A stretch of 64,000 nucleotides of DNA from an uncultured archaeon (lineage in GTDB: Archaea > Nanohalarchaeota > Nanosalinia > Nanosalinales > Nanosalinaceae): NCBI GenBank assembly GCA_964421955.1, contig CAYQYU010000002.1, positions 18,755 through 82,754 of the forward strand. Direction: 5' to 3'. The notes beneath the pieces were generated by a model. That model was given only the letters and a program-made list of their open reading frames with translations, had not been told where the DNA came from and did not search any database. The position numbers and the translations under genes are program-made. How positions within the stretch are numbered: position 1 is the first letter of the stretch; each line of letters starts with the position of its first letter. Below, one piece after another: positions 1 to 64,000 of the stretch.

Positions 1-1
1 A

Positions 2-319
2 AAGAGGAAGACCCGGAAGAAATCCCAGGGGTCCAGAGAAGAGAACATCCTTGCCTCGGATTATGGTAAACGCGTCAAGGAGGCCCGGGAAGAGGAAGGC
101 ATCTCGATCAGTGAGCTGGCGGAAGAGCTGAACGAGAAATCGTCGCTCATAAGCAAGATTGAGAAACAGGACCTGAAGCCCGATAAATCGCTCGCCGAAA
201 AGCTCTCGAAAAGACTCGAGATAACTCTCTATACCAATCCCGAGGTAACTGATTACGATTCCCCCGAAGGCGACTCGAGGAAGGCAACCCTTGAGGACGT
301 GGCGAACGTAAAGGACTAG
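2..319 (+). CDS. mbf1: Archaeal multiprotein bridging factor 1 (aMBF1), 5'-truncated by window edge
   Basis: Frame 2 reads ...DYGKRVKEAREEEGISISELAEELNEKSSLISKIEKQDLKPD...ATLEDVANVKD*: Cro-type HTH plus the aMBF1 C-terminal TLxDV motif; not in the ORF track. Confidence 0.85.
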   Translation, partial: KRKTRKKSQGSREENILASDYGKRVKEAREEEGISISELAEELNEKSSLISKIEKQDLKPDKSLAEKLSKRLEITLYTNPEVTDYDSPEGDSRKATLEDVANVKD

Positions 320-780
320 ATTTTGAACTCCTGGTCCAGCATCAGGTGTGACAGCAGCCCGACTCCCAGCGCGATACCGGGGATAGGAGTTGCGACCACG
401 AATATTCCTGCGATGGTCGCCAGGGACATGGCCGTAACAGCGAAACTAAGTGTGTGCGTGATGCCACGGTGCCTGATTTCGAGCCGGGAGAGCAGGAGGT
501 AGACTCCAAGGAATGCCGCGATCGCCGCAGCGAAGCGGAACGGGACAGGCAATGGTAGAAGAAAGGTCACGAGTCCGGCCGCGACGCTCAGGAATGACTT
601 GACCGCCCGGTGAACGTAGGAATTCTTGTGGTCGATATCAGGAATTATCGAGCCAAGGAAGACCGCGAGAACGGAGATCGCTACCTCGACTTCTCCGAGC
701 ACGAGAAGGTCTTTCAGGCCGTACGCCACGAATACTGCGACAAGCAGTCCAAAAAGCACGTGCTCGCTGAAGTCACCCAT
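316..780 (-). CDS. Membrane metal-dependent hydrolase (YdjM-like)
   Basis: N-terminal H, PDIDH, HRGITH and SHLMLD motifs with TM helices. Confidence 0.85.
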   Translation of the reverse strand: MGDFSEHVLFGLLVAVFVAYGLKDLLVLGEVEVAISVLAVFLGSIIPDIDHKNSYVHRAVKSFLSVAAGLVTFLLPLPVPFRFAAAIAAFLGVYLLLSRLEIRHRGITHTLSFAVTAMSLATIAGIFVVATPIPGIALGVGLLSHLMLDQEFKI

Positions 781-810
781 CCTGAACTATTTCTCGATCC
801 TGGCTTAAGT

Positions 811-1010
811 TTCCGTTGCAAACCACCCTTAGACCGTGGAGGATGACCTCCCCACTGGGCCCGCAGACGTCTAGCTCCGACCCCTCAGACGCAAATTTAA
901 AAATCTCAGGGCTCAAGGCCTTTTTGACGTGATCTAATGCAGGGTGGGCGTTTTCACTCCGGCAAGCTTTGCAGCCCCTGAAGACCTTCTGGACAGTTCA
1001 AGTTCTACCC
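811..1010 (-). ncRNA. Candidate structured non-coding RNA, family unassigned
   Basis: Non-coding gap with nested long-range pairings (GCAAA/TTTGC, CCACCCT/AGGGTGG, TTAGATC/GGTCTAA, ACGTC/GACGT) and a GGAGG/CCTCC hairpin; G-U wobbles favour the minus strand. Confidence 0.35.
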
Positions 1011-1067
1011 GATGGGAAAACCGGTTTAAAATCCCGCAGAGTAAACCCGTTTCAGGAGTTGGGCAGA

Positions 1068-2366
1068 ATGACTGAAATCAAGGGACTGAAAGGATTCTAC
1101 GACCGCTACCCGGATGAATTTGGGTCATGGCGGGAACTTATCGATACAGTTGAGGAGACAGCAAGGGAGTTCGGTTTCCGTGAGATAGACACTCCAAGCG
1201 TTGAAAAGACCGATCTTTTCCGGGTGAAGTCTGGCGAGGAGCTGCTCGACCAGATGTACCGTTTCGAGGATAAAGGCGGCAGGGACGTTTCCCTCATACC
1301 GGAACAGACTCCTACCCGCTCTCGATTAGTCCAGTCACGCAAAGACCTAAAGTCGCCGATCAAGTGGTTTGACACCTCGAAGCGGTGGAGGTACGAGAAC
1401 GTCCAGAAAGGTCGCGATAGAGAATTCTTCCAGACTGACATCGATACCTTTGGAGTTGAATCCGTCGAGGCCGACGCAGAAGTTATCGCGTGTGCCGCCA
1501 CGATCTACAAGAAGCTCAACCTAGAGGATCGTGTGAAGTTTAAACTGAATGATAGAAAGCTACTGGAATCGATACTTGAGGCCCATGGAATCGGCAACGC
1601 TGAAGAAGTGATGCAGGTTATCGATGATAGGGAGAAGATGTCCAGGGAAGAGTTCCTTGGGGAGCTTGAAGATGCAGGCCTGGGATCCGGGAAGGCGGAG
1701 GAAGTTGAGGAAATAACTTCGATCTCCGGACCAATAGCGGAAAGGATCGATGAGCTGAAGCAGCAGGCGCCCGGAGATGCACAGGACGCAGTTGAAAGAA
1801 TCGGAGACCTTTCCAGGGCGCTTGAGTCATATGGTGTCGCCGAGATGTGCGAACTCGACCTTTCAATCGTACGCGGACTCGCTTACTACACTGGCCTGGT
1901 GTTCGAGGCCTTTGACAGCAAGGGCGAGCTTCGGGCGCTTTTCGGTGGTGGCCGATACGACTCGCTTGTGGGTCTTTTTGGCTCACGGGAAGTTCCTGCG
2001 GTAGGCTTCGCCTTTGGTTACTCCCCTACCGTGGAGCTTCTCAGGAAGGAAGACCGGTGGCCTCTGAGAAGCATCGAGACCGATGTCTACGTTCTGAGCG
2101 TGTCCCAGTCAGTCAGAGATCGTGCCCTCGAATATGCACGGGAGTTGAGGGCCCGCGGCCTATCTGTCGAGACCGATCTAAAGGACCGGGGTTTTGGTGA
2201 CCAGCTAGATTATGCGGACTCGGTGAATGCAAAGCGTGTCCTTGTGGTTGGAGAAAGAGACCTTGAGAAAGGCGAGGTCACGATGAAGCACATGGATGCC
2301 GGCGAGGAAGAGAATATTGGAGAAGATGAAGTCATAGAGCACCTGGAGTCTGAGGGCTTCTTCTAG
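1068..2366 (+). CDS. hisS: Histidine--tRNA ligase
   Basis: LIPEQTP, WRYENVQKGRDREFFQ, IVRGLAYYTG and GGGRYD motifs; ATG at 1068 preferred over TTG at 969. Confidence 0.97.
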   Translation: MTEIKGLKGFYDRYPDEFGSWRELIDTVEETAREFGFREIDTPSVEKTDLFRVKSGEELLDQMYRFEDKGGRDVSLIPEQTPTRSRLVQSRKDLKSPIKWFDTSKRWRYENVQKGRDREFFQTDIDTFGVESVEADAEVIACAATIYKKLNLEDRVKFKLNDRKLLESILEAHGIGNAEEVMQVIDDREKMSREEFLGELEDAGLGSGKAEEVEEITSISGPIAERIDELKQQAPGDAQDAVERIGDLSRALESYGVAEMCELDLSIVRGLAYYTGLVFEAFDSKGELRALFGGGRYDSLVGLFGSREVPAVGFAFGYSPTVELLRKEDRWPLRSIETDVYVLSVSQSVRDRALEYARELRARGLSVETDLKDRGFGDQLDYADSVNAKRVLVVGERDLEKGEVTMKHMDAGEEENIGEDEVIEHLESEGFF

Positions 2367-2797
2367 CCGTCGGACCTCTCGAGTTCTCTCTTGTGATCCT
2401 CGAGTTTTCGCCTGTTGGATTTCAGGAACTCCAGTATCTGCTGGAAATCGTGGATGTTAAGGCCCTCGATGTCTAGACGGGAGTCGTCGAACCTCTCTAT
2501 GTAGCCGTTGTCCCTGAGCGCTTTGATGCCCTTGCCAAACGCTGTTCGGTCGAAATCGAAGTCCACCTTTTCACCGATGTTTTTCACCCGGGGATGTGCT
2601 CTCCCGTACTGGAAGTTCCCATTTTCATCCCAGTAACCACATTCCCTGATACCCTGGTATATCTTGTCTATGTTGTTCATCAGGCTTGTGAACCTTCTCC
2701 TGTTCTCGTCATCGTCTTCAAGGTACCGCTGGAACTTCTCAAGCACTTCTTCCTTGCTGTAGGAGGACATGGCTTCAACCAGAGTTTGGGCAGACAA
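2363..2797 (-). CDS. Hypothetical protein, possible winged-helix
   Basis: 144 aa charged ORF; FGKGIKALRDNGYIE resembles a wHTH recognition helix and wing. Confidence 0.6.
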   Translation of the reverse strand: MSAQTLVEAMSSYSKEEVLEKFQRYLEDDDENRRRFTSLMNNIDKIYQGIRECGYWDENGNFQYGRAHPRVKNIGEKVDFDFDRTAFGKGIKALRDNGYIERFDDSRLDIEGLNIHDFQQILEFLKSNRRKLEDHKRELERSDG

Positions 2798-2812
2798 CGG
2801 TTAAAGTTTTTT

Positions 2813-3193
2813 CTAGAACTCTGAAAGGTTTTTCTGCCTCTCCTCTTTTTCTTCCATGTAGAAGTTGTATTCCCGTGCGACCCAGCGGGAGAGAAGATCC
2901 ACAATCGAGTCCACCTGCTGGTTGGTCAGTTCCTTGTTTTCCGGTATGCTGTGAGAGAGCGAGAGTTCCTCTCTTGAAGCTGCGTTACAGGCATGCATCG
3001 CCTTGTAGACCGGGTTTCCACCTACCGGTGTCTGTGCACCGTCATTCTCCGGTTGCTTCATCAGTTTTTCTTCGACTATTTTCCGGGCCTGGTTCCTGAT
3101 AGCGCCTATACCTATCTCCCTGATCAGGTGAATATCGTTCTCGTCCAGCCTCGGTCTTGTGGCGTCTCTCCCGGGAAGTTTGAGTCTACGCAT
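2813..3193 (-). CDS. DUF4186-like protein lacking the Cys cluster
   Basis: PENDGAQTPVGGNPVYKAMHA matches the DUF4186 NDGxQTP..GHPVF.AQHA motif. Confidence 0.75.
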   Translation of the reverse strand: MRRLKLPGRDATRPRLDENDIHLIREIGIGAIRNQARKIVEEKLMKQPENDGAQTPVGGNPVYKAMHACNAASREELSLSHSIPENKELTNQQVDSIVDLLSRWVAREYNFYMEEKEERQKNLSEF

Positions 3194-3240
3194 GTCCAGA
3201 ATTTGACTCTTTAACGTTTTAACAGTGGAGACAGAAGAGT

Positions 3241-3672
3241 TCAGCGGCTTTCTCTTTTCTCGGCAGCTATCTTGAGCTCCGTGAGACCCTGCTCCAGCAG
3301 CTGTGCGAGACTCTTGTCAGCATCGCTGAGTTTCCGGTTCACGGCGTCGGCCTCTTCAAACTTCTCCTTCCTGAAAAGGTTCACGTAGAGTTTCACCGCC
3401 TGTTTCGGATTCGATACCTGATGGTTGAGATCCACCATAACTGTCATGAAGGTCTCAAGGTCTCCCCGGTTTTTCAGGAACTCCAGGAGCAGCCTCTCAA
3501 ATTTCCCGTAAATATTGCTGTCCCTGGAACTTATACTCCTCTCTGTACCGAAGGCATCCTGTCCTTTACCGAAGTTCGGATCACCGTGTTGCTCCGCTAT
3601 CTGGTTCAGTATATTCCTGATCTCCGAGTACTTTTTCTTCGAATTTCCGAACAGAAATCCTTTGATACTCAT
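3241..3672 (-). CDS. Hypothetical protein
   Basis: 143 aa ORF co-oriented with the two downstream genes. Confidence 0.65.
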   Translation of the reverse strand: MSIKGFLFGNSKKKYSEIRNILNQIAEQHGDPNFGKGQDAFGTERSISSRDSNIYGKFERLLLEFLKNRGDLETFMTVMVDLNHQVSNPKQAVKLYVNLFRKEKFEEADAVNRKLSDADKSLAQLLEQGLTELKIAAEKRESR

Positions 3673-3726
3673 AGCATAAACCCCGGGACACGGCTTAATA
3701 AAGATTCGATAAACCCTTCGAACATA

Positions 3727-4923
3727 ATGCCCTACAAAATTGGACTCGTTGGAAAACCATCCGTAGGCAAGTCAACGTTCTTTAACGCAGCGACCATGAA
3801 CACCGTCGAGGAGGGGAACTATCCATTCACAACTATCGAGCCCTCTGTTGGAGAGGCGTATGTCCGCGTGAAATGTGCGGCTCCTGATTTTGACGAAGAA
3901 TGTGATCCCAGCGTCGGCTTCTGCAAAAAAGGGACACGTTTCGTCCCGGTCCAGCTCGTGGATGTCGCAGGTTTGATTCCCGGAGCCCACGAAGGAAAGG
4001 GCCTGGGAAACAAGTTCCTGACTGATCTCAACGAGGCAGACGTACTTGTCCATATTGTCGATTTCTCGGGCAAGACTGACGAGGAGGGTGAGCCAACGGA
4101 CAGTCATGATCCCCGGGAGGATATCGACTTCCTTGAGGAAGAGCTGGACATGTGGTACCTGGAGATACTTGAGAAGGGGATCGAGCGTTTCGAAAACAAG
4201 CAACGGCAACCAGATGTCAAGCTGGAGGAAGAACTTGCCGAGCAGATGTCGGCGTTCAAGATTGGGAAGAACAGGGTGAAACAGTTGATACTTTCAGAGG
4301 ACCTGAGCCTGGAGCCAGACGACTGGAGCCCTGAGGAAAGGAAGTCACTGGCCCGGTCAATCCGGAAGGAGACGAAGCCAATGGTCATCGCCGCGAACAA
4401 GATGGATGATGAGGAGGCGAGGGAGAACTACGAGGAAATTAAAGATGATCCCGATTATAAGGACCTGACGATTGTCCCGTGTTCCGCCCATGCCGAGAAG
4501 GCGCTGAAGAATGCCTCGGAAAGGGGAGTTATTGACTATATCCCCGGGGACGATGAATTCGAGATCGAGGAGGAAATTTCGGGCAAGCAACAGGAAGGCC
4601 TGGAGAATATCAGGGAGTTCATCAACAGCTATGGGGGTACCGGTGTTCAGGAGGCGCTTGAGACCGCGCTTTTCGATGAGCTTGGAGTCATCGCGGTATT
4701 TCCAGGAGGCGCGGACGGTCTCGGCGACGAGCACGGTAACATACTGCCCGACTGCTTTCTAGTGCCCGGGAACGCGACTGCGGAAGACTTTGCGTTCGAA
4801 ATTCATTCCGATATCGGCGAGGGCTTTCTCCACGCGATTGACTGCCGGGAGAACAGACAGATAGGAGCCGATCAAGAACTCGAGCACCGGGACGTTATAG
4901 AGATCGTTTCCGCGAACCAGTAG
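3727..4923 (+). CDS. ychF: YchF/Obg-family P-loop NTPase with TGS domain (archaeal type)
   Basis: GKPSVGKST, YPFTT, DVAG, ANKMD motifs and C-terminal TGS; start ATG 3727 (MPYKIGLVG). Confidence 0.93.
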   Translation: MPYKIGLVGKPSVGKSTFFNAATMNTVEEGNYPFTTIEPSVGEAYVRVKCAAPDFDEECDPSVGFCKKGTRFVPVQLVDVAGLIPGAHEGKGLGNKFLTDLNEADVLVHIVDFSGKTDEEGEPTDSHDPREDIDFLEEELDMWYLEILEKGIERFENKQRQPDVKLEEELAEQMSAFKIGKNRVKQLILSEDLSLEPDDWSPEERKSLARSIRKETKPMVIAANKMDDEEARENYEEIKDDPDYKDLTIVPCSAHAEKALKNASERGVIDYIPGDDEFEIEEEISGKQQEGLENIREFINSYGGTGVQEALETALFDELGVIAVFPGGADGLGDEHGNILPDCFLVPGNATAEDFAFEIHSDIGEGFLHAIDCRENRQIGADQELEHRDVIEIVSANQ

Positions 4924-4931
4924 ATAAGAAA

Positions 4932-5567
4932 TTAGAAGAGGCTGGAGAACCAGCTGAAGAGTCCTTGAAGCAATCCTCCCTGGCTGTCTCCGTCGTTATC
5001 GTATTCTTCCCGGGGTTCAGACACCCATTCAGGTCTTTCCAGAGTATCTACTGTCTCGCCGTTATGCTGGACCTCGAGCCGGAACGGCTCGCCAGTGAAT
5101 GTTTCACTCGTCTCGAAGCTGGCCATGTACTCTATACCAGAGATGACCTGTATGCACGCGGTCTGGCTGTCGAGTTCGTCCCTAACCGTCCTTATGTTCA
5201 AGGTGTAGGAATTGTTGTTCCCTCCCTCGATTTCGTGTTCAATCACGTGGCAGGGTGTCGGAGCTGTTATCCGGCCGTTAAAGCTTACTTTTTTCTTCCC
5301 GTCACGGGAATAGCTGACGTTGAAGATCGCGTTACCGGTATCTGTTGAAGAGCGGTTGACCATGGAAACCTCTGTCCTGTACTCGGTGCCGTTCGCTCCC
5401 ACGGCTGTGGTCGCAGATGCGCTTGAACTTGTACTGCCTGTCGCCCCACTCATTATGCAGGCATGGCCTGGTGGACAGTCCGGTTTTGAACCGTTTTCGT
5501 ACGCTATTCCTGCAGCTAGACTTACAAAGATTAACAGAGATGCCGCGAGCAAGAGTTCTCGTCTCAT
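4932..5567 (-). CDS. Secreted protein with PrcB-C-like beta domain
   Basis: Signal peptide; GRITAPTPCH...ACIQVI; amphipathic LFSWFSSLF tail. Confidence 0.7.
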   Translation of the reverse strand: MRRELLLAASLLIFVSLAAGIAYENGSKPDCPPGHACIMSGATGSTSSSASATTAVGANGTEYRTEVSMVNRSSTDTGNAIFNVSYSRDGKKKVSFNGRITAPTPCHVIEHEIEGGNNNSYTLNIRTVRDELDSQTACIQVISGIEYMASFETSETFTGEPFRLEVQHNGETVDTLERPEWVSEPREEYDNDGDSQGGLLQGLFSWFSSLF

Positions 5568-5627
5568 ACACATTTCTTCCCGTTCCCGGCTTTATAAGAG
5601 CTTATTCACTGTTCGATCTGGATCGAA

Positions 5628-6593
5628 TTAGTCCCACTGCACTATCCCTCTGTCATCGTAGAGCTGCGGGTAGGTTCTCCGGGTCCAGCGCTCGAAATCT
5701 CCGATCTCTTCCTGGACCTCGGCTCCTGCTGCTCCGGCCTTCTCCTCTACTGTTCCTGTTATCTCGTCGTCTGTATTCTCTGGTCTCAGTTGGGGGTGGT
5801 AGTCGGGATCTATCCTGACCAGTCCCTGGCCGTCATACCACTGGGGGAATGTCTTCATTGTCCATTCCTCAAGTTGCCGGTCAAGACCTCCTGCGTCTTC
5901 AGCCAGTCCTCTATCTCCAGTTTCTTCCTCTACCTGGTCGGCCTCCTGCCCGGTTCGCTCGCCGATGCTTCTACCTTCCTTCATGCCGGCTAGGGCAGGA
6001 CTGTAACCCGGGGACTGTATGCGCTGTATCTTGGTCCCGTTATGGTAGATTTCCAGCGCAAAGTCGTCCTGGAACTGGAACAGGCCCTGGTAGTGAACCC
6101 GTCCCTTACAGGTCTGCCCGTCCTGCTGCTGGGGCTCCGTGAACTGGATGTTCATCCTGTAGAGGTTCTCCTGGACTCCGGAGGCATCCGCAACCTCGAA
6201 GTCAAGCCCGGACTCCGGACTTGGAGTCTCTATAACTCCCCTGAAGTTGGCTTCCCGGGCATTGTCTTGCGATGAGAACTGGACGTCCGCCAGTCCCTCT
6301 CTGCTCTGTTGGCCCATGCAGCTGGAATCCACCTTCCAGACATCCATCCACGGCGCAGGACCTCCCTGTGACCGTAGCGGCTGCAGATGTGGCTTGACCG
6401 GGAAACTTGCTGTGCTCTCGTTTTCCCTGTACTCCCAGGTTGCGTTGGATTGCTGGTTCATTCCCTTCTGGTCAGGCATGTTACTCTGGTTAGTCATATT
6501 CGACTGGCTTTGCTCTTGGGCGGCCACTGCTCCCACAGAAATTGAGAATACGAGGAACAGGGCGGATGCGGTGAGGAGAACTTGTCTTCTCAT
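5628..6593 (-). CDS. Secreted protein, paralogous domain to 4932-5567, with C-terminal repeat
   Basis: Signal peptide; FRGVIETPSP...LEIYHNG aligns with FNGRITAPTP...LEVQHNG. Confidence 0.7.
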   Translation of the reverse strand: MRRQVLLTASALFLVFSISVGAVAAQEQSQSNMTNQSNMPDQKGMNQQSNATWEYRENESTASFPVKPHLQPLRSQGGPAPWMDVWKVDSSCMGQQSREGLADVQFSSQDNAREANFRGVIETPSPESGLDFEVADASGVQENLYRMNIQFTEPQQQDGQTCKGRVHYQGLFQFQDDFALEIYHNGTKIQRIQSPGYSPALAGMKEGRSIGERTGQEADQVEEETGDRGLAEDAGGLDRQLEEWTMKTFPQWYDGQGLVRIDPDYHPQLRPENTDDEITGTVEEKAGAAGAEVQEEIGDFERWTRRTYPQLYDDRGIVQWD

Positions 6594-6736
6594 ACGCGAA
6601 GACTCTCTTTGAGGGTTTAAATACAACAGTTAACTCCTCTGTACATGTTTCGCTGGAGGCCGTTTCCGATGTCAAAAACCACGACTCTCCTATAAAGATT
6701 GGGGTTCAAAACGTTCTGTAGAGGAAAGTTTTCGTT

Positions 6737-7870
6737 ATGAGTTTTTCAGATCTTGACATATCAAGTGAAGTTGTAGATAACCTAGAAGAACACGGTATCA
6801 CGGAACCTACCGAGGTACAGGAAAAATCTATTCCATACGTGCTCGCAAGCATGGACGTCCTGGTCGAGTCAGAGACCGGCTCCGGAAAGACGCTCGCATT
6901 CTCACTCCCAATAATTGAACGTGTCTCGGGAGAACGGACACAGGCACTGATTCTTTCACCCACAAGGGAGCTCGCGAAGCAGATCTCGGAGGAGATTGAC
7001 AAGGCCGCTACGGATAATGTTGAAACAGTTACTATCTACGGGGGAGTATCTTACGGCCCACAGGTAAAGGGTGCAAAGACTGCCAATATCGTTGTCGGGA
7101 CACCGGGAAGAGTGCTTGACCTGTTGAAGCAGAACAAGTTACAGGTCGGCGACCTTGATTACCTGGTTCTGGATGAAGCGGACAGGATGCTCGACATGGG
7201 ATTCCAGGACGAGCTGGAGGCGATAATTGATTTCTGCCCGAGAGAAAGGCAGAACCTTCTTTTCGGGGCGACCATCCCAAGCGACCTGAAGAAGATGTGC
7301 GACAAGTACGACATTGATCCTGAAACGATCCGGATCAAGTCGAAACAGCATACGAGAAACCTGAGCGAGAAGTACGTCGACACGAAACGGAACCGGAAGC
7401 TGTCGATGCTATACACTCTACTCAAAGACCGGGAACGAGATCTCTCCCTGGTTTTCTGCCGGACGAAGAATACCACCCGGTGGCTTGCGGACAAGCTCCG
7501 GAAGAACGGTATAGACGCGCAAGAGCTGAACGGCGACATGTCCCAGCACCAGCGCGAGAAGACCGTTGAAAAGTTTGAAAACGGCGAGATCAAGGTCATC
7601 GTCGCGACGGATGTCGCGGCAAGAGGACTTGATATTGACGGCATCTCCCATGTTTTCAATTACGATGTTCCCGACAAGTTTGACACCTACACCCACCGTA
7701 TAGGCCGTGCGGGGAGACAGGGAGAGGACGGTGAGGCGGTCACGCTGCTTGAAAAGGATGACCACCGGCAGTTCCGGAAGATCAAGCGCAGGAAGAAGGG
7801 CGTCAAGAACTCGACGAAGATCGAGAGGATTGACAAGGACGAACTCGACCTGAAAAAGGCAAGAACCTGA
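6737..7870 (+). CDS. DEAD-box RNA helicase
   Basis: Q motif, ETGSGKT, PTRELA, DEAD, ARGLD, HRIGR. Confidence 0.97.
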   Translation: MSFSDLDISSEVVDNLEEHGITEPTEVQEKSIPYVLASMDVLVESETGSGKTLAFSLPIIERVSGERTQALILSPTRELAKQISEEIDKAATDNVETVTIYGGVSYGPQVKGAKTANIVVGTPGRVLDLLKQNKLQVGDLDYLVLDEADRMLDMGFQDELEAIIDFCPRERQNLLFGATIPSDLKKMCDKYDIDPETIRIKSKQHTRNLSEKYVDTKRNRKLSMLYTLLKDRERDLSLVFCRTKNTTRWLADKLRKNGIDAQELNGDMSQHQREKTVEKFENGEIKVIVATDVAARGLDIDGISHVFNYDVPDKFDTYTHRIGRAGRQGEDGEAVTLLEKDDHRQFRKIKRRKKGVKNSTKIERIDKDELDLKKART

Positions 7871-7881
7871 GTCATAGGGAC

Positions 7882-7992
7882 TTAAGACCAGGCCAGGAGG
7901 GTCGCGCCGAAGAGCTTGAATGCCCCGATTATTGCGATCACCATGAAGAACATCAGGATCGCGTAAACCTTCACCTTGTCTTCCAGAGTCAT
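7882..7992 (-). CDS. Small single-TM protein (36 aa)
   Basis: MTLEDKVKVYAILMFFMVIAIIGAFKLFGATLLAWS*; TATA-like TTTATA about 30 nt upstream; below the ORF-track cutoff. Confidence 0.6.
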   Translation of the reverse strand: MTLEDKVKVYAILMFFMVIAIIGAFKLFGATLLAWS

Positions 7993-8161
7993 TAGACCTG
8001 TTAAACCTTTCTCTTCTAGCTGTATAAAAATTCTCTTTTTCAGCCCCTCTCTGTGGGCGATAAAGTTTAGTCTGAATAAAAGATGCCGGGTCGAAAACCA
8101 CTGGTCTACCTTTTAAAGCTTCGGTTCTATCTGAGCTTATTCAAGGAGGTGTATTTATTCT

Positions 8162-8356
8162 ATGAAAGGTACAGTCAAGTTCTTCCATGACAGGAAGAAC
8201 TACGGTTTCATCGAGACAGATGAGATGGACGACGACGTATTCTTCCACGACAGCGAAGTCGAAGACGGTCTGACAGTTGAAGAAGGGACCGAAGTCGAGT
8301 TCGAGCAGGAAGAAGGCGACCGTGGACCAAAGGCAGTCAGCGTAACAGAAGCTTAA
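8162..8356 (+). CDS. csp: Cold-shock protein
   Basis: GTVKFF..KNYGFI..DVFFH..GPKA; GGAGGTG SD upstream; T-rich terminator downstream. Confidence 0.97.
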   Translation: MKGTVKFFHDRKNYGFIETDEMDDDVFFHDSEVEDGLTVEEGTEVEFEQEEGDRGPKAVSVTEA

Positions 8357-8473
8357 ACCGCAAGGTTTGCTTCTGTCCACATATCTATCCTATCTTTTTC
8401 TTCAGTTTTACTCGATAATTCCTTGTGTGTCCATCCGCCAGTAATTAAATATGTGCTCTACAATATATGTTCT

Positions 8474-9121
8474 GTGTCAGGGACCAGAGATCACGGCCCG
8501 GAAGAAGAATTTCTCGACCAGTTCGACAGCTTCGGCGGCTCAGTTATGACACTGGAGCAGCACGCCGGTAACTATGTTGATGCGCTGGGCCAGCACCTGT
8601 CCGGATCTCATAATGAAAACCCGGGGCTTGAGATGGCGGTCGAAAATGTTGCGTGGTCGCTGGAGAGGGTTTGGGATGAGATGGAGAGGATTGGCCGGAA
8701 TATTTCAGAACGGGAGATGACGGCGACCGTGAGGTACAACGGTGATCTTGCAGCTATCGACTTGGATGAACCTGTGGAGGCCAACGGTGAAAACTACTGT
8801 CCTCTCGATGAGTTCAGGGACATCGTGTTCATCTCCCACCATATGAACCGGGAAGGCCTGGAGATAGCCGGAGAAGATGGTAACGGAACGATCCAGGCAA
8901 TGATAACTGCCTCGGAAGATCTTGTCAATTCCTACCAAATGCTTGAAAAACAGTATGATCGACTTCTGTCGGCGGAGCTCCTGGCCCGCAAATATTTTGA
9001 CACAGGAGAAGTCCTGGAACCTTACGAGGTCGAGCCACCGCTGTACAGTATGCTTAACAACACTGAACACCAGGAAAAGCTCAATCGACTCAATAGCAGG
9101 ATTAAGGAGGACGGAACCTAG
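8474..9121 (+). CDS. Hypothetical acidic protein (start uncertain)
   Basis: Long acidic ORF. Confidence 0.65.
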   Translation: MSGTRDHGPEEEFLDQFDSFGGSVMTLEQHAGNYVDALGQHLSGSHNENPGLEMAVENVAWSLERVWDEMERIGRNISEREMTATVRYNGDLAAIDLDEPVEANGENYCPLDEFRDIVFISHHMNREGLEIAGEDGNGTIQAMITASEDLVNSYQMLEKQYDRLLSAELLARKYFDTGEVLEPYEVEPPLYSMLNNTEHQEKLNRLNSRIKEDGT

Positions 9122-9304
9122 AGCTCAAGATGTAAGCGTTCTTCTCCAGCAAATCTAATGTTCAGAGTGAGATCATCGCCCAGCTGTATCTCGTTGTACT
9201 CTGAGCTTCCTGAAAGTTTCATCCAAAATATGTCGCTAGCAATTAATAATGCATTAAAAGCTTTCTGGAGGCCATACTTAGTTTTTCACCACCGTTCTAT
9301 TCCT

Positions 9305-9643
9305 ATGACCGGCGACTTCAACGAGACGGTTGCAGGGCTGCTTGAGGACAACGGAGCGGTGAACCGCTTCTCGATCCACGAGGAACGAGGGCACGCGAGC
9401 GCAGTCGCCCACTCGCGGGCGGGAATAGACGAGAAGAACAGGATAGTCAGCGACCCCCTGTCCGAGGGCTACGATGTCACCTATGAGGGAACCTGGTACG
9501 GATGGGAACACTATATCATCCAAGACGTGGATCCGGGAGACGTTCCCGGTGATCTTGACAAACTTGTTCCGGAGTACAGGAGCGAGGCCCCTGACTCCTA
9601 CACCGTCCCGAGCTTCAGCGAATGGCTTGAAGACAGGGAATAA
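9305..9643 (+). CDS. Hypothetical protein
   Basis: Acidic composition from ATG 9305. Confidence 0.65.
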   Translation: MTGDFNETVAGLLEDNGAVNRFSIHEERGHASAVAHSRAGIDEKNRIVSDPLSEGYDVTYEGTWYGWEHYIIQDVDPGDVPGDLDKLVPEYRSEAPDSYTVPSFSEWLEDRE

Positions 9644-9661
9644 AATGCTGGACAACAATTT

Positions 9662-9988
9662 ATGAATATGCTCGAAAATTTTGACCGCATTAATGCCGCC
9701 GCAGCCTTCTTTGCGATGTTCGTTCTCGCGGGCATACTCACAGCACCCACTCAGAGCTATCGTGTTATGACTGAGATATACTGCTCGTGCGATGTTAACG
9801 AGGGAGATGTTCCCTGTAACGATGTCACCCAGATCGACTATATTTTCTACACCGGCCTAGTAAATATCTATCGAGAGCATAACATGAAGGAGATTGTCGA
9901 GTGCCGGAACGGCAACAGAAGCGGAACTCACAACCGTATGGAGAGCCAGCAATACGGTGTAGAGTTTTTGTCAACACGAGCTGCCTAG
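9662..9988 (+). CDS. Hypothetical membrane-anchored Cys-containing protein
   Basis: N-terminal TM helix; four Cys. Confidence 0.6.
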   Translation: MNMLENFDRINAAAAFFAMFVLAGILTAPTQSYRVMTEIYCSCDVNEGDVPCNDVTQIDYIFYTGLVNIYREHNMKEIVECRNGNRSGTHNRMESQQYGVEFLSTRAA

Positions 9989-10084
9989 ACTAGAAGACAC
10001 TTTCAGGTCGACGAGCTCCTGGCATCGTTCGCTTTTCACCGAGCGTTTCCGGGGGATTAAAAGAAGTGTGATGAGATACCTAGA

Positions 10085-10900
10085 GTGAAGAGGAGCTTCC
10101 AAGTGAGAAAATGGCTCAAGATCGCGGGCATTTTACTGGCGGCAATCATCGTACTGACAGCTGTAGCGATCGGTATTGTGGTTCTGGTAATATTCTCCAT
10201 CGGGACGAGTGGCCCGGATCCTGGTTCCTTCATGCACCAGGTCGAGTACACCGCGGAGTTCAGATTCAACGGTACTTTGAATGACACCGAGATAATTGTT
10301 CCCTACCCCGATGATGGAAGGTTCCAGTCCGCAATCAGGGGAAACTCGGACGCCCGACTGTCGAACGAATTGAACGCATCGCTGTCGATTGTGAATACCT
10401 CTCGAGGTGAGATGCTGAAACTTGATGTCGGCGATTTCACGCCCAGGACTGACAGTGAGAGATTTGAGAGAGAATTCAGGAGGCTGGAGAACAATACGGA
10501 CCGTGAGATACGCCGCGTGAATGTCACGGGTCTCGCGAAGTACAGCTCCTACAACCTTTTGGTCCGTTTTGACTACAACAGGTCGCTTGACACCAGGAAC
10601 GGCCTAACAAACGAGCCTCACCTTGAATCAACCAGCGCGGAGTGCCGCGGTCCAAGAGAGTCGGGCTGCGCCATGACCGGGGCGTTCCTGAACTACACTG
10701 CCTCCAACTCGACGCACATGGAGCTCAGCGTCAGAATCAGCGGCAGGAACTCCTGGTGGAACTGGGGATGGTCCGGCAACAGCTACAGCCAGCGCTTCTA
10801 CAACAGCTTCTACGACAACCAGAATTTGGTCGGTTCCCAGAAAGGATGGATTACACTCAGAGGAAGAGAAGACCAGGGAGAAGGAAGCTACAGGTATTGA
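10085..10900 (+). CDS. Membrane-anchored extracellular protein
   Basis: N-terminal TM helix; many NxS/T sequons; aromatic GRNSWWNWGWSGNSY motif. Confidence 0.75.
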   Translation: MKRSFQVRKWLKIAGILLAAIIVLTAVAIGIVVLVIFSIGTSGPDPGSFMHQVEYTAEFRFNGTLNDTEIIVPYPDDGRFQSAIRGNSDARLSNELNASLSIVNTSRGEMLKLDVGDFTPRTDSERFEREFRRLENNTDREIRRVNVTGLAKYSSYNLLVRFDYNRSLDTRNGLTNEPHLESTSAECRGPRESGCAMTGAFLNYTASNSTHMELSVRISGRNSWWNWGWSGNSYSQRFYNSFYDNQNLVGSQKGWITLRGREDQGEGSYRY

Positions 10901-10905
10901 GCGCT

Positions 10906-11448
10906 TCACGTGATTCTAAGCGTTTCTCTGTTACCCAACGCAAAACCGGTGATATCTTCCACCAGTACTTCCACGTTTTCCTCGAATATCTCTGGAAAAA
11001 CTTCATGGAGGTGGTCTACTAACTCTGCACTGTACTCAAAATGATAGGAATCACTGAAAACGGAAAAACTTGTTTCATCTTCGGGAAAACCGGTTGCCTG
11101 TTCCCCGCCTGCACAAAAACCCAGGTTCCGTGCGACGCCTTTAACCATTACATCCCCGAAGTCCAGGTTGTAGTTGACACAATAGGTTCTCTCAAAGTCC
11201 AGTTGCTCGCCCTGGCTTTCAGAGATATAGAGTTCTGATACCGGAATATACTTTTCAAAGGTCTCGGCTATCTCCTCCTTGCTCCCGGGGGCAGATGAGT
11301 AAAGGGCAAAACCTTCCGGCTCCCAGTAAACAACCACGCAGTTACCTTCATATTTGAACGTCCCCATGACCGAAACCTCATCGGTGTAAAAACGGTTGAC
11401 GTTATCTATTGTCTCGAACTCGTCAAGAAGTCTGTCCCTCTCGGCCAT
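10906..11448 (-). CDS. Hypothetical acidic protein
   Basis: 180 aa acidic ORF. Confidence 0.7.
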   Translation of the reverse strand: MAERDRLLDEFETIDNVNRFYTDEVSVMGTFKYEGNCVVVYWEPEGFALYSSAPGSKEEIAETFEKYIPVSELYISESQGEQLDFERTYCVNYNLDFGDVMVKGVARNLGFCAGGEQATGFPEDETSFSVFSDSYHFEYSAELVDHLHEVFPEIFEENVEVLVEDITGFALGNRETLRIT

Positions 11449-11694
11449 GACCTCATCTTCGAACCAAAACTTAAACCAGTCCCGGCCGATCTAGGTTTCC
11501 CCCGGAAACTGATTCTTTAAGTAGTGCTGGATAGCATCCTCTTCAAAGCCCATCAATGCATCATATCTATCGCGGTAGTGCCGGGAGCTGTTGATGTACT
11601 TTACCAGATCCCCAATTACCTGATAAACTGCTTCGTCTCTTGCATCTTCACCTAGAATTGAAGGCAGCACGGTCCTCAAAGGCTCCAGCCAAGC

Positions 11695-12060
11695 CTAAAA
11701 TGTTCCTTTACCTTTATTCCTGAGGTACGTCTTCTTGGTCCCTATTTTCTTGCACTTGTCACATGCCACGTGAAATTTGAGAACCGGATTGTGTTCTTTA
11801 CCCCAGTTCTCAACCTGCACCACGTGGACTCTTTCCTCACAATCAGGGCATCGAAAGGAAAATTTGTCGCTGCTGTCCTCGACTACTTCCGGGTCAAATT
11901 CTTGAGGCCAGTCACCTTTCACCCGTGTGTAACCGAAATCCTCGTAGAGGAAATTGCTTACTTCCGGATGGAAAGTGGAGCTTATCTTGACCTCATCACC
12001 GAATTCTACATCCGGAAGCAAATTTGCTTCTTCCAGCAGTTCGGTAGCAGGGTCGCTCAT
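11695..12060 (-). CDS. Zinc-ribbon protein downstream of nrdJ
   Basis: CPDC...CDKC; 9 nt after the nrdJ stop. Confidence 0.7.
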   Translation of the reverse strand: MSDPATELLEEANLLPDVEFGDEVKISSTFHPEVSNFLYEDFGYTRVKGDWPQEFDPEVVEDSSDKFSFRCPDCEERVHVVQVENWGKEHNPVLKFHVACDKCKKIGTKKTYLRNKGKGTF

Positions 12061-12069
12061 TTTACTCCC

Positions 12070-14991
12070 TCAGCACTTGCTCCAGCCGCAGCCGGGGCAT
12101 TTTTTGCAGCCTTCCTGGAGGATGAGCATTCCTCCGCAGTCAGGGCATTCTGGTGTGGTGCCGTCCTTGACGATTTCCGCTGCGTCGGCAATTTTCTCCG
12201 TTTCGGTCTTGCCGGCCTGTTGTGTCTCGGTTTCGCCCGTGTCGAAGCTGTCGATGGTGTGCTGCGGGGTGTCGCCGCCTTTCAGGTGGCGTTTCATCGC
12301 CTCGGCGATCGCGTCGGGAACTGAATGGATCTGTGTTCCTGAGTCCCATGCGATCTGTGGCGAGCGGATGTCGTCGAGCTGTTTGATGACGTCTTCCGCG
12401 TCCGCGCCCGAACGTAGAGCGAGCGAGATCGTGCGGCCGAGGGCTTCCGTGAAGGACTGGGTGTAGCCACCCGACTTTCCTACCTGGGTGAACACTTCGA
12501 ACGGCTCCCCGTTGCTATCGTTGATCGTCACAAACAGGTCGCCGTAAGCGGTTTCTATCTCCTGGGTCGTCCCGATCACCGTCTTCGGGCGGTCCTGGAC
12601 TCCCGGCGAATCACCCATCGAGGTGTGTTCGCCGTTGCCCTCGTCGTCGGCCTCGACTCCTTCCTGTGAAATCTCCTGGTCGAGATCCTGCTCCTGGACC
12701 TCTAAGTCAGTGTCTCCGACAACCTCCTCGAACTCGTTGCTTTCTATCAGGGCTTCCGCGCCGCCGAATTCGTCCACGACCTCGGAGAGCAGGTCGACCT
12801 TGTCCATGTCCGTTAGAGTGTTCTCCTTGTTGGTCTGCATGACCTGGACATCCCGGGTTCCGTCACGGTACACTGTCATGCCCTTGATGCCCTTGTTGTA
12901 GGCGCGCATGTAGACCTCGCGGACCTCCTCTTTCGAAGCCTCGTTCGGGAAGTTGCAGGTCTTCGAGATGCCGGAGTGGTTGTGTTTCTGGAACGCCGCT
13001 TGAATATCAACGTGCTCCTTCGGGCCGACACGGTCAGAGGTCATGAAGAGCTGCTTCATCGCCGGCGGAAGCACGTCATTTGAAAGGGAGTTCACGCCCT
13101 CCCACTCGTTGTTCCGCATCTTTTCCTCGACCTCTTCACGCACCTTTTCAACGTCGACGTTGTTGGCCTCCAGCGCCTTGATGAAGTAGTCGTCGAACTC
13201 GACGAGCATATCCTCGCCCTGGATGTCCTTCGCAACGTTCTTGAAGTACGCGACCTGGTAGATTGGTTCGCAGCCGCCCGAGGTGTTTCCTATCATTGAA
13301 GTGGTTCCGGTTGGCGCGATCGTAACCGTGTTGTGGTTTCTCATCTCTAGGCCGTCCTCGAACTGCTCCGGGTCATAGCCTCCAGAGTAGTTCTTGAACC
13401 ATTCCTCGTGTTCAGTTGGGTTGGCCCACTTCGACTTCTCCCATTCTCCAAAGGTTCCTCGGACTTCCGCAAGTCTATGCGATTCCTCGACGGAGAACTG
13501 GGTGATGAGTCTCTGGATTTCCTTGGCCGCTGCCTGTGATTCGTCGCTTCCGTACCGCATCCCCAGCTGGATCAGCATCTGGGCGAAGCCCATCAGTCCT
13601 AGGCCGATCTTTCTCATCTCGCTCACTTTCTCCTCAATCTCCTCCAGCGGGAAGTCGCTCATCGTCACAACGTTATCTAAAAAGCGGGTGCCGGTCTTCG
13701 CGATGCGTTCAAGTTCATCGACCATGATGGCCTCCTGGATGAACTCCTGCATCGCGATGTCGAGTTCCTCTTCGCTCGAGTACTCGACCTCGTGCTCCTG
13801 GCACCACTCGTGGAAGTTGAGTCCAAGGCCGTCTCCCTGGTCTTCAACCAGCAGCGAGAGGTTAATGTGGCCGAGGTTGCAGGCCTCATAGTTTTCGAGA
13901 GGCTGCTCCGCGCACGGGTTGGTGGCCTCCATCCGGTGCTCCGGGTGCTTCTCGACGTCGAAGCTGTGTTTGTCATTGGCCTCGTCGTAGACGTAGAAGC
14001 CCGGCTCGCCGTTCCTCCAGGCGCCGTCGATAAGGCACTCCCAGATGAAGCGGGCGGGAATCTTCATATCCTCTCCCGGCTCAAGTTCTATATCGTATTC
14101 TTCTATCTCGTCTCCAAAGGTACTGGCAAAGTCACGCCAGAAGTTGTCGTCCTTCCCCTGGTCACTTCCGGATGCTTCCGGGTACCAGTCTTCATCGCTG
14201 TTGTAGAACTCCGCGGTTTTTCTCGTGACCTCGTGCGTGTCCCCTGTTGCAGGATTGATCAACTCGTACTCCTCATCGTTCTTGACCGCCTCCATGAAGT
14301 CATGTGTTAGACCCACTGAGATGTTGAAATTCGATAAATTGCCCTCCTTTCTTTTCGATGTTATGAACCTCAGTACGTCAGGGTGGTCGACGCGCATTAT
14401 TCCCATCTGGGCTCCGCGTCTCTTTCCTCCCTGTTTTATGGTTCCGCACATCGTGTCGAATACCTGCTGGAAAGTCATCGGTCCCGAGGCGATTCCCCCT
14501 GTCGAGGAGACAGGATCGCCCTTTGGACGAAGCAGGTGGAAAGGATAGCCGACGCCTCCTCCAGTCTGGAAGATGTTCGCCGCATCATGTACCGCGCCAA
14601 ATATTGAGTCCATATCATCTTCAGGATGCACCACGAAGCAGGCGGAAAGCTGCTGCAGTTCTGCGCCTGCGTTCATCAGTGTCGGTGAGTTAGGCATGAA
14701 TTTCAGGTTGGTCATAAGGTCGTAGAACTGCTGCCATGACTCCCTGTAGTTGACATCGTCGTACTGCTTGTCCGGCATTGCGACATTCTTCGCGACCCGC
14801 TCGAACATTTCTTCAGGTGTCTCGACAACCTCGCCGTCCTCGTCCTTTAGAAGGTAGCGAGCCGGTAAAATACGTTCGTACGCGTTTTCAGTCAGTCTTT
14901 CTTCTACGGTCTCCCCTGTGACGCGCTTCACGGGAAGCTGGAACTCAGATTTTGAATTAACAGTGTCAGCTTCTGAAACAGTGTTGGTCAT
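12070..14991 (-). CDS. nrdJ: Class II (adenosylcobalamin-dependent) ribonucleotide reductase with C-terminal TSCPD and Zn ribbon
   Basis: [35 protein letters not shown]-terminal [16 protein letters not shown]. Confidence 0.96.
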
Positions 14992-15054
14992 ACTTGTTGA
15001 TCCCCCATGATTATGAAATCGGATTGTGTGTGAACTGAGTGAGTATGAATTGAA

Positions 15055-15495
15055 TTATTCATTTTGAAGTGCCTCGACTTCCTTCTGGAATGATTCCGCG
15101 TTTTCAAACGAGTCGTACACAGACGCGAACCGGATGTAGGCAACCTCATCGCGTTTCTGTAACTCCTGCTTGACAAGCTCGCCGATTTCCTCTGTGGTGA
15201 CTTCTTCCCGGGACAGCACCTGCTTCTTCACAGATTCAACCATCTCGTTGACCTCTTCCCCGGTGATAGAAGTCTTCTCGACCGCTCTTTCAATTCCGGA
15301 GCGGATCTTTTCCTCCTCGAAGTCCTTGACATCGCCCGACCGCTTCAACACCTTGATATCAAACTTCTCCACCGTTTCGTAGGTGGTGAAACGTCTCTCG
15401 CACTCCGGGCACTCCCTGCGCCTCCTTACTTTCTCTCTGGATTCCCTGGTGTCAACTACCCCGGTCGATCCGTGTTCGCAGTATGGGCATTTCAT
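15055..15495 (-). CDS. nrdR: Transcriptional repressor NrdR
   Basis: MKCPYC, RRRRECPEC.RRFTTYE, ATP cone, VAYIRFASVY. Confidence 0.97.
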   Translation of the reverse strand: MKCPYCEHGSTGVVDTRESREKVRRRRECPECERRFTTYETVEKFDIKVLKRSGDVKDFEEEKIRSGIERAVEKTSITGEEVNEMVESVKKQVLSREEVTTEEIGELVKQELQKRDEVAYIRFASVYDSFENAESFQKEVEALQNE

Positions 15496-15550
15496 TGGTT
15501 ACACATTGGATATACCTGACTCTAGTTGTTTTAATGCATTCCTGTGCTAT

Positions 15551-15599
15551 CCACAACATGTCGGGGAGAAACCTCTCCCTTCCCCCTCATATGTAGTGT
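15551..15599. promoter_or_regulatory. Tandem NrdR boxes
   Basis: CCACAACATGTCGGGG (15551-15566) and CCCTCATATGTAGTGT (15584-15599) resemble acaCwAtATaTwGtgt, starts 33 bp apart, just downstream of a minus-strand TATA (TTTATAA about 15629-15635). Confidence 0.75.
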
Positions 15600-15732
15600 C
15601 TTCGCATCCCAAATTTACGTTCCTCTACTTATAAACTCTGCCATGTTGAAGAGGTTCGAACTAACTGAATAGCTGTTACGTACACCATACTTCACACCAA
15701 TCTATATAGAACTCATTATCGCAAACCGGATT

Positions 15733-16656
15733 ATGGCTGCTCAGGAAGCTGAAAAATGGTTTACAGTAACGCGGGCAGATGCCGAGGAATGGAAAGTCGG
15801 CGCGATAGCAGAGGCCGTAGACCAGAAGATATCAGAACTCGCGGAGCTCTGGAACCTGGAAACGGAAGAGATCGTGAACGAGCAGAGGCCCCTCCAACTC
15901 GAGATCGAGGGCTTCGGGGCCTGGGTCGGCGACGACATAGTATCGGTTTCAGATCCCGACCTCTATAGAGCTGGGATGTGCGAGGTGTTCGACGATCCTG
16001 GGATCATAGAGATGGTAGACATGAACTATCCCGTACCGTTCCACGAAGTTCTCGAGGAGGCTGGGCAGCTAGTTGGGCAGCGTGCCGATAACGGCTGGGA
16101 CTACCGACCGTCCCTTGTAGACGGTGCAAGAGACGAGTTCCATGGTCTTCTTGCGCTTAGGCATACCTGCCCTGACTTCGTTGACAGCTACAGGAGTCTG
16201 GTGGAGTCCAACCTCGACACCGTGGTGCAGCTCAACAGCAAAGAGCAGGAGGACGCGATAATGGAGCTCGCTGGAAGAGAGGTCAACAGGGAAGATATTG
16301 TCAAGCTTTACAACAGGGAGCTGGACCAGGAATACGATTTCTCCAGGCACTCCGACAAGCTGCCGAACGCGTTCAGCACCAGGCTTGCGACAGAAGTGGT
16401 GCAGGGAGATATAGGCTTCAGTGAGCTTGACGCCGAGCAGGTGGCCCGGATGAGGCGCCGGAAGCTGAGGAGAGAATCCGTCCAGGAAAGATCGAACCTT
16501 GTCGCCTTCGACCTGGCCGATGGAATGTACGGTCTCGAAACAGGATACCGGCCCGAAGACGCTTTTAACAACGCCCACAATTTCAACTCATGGTTCGAGG
16601 AAACGGCCCGCGAGGTCGACAGGGAAATTTGCAACAAGTATGGAATTCCTCGATAA
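15733..16656 (+). CDS. Hypothetical acidic protein
   Basis: 307 aa acidic ORF. Confidence 0.75.
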   Translation: MAAQEAEKWFTVTRADAEEWKVGAIAEAVDQKISELAELWNLETEEIVNEQRPLQLEIEGFGAWVGDDIVSVSDPDLYRAGMCEVFDDPGIIEMVDMNYPVPFHEVLEEAGQLVGQRADNGWDYRPSLVDGARDEFHGLLALRHTCPDFVDSYRSLVESNLDTVVQLNSKEQEDAIMELAGREVNREDIVKLYNRELDQEYDFSRHSDKLPNAFSTRLATEVVQGDIGFSELDAEQVARMRRRKLRRESVQERSNLVAFDLADGMYGLETGYRPEDAFNNAHNFNSWFEETAREVDREICNKYGIPR

Positions 16657-16711
16657 CCGGAAGACTTTTAAATAGAAGGCATTATTGTTACTATATGGTG
16701 ACAATTCACTA

Positions 16712-16957
16712 ATGCCTGAGGATTATGACGAGGATTTTGGACTTTCTGACGCCTCTGAACCCGGTAGAGAATCCGCTGTAGGCGGCGAAGTAACTCTTGA
16801 CGGTACAGTTGACGAGATGCTGGAGAACGCCGGCATCTCTCAGGAGAATCAGTACGACAGGTTCCTGTACGGCGAAGACAACGGCTCGGTCAAATCAGCC
16901 CTGGGATCGGGATACGTCATGGGTGCGAGACCCGAGGAAGATCCAAGGTCGTTCTAG
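16712..16957 (+). CDS. Small acidic hypothetical protein
   Basis: ATG 16712 after TTTAAA. Confidence 0.6.
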   Translation: MPEDYDEDFGLSDASEPGRESAVGGEVTLDGTVDEMLENAGISQENQYDRFLYGEDNGSVKSALGSGYVMGARPEEDPRSF

Positions 16958-17007
16958 GGGATAACCCATACCTATTTTTTCAATTTTGGCTATTAAGTGA
17001 TTATTAC

Positions 17008-18804
17008 ATGACAGAAGAAATCGTTCCGGACACCTCGATTCTTATAGACGGCAAGCTCTCCGAGCTGGCAGAAAAGGGAGAGATAGACTCGGAAGTCGTG
17101 ATACCAGAATTCGTTGTTGACGAGCTAGAGAACCAGGCCAACCGTGGCCTAGAAGTGGGCTACGCCGGCATAGAGGAGATCAAGAAGATCAGGAAGCTTG
17201 GTGAGGAAAAAGGCTTCGAGGTGTCCTTCACAGGAAGACGTCCAACAGGGGAAGAGATAGAACTTGCCTCCAGCGGTAGAATCGATGCGCTGATAAGAGA
17301 CGTCGCAGAGGAACGCGGAGCAACTCTTTATACAGGAGATATCGTCCAGGGCAGGATAGCTGAGGCCAAGGGTATCTACGTCAAGGTGTTCGAGAAGGAG
17401 CACGTCGAGAAGTTCCCGCTCGAAGACTACTTTGACGAGGAAACAATGAGCGTCCACCTTAAGCAGGGAGGTGTTCCGAAGGCGAAGCGGGGAATGCCCG
17501 GGGAGTTCGCGCTTGAGGATATCGGAGACGAAGAAATTACCCGGGAGGAGATTAACAGGATAATACAGGAGACTATCGAGACCGCGGAAGTATCCGACGA
17601 GGGTCTCATAGAACTCGAGAAAGAGGGCGCGACAGTCCTTCAACTCGGCCGCTACAGGATCGCGATCGCACGACCACCGTTTTCTGAAGCGCCGGAAGTC
17701 ACCGCGGTGAGGCCGGTCGCAAAGGTCTCGCTAGAGGACTACGATCTTTCAGAAAAACTGATCGACAGGCTTGACAGGCGAGCAGAAGGAGTACTGATCG
17801 CGGGAGCACCAGGACACGGAAAGTCGACTTTTGCCCAGGCGCTTGTCGAGCACTACGAGAACGAAGGAGAAATTGTGAAGACTATGGAAAAGCCCCGGGA
17901 CCTTGACGTCGGCCCGGATATTACGCAGTACGCGGAACTCGAAGAATCTATGGAGAACACCGGCGACTTTTTACTGCTTGTCAGGCCGGACTACACAGTA
18001 TACGATGAGGTCCGTAAAACCTCGGACTTCGAGGTCTACAGCGACATGAGGATGGCCGGGGTCGGGATGCTCGGGGTTGTCCACGCATCCGAGGGAGTTG
18101 ACGCAGTCCAGCGGCTGATCGGCCGTGTGGAACTTGGCATGATACCCCAGATCTGTGACACCGTTATACACATCGAGAACGCCGAGGTCGCGAAGGTCTA
18201 CAAGCTCGAACTCACAGTGAAGGTTCCCGAGGGAATGACAGAGGAAGATCTCGCGAGACCTGTTGTACTCATAAGTGAGCTTGATACAGGCAAGCCAGAG
18301 TACGAGATCTATACCTACGGGGAGGAAACAGTGGTCATACCGGTCGACGGAGAGCAGAGAGCTTCCGGAGCCCAGAGACTCGCGATGGAGCAGCTTGAAC
18401 ACCTGCTAGGCGCAAGGGGTATCGACGACGCGAGCATTGAATTTATCTCCGACAACCACATCCGTTTGCTTGTTGAAGAAGACGAAATACCCCATATAAT
18501 TGGAACAGGCGGGGAACGGATCGAACAGCTCGAGGAAGAGCTTGGTCTCTCGATAACCGTCGAGCCCAAGAAGGGAACACTGAAGGAGACAGCGGGCTTC
18601 GATGTCGAGGAGCGCGGCAACTCGGTGATCATTGAGGTCGGGAAAGACATGACTGGAGAGGAAATTGATGTCTACGATGGCGACGAGTTCCTGTTCACCG
18701 CGACCGTCGGGAAGAAGGGAGAAGTTTCTGTTACGAAGCAGAGCGAGCTCGCGTCACGAATTCTCGGTGCCGCGGAATCCGGAAAGCTTGATGTCCGTGT
18801 GTGA
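17008..18804 (+). CDS. PIN-domain/P-loop ATPase/KH protein (PINA family)
   Basis: VPDTS PIN start, GAPGHGKST, DEVR, KH IIGTGG. Confidence 0.93.
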   Translation: MTEEIVPDTSILIDGKLSELAEKGEIDSEVVIPEFVVDELENQANRGLEVGYAGIEEIKKIRKLGEEKGFEVSFTGRRPTGEEIELASSGRIDALIRDVAEERGATLYTGDIVQGRIAEAKGIYVKVFEKEHVEKFPLEDYFDEETMSVHLKQGGVPKAKRGMPGEFALEDIGDEEITREEINRIIQETIETAEVSDEGLIELEKEGATVLQLGRYRIAIARPPFSEAPEVTAVRPVAKVSLEDYDLSEKLIDRLDRRAEGVLIAGAPGHGKSTFAQALVEHYENEGEIVKTMEKPRDLDVGPDITQYAELEESMENTGDFLLLVRPDYTVYDEVRKTSDFEVYSDMRMAGVGMLGVVHASEGVDAVQRLIGRVELGMIPQICDTVIHIENAEVAKVYKLELTVKVPEGMTEEDLARPVVLISELDTGKPEYEIYTYGEETVVIPVDGEQRASGAQRLAMEQLEHLLGARGIDDASIEFISDNHIRLLVEEDEIPHIIGTGGERIEQLEEELGLSITVEPKKGTLKETAGFDVEERGNSVIIEVGKDMTGEEIDVYDGDEFLFTATVGKKGEVSVTKQSELASRILGAAESGKLDVRV

Positions 18805-18842
18805 TCGTTCTTCTTATTAAGCCGGTTTCCAAAATCTAGAGT

Positions 18843-20006
18843 GTGAGACAGTTACAGATCACGGTTCCCGCGGCTTCAAAGCAGGATGTCGAAGAGGTTC
18901 TAAAGGACTACTCCAGCGATATTTCCTCGAAGAACGTGGAGCAGAACGGGTCAAACGCGATCGAATTCACCGCCTCAATCGAGTCAGGAGAAGATATTGA
19001 CAAGCTCTCGGAAGAGCTGAAGGAGGTGGAGAATATTGATTCAGGAGAACTATCTATACGTGTTCTTGAACAGGAGTCGCTGATCAAGAAAGGGCAGAAG
19101 ACCAGTGGATCTAACTCATCTCTTTCACACGAGGAGCTCTACACCAAGGCCCAGGAATCCTCTGGCTTCACAAAGGAGCAGTGGGGGCTGATTGCGGTCT
19201 CGTCCGCCATCGCTGCGTACGGCCTTGCGCTCGACAATATAATAGTTGTTATAGGTGCGATGATGCTCGCGCCGATACTATCGCCTTTTGTCTCCGGCGC
19301 GATTTCCATAGTCGTGGGCGACCAGTCGCTGATGAAGAAGTCACTTTTCGCGGGACTGAAGAGCGTGCTTATCGCGATTGCAGTTTCTTTTGTCGTGATG
19401 GTGCCGTTTCCCGTTGACAACAACGCGGTGCTCCAGCTGGTTGCGTCGCCAGGCATACTCACGATACTGCTCTCCGTTCTTGTTGGAGTGGCCGCCGCGC
19501 TTTCATTTGCGACAGGGTTCAGAGACCAGATTGCAGGTGTCGCAGTCGCCATCGCGCTGGTTCCGCCGCTCGCGGCGACAGGTATCGGACTGAAGATGCA
19601 GGACCTCGTGTTCGCGGCCCAGGCGGGATCTGTGGCAACGATCAACATTCTCGCGGTAATTGTCTCGGGTTCACTAACTTTCCGGATGCTCGGGATGAAA
19701 CCGTCGACCTACTACAGGGAGAAGCAGGCCGAGAGACTGAGGTACGTTGTTCCAGCTGCATTCCTCCTTATGGCTATACTTGCAGCACCAGTGGCTTACT
19801 CATCCTATCAGGGCTACCAGGACTACATCTCCGAGCAGCATGTGAGAAATGTGGCCTCGGACCATTTCGGTGACAACCTGCTTGAGGTCGAACTGGAAGA
19901 CAATCACCTGACGGTCCTGGTGCTCGGAGAACACCAGACGCAGGACTTCAGGGAGGAACTGCCTGAGCACCTTTCAGTGGAGGTAAAACAGCTCCAAACC
20001 GGGTAG
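18843..20006 (+). CDS. DUF389/TIGR00341 membrane protein
   Basis: VVIGAMMLAP and GVAVAIALVPPLA motifs. Confidence 0.9.
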   Translation: MRQLQITVPAASKQDVEEVLKDYSSDISSKNVEQNGSNAIEFTASIESGEDIDKLSEELKEVENIDSGELSIRVLEQESLIKKGQKTSGSNSSLSHEELYTKAQESSGFTKEQWGLIAVSSAIAAYGLALDNIIVVIGAMMLAPILSPFVSGAISIVVGDQSLMKKSLFAGLKSVLIAIAVSFVVMVPFPVDNNAVLQLVASPGILTILLSVLVGVAAALSFATGFRDQIAGVAVAIALVPPLAATGIGLKMQDLVFAAQAGSVATINILAVIVSGSLTFRMLGMKPSTYYREKQAERLRYVVPAAFLLMAILAAPVAYSSYQGYQDYISEQHVRNVASDHFGDNLLEVELEDNHLTVLVLGEHQTQDFREELPEHLSVEVKQLQTG

Positions 20007-20037
20007 TTATTTAAAAAAGTAAAGCAAAGGAGTGCAC

Positions 20038-20397
20038 ATGGCAGTTGGAGAACTTGTGCTGACAATTAACACCGCAGGAACACTTGCGATCGGCTCCATC
20101 TGCTTCTTCATAGTTTACACGACTTTCAAGGGCATCGAGGACCAGAAGATCCAGGAGTTCTCGAAACGTTTCATGATGGCAATTGCCGTCCTGATCCTCT
20201 ATGTCTCATACCTGATGACCTACGAGGCATTTTTCTCGAACTCGACTCTTGCCCGCTACCCTCTTTACCTTATACTGATCGGGGTGTTTGTCTACATGAT
20301 ATATGCTGCCATCGGCTTTGAGCAGGTCGCGGAGGAGTATGGCTTCTCCGAGAGATCGAAGCTGGACAAGATGGAGCACGAAGAAATGGGTCGCTAG
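20038..20397 (+). CDS. Hypothetical membrane protein
   Basis: Three TM helices. Confidence 0.7.
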   Translation: MAVGELVLTINTAGTLAIGSICFFIVYTTFKGIEDQKIQEFSKRFMMAIAVLILYVSYLMTYEAFFSNSTLARYPLYLILIGVFVYMIYAAIGFEQVAEEYGFSERSKLDKMEHEEMGR

Positions 20398-21563
20398 CGG
20401 TGCTCGGTTCTCTTGTCGTGTTCCTTCCTGATAACTGTATTGAGTTCGTTCAGGGCCTCATCTAGCGTGTCCAGCAGATCCCATCCTTCCTCGTTTATCG
20501 CTGTAACTCCGTACTCGCTTGAGAGATTAAGGTCAAGCTCCCAGCGGTGTTTTTTACCATCCTTCTCCTTCTTCTTGACCCTGAGCTTCAGCTCCTCCGG
20601 CCGCTTCAGTTTTCTTCCCAGCGATCCCTGGAGCTGCTTCCGGATCTTGTTGTGAAGAACTGCCTTTTCCTCTGGAAGGTCCGCTCCTGTGATCTGGACC
20701 ATTATGGTCTGCTGCTTTGCAAGCTCCGCGAGGTAGTCAACTAGATCCTTCAGAGTGATAATTGCCTCCGGATAGCTGTCTTCGACAAAGATTATGTCAT
20801 CTTCTCCTTCATCCAGCATCTTCTTCACTGCCTCGATTCCTGCCATGTGATCCTCGCTGGTTGACGGGTTCTCCTGCATCAGCTGGTCAACAGTTATCTC
20901 AGACATGTCCTCGCGCTCTCTTCCACCCGCGATATAGACTTTGTCGCTTTGCCTGTCTCCCGAGGTTCCTCCCGAGGGCTGTCGGTCGCGCTTGATCATC
21001 ATCCCGAGAATGTCTACGCTGTCAATAATGCCCGAGAGATCGCCGTCGCCGCCGACTACCGGTAGCCGGGAAATGTTGTTGTCCAGCATCGCGTGCCGGA
21101 CCTCGTCGAGCACATCGTCTTCGCTCACAGTTATTAGTCCTCTTGTCGCGAGCCTGCCAGTTGAAACTTCCTTCAGCTCCGTGACTTCTCCCAGAGCTTC
21201 AAGGAACTCATAGTCGCCTATAATTCCCTTTAGCTTCTCACCTTCAAGCGCCACCATCATCTTTCTTCCCGAGTTGATCCTGAGATCGGAGAGTTCCACC
21301 AGATTGTCTCCGGCATCAAATTCCGGCGGCTGGTGCATCATTTTTTCAGGAGCAGTTATCTCCGGGTTGAACTGGACGAAACGCACAAGTTCACGGTAAC
21401 TTACCGCTCCAGCAAACTTGCCTTCCTCGTCCAGAACAGGGATTGCCCGGAGCTCGTTCTCCTCCATCCTGTTCTTTATCTGGGATACAGACTCCTCTGT
21501 GGAGGCAGTCACCGGGTCCCGGTTCATTACTTCCTCGGCCGAAATCTCGAACGCTGATCTCAT
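20394..21563 (-). CDS. Four-CBS protein with C-terminal HPF/RaiA-like domain
   Basis: Four CBS repeats; tail ...ELKLRVKK...WELDLNL...EGWDLLDTLDEALNEL resembles HPF. Confidence 0.85.
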   Translation of the reverse strand: MRSAFEISAEEVMNRDPVTASTEESVSQIKNRMEENELRAIPVLDEEGKFAGAVSYRELVRFVQFNPEITAPEKMMHQPPEFDAGDNLVELSDLRINSGRKMMVALEGEKLKGIIGDYEFLEALGEVTELKEVSTGRLATRGLITVSEDDVLDEVRHAMLDNNISRLPVVGGDGDLSGIIDSVDILGMMIKRDRQPSGGTSGDRQSDKVYIAGGREREDMSEITVDQLMQENPSTSEDHMAGIEAVKKMLDEGEDDIIFVEDSYPEAIITLKDLVDYLAELAKQQTIMVQITGADLPEEKAVLHNKIRKQLQGSLGRKLKRPEELKLRVKKKEKDGKKHRWELDLNLSSEYGVTAINEEGWDLLDTLDEALNELNTVIRKEHDKRTEHR

Positions 21564-21574
21564 CAGTTGAAACC

Positions 21575-22075
21575 TCAGTCAACCAGGAACTTGTCCGGGT
21601 TGTCGTCCATATCTATGAAGTTGTCCGCAGCTTCCCTGAGCTCTTTCGCCGAGGACTTTCCGAAGCTCATGACCTCGACACGGCATCCTTCCGCCCTGAG
21701 ATGGGTTACAAGCGATGCGAAGTCTCCATCACCCGTTACAAGGACGATGGTGTCGAGCTTCTGGGCCTGCTGGATCATATCGATCGTCATTCCAAGGTCC
21801 CAGTCTCCCTTCTTCTGTCCGCCGTAGAACTCCTTGAGCTCTTTCACACGGACTTCATATCCGATACGTCTCAGGGCTTCGAAAAAGTCTTCCTCGTCGG
21901 GAGTATCCGCCTTGATAACGTAGGCGGAAGCCCTCACTAGCTTCCGGTTCATGACTGCGTGGTCAAGAAGCTTTGAGAAGTCAACCTTTGATTCGTACAG
22001 GTTTTTTGCGCTGTAGTACATATTCTGGACGTCGACGTATACGCCGACTCTCTGATCTTTGTGTATATCTGACAT
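21575..22075 (-). CDS. NYN/LabA (DUF88) domain protein
   Basis: YVDVQN, KGDWD, VTGDGDF motifs. Confidence 0.93.
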   Translation of the reverse strand: MSDIHKDQRVGVYVDVQNMYYSAKNLYESKVDFSKLLDHAVMNRKLVRASAYVIKADTPDEEDFFEALRRIGYEVRVKELKEFYGGQKKGDWDLGMTIDMIQQAQKLDTIVLVTGDGDFASLVTHLRAEGCRVEVMSFGKSSAKELREAADNFIDMDDNPDKFLVD

Positions 22076-22155
22076 TCGTTATTCACCGTAAAAGAAAATC
22101 GATCACAAGAATCGATTCTATATACAGTTCAAACGCGGTGGACAGACTTAAAAGG

Positions 22156-23112
22156 CTACCCATCGGGCGATGGATTCGGCAGGTACCGGTCGAGCTTCGG
22201 CAAAGTATTGCCGTTCCGGAAAATTTCGACTAGAGAGCCACATATAGCCTGCCTGACGAAATAGTAGAGTGATACGTACGCGACTGCCTCCCCCGAGATC
22301 TGTGAGGCGATGAATAGCGATATCGCGATACCTTTCGAGCCCGATACAAACGCGAGTGCGCGGGCCTTTCTCTCCATTACACCTAATCCGCGTGAGATGA
22401 AGTATGCTGCGCCAAACGAGAAAAGCGTGAAGCCAGCAAGTATCAGCACTCCGATGCCGAGATCGCCGAGGAATCCCAGTCCCTGAGTCTCGTATATCAG
22501 CCTGAACTGGACCGCAAAAACGAGCACTAGAAGCCATAGCGCAACTTTTGAGAAATGGTGCCTGAGGTCGTTGATGACAAAGTTCTCGAGGCGCTGGCTC
22601 CCGGCCCCAAGTGCAAGCGGTACTCCCAGGAAAAGCAGGTTGTTGACTGCGATGTCTACCACCTGTACTGATGCCGAGAAGCCCAGGAGCAGTAGAGGTA
22701 TAACCAGAATGCCCAGTATCAACGATGAACCCGAAACTATGAGCGCAAGGTCGCCCTCCCCCTTGCTGAGGTTGGAGAATACCACAGGGGATCCTATCGC
22801 CGCTGCAGAGACACCGATTGCGATGAAGGCGTCCGCCAGGGCTCCCCCGACCGCTGTAGCAATGAGAAAGGCGGTGACAGGAGTGAGTATGTAGACAAAG
22901 GAAAGGCCCAGTAGAGCCTCCCTCGGATGGTGTACAGATTTTCTTAGCCGGTCAATGTCGAGATGGAGGCCAATCAGGAAGAAGAGTATCGCGATGAGTG
23001 CCGTAAACAGGGTATTGGAAATTAGCGAACCCGTTATGAAGTACGAAACGGTCACTGCACCCAGTACTATCGCCAGGAACTCTAGGTCCAGCTTTATACC
23101 GTGGACAGGCAT
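22156..23112 (-). CDS. Bile acid:sodium symporter family transporter
   Basis: About 10 TM helices; FFLIGL and SKGE..LA motifs. Confidence 0.8.
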   Translation of the reverse strand: MPVHGIKLDLEFLAIVLGAVTVSYFITGSLISNTLFTALIAILFFLIGLHLDIDRLRKSVHHPREALLGLSFVYILTPVTAFLIATAVGGALADAFIAIGVSAAAIGSPVVFSNLSKGEGDLALIVSGSSLILGILVIPLLLLGFSASVQVVDIAVNNLLFLGVPLALGAGSQRLENFVINDLRHHFSKVALWLLVLVFAVQFRLIYETQGLGFLGDLGIGVLILAGFTLFSFGAAYFISRGLGVMERKARALAFVSGSKGIAISLFIASQISGEAVAYVSLYYFVRQAICGSLVEIFRNGNTLPKLDRYLPNPSPDG

Positions 23113-23246
23113 GGAAAAGTTTAGAGCGCTGCCCGTTTATTTAACTATCATACAAAGTTGTGCTCTCACTTCCCCTGGAACGTCTGGTGTTAAGTATATC
23201 TTTTCATTTAAACCAGAGGAGGGATATTAAGCACAGGAGGTAATAA

Positions 23247-23616
23247 ATGGACGTCATAGATGAAATGGTGGATGATATTCCGACCGAGAGACCCTGGGAA
23301 GAAATCAACATGGCCCTGGGAAACGATACACGGAGATACGTGATTTACCATTTCATAGAGCATGAAAAAGACGTTGAAAACGAAGAAAGACTGGCGGAAG
23401 AAGTTGTAAAGAGAAAAAAACGAGATTGGGTCGGGTGGGCTTGTATCCATCGGAAACGAAAGAATCAGGTTAAGACATTCAACTATTCCAAAACTGGAGG
23501 ACCTTGGATTTATCGAATACGATGAGAGAACAGGCGATGTTGTCTACAACGCCGATCCTGACCTGGAGGCAATCGCGAGGTTTGCTCTCCAGTACGAAAG
23601 AAAGCACCTTCTCTGA
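23247..23616 (+). pseudogene. Frameshifted haloarchaeal-type wHTH regulator (DUF7344-like)
   Basis: ALGNDTRRYVI N-half; the +1 frame after the A7 run (23414-23420) gives LRHSTIPKLEDLGFIEYDERTG...LL*. Confidence 0.75.
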
Positions 23617-23692
23617 GTTCTTTGTACATTCGACTGGCTTTGTGAGACTGTAACTTTACTTTTAATTGAAAATAACCTTATTCAGCCATGTT

Positions 23693-24844
23693 ATGACACA
23701 GGACCCCTCTCGAAGGCAGGTTCTCAAAGCTCTGGGAGGAACCGCCGCACTGGCATCCGCTGCAGGATGTTCAAGTATTGAAGACCTTACCGGCGGTGGT
23801 GCCCCGGAAACAACCCCGACTCCAGAGGAAAATGGTACAAACACGACCCCGGACAAGGACCGGGACCTCCAGGACGACCTGAAACGGCTGAACAACTTCA
23901 AGCTCGGGGAGAGAGGCTTCGAGTCCTGGGAAGATGCCAACAGAATTCTCACAGTTGACGGCGCCCGTAATATCGAGGGAGCTGTGAGAATTCAGGATGT
24001 AACAGGAGAGGGAGAAATACAGGCAAGGTACCTCCAGGGAGCCGGGGCGGTCGAGGCCTTCCTTGCGGATTCTGCGTACAGGATGGGCGAGTTACTTCGG
24101 GTGGTGATGGATGGCGAACTCGAAAACAACAGTTTCAACTCGCTAGCGCTGTCAGCCATTGACCAGGAAGGATTCGGTTATGGTATACGGATGAACGAGG
24201 AGCTCACCAAAAACTTCTACAACCAGATTGAGGGCCTCGGGGACCAGGGGCTTGACTCTGAGATGCAGTCCATGCTCATCCAGCCGGAGAAAGGCAAGAC
24301 AAACAGGTATCATGCCCCGGAGGACAAGACGCCTGGCATCTACCTGGAGCAGGGACAGAGAAGAAATCTCAGTTTCGGTGACGAGACATATATTGTCCAG
24401 GCTCTTGATATAAGGAACGAAGGAGCCGAAATACTGGTAAAAACCGGTGATGAAGAGGTAACGCCGTTCATAGAGTTTGATACGCTGGAAAGAGTGGAAA
24501 ACCGGCGCCTTAGAGCAGTCGATGACCCTGTTGGAGACTACGGTGATGGAATAGCCGTCGAATCACTCCTCCTGGACTGTGACAAATTGCAGGAAAATAT
24601 CTATACCGGCGACACGCGCAACCTCACTCACAGGGATCATGACTACGCGATTGAGGTAGAAGAAATTCTTGACGGTGAAAGAGTCAATATCACGAACCAC
24701 GATCCTGGGGGCAATGAGATCATCAAGGAGCTGGGGCAGGGAGACCGATACGAGTTCGACATGAATATGAGCTACACCTTCGACCAGGTTCTGCAAACTA
24801 ATGGAAGCGAGGGTGTCGCAGTTATCTCGGTCGAGCAGTGCTAG
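23693..24844 (+). CDS. Tat-exported lipoprotein
   Basis: SRRQVLK twin-arginine motif, AAGC lipobox, Pro/Thr linker. Confidence 0.8.
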   Translation: MTQDPSRRQVLKALGGTAALASAAGCSSIEDLTGGGAPETTPTPEENGTNTTPDKDRDLQDDLKRLNNFKLGERGFESWEDANRILTVDGARNIEGAVRIQDVTGEGEIQARYLQGAGAVEAFLADSAYRMGELLRVVMDGELENNSFNSLALSAIDQEGFGYGIRMNEELTKNFYNQIEGLGDQGLDSEMQSMLIQPEKGKTNRYHAPEDKTPGIYLEQGQRRNLSFGDETYIVQALDIRNEGAEILVKTGDEEVTPFIEFDTLERVENRRLRAVDDPVGDYGDGIAVESLLLDCDKLQENIYTGDTRNLTHRDHDYAIEVEEILDGERVNITNHDPGGNEIIKELGQGDRYEFDMNMSYTFDQVLQTNGSEGVAVISVEQC

Positions 24845-25680
24845 TTCCTGAGACTCCTGATTTTCTCGATGTTTCTCCCAAAATCATCCTGTCCACCTGG
24901 AGTCTCTAGCATCATCGGCAGGTTCTCTAGTTTCTCCGAGTTGACGACGTTCCTGAATCCTTCCTCACCAATATTGCCCTCGCCGATGTGCTCGTGGTTG
25001 TCCTTCTCGCTGCCCCGGGGATCTTTTGAATCGTTGAGGTGGAGAACCTTGATGCGGTCAAGCCCGAGGTCCTCCTCGAGCTCCTGGACCATATCCTCGA
25101 ATCCCTCCTCGCTTCTCAAGTCATAGCCCGCTGAGTGTGCGTGGCAGGTGTCAACACAGACACCTATCTTCTCATCGGGAGTATCTGCATGATCGATCAT
25201 CTGCCGGAGCTCCCCAAAACTTTTGCCGAGCGTCGTACCCTTGCCTGCAGTGTTTTCGAGCAATAGAGTGACTCCTTCAGGGATATCGAGCGAGTCGATA
25301 CCCTCCGCGATACGTTCAATGCCGTTTTCCCTTCCCGAGCCCGTGTGGGCGCCGGGATGAAAGACCACGTATTCTACTCCTAATATTTCTGCAGCCTCCA
25401 GCTCTGCCTGGAGACAGTTAAGCGATTTCTCGAAAAGGTCGTCCTTCGGCGTCGCGAGATTAACAAGATAGGTTGAGTGGATCACGTAGGGTTTCTGGTC
25501 TTTCTTTTCCATAAGTTCCTGGAATTTTTCTCCTTCTTCCCCTGAATACTCGGCGACCTTCCAGCCCCGGGGACTTCCCGCAAAGATCTGGCCACAGTTG
25601 CCGCTGATTTTTTCCTGGCGTTCAATAGCTTTTTCCACTCCTCCGGAAACCGAAACGTGTGCACCTATTCTGAAACTCAT
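24841..25680 (-). CDS. nfo: Endonuclease IV
   Basis: GAHVS, HPG, ENTAG, DTCH, HLNDS, HEHIG, LETP. Confidence 0.96.
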   Translation of the reverse strand: MSFRIGAHVSVSGGVEKAIERQEKISGNCGQIFAGSPRGWKVAEYSGEEGEKFQELMEKKDQKPYVIHSTYLVNLATPKDDLFEKSLNCLQAELEAAEILGVEYVVFHPGAHTGSGRENGIERIAEGIDSLDIPEGVTLLLENTAGKGTTLGKSFGELRQMIDHADTPDEKIGVCVDTCHAHSAGYDLRSEEGFEDMVQELEEDLGLDRIKVLHLNDSKDPRGSEKDNHEHIGEGNIGEEGFRNVVNSEKLENLPMMLETPGGQDDFGRNIEKIRSLRN

Positions 25681-25847
25681 GTTGAAAAATTCCGGATACT
25701 AACTTCAAAATAGTTTCGAGTCATGAAAATTGTCTACTGACGTACTTTACGCCCTGGGCATGGGAGACCGGGTTGTTGACGACACTTTGTTGAACCGGCC
25801 TGTCCCGGCTAGTTGAGGGTGACCGGGAAAATAACTGAACTTGTTGA

Positions 25848-27206
25848 CTAGATCTTGTAGCTGTCTAGAGGCTCCAGAACTTCAGCTGTTTTCTGGGGTC
25901 TTGAACCTTCTATGGAGCCTCCTATCTCAACAAGAGCGTATTCCACTCCAGGTTCTGCTCCTTCAATCACGTACGGTAGGCCGCTGCCATAGTGCTTCCC
26001 CCATGTTTCGCCTCCATCAGTTTCAACCATTTCGACAACTTTGACTTCCGGTTCGAGAGTATGCAGGTCCTGGTTCAGTTCGGCAATATCTTCCAGACCT
26101 CTATCTTCAAGGATGTTATGCACCGGTTCAAGGTCCAGGTCTTCTCTCTTATTTCCATTAGACTGTTCCCGTAACCGTCCTTTATTCTCCAGTTTTCTCC
26201 TGCGTTCCAGTTCTTCCCGGGATTCCGGGTTAGGCGAGGTGCCAGGCCTGAAGCCTTCTGATCCCCTGCCCGGTGTTCTCCTGGAACTTCTTCTGTTTCC
26301 AGTATGGTTGTTCCTGAAGCTTCTATTGTTTGATTCTCCGTCCCATTGAGTGAATATTTCTCTTTCCTGCCGGCTTTCGTCCTCGCTCTCGTTTCTTTCC
26401 TCTACTTCCGAGATAAACTCATCCCAGTAGCTGGGATTATAATCTATTACATTGAGCCCTGCATCCAGTGTCTCTGCCAGTTGTTCCGCCACTATATAGA
26501 TTTCACTTCTTTCTTTGAGTTCCCCTGACACAGATTCAGTATCGTAGATCTGAGAGAAATCTTCCACATCGTATCCCGGAGTTAGAACATCGAGCTGGGG
26601 CGGAGGATGGTCCTGCATGAGCTCCTCGTCGAGCCGGTCCAGTATTTCTAGGTTCTCATCGCTGAAGCCAGTTACTTCATCTTCGGGGCTGTTGATTCTT
26701 TCCAGCATCCTCAGTCTCTCCACGAGTTCTTCTCCTGCCTGGTATCTCTTTCCTCTTGTCCTTCCCTCTGCTTGGAGATAGTCGTTATCTACCAGCTTTA
26801 ATCTTATATTACTGACATACGAACTGTTATCTCCGAATTCTAATCCTCTTTCAAGTATCTTTCTTCGGGTTTCTTCACGCTTTTCTCCTTCTATAGCACC
26901 GGTCATTACATACAGGTCTCTTCCAAATGTTTCCTCGAGAGTTATATCCTGATGAGCGGAGGACTGGAATTCTGGTGGGCTGGAGTAAGTTTTGGCTCCT
27001 CTTTTCCCTCTTGACTGGAGAAAACCTTCTTCCTCAAGTTCACTGGTCCATTCAGAAACAGTTCTTTGATGGATGTCAAGAAGATCAGCGATCGTAGAAT
27101 CCGAGACGTTTCTTACCCTTGCTTTCCAGAGAGCTTTTTCTTCAGGATCAAGCCCCAGGAGCTTTTCATCTACTGATGTTTCATTCCTTCTGGTCTCGGA
27201 ACTCAC
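25848..27206 (-). CDS. Winged-HTH protein with low-complexity linker and C-terminal TRAM-like domain
   Basis: IADLLDIHQRTVSEW..LEEEGFL; C-terminal GLPYVIEGAEPG...VEI...TAEV. Confidence 0.7.
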   Translation of the reverse strand: MSSETRRNETSVDEKLLGLDPEEKALWKARVRNVSDSTIADLLDIHQRTVSEWTSELEEEGFLQSRGKRGAKTYSSPPEFQSSAHQDITLEETFGRDLYVMTGAIEGEKREETRRKILERGLEFGDNSSYVSNIRLKLVDNDYLQAEGRTRGKRYQAGEELVERLRMLERINSPEDEVTGFSDENLEILDRLDEELMQDHPPPQLDVLTPGYDVEDFSQIYDTESVSGELKERSEIYIVAEQLAETLDAGLNVIDYNPSYWDEFISEVEERNESEDESRQEREIFTQWDGESNNRSFRNNHTGNRRSSRRTPGRGSEGFRPGTSPNPESREELERRRKLENKGRLREQSNGNKREDLDLEPVHNILEDRGLEDIAELNQDLHTLEPEVKVVEMVETDGGETWGKHYGSGLPYVIEGAEPGVEYALVEIGGSIEGSRPQKTAEVLEPLDSYKI

Positions 27207-27249
27207 AACGTCCTATAGGGATACGAGTTTTATTTATTCTATGGTGACA

Positions 27250-27810
27250 TCACGTGTCGTGGTCCTGGTAGGGTTCGCCGTACTTGTCGCTGAGAAGATT
27301 GACTGCAGCCTTTGCGCCGTCACCCATTGCCACTGATGTCTGGTACTCCCAGGTGTTGATCAAGCCTGCTGCGTAAAGGCCTTCCATTATGCGGTTGCCG
27401 TTGTTGGTTACCACGTGTTCATCCATCCAGTAAGGGCCTTCCACACCCTCCTCGAACTCGATATCAAGAGGCTCGAGGTAGTCGGTCATCCCTGCGCTTG
27501 CGACTATAACGTACTCGGCCTCGTACTCGTCTTCCTCGGTGGAAACCTTGAACCTACCATCGTTTTTCTCCAGCTTCTCGACGGTTTCCTCACGGTACTC
27601 CCCATCGAACTCCTCGAGCTTGTCTCTGCCGCTTCTCAGAAGTTCTTGTCCCGAGATCGATTCGTGACCGACCAGGTTCTGGATGTTCGCGGTGTTGTAA
27701 ACCAGTGATTCATCCGAGTCGAGAACCAGGGTTTCCTCCCCAGCTTTTGAAGTAAAAACCCCGGCCTGTAGACCGGAGATACCGCCCCCGATCACGATTA
27801 CATCCTTCAT
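27250..27810 (-). CDS. FAD-dependent oxidoreductase (short thioredoxin-reductase-like)
   Basis: IGGGISG, GLYAAG, AMGDGAKAA. Confidence 0.88.
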   Translation of the reverse strand: MKDVIVIGGGISGLQAGVFTSKAGEETLVLDSDESLVYNTANIQNLVGHESISGQELLRSGRDKLEEFDGEYREETVEKLEKNDGRFKVSTEEDEYEAEYVIVASAGMTDYLEPLDIEFEEGVEGPYWMDEHVVTNNGNRIMEGLYAAGLINTWEYQTSVAMGDGAKAAVNLLSDKYGEPYQDHDT

Positions 27811-28000
27811 GGCAACTTTTTGAGACCCGATAATTAAGAATACTTCCTCTGATCCTCAGAGATATCTACGGGATTGATATGACCCGGCCCCGGGATGGAG
27901 AAAGTTTTTGTAGAGCTGGAAGATGAAGAATTGGTGATGAAGATTGCAAGTCCAGAAGACTTTAAAGGATACTTTTCTAGATTTGCCAGGAGAAATACAC

Positions 28001-28540
28001 TTAGTCTTGCCAGATCGGGGATAATTTTTCCGTGATTCTTGAAAGCCTCCTACAGAGGTATAAACCGAATGAATCCTCGGAATTATCGGCTTTAACATAC
28101 TCCTCGAGGTGCTGATTATCCGGGTAAACCTCATCTGCAAGCGCCCATTTCACCTCATCAAAGTGTTCTCCTGGCTCTACTAGCCCTCGATCCTTGTTGT
28201 ATTCCACAAGGTCAATTTTATCAAGAGTGTCGAGATGGCCCTGGTAAAGACCCACATAAACCTTTTCACGCTCTCCAGAGGTAATCTGCTCCGGGCTTTT
28301 GTCATTCTCAATTGCAGCAACGTGTTCAGCTAGTTCCCCCGTCTTGAAAGATTCCTTATGATCTCTATTCTCAAGCATGTACTCCATAATGTAGCGTCGT
28401 CGATTATTGCTGAGTAGTGTGAAAAGAGTGTTTTTGTCCAGCTCCTGATCTTCCTCCAGTGCGTCTTTTACAGCTTCAAGCTCATCATCTAGTTGATCCT
28501 GTTCTTCTGGACCCCTATTTTCATTTTTATCATCGTCCAT
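28001..28540 (-). CDS. Haloarchaeal-type wHTH protein (DUF7344-like)
   Basis: LLSNNRRRY..ELAEHVAAIEN..VYVGLYQGHL..L...DLVEY. Confidence 0.85.
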   Translation of the reverse strand: MDDDKNENRGPEEQDQLDDELEAVKDALEEDQELDKNTLFTLLSNNRRRYIMEYMLENRDHKESFKTGELAEHVAAIENDKSPEQITSGEREKVYVGLYQGHLDTLDKIDLVEYNKDRGLVEPGEHFDEVKWALADEVYPDNQHLEEYVKADNSEDSFGLYLCRRLSRITEKLSPIWQD

Positions 28541-28634
28541 GGTATCAGAGTGGTTATCATGTGTGGGGTGTTCCAAGCTGGTTATGTAGAGATGAAATCG
28601 CGGAAAAATACAAAAGAAAGAGGGAGAAAGCCCC

Positions 28635-29243
28635 TCAGTCTTCAAAAGTTTCCACTATGTCCCGATAGCGTTCAGTCACGGAGGACCAGTCGACGACCTC
28701 GAAGAAATTCTCTATGAAGTCGCCGCGATCAGGCCCATAGTCGTGGTAGTAGCTGTGTTCCCATACATCAAGCGCCAGTATTGGATGTGCGCCCCAGACC
28801 GCGCCCTGGTCGTGCTTGTCAACCACCACGTTGTGCAACTCGTTGCTGTATGGAACGTAGACAAGTAATGCCCAGCCGGACGCGTTCTTTGCCGCGGCGA
28901 CAAACTCTTTCTTCCAGTTATCGTACGATCCAAAGTCTTCCTGGATGCGCTCTCTCAGCTTGCCTTCCGGCTTCCCTCCCCCGTCCGGAGCCATCGAGTC
29001 CCAGAAGACGTTGTGGAGAATGTTGCCGCAGAAGTTGTGGGTGAAACTCCTGAGGATCGAACCCGTGTCCGAAAAATCTCCTTTTTCACGCTGTTTATCA
29101 AGATTTTTTTCGGCGTCATTCCAGCCGTTGACGTATCCCTGGTGATGGGTGTCGTGGTGCCATTCAAGCACCTGCCGGGAGATGTGCGGGGTTAGAGCAT
29201 CGTAATCGTATGGAAGTTTCATCAGTCCGTGTTCTTCAGACAT
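28635..29243 (-). CDS. sod: Fe/Mn superoxide dismutase
   Basis: WHHDTHHQGY and DVWEHSYY. Confidence 0.97.
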   Translation of the reverse strand: MSEEHGLMKLPYDYDALTPHISRQVLEWHHDTHHQGYVNGWNDAEKNLDKQREKGDFSDTGSILRSFTHNFCGNILHNVFWDSMAPDGGGKPEGKLRERIQEDFGSYDNWKKEFVAAAKNASGWALLVYVPYSNELHNVVVDKHDQGAVWGAHPILALDVWEHSYYHDYGPDRGDFIENFFEVVDWSSVTERYRDIVETFED

Positions 29244-29330
29244 AGAGAATTCACCTATGCTTAAAGCTTGTAAGAAGAGAGTTAAACAGTTTAGGGTGGA
29301 AATAGAAAGGGAAGAAAAAGGAGTCGGGAG

Positions 29331-29963
29331 TTACTGTCCCGAACTGTTGAGCTGTGGTTGCTGCTGTGCCTGGGCCAGCCTCTGCTGTAGAGGCACCGGG
29401 TTCATCATCTGGCCTGTCAGAGGATTGGTCTGGATCGGTATCAGTAGTTCACCGTCAAAGGTAACATAAGCCGGCTGTGACTGGCTGACCGTGCCGTTCG
29501 GACCATCCCGAGACATGCTGACATTGACGTAGTACAGTCCATGCCTTGCTTCTGGTGTGGAAACTTCCACACTGCCGTTGAATCCGCCAGCGGATATAAG
29601 CTCACGGACATCTCCCTGTACCTGTGAAGCAGCGACTCTATCCTGGCCTCCCGCGCCGGGCGACATCACAAAGCTCGCGGCTACAAGGCCGACGAGGAGT
29701 CCGACAATCAGGCCTCCTCCAAGGGCTGAAACAGGTGAGACCGAGCTAAGCAACATTTCGTCCTCTGCATCTTCTTTGCCAATCTCGTACTCCTGCTGTT
29801 CGAGCTGCTTCTCGATCCACTCCCTGAGAGTCTTCCTGTTCTTACCATCGATCTCCAACTCAAGAAGTTCCTCAAAATCAGCTTCTTCAAGCTCTCTTAT
29901 AGCATTTTTCGCCTCTTTAACTGTTCCATCAAGAATGTCTTCATAATCCGTATTATCTGCCAT
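29331..29963 (-). CDS. Membrane protein with acidic N-terminal domain
   Basis: GKNRKTL domain, one TM helix, DsbC-N-like YVTFDGELL tail. Confidence 0.7.
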   Translation of the reverse strand: MADNTDYEDILDGTVKEAKNAIRELEEADFEELLELEIDGKNRKTLREWIEKQLEQQEYEIGKEDAEDEMLLSSVSPVSALGGGLIVGLLVGLVAASFVMSPGAGGQDRVAASQVQGDVRELISAGGFNGSVEVSTPEARHGLYYVNVSMSRDGPNGTVSQSQPAYVTFDGELLIPIQTNPLTGQMMNPVPLQQRLAQAQQQPQLNSSGQ

Positions 29964-30056
29964 ACACAAGCTTTAAAGCCAGAATCTTTTAAAAATTATT
30001 AGGAGAGACCGAAGGAGAGCATTCTCTGCCGGATAAAATCCTGGAAGTTAATTGGG

Positions 30057-30559
30057 TTACTGTATGTAGCCGATCTCTGTTCCGAATCCAGCCCTTTCAA
30101 ATATTGTGGCAATATCTGATACGCGCTCTTCTGCATCTTCTTGTGTGTATGGCGGTAGCGTTTCAGCGGTTTCGAGTTTGAAATAATCGTCTGGTGCCAG
30201 GGTACATATCGGATGATTGTACCGTATGCCGGGAGTTCTTTACCATGGTCTTCAACTATCGGCTCCACCAAGTCTATGTCTCCACGCACAGCCCGTTGAA
30301 TAAATGGAGTGCCGTCCCTCTCCTCTCTAACCGTGTCAGCGAACTCCTCACCACTGAGATAGATACTGATTGAATCCTCCTCCACTACCTCATCCAACAT
30401 AGCTTCGAAAGCATCCAGCGGATTGTCCGCAGTATTGACGTAATCATAACCCTGGAGGAAAACCTGGTACTCCTGTATATCGTATCCGGACTCTTCCAGC
30501 GCCTGTCCTGCTGTGCTGAACGTATCGACAAAACGTGTTTTGAAATCAGACCTCGACAA
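30057..30559 (-). pseudogene. Hypothetical protein with apparent frameshift near 30200
   Basis: Acidic N-half switches to a basic tail; the alternative frame gives acidic PDDYFKLETAETLPPYTQEDAEERVSDIATIFERAGFGTEIGYIQ*. Confidence 0.6.
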
Positions 30560-30672
30560 CTAGGACTAACTGATGACAACTCTTTTATCTTGGCTGTATC
30601 AACCAAGGGAAACATGGGGTCTCGAACTACAGAATTCGGTTTTGATAGCTTGTTAAAAGTAAATATTGAAGT

Positions 30673-30864
30673 CTAACTGTCCCTTCGCCTCCGCCTTTCG
30701 GCGGTAACTAGCAGGAGTATTCCGATAAACATAATCGTCAGTCCTGGCGTTTCCAGCACAGCCATTTCTGGTTCAACCCTGCTGAGATAGTATAATACTA
30801 CACCCGGTAGAAGAACTACAATACCAAAGATATCGATTTTGTTATATTCCAGACCAAGATTCAA
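30673..30864 (-). CDS. Small two-TM protein
   Basis: Two hydrophobic helices; basic C-tail. Confidence 0.65.
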   Translation of the reverse strand: MNLGLEYNKIDIFGIVVLLPGVVLYYLSRVEPEMAVLETPGLTIMFIGILLLVTAERRRRRDS

Positions 30865-31049
30865 CCAGAACCACCCCTGTCTCTAGAAGCTATCCATAAG
30901 AGAATTCCTGTCCAAGCCAAAATATTTCCAATAACAAAACCAAGACCAGGAAGATTGAGGAACTGGAACAGAAAATAGATAGCTAAGCCTACAATTACAA
31001 AAATCCATCCTAGATCTCTCTTGTTTCCCAGAAGATCCCGTATATCCAT
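30861..31049 (-). CDS. Small two-TM protein, likely paralog of 30673-30864
   Basis: Same size and topology; GILL motif; overlapping stop/start. Confidence 0.65.
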   Translation of the reverse strand: MDIRDLLGNKRDLGWIFVIVGLAIYFLFQFLNLPGLGFVIGNILAWTGILLWIASRDRGGSG

Positions 31050-31205
31050 ACGAATAATGCTTGAACCTTAGTTTATAAGCTTAAATCAGATCTGTCGCCG
31101 GAAACACTATTTAAACCGTCTATGAACAAGATTTCCGATAGAATCGGAAGTATCATCGAAGACAGGTCTTCTCGGAATCCTCTCTATAAGAATCCCTGAA
31201 AGGAA

Positions 31206-31382
31206 TGGGGTCGGAGGGATTTGAACCCGCAACCTACCGCTAGCTCCTGCGCTAATTTTTAATCATCAGAGTCAGGTGACTCCTCATCCCTCCAAAGTTG
31301 GTTGCCCCGCAACCGTCACTTGCGTTTGCGTAGCGTAACACGCACTGGAGGCGGTCGCTCTGCCGAGTTGAGCTACGACCCC
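31206..31382 (-). tRNA. tRNA-Trp(CCA) with 103-nt intron at 37/38 (31242-31344)
   Basis: GGGGTCG/CGACCCC acceptor stem, ACCGC-CTCCAG|A-GCGGT anticodon arm, GTTCAAATC T-loop. Confidence 0.93.
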
Positions 31383-31435
31383 TTTGTCAGTGTAAAAAAA
31401 CTCCTTGGTCAGCTTTAAATTACTTCCAACTCGGC

Positions 31436-31735
31436 TCAGGTGAACGAGAGCATCGCTGAGGTGTAGGCAGAGAACAGTACTACAAGCAGCAGCGAGGTCA
31501 CCGCTATTAGGTCGAGGAACCTTTTCCAGTCGTCCTCCAGGCTCTCGGCCAGTGCCGCCGACACGAAAGTTATTGCCGACAGAACTGCGAGCCCGAAAAG
31601 TGTTCCCGAGACAGCTGATGATGTGGTGAAGGAAAGCCCGGCGAGAAATATAAGGCCGTAAAACAGGGGTTTCGAGACCTCTATCAGTCTCGAGTTATCA
31701 AGGCCGAATCCACCGGATTTATCGCTGGAAGCCAT
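31436..31735 (-). CDS. Small membrane protein
   Basis: Three TM helices. Confidence 0.65.
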   Translation of the reverse strand: MASSDKSGGFGLDNSRLIEVSKPLFYGLIFLAGLSFTTSSAVSGTLFGLAVLSAITFVSAALAESLEDDWKRFLDLIAVTSLLLVVLFSAYTSAMLSFT

Positions 31736-31817
31736 ATCCTTTCACCCTTGATAATTTTTCCAGCTGGTATTTAAAACAGCCACCAGTATTTGAAACTCTT
31801 CGTGACTATACCAGTGT

Positions 31818-32777
31818 ATGATCCGGGAGAGGGACGGCATCCACATCGACGCGGGAGAGAAAATAGTTGCGGACAGCAGAAGCTCCACGGGCGACATAAA
31901 CCTGGTCAGCCACGCCCACTTCGACCATATCCACCAGGGTGATGCCACTGTACTCTGCTCGGAACTGACCGCGTCACTTACGTCGGCGAGAACGGGAAAC
32001 GATGTCGACTACATCGACAGCCACGACAACATAGAACTTCTTCCATCAGGACACATACTGGGCTCAAGGGCAGCCCTGATAGAAGGGGATGAAACCGTGC
32101 TCTACACGGGCGATGTATCTACCCGCGACAGATTATACATGGACGGCTTCAAACCCGTCAACGCGGACATTCTGGTCGTCGAATCGACCTACGGGATTCC
32201 TGCTTACGAGTTTCCGACACAGGAGAAGATCAAGAAAGACATCAAGAGCTGGATTGAAACCAGGGATCAACCGATACTTGCTTTCGGCTACTCGCTTGGA
32301 AGAGCACAAAAACTCCAGCATCTGCTCCAGGAGATAACTTGCCGGCCAATACTTGTCCACCAGAAGATTGAGGAGATGAACAACGCGGTCGAAGAAGCCA
32401 CTGATCTTGAATTCCGCGCAAAAGCTTTCACTGAGAACAGTGAGGAACTTGAGAACGGCATTCTGGTCGCGCCCTCCAGTCTCTCAAGGAGCGACTGGGC
32501 TGACAGAATTGTGAAGGAGCATGATGCGGTAAAAGCTGGTTTCTCGGGCTGGGCTGTAAAAGACTCTTTCAGGTACCGGGGAGACTATGACAGGACATTC
32601 CCGATGTCAGATCACTGCGGCTTTGAAGAGCTCGTGTCACTGGTCAGGGAGGTTGACCCGGAAAAAGTGTATACGCACCACGGATTTGACGAAGCCTTCG
32701 CATCTTACCTGAAGAAAGAAGAAGGCTACAACGCCCGCGCCTTGAAGAACAACCAGTCGTCGCTGACCGAGTTCTAG
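31818..32777 (+). CDS. MBL/beta-CASP nuclease
   Basis: SHAHFDH, GHILGS, YTGD, ESTYG, LGRAQ, SDH, HG. Confidence 0.92.
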   Translation: MIRERDGIHIDAGEKIVADSRSSTGDINLVSHAHFDHIHQGDATVLCSELTASLTSARTGNDVDYIDSHDNIELLPSGHILGSRAALIEGDETVLYTGDVSTRDRLYMDGFKPVNADILVVESTYGIPAYEFPTQEKIKKDIKSWIETRDQPILAFGYSLGRAQKLQHLLQEITCRPILVHQKIEEMNNAVEEATDLEFRAKAFTENSEELENGILVAPSSLSRSDWADRIVKEHDAVKAGFSGWAVKDSFRYRGDYDRTFPMSDHCGFEELVSLVREVDPEKVYTHHGFDEAFASYLKKEEGYNARALKNNQSSLTEF

Positions 32778-33200
32778 CTACCGGAAGAACAGCCTGTCGA
32801 GCGCAGCATCCACGAACTTCTGCTGCTTTGAACGGAAAAGTGGCTGGATGTCCTCTATGCAGCGCCTTCCCGTCGAGGTCAGCTGGGCGCCAAAGTCTTT
32901 CCTCGACGTTCTTATCACGTCCACCTTCTTCTCGAGTTCGGCCGAGATATGCCTATTTTGTTCCTTGCCGTGGCTGTCAAAGTCAGTGAGCACCGCCACC
33001 TTTTCCGCGCCACGGGAAACGTCCTCTACCAGGTCTTCCACGGTTCTCTCCGCGGACAGGAATATTTTACCCGAGAAGCCGAGCTTCTGCATGACTGTCT
33101 TGTCGCTGAAGCCTTCAACCACAACAGAGTCGACGTCCCGGTCGAGCTTTTCCACCTCTTTCTCGAGTTTCTTTTTCTCCTCGAACCTGGTCCGGTCCAT
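32778..33200 (-). CDS. Small TOPRIM-domain protein (RNase M5-like)
   Basis: VVVEGFSD and LTDFDSHG. Confidence 0.88.
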   Translation of the reverse strand: MDRTRFEEKKKLEKEVEKLDRDVDSVVVEGFSDKTVMQKLGFSGKIFLSAERTVEDLVEDVSRGAEKVAVLTDFDSHGKEQNRHISAELEKKVDVIRTSRKDFGAQLTSTGRRCIEDIQPLFRSKQQKFVDAALDRLFFR

Positions 33201-33234
33201 AAGTTGGATAACTCTTGAAAACTTAAATTATTCC

Positions 33235-33834
33235 ATGAAATCAAACGACCAGCTGGTCGACAGCCTGAAGCATCAGGGCCACATAGAGGCAGAAAGGGTT
33301 GAAAAAGCGTTCAGGAATGTCGACAGGAAAGACTTTGTTCCCGAGGGGAAAAAGAGGTACGCATACAGCGATCAGCCGCTTCCAATAGGTCATGATGTGA
33401 CAATATCTGCGCCACACATGGTTGCGATCAATACCGGGCTACTCGACATCCAGCCTGGAGATTCTGTGCTTGAAATCGGCTCAGGCTCCGGTTACCAGCT
33501 CGCGATACTCGCGGAGCTGACCCGCGAAGAAGTGACCGGTGTCGAGCGCATCAGGGATCTCGTTGAAAAGTCGAGAGAGGTGCTCAAAGAATGGGACAAT
33601 GTGGAGGTCATCCACGGAAACGGCCTTGAAGCAATTGACGGGAAATTTGACCGCATCCTGTTCTCGTGCGGTGTGAAGTCACTCGAGCCCGCGAAGGAAT
33701 TTCTTGCAGAGGACGGTGTTCTCGTGGCGCCGGTGGAGGACAATCTCGGCCAGGTATTGACCCGGTACAGGAATGGAAAAGAGGAGAGGCATTCACGGGT
33801 AAGATTTGTTGATTACCAGGACGAGCCGATCTAG
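33235..33834 (+). CDS. pcm: Protein-L-isoaspartate O-methyltransferase
   Basis: AYSDQPLPIG..TISAPHMVA, LEIGSGSGY; ATG 33235. Confidence 0.93.
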   Translation: MKSNDQLVDSLKHQGHIEAERVEKAFRNVDRKDFVPEGKKRYAYSDQPLPIGHDVTISAPHMVAINTGLLDIQPGDSVLEIGSGSGYQLAILAELTREEVTGVERIRDLVEKSREVLKEWDNVEVIHGNGLEAIDGKFDRILFSCGVKSLEPAKEFLAEDGVLVAPVEDNLGQVLTRYRNGKEERHSRVRFVDYQDEPI

Positions 33835-35063
33835 ACAGTCTTGCTCACTTTCTTGCCGAGGACAGGATTCACCGCGGACTGGTATAGACTTCTTACAGAC
33901 TCCTGGAAAGCACCAAGCGACTCCTTCCTGTCACCGTAATCAACCTCGAGTTCAGGGGTAACCTCTATCTCCATCCTCAGCCTGTTTGAATGCATCTCCC
34001 CTAGTTCGCGGGAGTTCAGGAACCTGTCTCTCAGGCGGGAGGCCGCCTTCTCTGGAAGAATCACCTCGACCCTGTGTTGAACATCGTTCTTCGATTCGAC
34101 CCGGGCCCGGAAACCTATGTCGCTTTCAGCAACCACTTCCGTGTAGCTGTCGCCGAACTGTCGAGCGGTCTTTATCTTGGGTGTGAACAGCGAGAGTATG
34201 TGATCCGGCGAGACTATTCCCGCGGTCTCCATCACCTCTCTTTCAACTTCCTCCGGCTGGAGAAGGTAGGATGATTCCCTTGACCCAAAGGTATTTATCG
34301 CGGAATAGTAGACAGTCTTCTCCTGGTTACCCAGTCTCTCCTTGACCTCGTCAACCTTTTCCCCGACCTCGTCCACAGCATCGATTGAGTACGGAATATC
34401 AAACAGGAAGACCTGGTCCCGCTCACGGTGACGCAGGACAGCATCCACCGGGATTCTGTAATCGTACGAGCTTAACGGTGGCTTCTCAAGCTCCAGACCC
34501 ACAAACTCTGTTTCGAGCTTCTCAAGCACCTCCAGCCCCTCATCAAGCCGGTTCTCGAACGGCTTCAGGCTCCTGAAGAGCAGCCGGGCCTGGCTCTGCG
34601 ATAACTGGCGGCGCTCCATCATCTTGGAAACGTCCCGGACCAACTTGTCCTGGTCGGTGTATATCAATTCTTTCTGCAGGAACTGGTGGAAAGCCGAGAA
34701 CCTCACCTGCTCAAAGCCTTCCGGGGAGATGTCACCTGACTCAGTGACAAAAATTCCCCGGGTAGTGTGCTCCGCGAGCTCGGAAAGCTCAAGGCCGACA
34801 TCAATCGGGTTGGTCTCGATCATATCGAGGTACTTCCTCATTCTCTTCCTGTCGTCTTCACCAACTTCTGGCTTCTTCTTCGCATCGACAATCCAGATCT
34901 CCTTCTTGTCCTCGCGAGTAACTCGCGCAAAACAGTCTGGCCTGGAATCGCTGAGGCTCCCTATGCGTTCAAAGAAATCGAAGTAGCCCTCGTACTGTCT
35001 CATTACATCAAGCACGTCACGCTGGAACACTTCCCAGCCTCCATCTTCTGTGTCGGAGCTCAT
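33831..35063 (-). CDS. PD-(D/E)XK nuclease-like protein
   Basis: N-terminal FQ...RPD...IVDAK motif. Confidence 0.6.
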   Translation of the reverse strand: MSSDTEDGGWEVFQRDVLDVMRQYEGYFDFFERIGSLSDSRPDCFARVTREDKKEIWIVDAKKKPEVGEDDRKRMRKYLDMIETNPIDVGLELSELAEHTTRGIFVTESGDISPEGFEQVRFSAFHQFLQKELIYTDQDKLVRDVSKMMERRQLSQSQARLLFRSLKPFENRLDEGLEVLEKLETEFVGLELEKPPLSSYDYRIPVDAVLRHRERDQVFLFDIPYSIDAVDEVGEKVDEVKERLGNQEKTVYYSAINTFGSRESSYLLQPEEVEREVMETAGIVSPDHILSLFTPKIKTARQFGDSYTEVVAESDIGFRARVESKNDVQHRVEVILPEKAASRLRDRFLNSRELGEMHSNRLRMEIEVTPELEVDYGDRKESLGAFQESVRSLYQSAVNPVLGKKVSKTV

Positions 35064-35969
35064 TTACTCAATTACCTCGTAGTCGTCTATTTCTCCGTCC
35101 CCGTCTATGTCAAGTCCCCTTACAATCCTGTAAAAATTCCCTGACCGGTAGTCTTCAACTATGTCCTCCAGGTTTTTGAATGCTCTCACTGCTGCCTCAG
35201 TCCCCCTGTTTCTTACGCCCGCGACAAGGTAGATCGCGCTACCAGTGTCCTCGGGATTCTGAACCTTTGCGACCACACCTATAGAATCCTCGCTGTAGTT
35301 TTCGTCCGCGGACTGCAACTCGTGGTAAGGGAATGAGTCGAGCGAGAAGCTCACGGGAAAAGCATCGTTGAACTTCTTCGCGATAGTGTTTGTGAGGACG
35401 CCGCCCAGGATCACAAGGTTGTCGTCGAACGCCCCCTCCCTCACAACTTCCGTGTCGAGCCAGACCTCTATTTCCCCCGGATCTCCGTAGCCACCGAGCC
35501 TCAGCCCGATCTCTCCCGCGAGATGGCCGTCCCGGGCACGTACCTGGTCCTCACCATGCTGTTCCGGTGAACCGACAACTATCTTTCCATCTATTTCTCC
35601 TGAAATCACGAGCGGGTCAAGAAACTTTTCTACCTCTGCATTCATCTCTGGCATGAAGAACTCTTCTCCACCCGTCCCGAGGTCGAGAACGTATGCATCT
35701 GCTGACGGTCGGTAATAGGTCGCGGTGCCGCCGGACTTCTTCTCTTCACGATCCTTCTCAATCAGTCCCGCATCCTTCAGCTTCTTGAAGTGGTAGTGTG
35801 CCTGCTGTTTCCCGATACCGAGTTCTGAGGCGACCCTGGAAGAGTATGAAGGTTCCCTGGCAAGCAGTTCCAGTATCTCCCTCCGGTTCTCGTCCGCGAT
35901 AGCATCGATCTTTTCCGGGTCAAGATCTTCGGAGTCCACTATGCTGTCTTTCCTGATAATCCTGGCCAT
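35064..35969 (-). CDS. ArsR-type HTH regulator with C-terminal S-layer-like domain
   Basis: ENRREILELL..HYHFKKLKDAGLI; NLVILGG..TN and LVAG...GTEAAV. Confidence 0.85.
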   Translation of the reverse strand: MARIIRKDSIVDSEDLDPEKIDAIADENRREILELLAREPSYSSRVASELGIGKQQAHYHFKKLKDAGLIEKDREEKKSGGTATYYRPSADAYVLDLGTGGEEFFMPEMNAEVEKFLDPLVISGEIDGKIVVGSPEQHGEDQVRARDGHLAGEIGLRLGGYGDPGEIEVWLDTEVVREGAFDDNLVILGGVLTNTIAKKFNDAFPVSFSLDSFPYHELQSADENYSEDSIGVVAKVQNPEDTGSAIYLVAGVRNRGTEAAVRAFKNLEDIVEDYRSGNFYRIVRGLDIDGDGEIDDYEVIE

Positions 35970-35986
35970 TACACAAATGTTTTAGC

Positions 35987-36085
35987 CGGTAATATATATT
36001 TTTTACCACTCCAAGTCCTCTTTAAATAGTCTGGCCCGTTAGCTTAAAGAGCCCCCTTATACCGGTTAAAGAGGCCTGATACCGG
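35987..36085. promoter_or_regulatory. Repeats in the divergent regulator/glmS promoter
   Basis: GGTAA-N-TTACC inverted repeat; direct repeats TTAAAGAGCCCCCTTATACCGG (36044-36065) and TTAAAGAGGCCTGATACCGG (36066-36085). Confidence 0.45.
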
Positions 36086-36123
36086 CCTTTTTATAATATA
36101 CAGTGGTTATTAATCCTGTAGCT

Positions 36124-37851
36124 ATGTGTGGTATAGTCGGCTGTCGCGGGGACATGGATGTATTCGAGGAGATATTTGAGGGTCTGAAGAAGCTTGAATA
36201 CCGGGGCTACGACTCCGCAGGCATCGCGACCGTTGGAAATCCATCTATAAAGGTCGCGAAAGGGGTCGGCACAATAGCAGAGATCCTTGAAGACGAGCTC
36301 GACGGCAAAGTGGGCATAGGCCACACCAGGTGGGCGACACACGGATCGGTAAATACCGAGAACGCCCATCCACACCTTGACTGTGAGGAGGAAGTGGCAG
36401 TGGTTCACAACGGCATAATAGACAACCACAAGCAGCTCAAGCAGGAGCTTGAAGACCACAATTTTGAGTCAGATACTGACACCGAGGTAATACCGCACCT
36501 TTTCGAGGAGGAGCTTGAATCAGGAAGCTCGATGCGGGAGGCCGCGGAAAATGTAATGGAGAAGCTAGAAGGCTCATTTGCGATACTTGCAACCTCAAAG
36601 GACGGCGAGATGGTCGCGATGAAGCAGAGCTCGCCGCTGGTGCTCGGACTCGCCGACGACGGAATATTTGTCGCGTCGGACGTGACACCTTTCCTGGAGC
36701 ACACTGACCGTGCCGTGTTCCTCGAAGACCGGGATATCGCGGTTCTTGACGGGGACTACACGATCTACAATTCTGGAGAGGAGGTTGAAAGAGACGTGAA
36801 GGAGATCGACTGGGACGCCCAGGAAGCATCAAAGTCGGGATACGATCACTTCATGCAGAAGGAGATCTATGAGCAGTCCACGACCGTGAAGAGAGCGGCC
36901 TTCCAGGACCGGTCAGATCTTGAAAAGGCCGCGAAAATGATTGAAGACGCGGAAAACGTATACTTTACCGCCTGTGGGACTGCGGGAATTGCAGCCTCTC
37001 TCGGCGCAAAGTATCTGAGAGAAGCGGGCATAAAACCCGAGATGGAGCTCTCCCACGAGCTCGAGTACAGGACCGATGAAATAGGGGAGAACGATCTCGT
37101 GATAGCGGTGAGCCAGAGTGGCGAGACCGCGGATCTTCTCTCGGTACTGAACCAGGTCGAGGCGGATGTGCTTGCGGTCGTCAACGTTGTTGGCTCCACG
37201 CTTGCTAGAAAGGCTGAACACAGGATATATGTTAACGCTGGCCCGGAGATCGGTGTCGCGTCTACAAAGGCCTTCACCGGCCAGATCGCGGTGCTGAAAC
37301 TCCTGAAGTACGCAATAGAGGGAGAAATAGAGGAAGGCAGGAACTCCCTCCTCGGGACTGCGGGCAAAATTGAGGATGTAATCCAGGACAATGAGGAGAC
37401 TATCGAGGAGCTCAGCGACTATCTCTCGGAGAAGGAGAACGCCTACTTCATCGGTAGAAACCGTGGCCATGAAATGGCGCAGGAGGCCGCGCTAAAACTG
37501 AAGGAACTCTCCTACATACATGCGGAGGCCTTCAGGGGAGGCGAGTTCAAGCACGGGACTCTTGCACTCGTGGAAGAGGAAACTCCTGTTATCAGCTTCC
37601 TGAAGGAAGAAGGCTACGAGGACATCCTGTCGAACACAGCAGAGGCGAAAGGCAGGGGTGCGGACATAATAGCCGTGGGAAATGAACTGCCAGAGAGCGG
37701 CTTCGAGTTCGACATCGAGATTCCGGAGGATGACAACCCCGAGATCCTGGAGATCATTCCTTTCCAGATGCTGGCTTACAGGACCGCGATAAAGCGGGGC
37801 AACAACCCTGACCGACCGAGAAATCTTGCGAAAAGTATAACGGTAAAGTAA
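36124..37851 (+). CDS. glmS: Glutamine--fructose-6-phosphate transaminase
   Basis: MCGI, LEYRGYDSAG, GHTRWATHG, SQSGET, PRNLAKSITV. Confidence 0.98.
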   Translation: MCGIVGCRGDMDVFEEIFEGLKKLEYRGYDSAGIATVGNPSIKVAKGVGTIAEILEDELDGKVGIGHTRWATHGSVNTENAHPHLDCEEEVAVVHNGIIDNHKQLKQELEDHNFESDTDTEVIPHLFEEELESGSSMREAAENVMEKLEGSFAILATSKDGEMVAMKQSSPLVLGLADDGIFVASDVTPFLEHTDRAVFLEDRDIAVLDGDYTIYNSGEEVERDVKEIDWDAQEASKSGYDHFMQKEIYEQSTTVKRAAFQDRSDLEKAAKMIEDAENVYFTACGTAGIAASLGAKYLREAGIKPEMELSHELEYRTDEIGENDLVIAVSQSGETADLLSVLNQVEADVLAVVNVVGSTLARKAEHRIYVNAGPEIGVASTKAFTGQIAVLKLLKYAIEGEIEEGRNSLLGTAGKIEDVIQDNEETIEELSDYLSEKENAYFIGRNRGHEMAQEAALKLKELSYIHAEAFRGGEFKHGTLALVEEETPVISFLKEEGYEDILSNTAEAKGRGADIIAVGNELPESGFEFDIEIPEDDNPEILEIIPFQMLAYRTAIKRGNNPDRPRNLAKSITVK

Positions 37852-37906
37852 AATTTCAAGCGAAGACCGTAACTGTTCTTAAGCTTCGTCCCCAATCCCG
37901 ATATTT

Positions 37907-38347
37907 ATGGAAAGGCTTTCAATTCTGCTGGCATCGTTGCTTCTTCTGGTGTCGGCAGCCTCCGCGACGAGCATCATTCCTCCAGATGAGCTAGTGAACC
38001 TGACTGAGGACAACACCGACAAACTGAAGAGTTCTTACAACGAGAACATGGACCAGATACCAGGAATCGCAAAGAAGCTCATAGGCGACCAGAGAATAAA
38101 CCTTTACCTTGAGAACCAGAGCCTCCGGGCTGAAATGGATCAGGCAAGGATAGAGACGCTAGAGAAGGATAAATGGGAGGAGCCTTCACTGGAGATATGG
38201 ATGGACACGAAAGACGCAACAGAGATACTTGAATCTGAAGAACCGGGCAAAGAGCTGCAACAGAAGCTGAAAAGCGATGACATTCGGTACCAGGAACACG
38301 GGATTGTCAACCGGCTGAAATTTGCCGTGATCGGACTGTTTATCTAG
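37907..38347 (+). CDS. Secreted hypothetical protein (SCP2-like fold possible)
   Basis: Signal peptide; acidic mature part. Confidence 0.7.
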   Translation: MERLSILLASLLLLVSAASATSIIPPDELVNLTEDNTDKLKSSYNENMDQIPGIAKKLIGDQRINLYLENQSLRAEMDQARIETLEKDKWEEPSLEIWMDTKDATEILESEEPGKELQQKLKSDDIRYQEHGIVNRLKFAVIGLFI

Positions 38348-39036
38348 TCCAGGACCACTGGCTCCGAGCCGGTTTTCTCCCGGACATCTCTCTCGAACTT
38401 TTCAGTATCCGCAGTAGTTTCATCGATGAAGCCATAGTGTATCGGCACCGCTTTCTCCGGCTGAATCTTTTTGATAGCTTCTATTGCCTCCTCCTGGTCC
38501 ATTGTGTAGTGACCTCCTACCGGGAGGAATGCGACATCAATATTCTCTCCGGAAAGTGCTTCCATCTCGTCTATAGGATCGGTGTCCGAGGCATGGTAAA
38601 ACTTGAGACCATCCATCTTGAAAATGACGCCGACGCAGAATCCCTCGGGATGGAAGGGTTCTCCGGGGAAGCGGAACTTGTCAACGTTATAAGCGGGCAC
38701 TCCCCGAATCCTCATCCCGTGCGCCTTGACCGATCTACCTGGCTCGATAACTTTATACTCGATATCTTCCGGGACATCGTCCTCCGACTCTTCCGTGCAG
38801 ACTAGTACAGTATCACGTTTTTTCAGGGCCTGGATCGCCTTGACGTCAAAGTGGTCGAAGTGGTCGTGGGTCGATACTATGACATCCGCGTCCTCCATCT
38901 CCCGCAGTTCTTCATCACTTACAGGTTCGCTCCACGGGTCAACGTACAGAACGAATCCATCGGAGTCACGGAGTTTTATCGACGCGTGTTCGAGCCAGTC
39001 AACTTCAACGGTATCAAAAATGGTTGATCCTCTCAT
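38344..39036 (-). CDS. MBL-fold metallo-hydrolase
   Basis: THDHFDH, YHASDT, LPVGG.YTM, PIHY. Confidence 0.9.
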   Translation of the reverse strand: MRGSTIFDTVEVDWLEHASIKLRDSDGFVLYVDPWSEPVSDEELREMEDADVIVSTHDHFDHFDVKAIQALKKRDTVLVCTEESEDDVPEDIEYKVIEPGRSVKAHGMRIRGVPAYNVDKFRFPGEPFHPEGFCVGVIFKMDGLKFYHASDTDPIDEMEALSGENIDVAFLPVGGHYTMDQEEAIEAIKKIQPEKAVPIHYGFIDETTADTEKFERDVREKTGSEPVVLD

Positions 39037-39076
39037 AGATAGAACACCTGAGACCCAATTGACTCTCAAGGGATAT

Positions 39077-39718
39077 TTAGCTTTCGGACTCCAGTATCTC
39101 ACATCTTATGCTCCTGTCCTCGAGCTCGGCCTTCAGGGACTGGGGGTTCACACCTTCAAAAAAGGGCGGACCATAGTGGTACGGAACAACAACTTCCGGC
39201 CTGATCCTGACCGACATCTTTACCGCCTCTTTGAAGTCCATGGTGAAGACGCCATCAACAGGCAGGAAAGCGACATCGACACGGTTCTCGAGGTCGTCGA
39301 CCTCTTCGATCAACCCGGTGTCTCCAGCAATATAGAAGGCATTACCGTCCATAACTATCCGGTAGCCTAGGCCCTCGCCTTTGTCGTGGCTGTCGTTGTA
39401 CATAGGAACTGCCTCGATTTCAACGCCGTAGATGTCAACAACCTCTCCTTCCTCAATATACTCGACATCCATACAGGGAAGCTCCAGTCCATTCATCGAC
39501 TCCGGTACGACAAGACAGGTCCTGTCCTCGCACACCTTTTCAAGCATCTCCGGATCGAAATGGCCCTCATCCCGGTGCGTCACAAGCACGATGTCAGCCT
39601 CGAACTCCGGCGATACCTCGGAGTACGGGTCCGCGGCCACAGTAAAACCGTTGTCCACGAACCGGACCGATGAATGACCGTCCCAGTTTATCTCGATGCC
39701 GTTGTGGTCCATCTCCAT
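39077..39718 (-). CDS. MBL-fold hydrolase paralog with degenerate metal motif
   Basis: THRDEGH in place of HxHxDH; AGDT, LPVDG.FTM, PYHY. Confidence 0.88.
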   Translation of the reverse strand: MEMDHNGIEINWDGHSSVRFVDNGFTVAADPYSEVSPEFEADIVLVTHRDEGHFDPEMLEKVCEDRTCLVVPESMNGLELPCMDVEYIEEGEVVDIYGVEIEAVPMYNDSHDKGEGLGYRIVMDGNAFYIAGDTGLIEEVDDLENRVDVAFLPVDGVFTMDFKEAVKMSVRIRPEVVVPYHYGPPFFEGVNPQSLKAELEDRSIRCEILESES

Positions 39719-39814
39719 CTAAAAACGGGTTAACAGAAATTTTAAACAGTTCCCTTGCAAAGCGATTGTAATTAAAAAGTATTTCCAATCATACCCTTTT
39801 TAGGTATTCTTGAT

Positions 39815-39897
39815 GCGGGGGTAGCCAAGTGGTCAAAGGCGCAGGACTTAGGATCCTGTCCCATAGGGGTTCGCAAGTTCGAATCTTGTCCCCCGCA
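39815..39897 (+). tRNA. tRNA-Leu(TAG), no intron
   Basis: GCGGGGG/CCCCGC acceptor stem, CAGGA-CTTAGGA-TCCTG anticodon arm, long variable arm, GTTCGAATC. Confidence 0.95.
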
Positions 39898-40032
39898 CTA
39901 TTGACTCTTTCTTCGGTTCACGAATCCTCGGTTTATAAGGAGGATTCAAGACTATGCCGAATATGTCAGACGACATACACGACAAAGAACGAGAGTTAAA
40001 TCTCAACAACGAAACATTCAAAACCTCAGAAT

Positions 40033-40320
40033 ATGTCTCCGAGAGCTTTCGAGATGAAAATCCGGAAATACGCCTTAAAATCAGACCTCTACCCACAAGG
40101 AATCACACCAGACAACCTAACACAAGAAATACCATACGCAGAAAGAATAGTTCCTCACTCTCTGCGTCACACCTATGCCACACGACTATTACGGGCAGGA
40201 GAACCTATGGCAAAAGTCTCCCGACTACTAGGACACGAAAGCGTCAAAACCACAGTAGACATATACGGACACCTAAACATAGAAGACCTGAGAGAAACCG
40301 CAGAGAAGGTGAACCTTTAA
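40033..40320 (+). pseudogene. Tyrosine recombinase C-terminal fragment
   Basis: PHSLRHTYAT, LLGH, DIYGH (HxxR, H, Y); N-terminal part with the first Arg is absent. Confidence 0.85.
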
Positions 40321-40344
40321 AGAAAAATACGATAAGTTTCTCTT

Positions 40345-40893
40345 ATGCCTCAAGGATCAGGACGACCTATAGAATTAAAGCCAAATATGTGGGCGGGTGC
40401 TGTCCAACTTATTTTCGACAATTATTTGATGGACAGAGACTTTATGAAGAAGGATATGCCACACGAATTTCTTATATACGGCATATTAGGGATAGGTGTT
40501 GTCGGATATTATGCCGTAACGAGGTATACTTCTTACAGTATACCTATATACACCCTTGCCGTACTACCTGTAATCGGATTTGTACTTCAGGTCTACTTCC
40601 TTCACGGAGAATTAAAGCACAGGAGCTACCTTATATACGAAAAATCTGTAGAAATACAGGATGATTTCTTTGACAAGGAATCAAACTCCGCAAGATTCGA
40701 GAACATAACAGATGTTAAACTCGAAAAACCTTTCGTCCAGAGACTTTTCGGAACAGGCAACATAAGGCTGTCCACAGCAGGTAAAGGAATGGAATCAGAA
40801 CTCGTTATAAGATATTTGGACAACGCAGACGAGTATTATCAAGAGCTTTCAGACCTCGTAAACTCAAGAGAATACAATCAAGACCTACATTAG
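40345..40893 (+). CDS. Membrane protein with bacterial PH domain (YdbS-like)
   Basis: Two TM helices; FENITDV.LEKPFVQRLFGTGNI.LSTAG. Confidence 0.85.
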   Translation: MPQGSGRPIELKPNMWAGAVQLIFDNYLMDRDFMKKDMPHEFLIYGILGIGVVGYYAVTRYTSYSIPIYTLAVLPVIGFVLQVYFLHGELKHRSYLIYEKSVEIQDDFFDKESNSARFENITDVKLEKPFVQRLFGTGNIRLSTAGKGMESELVIRYLDNADEYYQELSDLVNSREYNQDLH

Positions 40894-40904
40894 GCGATTA
40901 AATA

Positions 40905-41360
40905 ATGAATAATGAAAATCCTCAGAGAACGGTAAGACCGAATGTCACGGCAGGAACAAGTATCAGAGGAGGAATGATACTGCTTGGAACTGCTGTCTTA
41001 ACAGGGATTTTGATGTGGAGTTCCGATATTCCTTCTGTATTCGTCCTGATCGGAGGAATCCTACTTGCTTTAGCAGGAACAGGAGTCGTATTCTTCAACC
41101 TCAACTCCAGAGAATACCGCTTCTACAACAACGAAGTAGAAGTATACGAAGGATTCATCAACATAACACAGAACAACACATCCTACGACCGAGTAACCGA
41201 CATATCCTACAGTCAACCTATAACACAGCGAATATTCGGTACAGGCACAGTCAAACTAAACACAGCAGGAAGCGGATACCACGAAATCAAAATAAGCTAT
41301 GTAGACAACCCCCAACAAGAATACAAAACGCTTAAGAGAATAGTAGGAGACAGAAGATAA
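40905..41360 (+). CDS. Membrane protein with bacterial PH domain (YdbS-like)
   Basis: Two TM helices; YDRVTDISYSQPITQRIFGTGTV.LNTAG. Confidence 0.85.
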   Translation: MNNENPQRTVRPNVTAGTSIRGGMILLGTAVLTGILMWSSDIPSVFVLIGGILLALAGTGVVFFNLNSREYRFYNNEVEVYEGFINITQNNTSYDRVTDISYSQPITQRIFGTGTVKLNTAGSGYHEIKISYVDNPQQEYKTLKRIVGDRR

Positions 41361-41363
41361 ATT

Positions 41364-41771
41364 ATGAAGAGTGAAAACTTGAACCAATACGCTCTACTGA
41401 TTTTCTTGGCACTTACAGTCATCGCAAGTGGATGTATATCTAATAATAGCCAGACTCAGAAAGAAGAACTACAACAGGAAGTAGATGAAACTCAGCAACA
41501 GGCACAGAAACTTCAGACCTGCGGAAGCATAAATATAGAGATTGTGGAAGCATCTTCTTCAGAGGCTGTAATCCAGCAGAACGCAGGTAACAACCCTGTT
41601 GGAGAAGTAGAGGTAACTTGGACGCTTCAAAATGGAGAGACAGCGACCAAAACAGTATCTATAGATCGTTCAAGAGGCTTAGCACAAGCTACTAACAGCC
41701 TCACCGGAACACTACAGGAAGCGGTTGCTAAATCCACCAAATGTCAGGGTATAGAGGCTACTTATCCTTAA
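41364..41771 (+). CDS. Lipoprotein
   Basis: IASGC lipobox; Gln-rich helix; Cys pair. Confidence 0.75.
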   Translation: MKSENLNQYALLIFLALTVIASGCISNNSQTQKEELQQEVDETQQQAQKLQTCGSINIEIVEASSSEAVIQQNAGNNPVGEVEVTWTLQNGETATKTVSIDRSRGLAQATNSLTGTLQEAVAKSTKCQGIEATYP

Positions 41772-41802
41772 TTTCAAATAGAAGTTAATAGTCAGTAAAA
41801 GT

Positions 41803-42069
41803 ATGGACAGAGAGCTTATCGAAGCATTTGGTATCGACTTTGTAGGTTTGCTTCTATATGGCGGGATCTTGAGTATGATAACAAGTCCTCCGTTAGGTAT
41901 GTCATCACAGCAATTAATGGGTGTAGGACTTATCTTTCCGCTTCTCGCTTATGTTGTGACCTACAAGCGCTATCCTGAACAGTTCTGGAAAGCCTTCTTC
42001 GGAAGCGTAGTATTAGGAGCAGTTCTCCTGATAGGAGGGTTCTGGCTGTTCGTCAATATGGTGATCTAA
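41803..42069 (+). CDS. Small membrane protein
   Basis: Three TM helices. Confidence 0.7.
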   Translation: MDRELIEAFGIDFVGLLLYGGILSMITSPPLGMSSQQLMGVGLIFPLLAYVVTYKRYPEQFWKAFFGSVVLGAVLLIGGFWLFVNMVI

Positions 42070-42408
42070 ATGGAAAAAAGCACACAACTCAAAGTTATCG
42101 GAGGTCTTCTCGGACTCTGGGGATTAGTCAGACTTGCAACATCGGGAATGGCATTAACCTCGTCAGCACAGGTCAGCACACTCCTCATAGGAGTCGATAT
42201 AGTGACAGGTCTGATACTGTTAGCAGGGAGCATAGGAGTATTCCTGAAGAAACAAGCAGGTTTCTACGCAGGACTACTAGGCGTTCTGCTCGTTCTCGGA
42301 GTCAACATCTACAACTTCGCTGTAGGAACAGGAGGAAACATAGTAGCAATACTAATAGTCGCAGTAGTAGGCTACTACCTCTACGACAGCAGAGAAATCT
42401 TCCAATAA
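42070..42408 (+). CDS. Small membrane protein
   Basis: Four TM helices. Confidence 0.7.
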   Translation: MEKSTQLKVIGGLLGLWGLVRLATSGMALTSSAQVSTLLIGVDIVTGLILLAGSIGVFLKKQAGFYAGLLGVLLVLGVNIYNFAVGTGGNIVAILIVAVVGYYLYDSREIFQ

Positions 42409-42591
42409 GGGAATCCCCATTTCCTACTTCTTTATTTTTTAAGAAAGATATTCTTTCATACATCAGACATATAACTATTAGTTCTTCTTAATTGAGATAG
42501 AAGAGTTTCGTGTTCCGAAGGAAGATACAAGTATGCCTCGCCCCCGCACTCTTCTCCTATAATTTAAGTAAGGCGCTTAACGAGTCTTTTT

Positions 42592-43743
42592 GTGCACCTG
42601 GTTGACTGGGCGGAGAGAATTGATCTTGGGAAGGAGATTCAGGAGGTTTATCTCCACAGCTTTCTGTTCAAGCTGGCCGTGAAGCTGGTCGGTATCTTTC
42701 TTCCTCTATATATTCTTGAGAGAGGATTTTCCGTGGAGACTGTCTTCCTGTTCTTCCTGGCCTACTCTGGAACATACGTTGTTGGGAGTCTGCCGAACGC
42801 GGAAATTGCATCGAAGATCGGTTACAAACATACTTCGTTGCTTGCAAGCCCTATGATCCTGGTGTTCTATCTGTTACTCCGTTCCGTTGAGACGCAGCCC
42901 TCGCTAATCCTTGTGGCGATCCTGGGCGGTCTCGGTTTCAACATGTACTGGACAGGTATGAATCCCGAGGTTGCGAGGAGCAGCCATAGCGAGAAGCGGG
43001 AAGAGGAGACCGGTTTCTTTTTCTCGATGCCTGCGCTTTCATCGGTGATATCGCCCGTAGTAGGCGGGCTTATACTTGCGGTTTCCGGCTTTAACGTTCT
43101 TTTCGCAGTCGCCGCTTTACTGATCGCGGCCTCGTTTATACCCTTCCTGTTCTCCCGTGAACACCATTCAGGGATGAATATCAGCCCACTGGAGTTCGCG
43201 AGGGAGGAGATGGACCTGAACGACTTCCTGACATTCCTGTTCAAGGGAGGTCCCTCCCAGGGAAAGAAGGTACTCTGGCCCCTATATCTTGCTCTGGTGA
43301 TCAAAGGCTCGATCAGTATAGGTGGTGCAGGAGGGTTTATGGCTTTTGGTGGTGTGGTTACAAGCATCTTCATAGGTAAGATTACAAACGATGGTAACAG
43401 GAAGAAGGTGATCCTTGCCGGCACATCTATTGCCTCTGCATCATATATTTTGATGTCCTTCATTACAGAACCGGTGACTGCATTCGCTGTCTCAATGCTT
43501 AACGGCCTCAGCTTTACGGCCATCAGCATCCCAGTCTACAGTAAGGCCATGGAGCACTCAGAGAAAGAGGATATAATCGAGTACTTCGCGTTCCGAGAGA
43601 TAGCGCTCTCAGTTGGGAGAATTGCAACGCTTCTGACTCTGCTTGCGGTTTTCAAGCTCACCCGCTTTAAATTCATACTTGGATTCTTATTTATCGCAGC
43701 CACAGTAGTCGCAGCAGGCTATTTCGGAAGCAGGATGGACTAG
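42592..43743 (+). CDS. MFS transporter
   Basis: About 12 TM helices; ASKIGYK loop. Confidence 0.85.
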   Translation: MHLVDWAERIDLGKEIQEVYLHSFLFKLAVKLVGIFLPLYILERGFSVETVFLFFLAYSGTYVVGSLPNAEIASKIGYKHTSLLASPMILVFYLLLRSVETQPSLILVAILGGLGFNMYWTGMNPEVARSSHSEKREEETGFFFSMPALSSVISPVVGGLILAVSGFNVLFAVAALLIAASFIPFLFSREHHSGMNISPLEFAREEMDLNDFLTFLFKGGPSQGKKVLWPLYLALVIKGSISIGGAGGFMAFGGVVTSIFIGKITNDGNRKKVILAGTSIASASYILMSFITEPVTAFAVSMLNGLSFTAISIPVYSKAMEHSEKEDIIEYFAFREIALSVGRIATLLTLLAVFKLTRFKFILGFLFIAATVVAAGYFGSRMD

Positions 43744-44549
43744 AACCAGAGAAAGTTTCTAATTCTTTCACTTACTCCTGGTTTAATCCGATTTATCCTC
43801 TCCATCTCCCGTTCCGTCAGTTTGAAGTCGAAGATATCAATATTTTCCCTTAAATGCGACTTCCTTGACGCCTTGGGTATCGCCGCGACGTTCTCCTGCT
43901 GGATCAACCATCTCAGGGTGACCTGTGCCGGGCTCCTGTGATATCTCTCGCCGATTTCCGACAGTGTCTCGTCTCCCGCGACCTTTCCCAGCGCCAGCGG
44001 TGTGTGCGCCGTCAGCAGGATATCGTTCTCCTGGCAGTACTCAAGCATCTCCTGTCGCGGGCGATACGGGTTGAACTCCAGCTGGTTGGTGACTATAGGC
44101 GTCTCGGACTTCTCCCGGGCTTCCTCCAGCTGCTCAACCGAGAAGTTGCTGACGCCTATGTGCCTCACCTTCTCCTGGTCCTGGAGGCTGTTCATTGCCT
44201 CAAGCGTCTCTCCAACATCGTGCTTTGGCGGGGCATGGATCAGCAGGAGGTCGATGTAGTCCGTGCCCAGCTTCTCCAGGCTCTCATTGGTGGACTCGAT
44301 CGCGCGCTGGAAGGAGGTGTTTCCCTTGTCGAGCTTCGTGACGAGGAATATCTCGTCCCGGGGAGTATCTGACCCAGCAATCGCGTCGCCTACCTCTTCC
44401 TCGTTGCCGTACATCTGCGCCGTGTCGATGTGCCGGTATCCAAGCTCGAGCGCGGAACGCACCGAGGACCTACACTCGCTACCGCTCATCCTGGCAGTTC
44501 CCAGGCCCAGTGCAGGAACCTTTACATTCTGGAGTTCGATGTATTCCAT
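43740..44549 (-). CDS. Aldo/keto reductase
   Basis: GYRHIDTAQMYGNE, LLIH, IGVSNF, IPKAS. Confidence 0.95.
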   Translation of the reverse strand: MEYIELQNVKVPALGLGTARMSGSECRSSVRSALELGYRHIDTAQMYGNEEEVGDAIAGSDTPRDEIFLVTKLDKGNTSFQRAIESTNESLEKLGTDYIDLLLIHAPPKHDVGETLEAMNSLQDQEKVRHIGVSNFSVEQLEEAREKSETPIVTNQLEFNPYRPRQEMLEYCQENDILLTAHTPLALGKVAGDETLSEIGERYHRSPAQVTLRWLIQQENVAAIPKASRKSHLRENIDIFDFKLTEREMERINRIKPGVSERIRNFLWF

Positions 44550-44625
44550 GGGTTCTTTTTCTTGCCCGATTCTCAAGTATCTACCCCGGCTTTTTATTCT
44601 GGAATAGTCTATAATCGTTTGTAGA

Positions 44626-44841
44626 ATGTTTGAAGACGTCGATATTGGTGAGAGCCTGAAAAATTCAGCAGTGATTACCGGGTATTTCGTGCTGACAATC
44701 GGTATTCTGTTCGGCTTGGTCCAGAAAGGTTACATAGAGACTTCAATTTTCGATCAACTGACCGTTCCTGTTGCGGTACTCGGTATAGCGGTCGTCTTCA
44801 ATCTTGTTTTCGCTTTCACAATTGTGGATCAGGAATACTGA
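44626..44841 (+). CDS. Small two-TM protein
   Basis: Two hydrophobic helices. Confidence 0.65.
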   Translation: MFEDVDIGESLKNSAVITGYFVLTIGILFGLVQKGYIETSIFDQLTVPVAVLGIAVVFNLVFAFTIVDQEY

Positions 44842-44853
44842 AAGCGGGAAAAA

Positions 44854-45420
44854 CTAGTTCTCATCGGTTGATTCAGTTGTAGATATGTATCCCTCGCCGG
44901 AAAAAGGAGTGTTTCTCTGTCTTTCTGACCCCTCAGCTCTTCCGGTCTGTTGCCCTCCTTCATCCTCTTCCCAGGAAGGCCTCTCAATAGCGTTCCGTAG
45001 CCCTCTGTTCGCGGCCTCGGGAGTCCTGTTCATGACTATCTTCAGCACCGCCATACGCACCTCCCTGGACTCGTTCACATGTGCCTGTAATTCTGGAACT
45101 GTCCTTGCGGTAGCGGATACCTTCTCCATCTGCCGGGAGTAATGCCTGAGTGCGACCTCAGCCCTCTCCGAATCTCCCTGTTCTGAGAGCTCCTTTGCCT
45201 CTGCAAGTCTCTCCTGAGCGTATTCCAGTCTTTTCTCGGCCTTTTTCTCTTTACTGAAAGTCAGGGCGAGACTGATCGCCTCCTTTGCACGGTCAAAGCC
45301 GTATAGAAGCGATCCCGGCTTCTCGGATGGATGTGGAAGCGCCGAATTTGAGTGATCTGTATGGGCCGCAGCAGCAGGTAAAAGCAGAACCACCACGGAA
45401 AGCACCGCAAGAGCTTTCAT
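44854..45420 (-). CDS. Secreted DUF5667-like helical protein
   Basis: Signal peptide; PGSLLYGFDRA.E...KKAE..L.YAQERLAEA. Confidence 0.8.
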   Translation of the reverse strand: MKALAVLSVVVLLLPAAAAHTDHSNSALPHPSEKPGSLLYGFDRAKEAISLALTFSKEKKAEKRLEYAQERLAEAKELSEQGDSERAEVALRHYSRQMEKVSATARTVPELQAHVNESREVRMAVLKIVMNRTPEAANRGLRNAIERPSWEEDEGGQQTGRAEGSERQRNTPFSGEGYISTTESTDEN

Positions 45421-45488
45421 ACATCTCAATTGGTCAAATCTCTATTTAAATCCGGTCCTGTTTTTAATCTACCGAAACCAGTTAAACC

Positions 45489-46616
45489 GTGAGAAGAGAG
45501 CTAGATCTCGGCGACAGGAAGATCACTCTTGTGGGTACCGCCCATGTATCCGACGAGAGCAGGAAAGAAGTCGAGGAAACCATAGAAGAAGTTCAACCCG
45601 ACCTTGTCGCGGTAGAGCTTGACCAGCAGCGTTTCGAATCGTTGAGAGATGAGTCAGGCTGGAGAGAACTGAACATCGCGGAGGCCATAAGAGAGGGCAA
45701 GGGCTACCTGCTGTTCCTGAACCTCTTGATGTCTATATACCAGAGAAAGATAGGGCTGGAAGAAGGCGTGAAGCCAGGCCAGGAGATGCTTTCCACGGTG
45801 AAGGCTGCGGAGGAGCACGGCATCGAGTATGCTCTCGTTGACCGGGATATCGGGACGACTTTTGAACGCCTCAGGTCCGAGATGAGTTTCCGGGAAAAAC
45901 TCTGGCTCGCGGCAAGTTTCTTTGCAGAAGAGGAGGAGTACAGCATTGAGGAGATCAAGGAGGCAAACATTCTCGACCAGCTTGTCTCCGACCTGGAGGA
46001 CGAGTTCCCGTCGATAAAGAGGGTTTTCCTCGACGAGAGGAACGCCTACATGTCGGAAAAAATACTTGAGAGAGATTTTGAACACGCCGTAGTTGTTGTA
46101 GGTGCCGCCCATGTTGACGGCATGGCAGATATGCTTGAGTCCGGGATAGAGACTAAAGAGGAGGATCCAGGCAGGAAGATTCCCTGGATGAAGGTAATCC
46201 ACTATGGCTTCCCGCTGACCATCCTGGCGATGCTGGGCTACAGTTTCTACCAAATTGGCTTTTCGACCGGTTTCCAGGCAACAAAGTTCTGGATACTAAG
46301 CAACGGTATACTGGCGATGCTCGGCGCGATAATAGCCCGTTCACATCCACTTACATGGCTTGTATCGTTTGTCTCCGCCCCGTTGACTTCGCTGGATCCC
46401 GCGCTCGGCGCGGGAATGGTCGCCGCCTACTTTGAAGGACGGTTCTATCCACCAAAGGTCGAGGAACTGGAGAAGATAGCGTACGTTGACAGCTACAGGG
46501 AACTCTGGGGCAACCAGGTCGGCAGAATCCTGCTGACCTTCGTCTTCGTGACCATAGGAAGCGCGATCGCGACCTTCATCGGCGCGGGCTACATCGCCTC
46601 ACTCATCGGGCTCTAG
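45489..46616 (+). CDS. TraB/PrgY family protein
   Basis: LVGTAHVS, VELD..R, LDERN, VVGAAH; C-terminal TM helices. Confidence 0.93.
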   Translation: MRRELDLGDRKITLVGTAHVSDESRKEVEETIEEVQPDLVAVELDQQRFESLRDESGWRELNIAEAIREGKGYLLFLNLLMSIYQRKIGLEEGVKPGQEMLSTVKAAEEHGIEYALVDRDIGTTFERLRSEMSFREKLWLAASFFAEEEEYSIEEIKEANILDQLVSDLEDEFPSIKRVFLDERNAYMSEKILERDFEHAVVVVGAAHVDGMADMLESGIETKEEDPGRKIPWMKVIHYGFPLTILAMLGYSFYQIGFSTGFQATKFWILSNGILAMLGAIIARSHPLTWLVSFVSAPLTSLDPALGAGMVAAYFEGRFYPPKVEELEKIAYVDSYRELWGNQVGRILLTFVFVTIGSAIATFIGAGYIASLIGL

Positions 46617-47236
46617 AGCATCCATTTCTCTTCCCATTTCCTGATACGCTGACGCCATTCATTCTCATGTCTATTTTCCTCATCATCCGATTCGAGGAAA
46701 GGCTCGTCACGTATCCAGTATCCTACAAGAACCCCGATGACCATGCCGAAAAGGTGGGCCTCGTAGGCGATGTTTGAACTTCCAGTGATTCCCGCGAAGT
46801 TGGTGAATGTGTAGGCAAGAAGTACGGCCCACATCGGTAGAGGAACGCCCAGTGCTAGCCCGATCTGGTTCGGGCGGAAGATGGCCATCGCCGCGAGCAC
46901 TCCGAATGCGCCGCCCGAGGCGCCTATTATCCCTGTCCCGGGGAAGAAAATGAAGGCGGTGAGGTTCGCGAAGAGCGCGGCCACGAGGAATGTTCCAAGA
47001 AACATTTTTCCCGAGGTCATCCGCTCGTAGATTGATCCAAAGAGTCCGATGAAGAACAGGTTGTTCACCAGATGTTCGAGACTGGAGTGACCGAAGATTG
47101 AGGTGAAGAATTTCCAGATTGGACTTGAAGAAGCGTTAAATCCGGGATCAAAACCTGTGAACAACTGGCCCACGTAGACCACGACCATTAAAAAACAGAG
47201 CTGTAGCGCCACGAAGCGGAACTTTTCATCTATCAT
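46613..47236 (-). CDS. Rhomboid intramembrane serine protease
   Basis: H...HL..N, GASG, AH..G. Confidence 0.92.
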   Translation of the reverse strand: MIDEKFRFVALQLCFLMVVVYVGQLFTGFDPGFNASSSPIWKFFTSIFGHSSLEHLVNNLFFIGLFGSIYERMTSGKMFLGTFLVAALFANLTAFIFFPGTGIIGASGGAFGVLAAMAIFRPNQIGLALGVPLPMWAVLLAYTFTNFAGITGSSNIAYEAHLFGMVIGVLVGYWIRDEPFLESDDEENRHENEWRQRIRKWEEKWML

Positions 47237-48846
47237 CAGTCCACCTGCCGGAGTATCTTGACCACGTCCTCCTCGCCGATTGATAGTATAAGCCGAGACA
47301 GCCGCGGCCCCTGTCCCCTTGAAAGAAGAACCTGGTAGGCGGTGCTGAAGAACTCTCCGGTTTCCAGCCCGGATTCATCCTTTACATCGAATATTTCCGA
47401 GTCAAGATCGTCTTGAGTCTCGAAGTCGCTCTCCTCGATCATTTCTGCCAGAAGCTGCATCGCACCCCTCTGGTCGGCGTTGAGATCATCCTGGAGCTCC
47501 CCTGGTAATTCAAAGTTGATCGCGTAACGGTACTCCTCCGGCGCATGTTCCCGGGCCCAGTTCTTCGCCTTTCCGAGGCGTTCAACCACCTTTTCTATAC
47601 CCTTGTCGTCGATGTCCTCCGGAACGTGGTCCGTGCGTTTGAGCGACTCTATGGCCTTCGTCTTCCATTCGTCCTCGGGAACTGTCTGTGCGATGAAAGA
47701 TGCGTGCTGGAACGGAATCCTCACCGGTTTTTCATCAGGAACCTCCACCATCGCGAGTTCGTATACCCGCTGCCAGTGTTTCCGCTTTCTTTCGTTCTCC
47801 ATCTTCTCCGGGTTGAAGTAGGCGTCCTCTATCTTGTCGAACCTCTCGTATATCTGGAACACGTCCTCGTCAAACGGTATCTCGAACGCCTTGCTCGGCT
47901 TTGTCTCGGAGAAGAGGAAACGGACCATCTCAGGGGTGTATACCTCCTTCAGGTCGGTGAGCGTGAAGGCGTCCTCTCCACGGCTTCCTGAAATCTTGGC
48001 GCCCTCCTTTGTGACAAACTCGTACATCTGGTAGACCGGCGGCTCATCTTCGTATACCTCCCTGACTATATCGGTCGCTGTATCGCGCGATCCCCCGGCT
48101 GCAGAGTGCTCTTTCCCTCCAGGCTCGAAAGCAACCTGCTCGTAGTGCCACCTCATAGGCCAGTCCACGCGCCAGGGCGGCTTCACCGAGTCGCTCTTAG
48201 AGAAGTCAAGCTCGTGTTCTTCGCCACACTGTTTGCAGTAGTATGTAACCGTATACTCTCCATCGTAGTCGCGTATTCCCGTAAAGTCTTTCCCGCACTC
48301 CTCGCAGTAGATTCTTAGCGGATACCAGTCGTCGTCAAGCGGCTCGGTGCGGTACTGGTTGAGTATCTTCCTGAGTTTTTCCCGGTTTTGCATCGCCTTC
48401 CTGATGAGATCCGCGTATTTCCCAGACTCGAACATCTCGGTCTGGCGGATGAACTCTATGTCCATGTGCATGTCCTCCAGTTCCTCTTCAAGCCGGGATT
48501 CAAAATGCGCAGCGTAGCTGTCGTGGCATCCCTCGGGATCCGGAACCTTCGACAGCGGGAGGCCAATGTACTGCTCCCACTCATCGGGAACGTTAGCCGG
48601 AACCTTCCTGAAGCGGTCGTAGTCGTCCCAGGAGTAGATGAACCGGACGTCCTCACCACGTTCCTCCAGTGACTTCACGACGAAATCCGTTGTAATTATC
48701 TCCCGGAAATTTCCCGCGTGTACTATTCCCGAGGGTGATATCCCTGATGCACAGACATAAGTGTCGCGGTCATGGAACTTCCTCGTCACTCCGAGTGCAA
48801 GTTGGTCACTCCAAAATAGCGGTTGATTGGAGGGTTGTTCGCTCAT
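47236..48846 (-). CDS. lysS: Class I lysine--tRNA ligase
   Basis: SGISPSG.VHAGN, WDDYD.FRKVP, WRVDWPMRW, KISGS, GPRL. Confidence 0.97.
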   Translation of the reverse strand: MSEQPSNQPLFWSDQLALGVTRKFHDRDTYVCASGISPSGIVHAGNFREIITTDFVVKSLEERGEDVRFIYSWDDYDRFRKVPANVPDEWEQYIGLPLSKVPDPEGCHDSYAAHFESRLEEELEDMHMDIEFIRQTEMFESGKYADLIRKAMQNREKLRKILNQYRTEPLDDDWYPLRIYCEECGKDFTGIRDYDGEYTVTYYCKQCGEEHELDFSKSDSVKPPWRVDWPMRWHYEQVAFEPGGKEHSAAGGSRDTATDIVREVYEDEPPVYQMYEFVTKEGAKISGSRGEDAFTLTDLKEVYTPEMVRFLFSETKPSKAFEIPFDEDVFQIYERFDKIEDAYFNPEKMENERKRKHWQRVYELAMVEVPDEKPVRIPFQHASFIAQTVPEDEWKTKAIESLKRTDHVPEDIDDKGIEKVVERLGKAKNWAREHAPEEYRYAINFELPGELQDDLNADQRGAMQLLAEMIEESDFETQDDLDSEIFDVKDESGLETGEFFSTAYQVLLSRGQGPRLSRLILSIGEEDVVKILRQVD

Positions 48847-48879
48847 AGTGAAAGTTTTTCTCTGTAGGATTTAATAAGT

Positions 48880-49686
48880 CTAGACAGGAGAACTACCATG
48901 AATCTGGGCTCTCTGCAAAGTTGTCTCTGTTTCTCTCTTTCCGTCAAGCAGAAGATTGATTTCGCCGAAGCTCTCGTTCTCCACAGGAACAAATTCAATA
49001 CTCTGGTCTTCCAGGTGTTGCTGGATATAATCTGCCTTCCTACTATCCAGTTCCTCCTGGGCTGCCTCAACTTTCCCTTTGATGTACGGCTCTCGGACAA
49101 AAGTATCAATAGCGAACTTTCCTGTACCCGTCCATATTGCTGTATCGGTTGCCAGCTTTGGATCCTGGGTTAACGCGTATGTCAAAATGCCAGCGCCCCC
49201 GGCAATTGCAGCGGTCTCTACAAGGTGGGATTTAAACAGGTCTGGAAGGGTTGTTCCTGTTCTTGTCGCAAGTTCTTCATCCGAGAACTCTGAAGCATCA
49301 ACTGTTGACTTTCCTGTCCTCTCAACACGGTTATAGAGTGCTTCCAGAGGCTGTATAACCCTATCTACGATTCCGTCAACCAGGGGTAGTGCTTCCCCCA
49401 GTTCGTAGTCCAGTTCCGTGACGTAGACAACATTCCGGTCACCATCACGGACTGCAGCGGCATTGAGTATTAGGTCGTTATCTTCTCGCGCAAGAGCGTC
49501 GTGGTAGGAGATAAAATCGGCGTCTCTACCATCAAGGAACTCGTATCTGAATTCTTCCGGACTGTACCCCTCCGCTTCATCGGGAATGGCCTGGTTGAAA
49601 TCTTCAATCGAATCTACCATTTCAACCTGCCTGAGAATATTTGATGCGCCATAGAACTCCGTTGGATCAAAATGGCCTTCTTCCAT
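48880..49686 (-). CDS. Hypothetical protein
   Basis: 268 aa acidic ORF with a short Gly/Ala hydrophobic segment. Confidence 0.7.
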   Translation of the reverse strand: MEEGHFDPTEFYGASNILRQVEMVDSIEDFNQAIPDEAEGYSPEEFRYEFLDGRDADFISYHDALAREDNDLILNAAAVRDGDRNVVYVTELDYELGEALPLVDGIVDRVIQPLEALYNRVERTGKSTVDASEFSDEELATRTGTTLPDLFKSHLVETAAIAGGAGILTYALTQDPKLATDTAIWTGTGKFAIDTFVREPYIKGKVEAAQEELDSRKADYIQQHLEDQSIEFVPVENESFGEINLLLDGKRETETTLQRAQIHGSSPV

Positions 49687-49769
49687 GTTTCACTGCTTAC
49701 TCCTAAACTTTTTATCAATTCTTGAGAGCAGGCTTTAGCTTTTAAATCTCGTTACTGGATAAAATTTGT

Positions 49770-50954
49770 ATGTTCAATCTAACCCCGCGTATGATCTTTC
49801 TCCTGCTCTTCGTCACGGGTCTCGCGATTTTACTGTACTTCGACAGGAACAAGATCGAGAACCACTACATACTGTTCTACCGCAGGACCAAGCGCGGCAT
49901 AGACTTTATCGACAGGATTGCCCGAAGAGCACCAGGGTTCTGGAACTACTACGGTTGGACTGGCGTCCTGACCGGGCTCGTCAGCATTCCGATCTCGCTG
50001 GGGCTGATACTTTTCGTGTTCCAGGACATGATACTGACCGGGTCGGTGCAGAACGGTCCGAGCCTGATTTTCCCAGGACTCGTCTCTGAGCCGCAGCTGA
50101 ATCCCGGCGTCTCCTTCCTTCCAATCGAGACCTGGGTCATCGGCGTCGGAATCCTGATGTTTGTCCACGAGATGAGTCACGGAATTGTCGCGAGAACTGA
50201 GGACTTCGAGATCAACTCTGTCGGGTGGATAATCCTAGGAATACTGCCAGGTGCGTTCGTCGAGCCGAAGGGCGAGAATATGCTCCCGGGATCGGAGGAA
50301 AACCAGGACCCGGACACGGGAATGTGGGAGCAGGGAACCTGGACTCAGCAACTAAAGGTTCTCGGCGCGGGCAGTTTTGCTAACTACCTTACAGGTGTAA
50401 TTTTCATCATACTCGCGATCGGGGTCGCAGCGGGAGTCAGCCAGACAGAGACCCGCGGATACATAGGAGTCCAGATCACGAACCAGACCCCACAGGGTCT
50501 CACCTACCAGGCCCAGCAGGGCTATCCCACGTTCGAGTCAGGCATGAGGAACGGTACGCTCTACAGCATAAACGATATCGAGATAACAAAAGCATCCGAC
50601 CTTGGAAGGGCCTCAGGAACCATTGATCCCGGGGAAGAAGTCACGGTTGCGACCAGCGAGGGAACGTTCAATATGATCGCGACCGAGAGAAGCTTCAAGG
50701 TGATCAAACCCGTGCTTCCCGGCCAGGTGGAGTTCTGGAACTGGCTTATAACCCTGATCAACACGGTCGGGTTGCTGAATATCCTGATAGGCCTGTTCAA
50801 CATGCTGCCTGCAAAGCCGCTTGACGGCGGATTGATGACGGAAACCCTTCTCAAGCAGTATCTGCCTGAAAGAGCGGAGTACATCAACCAGGTCTCCCTC
50901 GCCATCTGGGCGGTGATTATCACTATGATGCTCGCAACCTTTATCTTCGGATAA
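49770..50954 (+). CDS. Site-2 protease (M50) with PDZ-like insert
   Basis: HEMSH, GAFVEP, NMLPAKPLDGG. Confidence 0.95.
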   Translation: MFNLTPRMIFLLLFVTGLAILLYFDRNKIENHYILFYRRTKRGIDFIDRIARRAPGFWNYYGWTGVLTGLVSIPISLGLILFVFQDMILTGSVQNGPSLIFPGLVSEPQLNPGVSFLPIETWVIGVGILMFVHEMSHGIVARTEDFEINSVGWIILGILPGAFVEPKGENMLPGSEENQDPDTGMWEQGTWTQQLKVLGAGSFANYLTGVIFIILAIGVAAGVSQTETRGYIGVQITNQTPQGLTYQAQQGYPTFESGMRNGTLYSINDIEITKASDLGRASGTIDPGEEVTVATSEGTFNMIATERSFKVIKPVLPGQVEFWNWLITLINTVGLLNILIGLFNMLPAKPLDGGLMTETLLKQYLPERAEYINQVSLAIWAVIITMMLATFIFG

Positions 50955-50970
50955 AAAACTGGGAGTCGAT

Positions 50971-51285
50971 ATGGAGAACATGACCCACACCATAAAAATT
51001 GTCGACCGCGATGAAACTGCGGAGGCAGAGGACGGCCAGGACGTGCTCAGCGCGCTTCTCGAGTCAGGCATCGAGTGGATGCACGCATGCGGCGGTTTCT
51101 GCAACTGTACCACCTGCCGCATAAAGGTCGAAGAGGGCATTGACAACCTCTCCGATATGGAAGAGGACGAGAAGAACACGTTGCGTAGATTCCAGGGCGA
51201 CGAGGTTCTTAAAGGTCCTTTCCGGCTGGGCTGCCAGGTAAAGGTATACGGCGATATAACCATCTCAGAACCTGAATGGTTCTGA
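50971..51285 (+). CDS. 2Fe-2S ferredoxin
   Basis: CGGFCNCTTC...RLGCQ. Confidence 0.93.
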   Translation: MENMTHTIKIVDRDETAEAEDGQDVLSALLESGIEWMHACGGFCNCTTCRIKVEEGIDNLSDMEEDEKNTLRRFQGDEVLKGPFRLGCQVKVYGDITISEPEWF

Positions 51286-51323
51286 AACAATCCTGTTAAA
51301 CTCAAGAAAGGAATACTGGTTGC

Positions 51324-52481
51324 ATGAAATCGGCAGCCAGGACCAGAGCAGTGTTTGGAACTCTTCTAATACTCTTAATAGCCGGTTTAGTCGCGGCCGC
51401 CAGCACTGAAAAACCAGATTTCGGTCTCGAATACAGAGGCGACTGGATTGTTGAGGACGGAGAGACCAGGATAGTGACCCCTGCATGGACCCGTAACCCA
51501 AACTCGGTCGGGACCAACATCTCCTTCCTCGAGGTCGACTACGAGGTCAGGATGAACAATATCTCTGTCGGACAGGGAGAGAAACAGGGACTTTACTTTC
51601 CCGCAGGCGAACGTACAGAGTTCAACCTGACAACCGATATAAACGAGGAGAAGCTGCCCGAACTCTGGGTATCTCACCTCCGGAACAATGAGACCTCTAA
51701 TTTCAAAGTCCCCGCAACCCTTAGAGTTGGTTCGCCTCTTCCACTGAAACTGGAAGGTAATGCCTACTCAAGGACTTTCAGGACCGACATCACGGGAAGG
51801 CTGGAAGAGTCCCTATCGTATTCCGAAGGCGTCCACTCGCGACAGCTAATGGAAGGAGGACCGGAAACACGCGTAGAGGTCAGTAATGTATCTGTTGAAT
51901 GGGGCGATATAAGCCGGGAAGAAACAGAGGTGATCCTATCGTTCGACCTCCACAACCTGAACAGCTATCCCATACCTGAGCCGCGGCCAGAAGGAAGTAC
52001 CAGCGCTAACGGCATAGAGGTTGCAGAGTGGAACTACACTAGAGTTCCAGAGGAAATGATTGAGCCAGGCGAGACCCGTAGAATCAGGTTCCAGGCAGAC
52101 ATAGACAACCAGAAGGCAGACGAGGTGTTTGTCAGCCACGTCCGGAGAGACGAGAGGAGCTCGGTTAAATCGGATATCCAGATGGTGCTGAACATGGGCG
52201 ATGAACGGGTAAAGATACCTGGAGGCAGCAGCATAAACTGTAATGCGACAGTCCAGACCAGCGTCCTTGAGGACCAGAGATCACGCCGCACTTTCCACGG
52301 CTGCAGTCTTCCAGAAGGTTCCAGGTCAGATATCCCGGTCCGGGCACTGGGTGCCGGAAATGAAAGTGAGGCTGAAGGAATGCTTGAGAGGCTTTCTTCC
52401 CACAGCCTCGATTACTACGAGGAGACCCTCGAAAATATGTTTCCCCAGATCAATATTACCTCTATAGAGTACGGATGGTAG
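51324..52481 (+). CDS. Secreted tandem LEA_2/WHy domain protein
   Basis: Two repeats of N(P/L)N...W/F.SH.R..E.S. Confidence 0.8.
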   Translation: MKSAARTRAVFGTLLILLIAGLVAAASTEKPDFGLEYRGDWIVEDGETRIVTPAWTRNPNSVGTNISFLEVDYEVRMNNISVGQGEKQGLYFPAGERTEFNLTTDINEEKLPELWVSHLRNNETSNFKVPATLRVGSPLPLKLEGNAYSRTFRTDITGRLEESLSYSEGVHSRQLMEGGPETRVEVSNVSVEWGDISREETEVILSFDLHNLNSYPIPEPRPEGSTSANGIEVAEWNYTRVPEEMIEPGETRRIRFQADIDNQKADEVFVSHVRRDERSSVKSDIQMVLNMGDERVKIPGGSSINCNATVQTSVLEDQRSRRTFHGCSLPEGSRSDIPVRALGAGNESEAEGMLERLSSHSLDYYEETLENMFPQINITSIEYGW

Positions 52482-52585
52482 AGCTGACCTGCTGGAGATG
52501 CGGATTTGATGAAATGAAGAAGCGTCCAGACTGCGAGCTAGAGTGCCCTAACTGCGGTTTTATAAGGGACTGCTCCGATCCTTGA
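52475..52585 (+). CDS. Small CPxCG-type zinc-finger protein (36 aa)
   Basis: MVELTCWRCGFDEMKKRPDCELECPNCGFIRDCSDP*; below the ORF-track cutoff. Confidence 0.8.
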   Translation: MVELTCWRCGFDEMKKRPDCELECPNCGFIRDCSDP

Positions 52586-52589
52586 TATT

Positions 52590-52904
52590 ATGGTTCTCGA
52601 CAGCCATATCCTGGTCGGCCGCGTGAAGGAAGCAGAAAAGTTTGCCGGGGCAGAGAAGCCGGAGATGTTCAGGCTCTGGATCGATCTCGGAGATAGAGAA
52701 GTACAGTCCGCGGCCCAGCTGGGCTACAACCATACTGTTGAGGAGGTCGAGGATTCACTGGTCTTATGTGCTACAGATCTTGGATCGGTCCGGATTGCGG
52801 GCTTCAAGTCGGAGGTCCTTACGCTCGGAGTCCCGGACAAGGACGGAAACCCGGTCCTGGTGAGGCCTGATCGAGAGGTGCCTGAAGGTGGAGAACTATA
52901 CTAG
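52590..52904 (+). CDS. csaA: CsaA/tRNA-binding OB-fold protein
   Basis: SAAQL, RIAGFKSEVLTLG, PD..VP.G. Confidence 0.85.
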   Translation: MVLDSHILVGRVKEAEKFAGAEKPEMFRLWIDLGDREVQSAAQLGYNHTVEEVEDSLVLCATDLGSVRIAGFKSEVLTLGVPDKDGNPVLVRPDREVPEGGELY

Positions 52905-53367
52905 ACTGTTCGGTATCGCGGGATTCTTCGTCCTGGTTACGGCAGCATCCGCCCTGCTGATAATGGATGAGACCCGGGAACGACCTTACCGCGCAACTTT
53001 CCCGGGGACCGATGCACCCGAACTGAGGCTGGAGGTCGCGGACAAATATGAGGAACGAAGGAAAGGATTGATGCACCGGCACACTCTCGAGGAGGAAACG
53101 GGCATGCTTTTTATCTTTCCCGGCGAGCGCGACAGATCTTTCTGGATGAAGAACACTTTCATTCCGCTTGACATTATCTTCGCAGATTCAAACGGAACTA
53201 TAGTCAAGATTCATGAGGCAGAACCACAGCCATTTACCGGGGAGAAAAACCTCAGGCGGTACCGCAGCGGCACCCCGGCAAAATACGTGATCGAGACCCG
53301 GCAGGGCTTCTCCAGGAAACACGGTATCGAAGAGGGCGACACCGTTCTACTCAGGAAGAAGGATTAG
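52888..53367 (+). CDS. DUF192 protein
   Basis: GLM.R, GMLFIF, FWMKNT.IPLDIIF, YVIE. Confidence 0.93.
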   Translation: MENYTRLFGIAGFFVLVTAASALLIMDETRERPYRATFPGTDAPELRLEVADKYEERRKGLMHRHTLEEETGMLFIFPGERDRSFWMKNTFIPLDIIFADSNGTIVKIHEAEPQPFTGEKNLRRYRSGTPAKYVIETRQGFSRKHGIEEGDTVLLRKKD

Positions 53368-53568
53368 CTAGTCCAGGGCGGATTCTATCTCCTGAAGTTT
53401 CCAGGTTCCACCGTTCAGTATACTACCCGCTTCTACAAGCTCGTCAACCTTTTTCTTATCCCTCTCGGGAAGCTCCTCATAGCGAAGGCCGTCATAGCCG
53501 AGTGCACTCATTGCCTCACCTTTATCCCGTGCACCCGTCTCAGAACCATAAGCCATATCGTAATACAA
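53368..53568 (-). CDS. Small hypothetical protein
   Basis: Acidic 66 aa ORF. Confidence 0.5.
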   Translation of the reverse strand: MYYDMAYGSETGARDKGEAMSALGYDGLRYEELPERDKKKVDELVEAGSILNGGTWKLQEIESALD

Positions 53569-53599
53569 GATATTACTTATTTTTAAAGATAGCGGTGTT

Positions 53600-53683
53600 T
53601 GCGGCTGCCAGGATTCGAAACTCTAGCGAGTTTCTGCTCCTCACAACTCAGAGAGTTGCTTAGTTGCAAGCAAATCCCGGTTC
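53600..53683 (-). repeat. tRNA-Glu 3'-end duplication with internal inverted copy
   Basis: 53600-53619 matches 53703-53722 at 18/20; inverted CAAATCCCGG at 53671-53680; two internal hairpins. Confidence 0.8.
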
Positions 53684-53702
53684 CTAGCATACGTGAAACG
53701 GA

Positions 53703-53834
53703 TGCGGCTGCCGGGATTTGAACCCGGGTCTACGCCTCGAGAGGGCGTGATGACTTGCCGTCGTGTCCCGGCAGTTGTAGGCCGAGAAAATCCCTGAAGG
53801 GTTTCCGACTTTGGCCAGGCTACACCACAGCCGC
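53703..53834 (-). tRNA. tRNA-Glu(CTC) with 57-nt non-canonical intron at 21/22 (53754-53810)
   Basis: GCGGCTG/CAGCCGC acceptor stem, ACGCC-CTCTCGA-GGCGT anticodon arm; removing the insert restores GGCCAA|TCAT. Confidence 0.9.
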
Positions 53835-53879
53835 TCAGAATATAGTTGAAACAGTGAGGTAAGAATTAAATATTGACAG

Positions 53880-54266
53880 CTACGTGAATCTACGGGACAT
53901 GTTTGCCTCCTCCACGTATTCCGAGAGGTGTTCATGTGCTCTCCTCAGATCTCCGTACGGAGGATCTGTTTCGTCAAAGCCCTCCAGTTCCTGCTCGAGA
54001 GTTTCCAGCGCCTTGCCGTGGGACATAGACTGGGAGATGCCGATGTCCTCTCTACCCGGTCTCAGAACTTTCATCTCCTCTCCAAGCCACGTGAGATAGT
54101 CAAATATGGAACGCTGGGTCCTATAGCGGTGGAGAAACATTTCCTCGTCTTCTGTTGTTCTAGGAGCCTCGTTTTCGAGCATCAGGTAGACGTGCTCTGC
54201 AAACGCCCGATCCGCCTCCTCTCTCGCCGGGTGATAGGCGGCGGTGTCGTTGGACCGGAAACCCAT
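53880..54266 (-). CDS. Hypothetical protein
   Basis: Acidic from ATG 54266. Confidence 0.65.
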   Translation of the reverse strand: MGFRSNDTAAYHPAREEADRAFAEHVYLMLENEAPRTTEDEEMFLHRYRTQRSIFDYLTWLGEEMKVLRPGREDIGISQSMSHGKALETLEQELEGFDETDPPYGDLRRAHEHLSEYVEEANMSRRFT

Positions 54267-54358
54267 GTTATAACCTATAAGTAACATAATTAGGATTAGC
54301 TTATATTTGTTTTGATCCTCTCGGTTGATTTTTGAATCTTCCTGAGGATTGGTTGGCC

Positions 54359-54724
54359 ATGAACCTGGAGAAGCTTGTACCTGACAACTACGGACAGCTT
54401 GAAAACGACGACCTGGCGCTTTCCGAGGGAAGGATCGCCCGGCTTGTGAGAGAGAATATGAGCGAGGAGCAGACTTTAGATGGAGACGTTCCACATACCA
54501 TCAACTGTGTCCTTTCCCGACTGCTCGAGGAGATAATCGACGAGATGATGGGCGAGGCCGAGATGATGCACAAGGTTAAGGAGGCCCACGCCCGTTCAGC
54601 ACTCAGGAATATTGAGATCCAGGAGGAGTACTCCGCAAGGTCAGAAGCGTTCGTTGAGCAACTGAGAGGAATCGCGGAGGAGATGGAGAGAACCGCGGAG
54701 AAAATTGAGAACCGGCAAAAGTAG
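54359..54724 (+). CDS. Histone-fold protein with C-terminal coiled coil
   Basis: LSEGRIARLVRE...LSRLLEEI...VKEAHARSAL three-helix pattern followed by a heptad-rich helix. Confidence 0.65.
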   Translation: MNLEKLVPDNYGQLENDDLALSEGRIARLVRENMSEEQTLDGDVPHTINCVLSRLLEEIIDEMMGEAEMMHKVKEAHARSALRNIEIQEEYSARSEAFVEQLRGIAEEMERTAEKIENRQK

Positions 54725-54824
54725 CTGCGGTACAGGTTTTTCCACCATCTAGAGCCGCTAAAACGCACAGAACTGCATGAAGGCTTTTTAATCTGGGAAT
54801 AGCAAACCAGAACAGGTGATTGAT

Positions 54825-55064
54825 ATGGCAGAAGTTAACTATCTTGACTGGGCCTCTCTGGTGCTCGTTATCGTTGGAGCGCTGAACTGGGGTCTGGTCG
54901 GTCTGGGACTTTTTGCAGCCAACGATCCCGATACCTACAACCTGGTCAATATGGTTCTTGGAGGTGTATCGGGGGGACAGCTGGAAGCGCTGGTATACCT
55001 CCTTGTCGGGCTCGCGGGACTCTACCAGGTGTACTTTGGCTGGCAGCTCTACGAGGAAGAATAA
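54825..55064 (+). CDS. DUF378 membrane protein
   Basis: LVIVGALNWGLVG...YNLV...VYLLVGLAGLY. Confidence 0.92.
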   Translation: MAEVNYLDWASLVLVIVGALNWGLVGLGLFAANDPDTYNLVNMVLGGVSGGQLEALVYLLVGLAGLYQVYFGWQLYEEE

Positions 55065-55087
55065 TTCCTCAACCACTCTTCTCTTTT

Positions 55088-55291
55088 TTATTCTCCGTTC
55101 TCCGAGCCCCTGTCTTCTTCAACCGGGGAGAAGGCTTCCTCCATGTCTTCGCTGACCTCCATGAGGCCCTCCATCTGCTGCTCAAGGTCTCCAAGTTGCC
55201 GCTTCATCTTCCACCGGAGATAGAAAATGGCAGCACCTACTCCAAGGAAGAATCCTATACCAACTCCTATAACTATGTCAACAGTCGCCAT
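55088..55291 (-). CDS. Small single-TM protein
   Basis: N-terminal TM helix followed by a coiled coil. Confidence 0.7.
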   Translation of the reverse strand: MATVDIVIGVGIGFFLGVGAAIFYLRWKMKRQLGDLEQQMEGLMEVSEDMEEAFSPVEEDRGSENGE

Positions 55292-55361
55292 ATCCAGTTA
55301 TTCGTATCTTATGATTTTAAAATCAATTTCTAAAAAGCCCGTACCACCCTGACCAGGAAGT

Positions 55362-55504
55362 TGGACTCGCGGGGATTTGAACCCCGGGCCTTCTGCTATC
55401 CCGCGTCGAAGCTACAAGTATTCGCTTCTCGAACTGTCAACTCTCACTACTGTTCGAGCAGCCAGTGTTGCGAAGCAGACGTTCTCCCACTGAACTACGA
55501 GCCC
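55362..55504 (-). tRNA. tRNA-Ala(CGC) with 71-nt intron at 37/38 (55398-55468)
   Basis: GGGCTCG/CGAGTCC with G3-U70; TCTGC-TTCGCA|A-GCAGA anticodon arm. Confidence 0.93.
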
Positions 55505-55693
55505 CTGGCAGTAAACAGTGATGCACGAAGAGTTTTTATGGTTAAACCTTGCCGATTAGATCGGGCGCCAGAATGGGCTCGATAGTTTCTATATCTTTCT
55601 TTGATTATCCCTTAACCGATATAGGCGGCTGTATACGCTGTTAAAAGGCAGCAGTCCAATAAGTTTATTTGCTAATTTGCGGGGGGTGAAAAG

Positions 55694-55987
55694 ATGAAGA
55701 ATTTTTTCCTGAACGAGAAACCGGTGATGGCTCTGGTGGCCATCCGGCAGAAACGGGACGACGTGTACGGCAGCATAATATCGAAGGAGATCGACACGAC
55801 TTACGCTCACACGGTCAAGATACTGTCCCGGCTGGAAGAAAACGACCTGGTCGAGACTGAGAAGAAAGGAAGAAAGAAGATACTGAATCTAACTGAGGAG
55901 GGCAAAGAGTACAGCGACCATTTCATCCAGCTACTGAACTCGTTCGAGAACAACGGCCACCTGAACCAGGCCGCGGTGAAGTCCTGA
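55694..55987 (+). CDS. Winged-helix (MarR-like) DNA-binding protein
   Basis: ISKEIDTTYAHTVKILSRLEE..LV...KKGRKK...LTEEG. Confidence 0.88.
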   Translation: MKNFFLNEKPVMALVAIRQKRDDVYGSIISKEIDTTYAHTVKILSRLEENDLVETEKKGRKKILNLTEEGKEYSDHFIQLLNSFENNGHLNQAAVKS

Positions 55988-56027
55988 CGGGATAACAAAG
56001 ATAATCCTTCAGGTTCCAGCCCAGTGC

Positions 56028-56216
56028 ATGGCCCAGAGAAAACTTGAGCTGCGGCTCGGAGCCTACTCAATCGGTGTCAACCTGATCTCGCTCGCGGTTG
56101 CTGCGGTATTTTTCTACCACGGCGAGATATTCTACGGAGTTCTCGCATTTCTCTTCACCGCGATAGTCCTGCTAGCACTCATCTACACCAGAACATCTCA
56201 GCCGGGAAACAGCTGA
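56028..56216 (+). CDS. Small two-TM protein
   Basis: Two hydrophobic helices. Confidence 0.6.
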   Translation: MAQRKLELRLGAYSIGVNLISLAVAAVFFYHGEIFYGVLAFLFTAIVLLALIYTRTSQPGNS

Positions 56217-56244
56217 TAAAGCTTCGACACAGTTAACAAGATCG

Positions 56245-56811
56245 ATGGAAGACACTGTAGACCACGAAGAACTGGCCGCCGAAATATACCACAACCTTCT
56301 CAACTGGGGCGACCATGAACTTACAAGCGGAAAGAACAGCGATTTCTACGTTGATATAAAGGGCATCGGAGAGTTCCCCCTAATCCACCGATCGCTGAAC
56401 AAGATGGCCGAACAGTACCTGGAAGAAGAGAGCATTAACTACGATATAATAGGGTGTGAAGGAATGGGAGGCGTAACTACCGGGGTGCCATTGGCAACCT
56501 ATCTGACCACGGAGAATAGAGAAGAGAGATGGACTGTCCTGAGACCACAGCGAAAAAACCACGGTGACAAGAAAATGTACGCAGGAGCCGATCCCGAAAA
56601 CCGTGACCTCCTCCTGGTCGATGACGTGATCACCACCGGCGGAAGCGCCGCAGAGGCAATAGACAAGTTCAGGGATCTCGGAGGAAATCCTGTTTATTTT
56701 CTCTCATACGCCGACAGGGGAGAAGGCGGACTCGAACTGGTCAAAGAACGAGAAGTCGATGCAGACGCCCTCTTCCACATAGACGAGATAATGGAAAACG
56801 GTAGAAAATGA
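56245..56811 (+). CDS. pyrE: Orotate phosphoribosyltransferase-like protein
   Basis: LTSGKNSDFYVD, RKNHG, LVDDVITTGGS. Confidence 0.85.
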   Translation: MEDTVDHEELAAEIYHNLLNWGDHELTSGKNSDFYVDIKGIGEFPLIHRSLNKMAEQYLEEESINYDIIGCEGMGGVTTGVPLATYLTTENREERWTVLRPQRKNHGDKKMYAGADPENRDLLLVDDVITTGGSAAEAIDKFRDLGGNPVYFLSYADRGEGGLELVKEREVDADALFHIDEIMENGRK

Positions 56812-56817
56812 CCCTTA

Positions 56818-56960
56818 TGGACTCTCGGGGATTTGAACCCCGGGCCTCTTCCAATTTGGCGTCGCAGATCAAAGACCTGCTCGAACTGTCATCACCTCGA
56901 CTAAAGCTCGGGAAGACAGTGTTGCCAAGGAAGCGTTCTGCCAGACTGAACTAAGAGCCC
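56818..56960 (-). tRNA. tRNA-Ala(GGC) with 69-nt intron at 37/38 (56854-56922)
   Basis: GGGCTCT/AGAGTCC with G3-U70; CTTCC-TTGGCA|T-GGAAG anticodon arm. Confidence 0.93.
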
Positions 56961-57010
56961 ACGAATTTCCTAAAATTGGTTCCGCAGGTAAAGCCTAAAT
57001 AAGCCCCGCC

Positions 57011-57739
57011 TTACCCCAGATCCTGCCTGATATCATCCACGTATCTATCCGCGAGCCTGGTCGGCTCGGGCAATTTATACTCGCCTCCTAGCTTCTCCAC
57101 AAGATCGGCCGCGGTCTCTTCCGAAACACAGTGACCTGGAGAAACGTAGAGAGGATTGACTTTCCCCGAGTCGAACTGTCTGGACTGGTAGGCGTAGCCT
57201 ATAACCTCGTCTTCCAGTCCTTCGACCCTGCTATCGGCGCGGATCGGCACCCGCTCACCTTTTTCAAGACCTTCTGTTTTACCGACAGGTTCCCCACAGA
57301 GCAGCTTCTTCGCCACACCAATCGAAGGCGTGTCGAACAGGACGCCTACATGAGTTGCGATACCTGCCTGGCGGAAGTGAATTCTGCCCGAACCGTCGAG
57401 CACCAGAAGATCTGGCTCCGCGGTAAGGCTTTCGAGCGCGTCGACTATGCATTCTCCCTCCCTGAACGCGAGAAGCCCAGGGATGTACGGTATCTCAAGC
57501 TTTGACACACCGTGAGTGCGCTCCACGACCTCTCCATTCTCCATCACCACGACTCCGGAAACTGCTTTCTCATCTAGAAACGCCTGGTCAACTCCTGCCA
57601 CAGTAACATCCTCCAGCGACCGCGGAAAGTCGAAACTGTCCCTGAAGACCGCTTTCTCAGCGATTTCTCTCTGGAGATCTTCCATCTCCTCTCGAGAGAG
57701 CTCTGGAGAGGGAAGGTACTCAGATCTCTTTATATCCAT
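57011..57739 (-). CDS. nfi: Endonuclease V
   Basis: AGVD, PYIPGLLAFRE, DGSGRIH.R, IGVAK, LYVSPGH, PEPTRLAD. Confidence 0.96.
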   Translation of the reverse strand: MDIKRSEYLPSPELSREEMEDLQREIAEKAVFRDSFDFPRSLEDVTVAGVDQAFLDEKAVSGVVVMENGEVVERTHGVSKLEIPYIPGLLAFREGECIVDALESLTAEPDLLVLDGSGRIHFRQAGIATHVGVLFDTPSIGVAKKLLCGEPVGKTEGLEKGERVPIRADSRVEGLEDEVIGYAYQSRQFDSGKVNPLYVSPGHCVSEETAADLVEKLGGEYKLPEPTRLADRYVDDIRQDLG

Positions 57740-57908
57740 TCCTGGGCCGTTTATTCCCGAAATTTTTTAAAGCTGGCGCCAGAAGTGGCCCTATGGCCCT
57801 GAAGACTGAATCTACCATAAAGACTTTGACCAGCTTCAGGACTACCTTCTACAAGATCTTCTATTGATGGAGATCTGGTTTCTTCCTCTTTTCCAGAGGT
57901 TTTCTCCA

Positions 57909-58259
57909 ATGACCAGCATAGAAAAAATACTTGACGGCGTGGAAATGCGAAGCACGGGATACCAGGACGATGAACGTTACTGGAACCTCGACCTCAATTT
58001 CCAGAGAGAGTACGAAGAGCCTGTCATCGGCCGGGTCATGGAGAACGGTAGCGGCCACGTCCTGATGGTTGACTCGGTTCCGGTCGGCGACCATATTGAC
58101 TATGCAGGGCTGAAGCCAGGCAAGGACCATCTAGTGAAACACCAGCTGGACGATATGAGCCGTGAGAAAGAACTTTACGCCACTGTCTGTGCAGCCCTTG
58201 AAGTTGATGATGACAGACCTCCGAATACCGCCTCCCCTGCGGCGGTGGCCCTGGACTAA
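57909..58259 (+). CDS. Hypothetical protein
   Basis: Acidic ORF. Confidence 0.6.
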   Translation: MTSIEKILDGVEMRSTGYQDDERYWNLDLNFQREYEEPVIGRVMENGSGHVLMVDSVPVGDHIDYAGLKPGKDHLVKHQLDDMSREKELYATVCAALEVDDDRPPNTASPAAVALD

Positions 58260-58346
58260 CAGAGCCTTATTACGAATATCGAAATAAATCAAAGCATTTT
58301 CTTCGAAGATCATAGTTATTTAAAGTTTTTCTCCATATGTTTCCCT

Positions 58347-58685
58347 ATGCCAGCAGCAGATACAGAAGCACCTGGTTCGGGGCAGAGCACCGGGAATGGA
58401 GTCAGTGCCGAATCCTTTGAAGACCTGACCTTTGACGAGTATAGACTTGGGGAAATGGAGAGGACAGGCGTATCCCATAACCTGGAAAAGATTGATACAG
58501 TGATAGAATACGGTGGCCGGAGATATGATTTAACGGTTACCGAGCACCCAGAAGGAGGCGCAAGGCTAAGAGCCAGTCGCCGGGACGGGGCAGAAGTCTA
58601 CCGTGGAAGAACGAACTTTTTCCCTCCCACCAATTCGGGCGTTGAAGAGATTCTCGAGGGAGAAACACTGGAAAGAACCTACTGA
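58347..58685 (+). CDS. Hypothetical protein
   Basis: TATA (TTTAAA) about 25 nt upstream. Confidence 0.65.
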   Translation: MPAADTEAPGSGQSTGNGVSAESFEDLTFDEYRLGEMERTGVSHNLEKIDTVIEYGGRRYDLTVTEHPEGGARLRASRRDGAEVYRGRTNFFPPTNSGVEEILEGETLERTY

Positions 58686-59092
58686 CCCTCCAGTCTCCTC
58701 TTCTTCAGCACCGACTTTGTAACAGTTTCCTCTACACCTTCAACTCCTCTCAGTTCATCCAGATCGTTGTTCAACTCTTCAGTGCTTCCACGATCGATCA
58801 GTAGAACAAGGTCGTGTTCACCAGTCACCTCAAGAACAGTCATTCCACCGGGAAATTTCTCGATAATCTCTCCGGGATCGGCACCCATCGAGAGTTTTAC
58901 CAGCACGACCGCGGAGATGCCGTTACGGGAAACATCCACGGTAAAACGCTCAATGGTTCCGTCCTCAAGCATCCTGTCAACACGGTTCCTGACTGTTCCC
59001 TCGGAAACACCTATCTCCCGGGCTATTTCGGTGTAGGATATCCGGCCGTTTTCTTCCAGAATATCAAGTATTTCCCGGTCTTTTTCGTCCAT
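58679..59092 (-). CDS. Lrp/AsnC family regulator
   Basis: MDEKDREIL..L..NGRISYTEIA..IGVSEGTVRNRV; VTGEHD. Confidence 0.95.
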   Translation of the reverse strand: MDEKDREILDILEENGRISYTEIAREIGVSEGTVRNRVDRMLEDGTIERFTVDVSRNGISAVVLVKLSMGADPGEIIEKFPGGMTVLEVTGEHDLVLLIDRGSTEELNNDLDELRGVEGVEETVTKSVLKKRRLEGQ

Positions 59093-59145
59093 AAAGGCGT
59101 TTCTGTTCCTGAAAAGTTAAAACTTTCTGCGAGAATCGAAACCTG

Positions 59146-59220
59146 CACAAGTTTGACTTCCTCTATCCTTCACGAACAGATAGAGAGTTATCACACAAGT
59201 TTGACTTCCTCTATCTGTTC
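59146..59220. repeat. Direct-inverted-direct duplication of a gene 3' end
   Basis: CACAAGTTTGACTTCCTCTATC exact at 59146-59167 and 59194-59215; GAACAGATAGAG (59174-59185) is the inverse of 59209-59220. Confidence 0.9.
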
Positions 59221-59817
59221 CACCCCACCCTCGTCACCTATAGTGACCGAGAATGCCTTGCCGGTCTCCTCGGCCGCGGCGTTGAGAACTGGAGTCCCCA
59301 TAAGATCGTAGCGGCCGAAGTCCTCATGCACGTGTCCCGAGAGCCAGATCGCGGGCTTCTCCCTGATTATTATCTCCCGGAACTGCTCGAAGCCTATGCG
59401 GCGGCCGGAGTGTACGCGATCCCCGAGCTTGTGCGGCGGGTAGTGAGATCCAATTATGACTTTAGACGGGTCGCCGTGCTCCTCTATGAGATCGATGACT
59501 TTTTGCCTCACATCGTCAGGAAAGTCCCCGCCGATCAGTATAACCAGATACTCGTCGTCAACAGTTGCCTCGAGAAAGTTGAAGACTGGAACTTCCGAAT
59601 CGAGAAACTCGTCGCTGAAGGTCATGTCCCTGTTGCCGGTGCACCCGATAGAGGGAATTTCTATGCTCTCAAACAGATCACGGGCATATTCCTGGTCCAT
59701 GTAGTCGCCAAGGTTGATAAACAGATCGTAGTCGCCAGAGTTCGCCTCCTCAATCGCGGCCTCCTTCAGGTCTTCCTTGGAGTGGAAGTCGCTGGTTACA
59801 AGCATCTTCAGGGACAT
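59191..59817 (-). CDS. Calcineurin-like metallophosphoesterase
   Basis: SDFH, GD, GNRD, SH.PP, GHVHE. Confidence 0.92.
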   Translation of the reverse strand: MSLKMLVTSDFHSKEDLKEAAIEEANSGDYDLFINLGDYMDQEYARDLFESIEIPSIGCTGNRDMTFSDEFLDSEVPVFNFLEATVDDEYLVILIGGDFPDDVRQKVIDLIEEHGDPSKVIIGSHYPPHKLGDRVHSGRRIGFEQFREIIIREKPAIWLSGHVHEDFGRYDLMGTPVLNAAAEETGKAFSVTIGDEGGVEQIEEVKLV

Positions 59818-59917
59818 GGATAACCTCTAAGCTATAAAAATCTTATAAGCGCACTGCCGGATAGGAAAAGCTGTTGAGACATCCATAAAATTATTGATTT
59901 CGAAGTAATAATATAAT

Positions 59918-60955
59918 ATGGTGGAGGTAACTCTTGTCAACACTCATATGCATCCTCCAGAGTCAAATGACCTGGAGAACCAGTACAGCGATCTAAAAGA
60001 TGATTTTGAAGGTCACTGGGCGGATCCATTCGAGATGCATGAAAAACTGGACTCGGACATAGGCCTAGTCTCCACACTTACCAACCACCATGAACCAGGC
60101 AGCTCTTTCGAGCGATATCTAGAGCAGGCAGAGATAGATAATGAAATCAGCGTCACGGAAGAGAGGGATAGCTGGTTCACATACGAACTTGGTGGGAAGA
60201 GAGGATCTATTGTAAATGGATGTGAGTCTTCGACAGGGTTCGGGCGACACTCACATTTCGTCCATGCTTTCGTTCCTAAAGACTACCAAGAACTCCAGGC
60301 AGGCCTGGATAGAGAGCAGCTCCACGATATTTCCGAGGATATACCACTTAACTGGGTTGCACATGCTAATGCACCGGGCAACTCAACGCCTGATGGAGAG
60401 ATTGATGCGTTCCTGGAAGAAGGAGAAAAAAGGGACTTTGAAGCTCATCTCGGGTTCTCGCAGGGCTACTCCCCCACTATAAACTCGATCTCGACTGGAG
60501 ACTTTCCCTATCTCGATCTTATCCGCGGCCCGGGATCAGAGCTTCACGATAAAGCCGAGGAATACGATTGTTCTCTAGTTCCTGAGCTGGACTGGCATGC
60601 ACCGGTACCGCCCAGATGTCAAGGTTTGGGTGTTGTTGAAGGCGACAGTATTCTAGCCGCTCTGGAAGGAGGTGACATACCTTACGACCATTTAAGGAAT
60701 ATGGATGCGGTAGGGAAGAAATTTTATGAGAGGCCTTTGACAGGGGTAGGCCTTACATGGCAGCATCAGTTACGTAACTATCCTGGTGCTTTGAGCAGAA
60801 TAAGTGATTCTCTAGCCGACTTGGCGGTAGAAAGATGGGATAACAAAGAGAACTACCATGAGTTAAAGGAGGAGGCTCTTGAAACATACGAAGATGTTTC
60901 CGCAGATTATGTTCTTGATAGAGCCTATAGCCCTATGACTGAGAGACCTATCTAG
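59918..60955 (+). CDS. Divergent PHP-domain-like metallo-phosphoesterase
   Basis: NTHMH, TNHH, GCE, H, AH, DWH in PHP order. Confidence 0.6.
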   Translation: MVEVTLVNTHMHPPESNDLENQYSDLKDDFEGHWADPFEMHEKLDSDIGLVSTLTNHHEPGSSFERYLEQAEIDNEISVTEERDSWFTYELGGKRGSIVNGCESSTGFGRHSHFVHAFVPKDYQELQAGLDREQLHDISEDIPLNWVAHANAPGNSTPDGEIDAFLEEGEKRDFEAHLGFSQGYSPTINSISTGDFPYLDLIRGPGSELHDKAEEYDCSLVPELDWHAPVPPRCQGLGVVEGDSILAALEGGDIPYDHLRNMDAVGKKFYERPLTGVGLTWQHQLRNYPGALSRISDSLADLAVERWDNKENYHELKEEALETYEDVSADYVLDRAYSPMTERPI

Positions 60956-61066
60956 TCTTCACTGTGCTCCAACGCCTCAAATCCGGGTCTCTATGCGATC
61001 GTCGTCCATAGGATTGCCCATTCTACCATTATAGAAATAGAAAAAGGAGGGGCTTGAAGGATGCAA

Positions 61067-62005
61067 CTAATTCTCCTCGAGCTGCTCATCGAGGCCAAGA
61101 CCCTCGGCGAGGTTGTGATATCCCTTCCTGATAGTGACCTCGGTAACTCCCACCGTGTCTGCGACGTCTTTCTGGGAGACTTCTTTCCCCGCTATCCTTG
61201 CCGCGAGATAAAGTGCCGCGGCCACTATGCTGTCTGGGCTTCTACCGGCGAGAAGGTTCTCTTCGCTTGCGTCCCTGATGATCTGCCTCGCGCTGGCCTG
61301 CACCTTTCCAGGAAGCCCAAGCTGCTCTGCGAAACGGGGAATGAAGTCCTCGGGGTTGACCGGGACTATCCGGAGGTCGAGCTCGCGGGCGACGTAGCGG
61401 TAGTTCTTCCCTAGCTCTCTTTCGCTTACTCCGCCTTCTTCCGCGATCTCGGACATCGTTCTCGGGATACCCTGGTTCCTCGCGACGATGTAGATCAGTG
61501 CGGAGGCGATCGCCTCGATCCTTCTACCCTTAACGATCTCCTGGTCGAGCGCCTTCTCGTAGAGCCTCGATGCCTCCTCAAGGACGGACTCGGGAAGGCC
61601 AAGAACGTCCGCAAGCCGCGACATCTCGCTGAGTGCGAACTTCATCCTGCGCTCGCGGGACTCGTCAAGCCGTCTCTGCCACTTCCTCATCCTGTGGTAC
61701 TGTCCGCGCTTCTGTGGAGAGACCTGGCTCATGCTTCCCCTGCCTCTACCGATCTCTGTCCTTATACCGCGGGAAGGCTCAGTGTAAGTTACTGGCCTTC
61801 CAGTTCTCTCCTTCCTCTCACGCTCCTCAGCGGTAAATGCGCGTGGAGAAGCTGATTCCTGGACCCTCTCCTCTTCAATCACTGTACCACAGTTCTGGCA
61901 GATAAGCTCGCCCTCGGGCGTCTCACGGATACGGGAGGAGCCGCATTCAGGGCATTTCAGGATTGCATCCTGGTCTTTGTCAGAACTTTCGGAATTTTCC
62001 GGCAC
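61067..62005 (-). CDS. tfb: Transcription initiation factor IIB
   Basis: CPECGS..CQNCG Zn ribbon, two cyclin repeats, VTEVTIR. Confidence 0.96.
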   Translation of the reverse strand: MPENSESSDKDQDAILKCPECGSSRIRETPEGELICQNCGTVIEEERVQESASPRAFTAEERERKERTGRPVTYTEPSRGIRTEIGRGRGSMSQVSPQKRGQYHRMRKWQRRLDESRERRMKFALSEMSRLADVLGLPESVLEEASRLYEKALDQEIVKGRRIEAIASALIYIVARNQGIPRTMSEIAEEGGVSERELGKNYRYVARELDLRIVPVNPEDFIPRFAEQLGLPGKVQASARQIIRDASEENLLAGRSPDSIVAAALYLAARIAGKEVSQKDVADTVGVTEVTIRKGYHNLAEGLGLDEQLEEN

Positions 62006-62359
62006 TTAGAACCACCAATATCTTTATTCGACCCCAAGATTAAAGTCTATTACGCCCTAGACTTCCCAAAATATCTGAATTTTTTTTACACTCTACTATA
62101 TATGTTTGAATTAGAAAAACTGTCCTATAAAATATTTTTAAACTATGAAGGCATCTTATAACAGGCTTCAGACAATATAGAAGATTTTAAAGTCTATCTG
62201 AGTTATTTGAAGAATTCTGGAGGCTTTGTTGGCTTCCCGGTAACCGGCATCCCACAACCTGGCTGCAATAAAGCATCACATATATTCCCATGAAGGTGTT
62301 TTATTGCCTTTGAACGGCTGTAAGATTGCTTTAATAAGTGAGCGAGTAATTTCTACCTG

Positions 62360-62989
62360 ATGCTCTTTGAAGACCGGGGGGAAGCGGGGGAAAGACTCGC
62401 TGCTCTACTTATGGAGAAGAATGTCGAGGCCGATCTTGTCCTGGCGATTCCGCCGGGAGGAATAGAGGTCGGCAAGAAAGTCGCGGAGGCTCTAAATGCT
62501 CCGCTGGATGTTCTCGTGTCGAAGGAAATCTCGGCGCCTGAACGCACCGTGATGTCTATCGGTGCCGTGACTTCTGATGGGACTCTATGGCTCGAGGACG
62601 ATCTCGTCGAGGAGATGCGTGTCAACCCGGGTTACATCGAGCGCGAAATGAAGATGAAAAGAGAGGCCGCGAAGGAGGAGCGGGAAAGCTACCGCAGGGG
62701 AGAACCCGATCTCAGGAACCGTAGAGTCCTGATAGTAGACCAGGGCCTCAACACCGGCTTCAAACTGACCGCGGCCGCGGGACAGGCCCTGAAGAGAGGT
62801 GCATCAAAGGTAACTGTCGGCATCCCGCTCGCACCGCAGCACACGATTGCGAAGCTGGAGAGAATTGTCGACCGCGCGCTGAGCGTGGAGACACCGCGGT
62901 TCGTCAACTCGGTTGAGGACTGCTATGGCTCTCTAGAAACTGTCTCCCACCGCGAGGTTGTGGAGCACCTTGAGAAGGCGACTCCTTAG
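62360..62989 (+). CDS. Phosphoribosyltransferase family protein
   Basis: FEDR.EAG..LA; IVDQGLNTG (degenerate PRPP loop). Confidence 0.85.
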   Translation: MLFEDRGEAGERLAALLMEKNVEADLVLAIPPGGIEVGKKVAEALNAPLDVLVSKEISAPERTVMSIGAVTSDGTLWLEDDLVEEMRVNPGYIEREMKMKREAAKEERESYRRGEPDLRNRRVLIVDQGLNTGFKLTAAAGQALKRGASKVTVGIPLAPQHTIAKLERIVDRALSVETPRFVNSVEDCYGSLETVSHREVVEHLEKATP

Positions 62990-63357
62990 ACCAGGAAGTC
63001 TTCCATATCGCCGGCGTCCATGAGATCTTCTATGACGTACTCGAACGCTTCTTCCCTTGTGGCAAACCTCTCGACATCGTGAGCGCCGAACCTTCCCGGC
63101 CTCCTGCCCACCATGTAGCGTTCACCGTTCTCTACTTCTTCCGGGTCCATTATGCGATGGTAGTCCTGTATGAAGTATTCCTCCTCTCCCCTGACCCTGT
63201 AGATGTAGAGTTCCGGCGTGAATGCGAAGCTATCTTCGACTCCTGTTTCCTCGTGGAGCACCTCAAAGTCGAGGTTATCTAAACCGGTTTTGAGACGGAC
63301 AGTTCTTCCCTGATTTTGAGAAGTTTCCTGGCTGACAGATTCTCCTTTGACCCCCAT
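62986..63357 (-). CDS. Hypothetical acidic protein
   Basis: 123 aa ORF. Confidence 0.65.
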   Translation of the reverse strand: MGVKGESVSQETSQNQGRTVRLKTGLDNLDFEVLHEETGVEDSFAFTPELYIYRVRGEEEYFIQDYHRIMDPEEVENGERYMVGRRPGRFGAHDVERFATREEAFEYVIEDLMDAGDMEDFLV

Positions 63358-63517
63358 GGTTCTTTTCCATTATTCTGGAATCTCGTTTTTGAAGCCTCCC
63401 GAGAACTTATAAGCCGGAGTAAACCATTATTCCTCTAGTAGTCCATTAATTTCTGTGTGGTCGACTATATCAAACCCTTAAGGTTTCAGGTGCCAATTCT
63501 CTAACCGGGAGAAAGAA

Positions 63518-63733
63518 ATGACAAACGCTGTCCTGAGAATACTCTGGTTCGTCTTCGTCGGCTGGTGGCTCGGCCTGGTATGGTTCCTGCTCTGCCTCTT
63601 TTTGATGGCGACGATAGTTTTTCTCCCGGTCGGTGCCTGGGCGGTAACGAAGACCTGGAAGATAATGACGCTCCAGCGATCGCCGAGGAAGGTAGTGGTG
63701 AAGACCGAGGAGAAGATGAAGGAGAAGTCCTAG
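63518..63733 (+). CDS. YccF-domain membrane protein
   Basis: ILWFVFVGWWLG..W.......TIV.LPVG. Confidence 0.88.
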   Translation: MTNAVLRILWFVFVGWWLGLVWFLLCLFLMATIVFLPVGAWAVTKTWKIMTLQRSPRKVVVKTEEKMKEKS

Positions 63734-63981
63734 AAGACAGCGGATGGACTGTAGTCTTTCTCCCCGCATTCGAGACAGGCCGCGGCCCGGTAAGGAGTGG
63801 CGGAGAAGTTGGTGTCGCTTTCCGGGCTTGTATCCACTATGGCAATCCGGGCGTAGTGATCGGTCTAGTATCCGCATTCGGCGCATTCCTCACTTACCGG
63901 TTCTATATCGGCACCGTTCTCAAGTATCTCCTCTACCTCTGACTCGAACTCTCCGGAGAACTTTTCAAGGCTGATCGCCAT
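63730..63981 (-). pseudogene. Zinc-ribbon protein interrupted by an in-frame TAG
   Basis: ...EECAECGY*TDHY...FSATPYRAAACLECG...; TAG at 63865-63867. Confidence 0.7.
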
Positions 63982-64000
63982 ATTAGCCAATAAGGTCGAT

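Follow-up and report, generated by a model that had tools for sequence, protein, structure and literature searches.

Two tRNA-Ala genes lie on the minus strand of the window, a 64,000-nt stretch of DNA from an uncultured archaeon of the Nanosalinaceae; all window features given below are on that strand. The tRNA-Ala(CGC) gene, intron included, spans positions 55362..55504 (Rfam RF00005, 56.2 bits) and the tRNA-Ala(GGC) gene 56818..56960 (51.5 bits), and the Rfam tRNA model placed an insertion of about 71–74 nt in the anticodon loop of both. With introns allowed, ARAGORN called them as Ala(cgc) and Ala(ggc), with introns of 71 and 69 nt, respectively, and the intron boundaries, 55398..55468 and 56854..56922, agree with those in the first-pass annotation of this DNA. 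Both introns sit at the canonical position 37/38, as judged by the splice geometry read from the CGC sequence and by the minimum-free-energy fold of the GGC pre-tRNA, which produced the cloverleaf, a bulge–helix–bulge (BHB) and the helices P1/P2 and P3 described below. The proposed homology of the two introns was borne out by global alignment, in which 49 of 67 aligned columns were identical and the score was 65, compared with 11.7 ± 6.0 in 500 shuffles (z = 8.9; shuffle maximum 31); the conserved blocks that had been quoted are present as written. We also found a third isoacceptor copy, in tRNA-Ala(TGC) on contig C16, whose intron is identical to the GGC intron at 59 of 67 positions (z = 14.7). 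In three DNA runs, represented by contigs only, X2 contigs at 80% likeness join tRNA-Ala exons without inserts of 63 or 69 nt, and one such contig, from another organism, joins position 56853 to 56923 and skips exactly 69 nt. These contigs probably represent tRNA-Ala genes that lack an intron in other organisms and are thus uninformative about expression or mobility in the source strain.

Both introns show two 3-nt bulges around a 4-bp central helix, bounded by flanking helices. The central helix is formed by nt 32–35 of the tRNA and intron positions −6 to −3. In the tail of the CGC intron (55398..55405), CGGG pairs with TTCG, and in that of the GGC intron (56854..56861), CCAA pairs with TTGG, so that each tail matches its own anticodon loop in four of four pairs, as the first-pass annotation had stated. 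The bulges are C36-A37-A on one side and, on the 3′ side, A-T followed by nt 38, and the inner flanking helix opens with a C–G pair in both introns. All four central-helix pairs were likewise present in 61 of 93 family hits from a permissive search. The genome encodes a splicing endonuclease (PF01974, 96.8 bits) at a single locus, as a 194-aa open frame. By these features, both introns are ordinary archaeal BHB introns at 37/38, presumably excised by this single short endonuclease, in which a short, tRNA-specific tail after the intron interior would complete the splice motif by pairing with its own anticodon loop.

The interior of each intron is one copy of a structured RNA module of roughly 55–65 nt that is common to Nanohaloarchaeota, a group of tiny, salt-loving archaea. 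A covariance model built from these introns (R1) matched 55404..55469 in the CGC intron (64.3 bits, E about 1e-15) and 56860..56923 in the GGC intron (66.7 bits). In the predicted architecture, a 6-bp helix, P1, extends the BHB stack and encloses a hairpin, P2, and a side hairpin, P3, follows. In the CGC copy, alignments A3 and A4 and pair counts place P1 (ACTG.../...CAGT) and P2 (stem GCTC/GAGT, with a loop that begins and ends with GA) at 55433..55466, and column frequencies place the junction TCGA, P3 and a terminal GA, which make up the conserved GA...GA core, at 55406..55432. The corresponding parts of the GGC copy, supported by the fold together with pair counts or column frequencies, are P1 (ACTGTC/GACAGT) with P2 at 56885..56920 and the junction TCGA, P3 (GCAGGTC/GATCTGC) and GA at 56862..56884. 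As had been noticed before, this 3′ hairpin is entirely re-sequenced between the two introns and remains paired in both.

Comparison across genera supported the fold. Among 92 distinct sequences in alignment A4, which was fitted to the model, 91.3% of cells were paired, compared with 72.6% after shuffling and at most 54% in slid registers; double-sided changes numbered 254, compared with 61; and compensatory changes occurred in 15 of 17 pairs, backing P1, P2 and P3 alike. None of 500 shuffles reached the observed value on four of five measures, and five of 500 did so for the count of compensatory pairs, although kinship alone can let sequences beat shuffles without any structure. RNAalifold on a plain MAFFT alignment, which was not fitted to the model, recovered the same P1, P2 and P3, with 12 of 15 pairs compensatory, and the pair count on that alignment was 89.5% compared with 71.0%. 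Single-sequence folding was unremarkable (z = −0.15 for the CGC, −1.7 for the GGC and −1.5 for the TGC intron), and with such weak values we dropped thermodynamics of single sequences as proof of structure. The observation of two homologous, structured tRNA-Ala introns is confirmed. The first-pass annotation did not recognise the family and had proposed a search of Rfam; in Rfam 15 the introns had no match at E ≤ 10 to any family besides the host tRNA, and the modules at 12 non-tRNA sites of the genome and eight loci of relatives had none at E ≤ 0.01.

At the base of P3, both strands carry a GA that hardly varies, as would fit tandem sheared G-A pairs, and two or three unpaired nucleotides precede it. 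The column frequencies are 80/92 for G112, 92/92 for A113, 89/92 for G186 and 85/92 for A187; 76 of 92 sequences have GA on both strands, and the adjacent G114–C185 pair forms in 91 of 92. In the source genome, both-strand GA is kept in only 8 of 16 copies. Among P2 loops of at least 8 nt, 34 of 52 have GA at both start and end. A k-turn consists of one helix, a short unpaired stretch, G-A and A-G pairs and a second helix, in that order. The module presents this order, as a k-junction would, with the tandem G-A/A-G beside a helix visible at the level of sequence, and its P2 tips and long P3 tips resemble k-loops. However, three nucleotides separate G108 from G112, and the first of these covaries with column 4 (AU 70, GC 5, CG 2), so that the bulge may be 2 nt rather than 3 nt. 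In addition, unlike in a simple k-turn, the non-bulged strand is discontinuous: after the GA it exits through the three-way junction to the BHB and the tRNA, and only a junction-type variant is therefore possible. The core may thus be a k-turn-like or k-junction-like three-way junction. According to the available portions of two reports, k-turn and k-junction motifs are bound by L7Ae (PMC5539422, PMC4245976), and an L7Ae gene is encoded in this genome. The core could serve as a protein-binding platform with L7Ae as the obvious candidate, and we regard binding by L7Ae, as predicted from sequence, as a real possibility somewhat short of an even chance.

The source genome (0.92 Mb) has introns in 29 of 40 ARAGORN tRNA calls, and the module extends to many other tRNAs and to sites outside them. 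At E < 0.01, R1 found 21 sites in the genome, of which 12 are tRNA introns (Ala, three copies; Arg CCT; Arg TCG; Gln, two copies; Leu GAG; Met; Ser GGA; Val GAC; Lys CTT) and nine lie in 16S flanks, at gene ends or in intergenic DNA. Free-standing copies occur beside the 16S rRNA, in an expansion of the RNase P RNA and in the flanks of genes, both 3′ and 5′. Two further sites in the window deserve mention in their own right. A weak module-like match of uncertain membership lies directly 3′ of tRNA-Trp (31154..31209; R1 16.5 bits, E = 0.12). A P3-like hairpin in the trailer of tRNA-Glu(CTC) (53615..53636) is followed by an imperfect repeat of the 3′ end of that tRNA and is related to the module, outside the main finding. 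Such structures, a hairpin together with a repeated 3′ end, also lie behind tRNA-Lys, tRNA-Ser and tRNA-Arg.

In the wider order, whose 70 genomes are the whole phylum as sampled, R1 matched 51 genomes at E ≤ 1e-3 and left 19 without a match; the hits reported from the 70 genomes number about 280 or more. An exact pattern of 22 bases or more occurred in three records among 185,579 species genomes, all of them Nanohaloarchaea or Asbonarchaeaceae metagenome-assembled genomes, and an exact-pattern search for the core in viral contigs found none. Of the fetched sequences, which are the best-scoring hits rather than a random sample, 77 of 93 fall within tRNAs called by ARAGORN, which represent at least 12 amino-acid identities, as read by eye from the sequence contexts. 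The orthologous tRNA-Ala genes of relatives carry a member of this family, one of two other intron families or no intron. The literature searched, supplements aside, yielded no description of a conserved intron family in nanohaloarchaea. The compensatory pairs and the near-invariant GA...GA, found across three of five sampled families of the order, point to long-term purifying selection rather than a recent burst. These data establish the module family as an old one that resides in many tRNAs and in non-tRNA sites and is under selection both for structure and for its GA core.

The distribution also bears on how the module travels. The first-pass annotation had offered, as a fallback, a mobile intron spreading between isoacceptors; widened to tRNAs in general, this fits the distribution best, given the at least 12 amino-acid identities, the nested and tandem copies and the copies outside tRNAs. 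Near-identical introns are found in tRNAs of different identity, and nearest neighbours within a genome cross identities; in the source genome, the modules of Arg(TCG), Leu(TAA), Lys(TTT) and Lys(CTT) are each other's nearest relatives. Clustering of nearest neighbours is modest, by anticodon (15 of 70, compared with a null of 4.5) and by genome (10 of 70, compared with 3.6). In Nanohaloarchaeota, the module is nested inside C/D-type introns of tRNA-Met and tRNA-Trp, and copies also lie beside the 3′ end of a split tRNA-Arg. Long direct repeats border some of the hairpin copies. We rejected target-site duplication as a general trait of full modules: a flanking repeat beyond chance was present in only 1 of 14 non-tRNA copies. 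The module probably multiplied by DNA-level copying between genes. A bolder version, which we consider doubtful, is that it is a non-autonomous mobile element of Nanohaloarchaeota. As a protein-binding cassette built on a k-junction, it would insert into DNA at any place where the host RNA can tolerate or excise it. Its sites, on this same doubtful reading, would be anticodon loops, where few mutations in the tail would create a BHB, and also other introns, rRNA spacers, a helix of the RNase P RNA and gene ends. With no greater assurance, it might sometimes leave target duplications of 21–27 nt that end exactly at the 3′ boundary of a gene.

Taken together, the evidence probably describes an old, selected and proliferating BHB-intron module with a k-turn-like core, which may bind L7Ae and act in cis in pre-tRNA folding or splicing. 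As a platform, the module would keep the insert compact and thereby let the tRNA body and the BHB form properly. The core might instead be selected in trans, with the excised and probably circularised intron acting as a stable small RNA in protein titration or delivery or as a modification guide. The core is conserved at a distance from the splice sites, as the first-pass annotation already pointed out, and between families of the order, which would suit such an RNA. So would the free-standing copies at the 16S rRNA, in gene flanks and in the RNase P RNA expansion, where selection cannot be for splicing. However, the loops of the family vary freely, with no conserved single-stranded, guide-like segment, and the patchy presence among orthologous tRNAs would be surprising in an essential factor, though redundancy among many copies might explain it; we consider a role in trans unlikely. 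Slightly less likely still is that the module is a purely selfish or neutral repeat without a role in the cell, in which similarity reflects recent copying and structure serves only tolerance or excision. Its patchiness (19 of 70 genomes without a match), the different intron families in the same tRNA-Ala of relatives, the nested and tandem copies, the long direct repeats around some hairpin copies and the decay of the GA core in the source genome all favour this view, whereas the 15 compensatory pairs and the GA...GA kept in three families speak against it. So does the CGC module, which is closest (p-distance 0.09) to the intron of the orthologous tRNA-Ala(CGC) in another genus.

Two more specific readings fared worse. 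In the first-pass annotation, the ACTG/CAGT and CYCGARC/GTTCGAG pairings were proposed to compete for the same core in a pseudoknot or conformational switch, and in the CGC intron the two 7-mers are indeed perfectly complementary. In the family, CYCGA supplies the 5′ strand of P2 and the first part of its loop, and GTTCGAG forms the junction from P1 to P3. All seven pairs form in only 7 of 64 sequences, pairing per position ranges from 53% to 100%, and there is not one double-sided change. At the variable T/C position, 15 of 64 sequences have a mismatch with the invariant A113, yet this position covaries with its P2 partner (UA 59, CG 20). A switch is therefore highly improbable. A box C/D methylation guide like the tRNA-Trp intron is more improbable still, and at the level of sequence effectively refuted. 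In its favour, the GGC intron contains GTGATGA, which resembles a C box. This heptamer, however, spans the junction between the 3′ strands of P2 and P1, is absent from the CGC copy and falls in columns unconserved in the family; the D-box-like CTGA is in neither intron, and no Rfam C/D family matches the introns even at E ≤ 10. We also weighed three ideas on sequence alone and dropped them: a hammerhead-like core, for want of a CUGA-type strand; an H/ACA pocket, for which the internal loop is too small; and a second BHB within the module.

Introns of tRNA-Trp and tRNA-Met are known box C/D guide RNAs. The module resembles them in having an interior under selection and tandem G-A motifs of the L7Ae type, but it has no C or D box, guide segment or Rfam C/D match. 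With canonical 37/38 BHB introns it shares the position, the two 3-nt bulges, the 4-bp helix and the presence of an endonuclease gene. The available part of one report describes such introns as generally free of constraint apart from the splice motif (PMC4090602), whereas the module preserves the sequence and structure of about 50 nt of intron interior throughout the phylum. The closest parallel for its spread is the ‘transposed’ tRNA introns of Thermoproteales, near-alike introns in tRNAs of different identity (Fujishima et al. 2010, as cited in the part of PMC4090602 available); here as there, such similarity implies DNA-level copying between tRNA genes. The module differs in belonging to a DPANN lineage rather than to Crenarchaeota, in its three-helix fold with covariation and GA...GA core, and in its copies outside tRNAs (16S flanks, RNase P RNA and gene flanks).

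Apart from the splice motif, the sequence of archaeal tRNA introns is commonly regarded as filler; here, one folded module with an invariant core is kept at phylum depth, and about half of the tRNAs with introns in a 0.9-Mb genome contain it. The module accounts for the genes that standard tRNA finders overlook or label wrongly in these genomes. It also provides a traceable family for dating intron gain, loss and copying across about 70 genomes, and its spread may help to show how such introns spread. In the available portions of two reports, the route by which archaeal tRNA introns arrive is an open question (PMC4090602; bioRxiv 10.64898/2026.10.13.758758); if the mobile-element reading were true, the module would be the first concrete vehicle for their arrival. 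For the organism, it represents a candidate RNA–protein platform that may be needed to fold or splice the heavily interrupted pre-tRNAs of a reduced-genome symbiont.

Both tRNA-Ala genes of the window lie on the minus strand and contain an insertion of approximately 71–74 nt in the anticodon loop, as judged with the Rfam tRNA model, which scored tRNA-Ala(CGC) (window 55362–55504) at 56.2 bits and tRNA-Ala(GGC) (window 56818–56960) at 51.5 bits. With introns allowed, ARAGORN placed a 71-nt intron at 55398–55468 and a 69-nt intron at 56854–56922 (both minus strand), exactly where the first-pass annotation had drawn them, and all the sequence blocks quoted there were found. The introns are identical at 49 of 67 aligned positions, and their alignment score of 65 compares with 11.7 ± 6.0 for 500 shuffles (z 8.9), bearing out the proposed homology. 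The BHB splice motif is canonical in both. Intron positions −6 to −3 pair with nucleotides 32–35 at four of four positions to form the central helix (nucleotides 32–35/intron tail: TTCG/CGGG in CGC and TTGG/CCAA in GGC), so that each tail matches its own anticodon loop, as had also been claimed. The 5′ bulge consists of C36, A37 and the first A of the intron, and the 3′ bulge of AT and nucleotide 38. The minimum-free-energy fold of the whole GGC precursor comprises the cloverleaf, the BHB and both intron domains. The ORFs between the two genes (97, 62 and 188 aa, the last encoding a product that by eye resembles a phosphoribosyltransferase) are on the opposite strand and have no bearing on this result.

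Inside both introns is a folded module, in which helix P1 encloses hairpin P2 and is followed by a junction, hairpin P3 and GA. Fifteen introns, drawn from this genome and from eight relatives, went into a MAFFT alignment (A3), on which we built a covariance model, R1, with three helices. RNAalifold applied to the unfitted A3 returned P1 (6 bp), P2 (4 bp) and P3 (5 bp), as in R1, and double-sided changes preserve 12 of these 15 pairs. Paired cells amounted to 89.5% in A3; the figure fell to 71.0% after shuffling and to 48.6% or less when registers were slid, and none of 500 shuffles matched the observed pairing on any measure. Searched with R1, the window plus 97 loci yielded 93 matches, of which 92 were distinct; the resulting alignment, A4, which is fitted to R1 and consists of mutually related sequences from loci fetched as best-scoring matches, had 91.3% paired cells (shuffled, 72.6%; slid registers, at most 54.2%), 254 double-sided changes versus 61 after shuffling, and compensatory change in 15 of 17 pairs. 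Single-sequence folding energies were weak (z −0.15, −1.7 and −1.5), so it is the comparison of sequences that carries the argument for structure, and the suggestion that the introns are structured held up under the covariance model. The suggested Rfam search matched no family to the CGC or GGC introns at E ≤ 10, or to free-standing module copies at E ≤ 0.01.

The genome (922,649 bp in 27 contigs, 51% GC) has introns in 29 of its 40 ARAGORN tRNA calls, several of which are mislabelled. The 'Cys(gca)' gene on contig C16 is tRNA-Ala(TGC) by its anticodon loop, and its intron is identical to the GGC intron at 59 of 67 positions. Side-by-side reading revealed the shared plan in the introns of Gln(CTG), Gln(TTG), Leu(GAG), Arg(CCT), Ser(GGA), Val(GAC) and Met, and a sub-type of the module in Lys(CTT), Lys(TTT), Thr(TGT), Arg(TCG), where it stands twice in tandem, and Leu(TAA). 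R1 matched 21 sites at E < 0.01. Twelve of these are in tRNA introns; the other nine include protein-gene 3′ ends and positions adjoining start codons. Copies also flank the 16S rRNA, one approximately 50 nt before its 5′ end and one approximately 54 nt beyond its 3′ end (C20:85–142 and C16:18689–18735); the upstream position was seen again in a relative (G002, locus L119). A weaker match (E 0.08) lies in the RNase P RNA (C12:6077–6479; L132 228–630), which scores only 53 bits against a gathering score of 84 because of large insertions. In the Rfam alignment, 105 nt are inserted against 10 model positions in the P8/P9 area, and this insertion holds a module-like hairpin. At locus L095 of relative G038, a full module scores 48.8 bits beside a downstream block also present within our RNase P RNA; the module may lie inside the G038 RNase P RNA, and Rfam gave no match at this locus. 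The tRNA-Trp (window 31206–31382, minus strand; 103-nt intron) and elongator tRNA-Met (C6:15456–15630; 101-nt intron) genes have introns with GATGA/CTGA-type boxes resembling known C/D-guide introns, and in Met the module is nested between the boxes.

R1 matched at E ≤ 1e-3 in 51 of the 70 genomes of the nanohaloarchaeal order, the same set as for the phylum (by family, own genome not counted: 37/49, 5/10, 8/8, 0/1 and 0/1). An exact core pattern of 22-plus bases occurred in three records among 185,579 species genomes, all labelled Nanohaloarchaea or Asbonarchaeaceae, and was not found in viral contigs. Among the 93 fetched matches, 77 lie inside ARAGORN tRNAs, and 80 either do so or are followed by a T-arm motif; by our reading of the anticodon loops the carriers are Ala, Arg, Thr, Ser, Leu, Gln, Gly, Lys, Glu, Val, Met and Trp, with the Met and Trp copies nested within C/D-type introns. 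In related genomes, tRNA-Ala genes carry the module family (10 loci), a second family with the signature GGTTACGC...CACGCAAT, a third with ACGAACTTCTGAAAGTTCGA, or no intron. The second family is common to unrelated tRNAs, being present here in Arg(GCG), Asn(GTT), Thr(GGT), Gly(TCC) and Trp, and in tRNA-Ala of other genera (relatives' loci L035, L038, L043 and L052). A third recurrent element, AACTTCTGAAAGTT with GATCATCA, begins the Arg(TCT) intron and lies directly 3′ of many tRNA genes (L060, L107, L121, L122, L021 and C15:11900).

The P1–P3 junction reads NN-GA, GA recurs directly after P3, and P3 starts with an invariant G–C pair followed by two A–U pairs. Across 92 sequences, the core columns were kept in 80 (G112), 92 (A113), 91 (G114), 91 (C185), 89 (G186) and 85 (A187), with GA on both strands in 76. 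P2 loops of at least 8 nt have GA at start and end in 34 of 52 cases, and 19 sequences have an inner GA/GA pair inside a long P3. Tandem sheared G–A pairs are a feature of k-turns and k-loops, and by those definitions the core is, at the level of sequence, a signature of such pairs. Unlike in a clean simple k-turn, the nucleotide that follows P1 shows covariation with column 4 (AU 70, GC 5, CG 2), so the bulge is perhaps 2 nt, and the other strand exits to the BHB, which makes the module a three-way junction. The genome encodes L7Ae, a possible but tentative candidate for the reader of these motifs. The leader of its gene (C6:44050–44115; L138 1400–1455) has a k-loop-like element, CC-GAT-GA-CCCTTT-GA-GG, an arrangement reminiscent of the L7Ae autoregulation reported for other archaea (PMC5539422).

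For 70 tRNA-borne modules that we labelled by hand, the nearest neighbour had the same anticodon 15 times (null expectation 4.5 ± 2.5) and came from the same genome 10 times (null expectation 3.6 ± 2.2). For the CGC module the closest sequence, at a p-distance of 0.09, is an Ala(CGC) intron from a different genus, a sign of orthology; for the GGC module it is the TGC module from its own genome (0.07). Within this genome, the modules in Arg(TCG), Leu(TAA), Lys(TTT) and Lys(CTT) are mutual nearest neighbours, a pattern indicative of copying between unrelated tRNAs; tandem modules occur, as do modules nested within P2 or P3 of another copy. The tail of each copy fits the anticodon loop to which it belongs (four of four pairs in 61 of 93 matches, permissive search). 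Since only two tail positions must match the anticodon, a copied module could become spliceable through very few changes. This copying resembles the intron 'transposition' of Thermoproteales, of unknown mechanism there (PMC4090602, citing Fujishima 2010), and no route by which introns arrive is reported in a 2026 preprint on Asgard introns either (bioRxiv 10.64898/2026.10.13.758758). For nanohaloarchaeal tRNAs, the literature searched gave only intron counts (15/39 and 4/38; PMC10266531), and DPANN alpha4-type endonucleases with an extra loop are noted to accompany greater tRNA disruption (PMC5829648).

P3-type hairpins also stand directly behind complete tRNA genes, and after a gap of 0–3 nt comes a repeat of the last 15–24 nt of the tRNA: Lys(CTT) (C1:103737–103800), Ser(TGA) (C1:122190–122310), Ser(CGA) (C14:9480–9598), Glu(TTC) (C15:11700–11973), Arg(CCT), in a more complex form (C17:1850–1990), and Glu(CTC) (window 53600–53704). 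The Ser and Glu trailers have a stretch complementary to the T-loop. At C15:19330–19430 (minus strand), a 45-nt full module behind a protein gene lies between the copies of a 27-nt direct repeat; this repeat terminates precisely at the stop codon, the first copy keeping the reading frame. Flanking repeats of at least 10 nt accompany 11 of 93 strict hairpins versus 2.15% of 2,000 random sites, and may be traces left by insertion or by att-type recombination. Rfam, at its gathering score, did not recover the ARAGORN tRNA-Glu(ctc) at window 53704–53777 (minus strand); inspection by eye showed no 5′ acceptor strand to match, and the gene may be disrupted or unusual. Two tRNA-Leu genes with anticodons CAA and TAA by eye (C1:140740–140899 and C15:16301–16527), wrongly labelled Arg and Glu by ARAGORN, appear to contain a further intron in the D-arm region.

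Alongside the observed BHB geometry, covariation, invariant core and spread of the family, we propose that the splicing endonuclease, found as one frame of 194 aa, would excise the introns, and that the module would act in cis by holding an insert of 60–130 nt compact so that tRNA and BHB can fold. L7Ae might read the GA motifs, and the modules would multiply by DNA-level copying. The first-pass annotation had pointed to selection on the excised RNA itself or to a mobile intron; a stable intron RNA working in trans we regard as unlikely, and that the module is a neutral selfish repeat as improbable. The switch through a competing helix that the annotation proposed found no support: all seven pairs are present in only 7 of 64 sequences with zero double-sided change, and the variable position of that helix covaries with its P2 partner instead. 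A switch is very improbable, and a C/D-guide role for the intron scarcely credible. The observation itself stood, and its interpretation in part. The module introns are a new phylum-wide form of an already known kind, BHB introns that multiply between tRNA genes, and their fold is unusually well defined and conserved.
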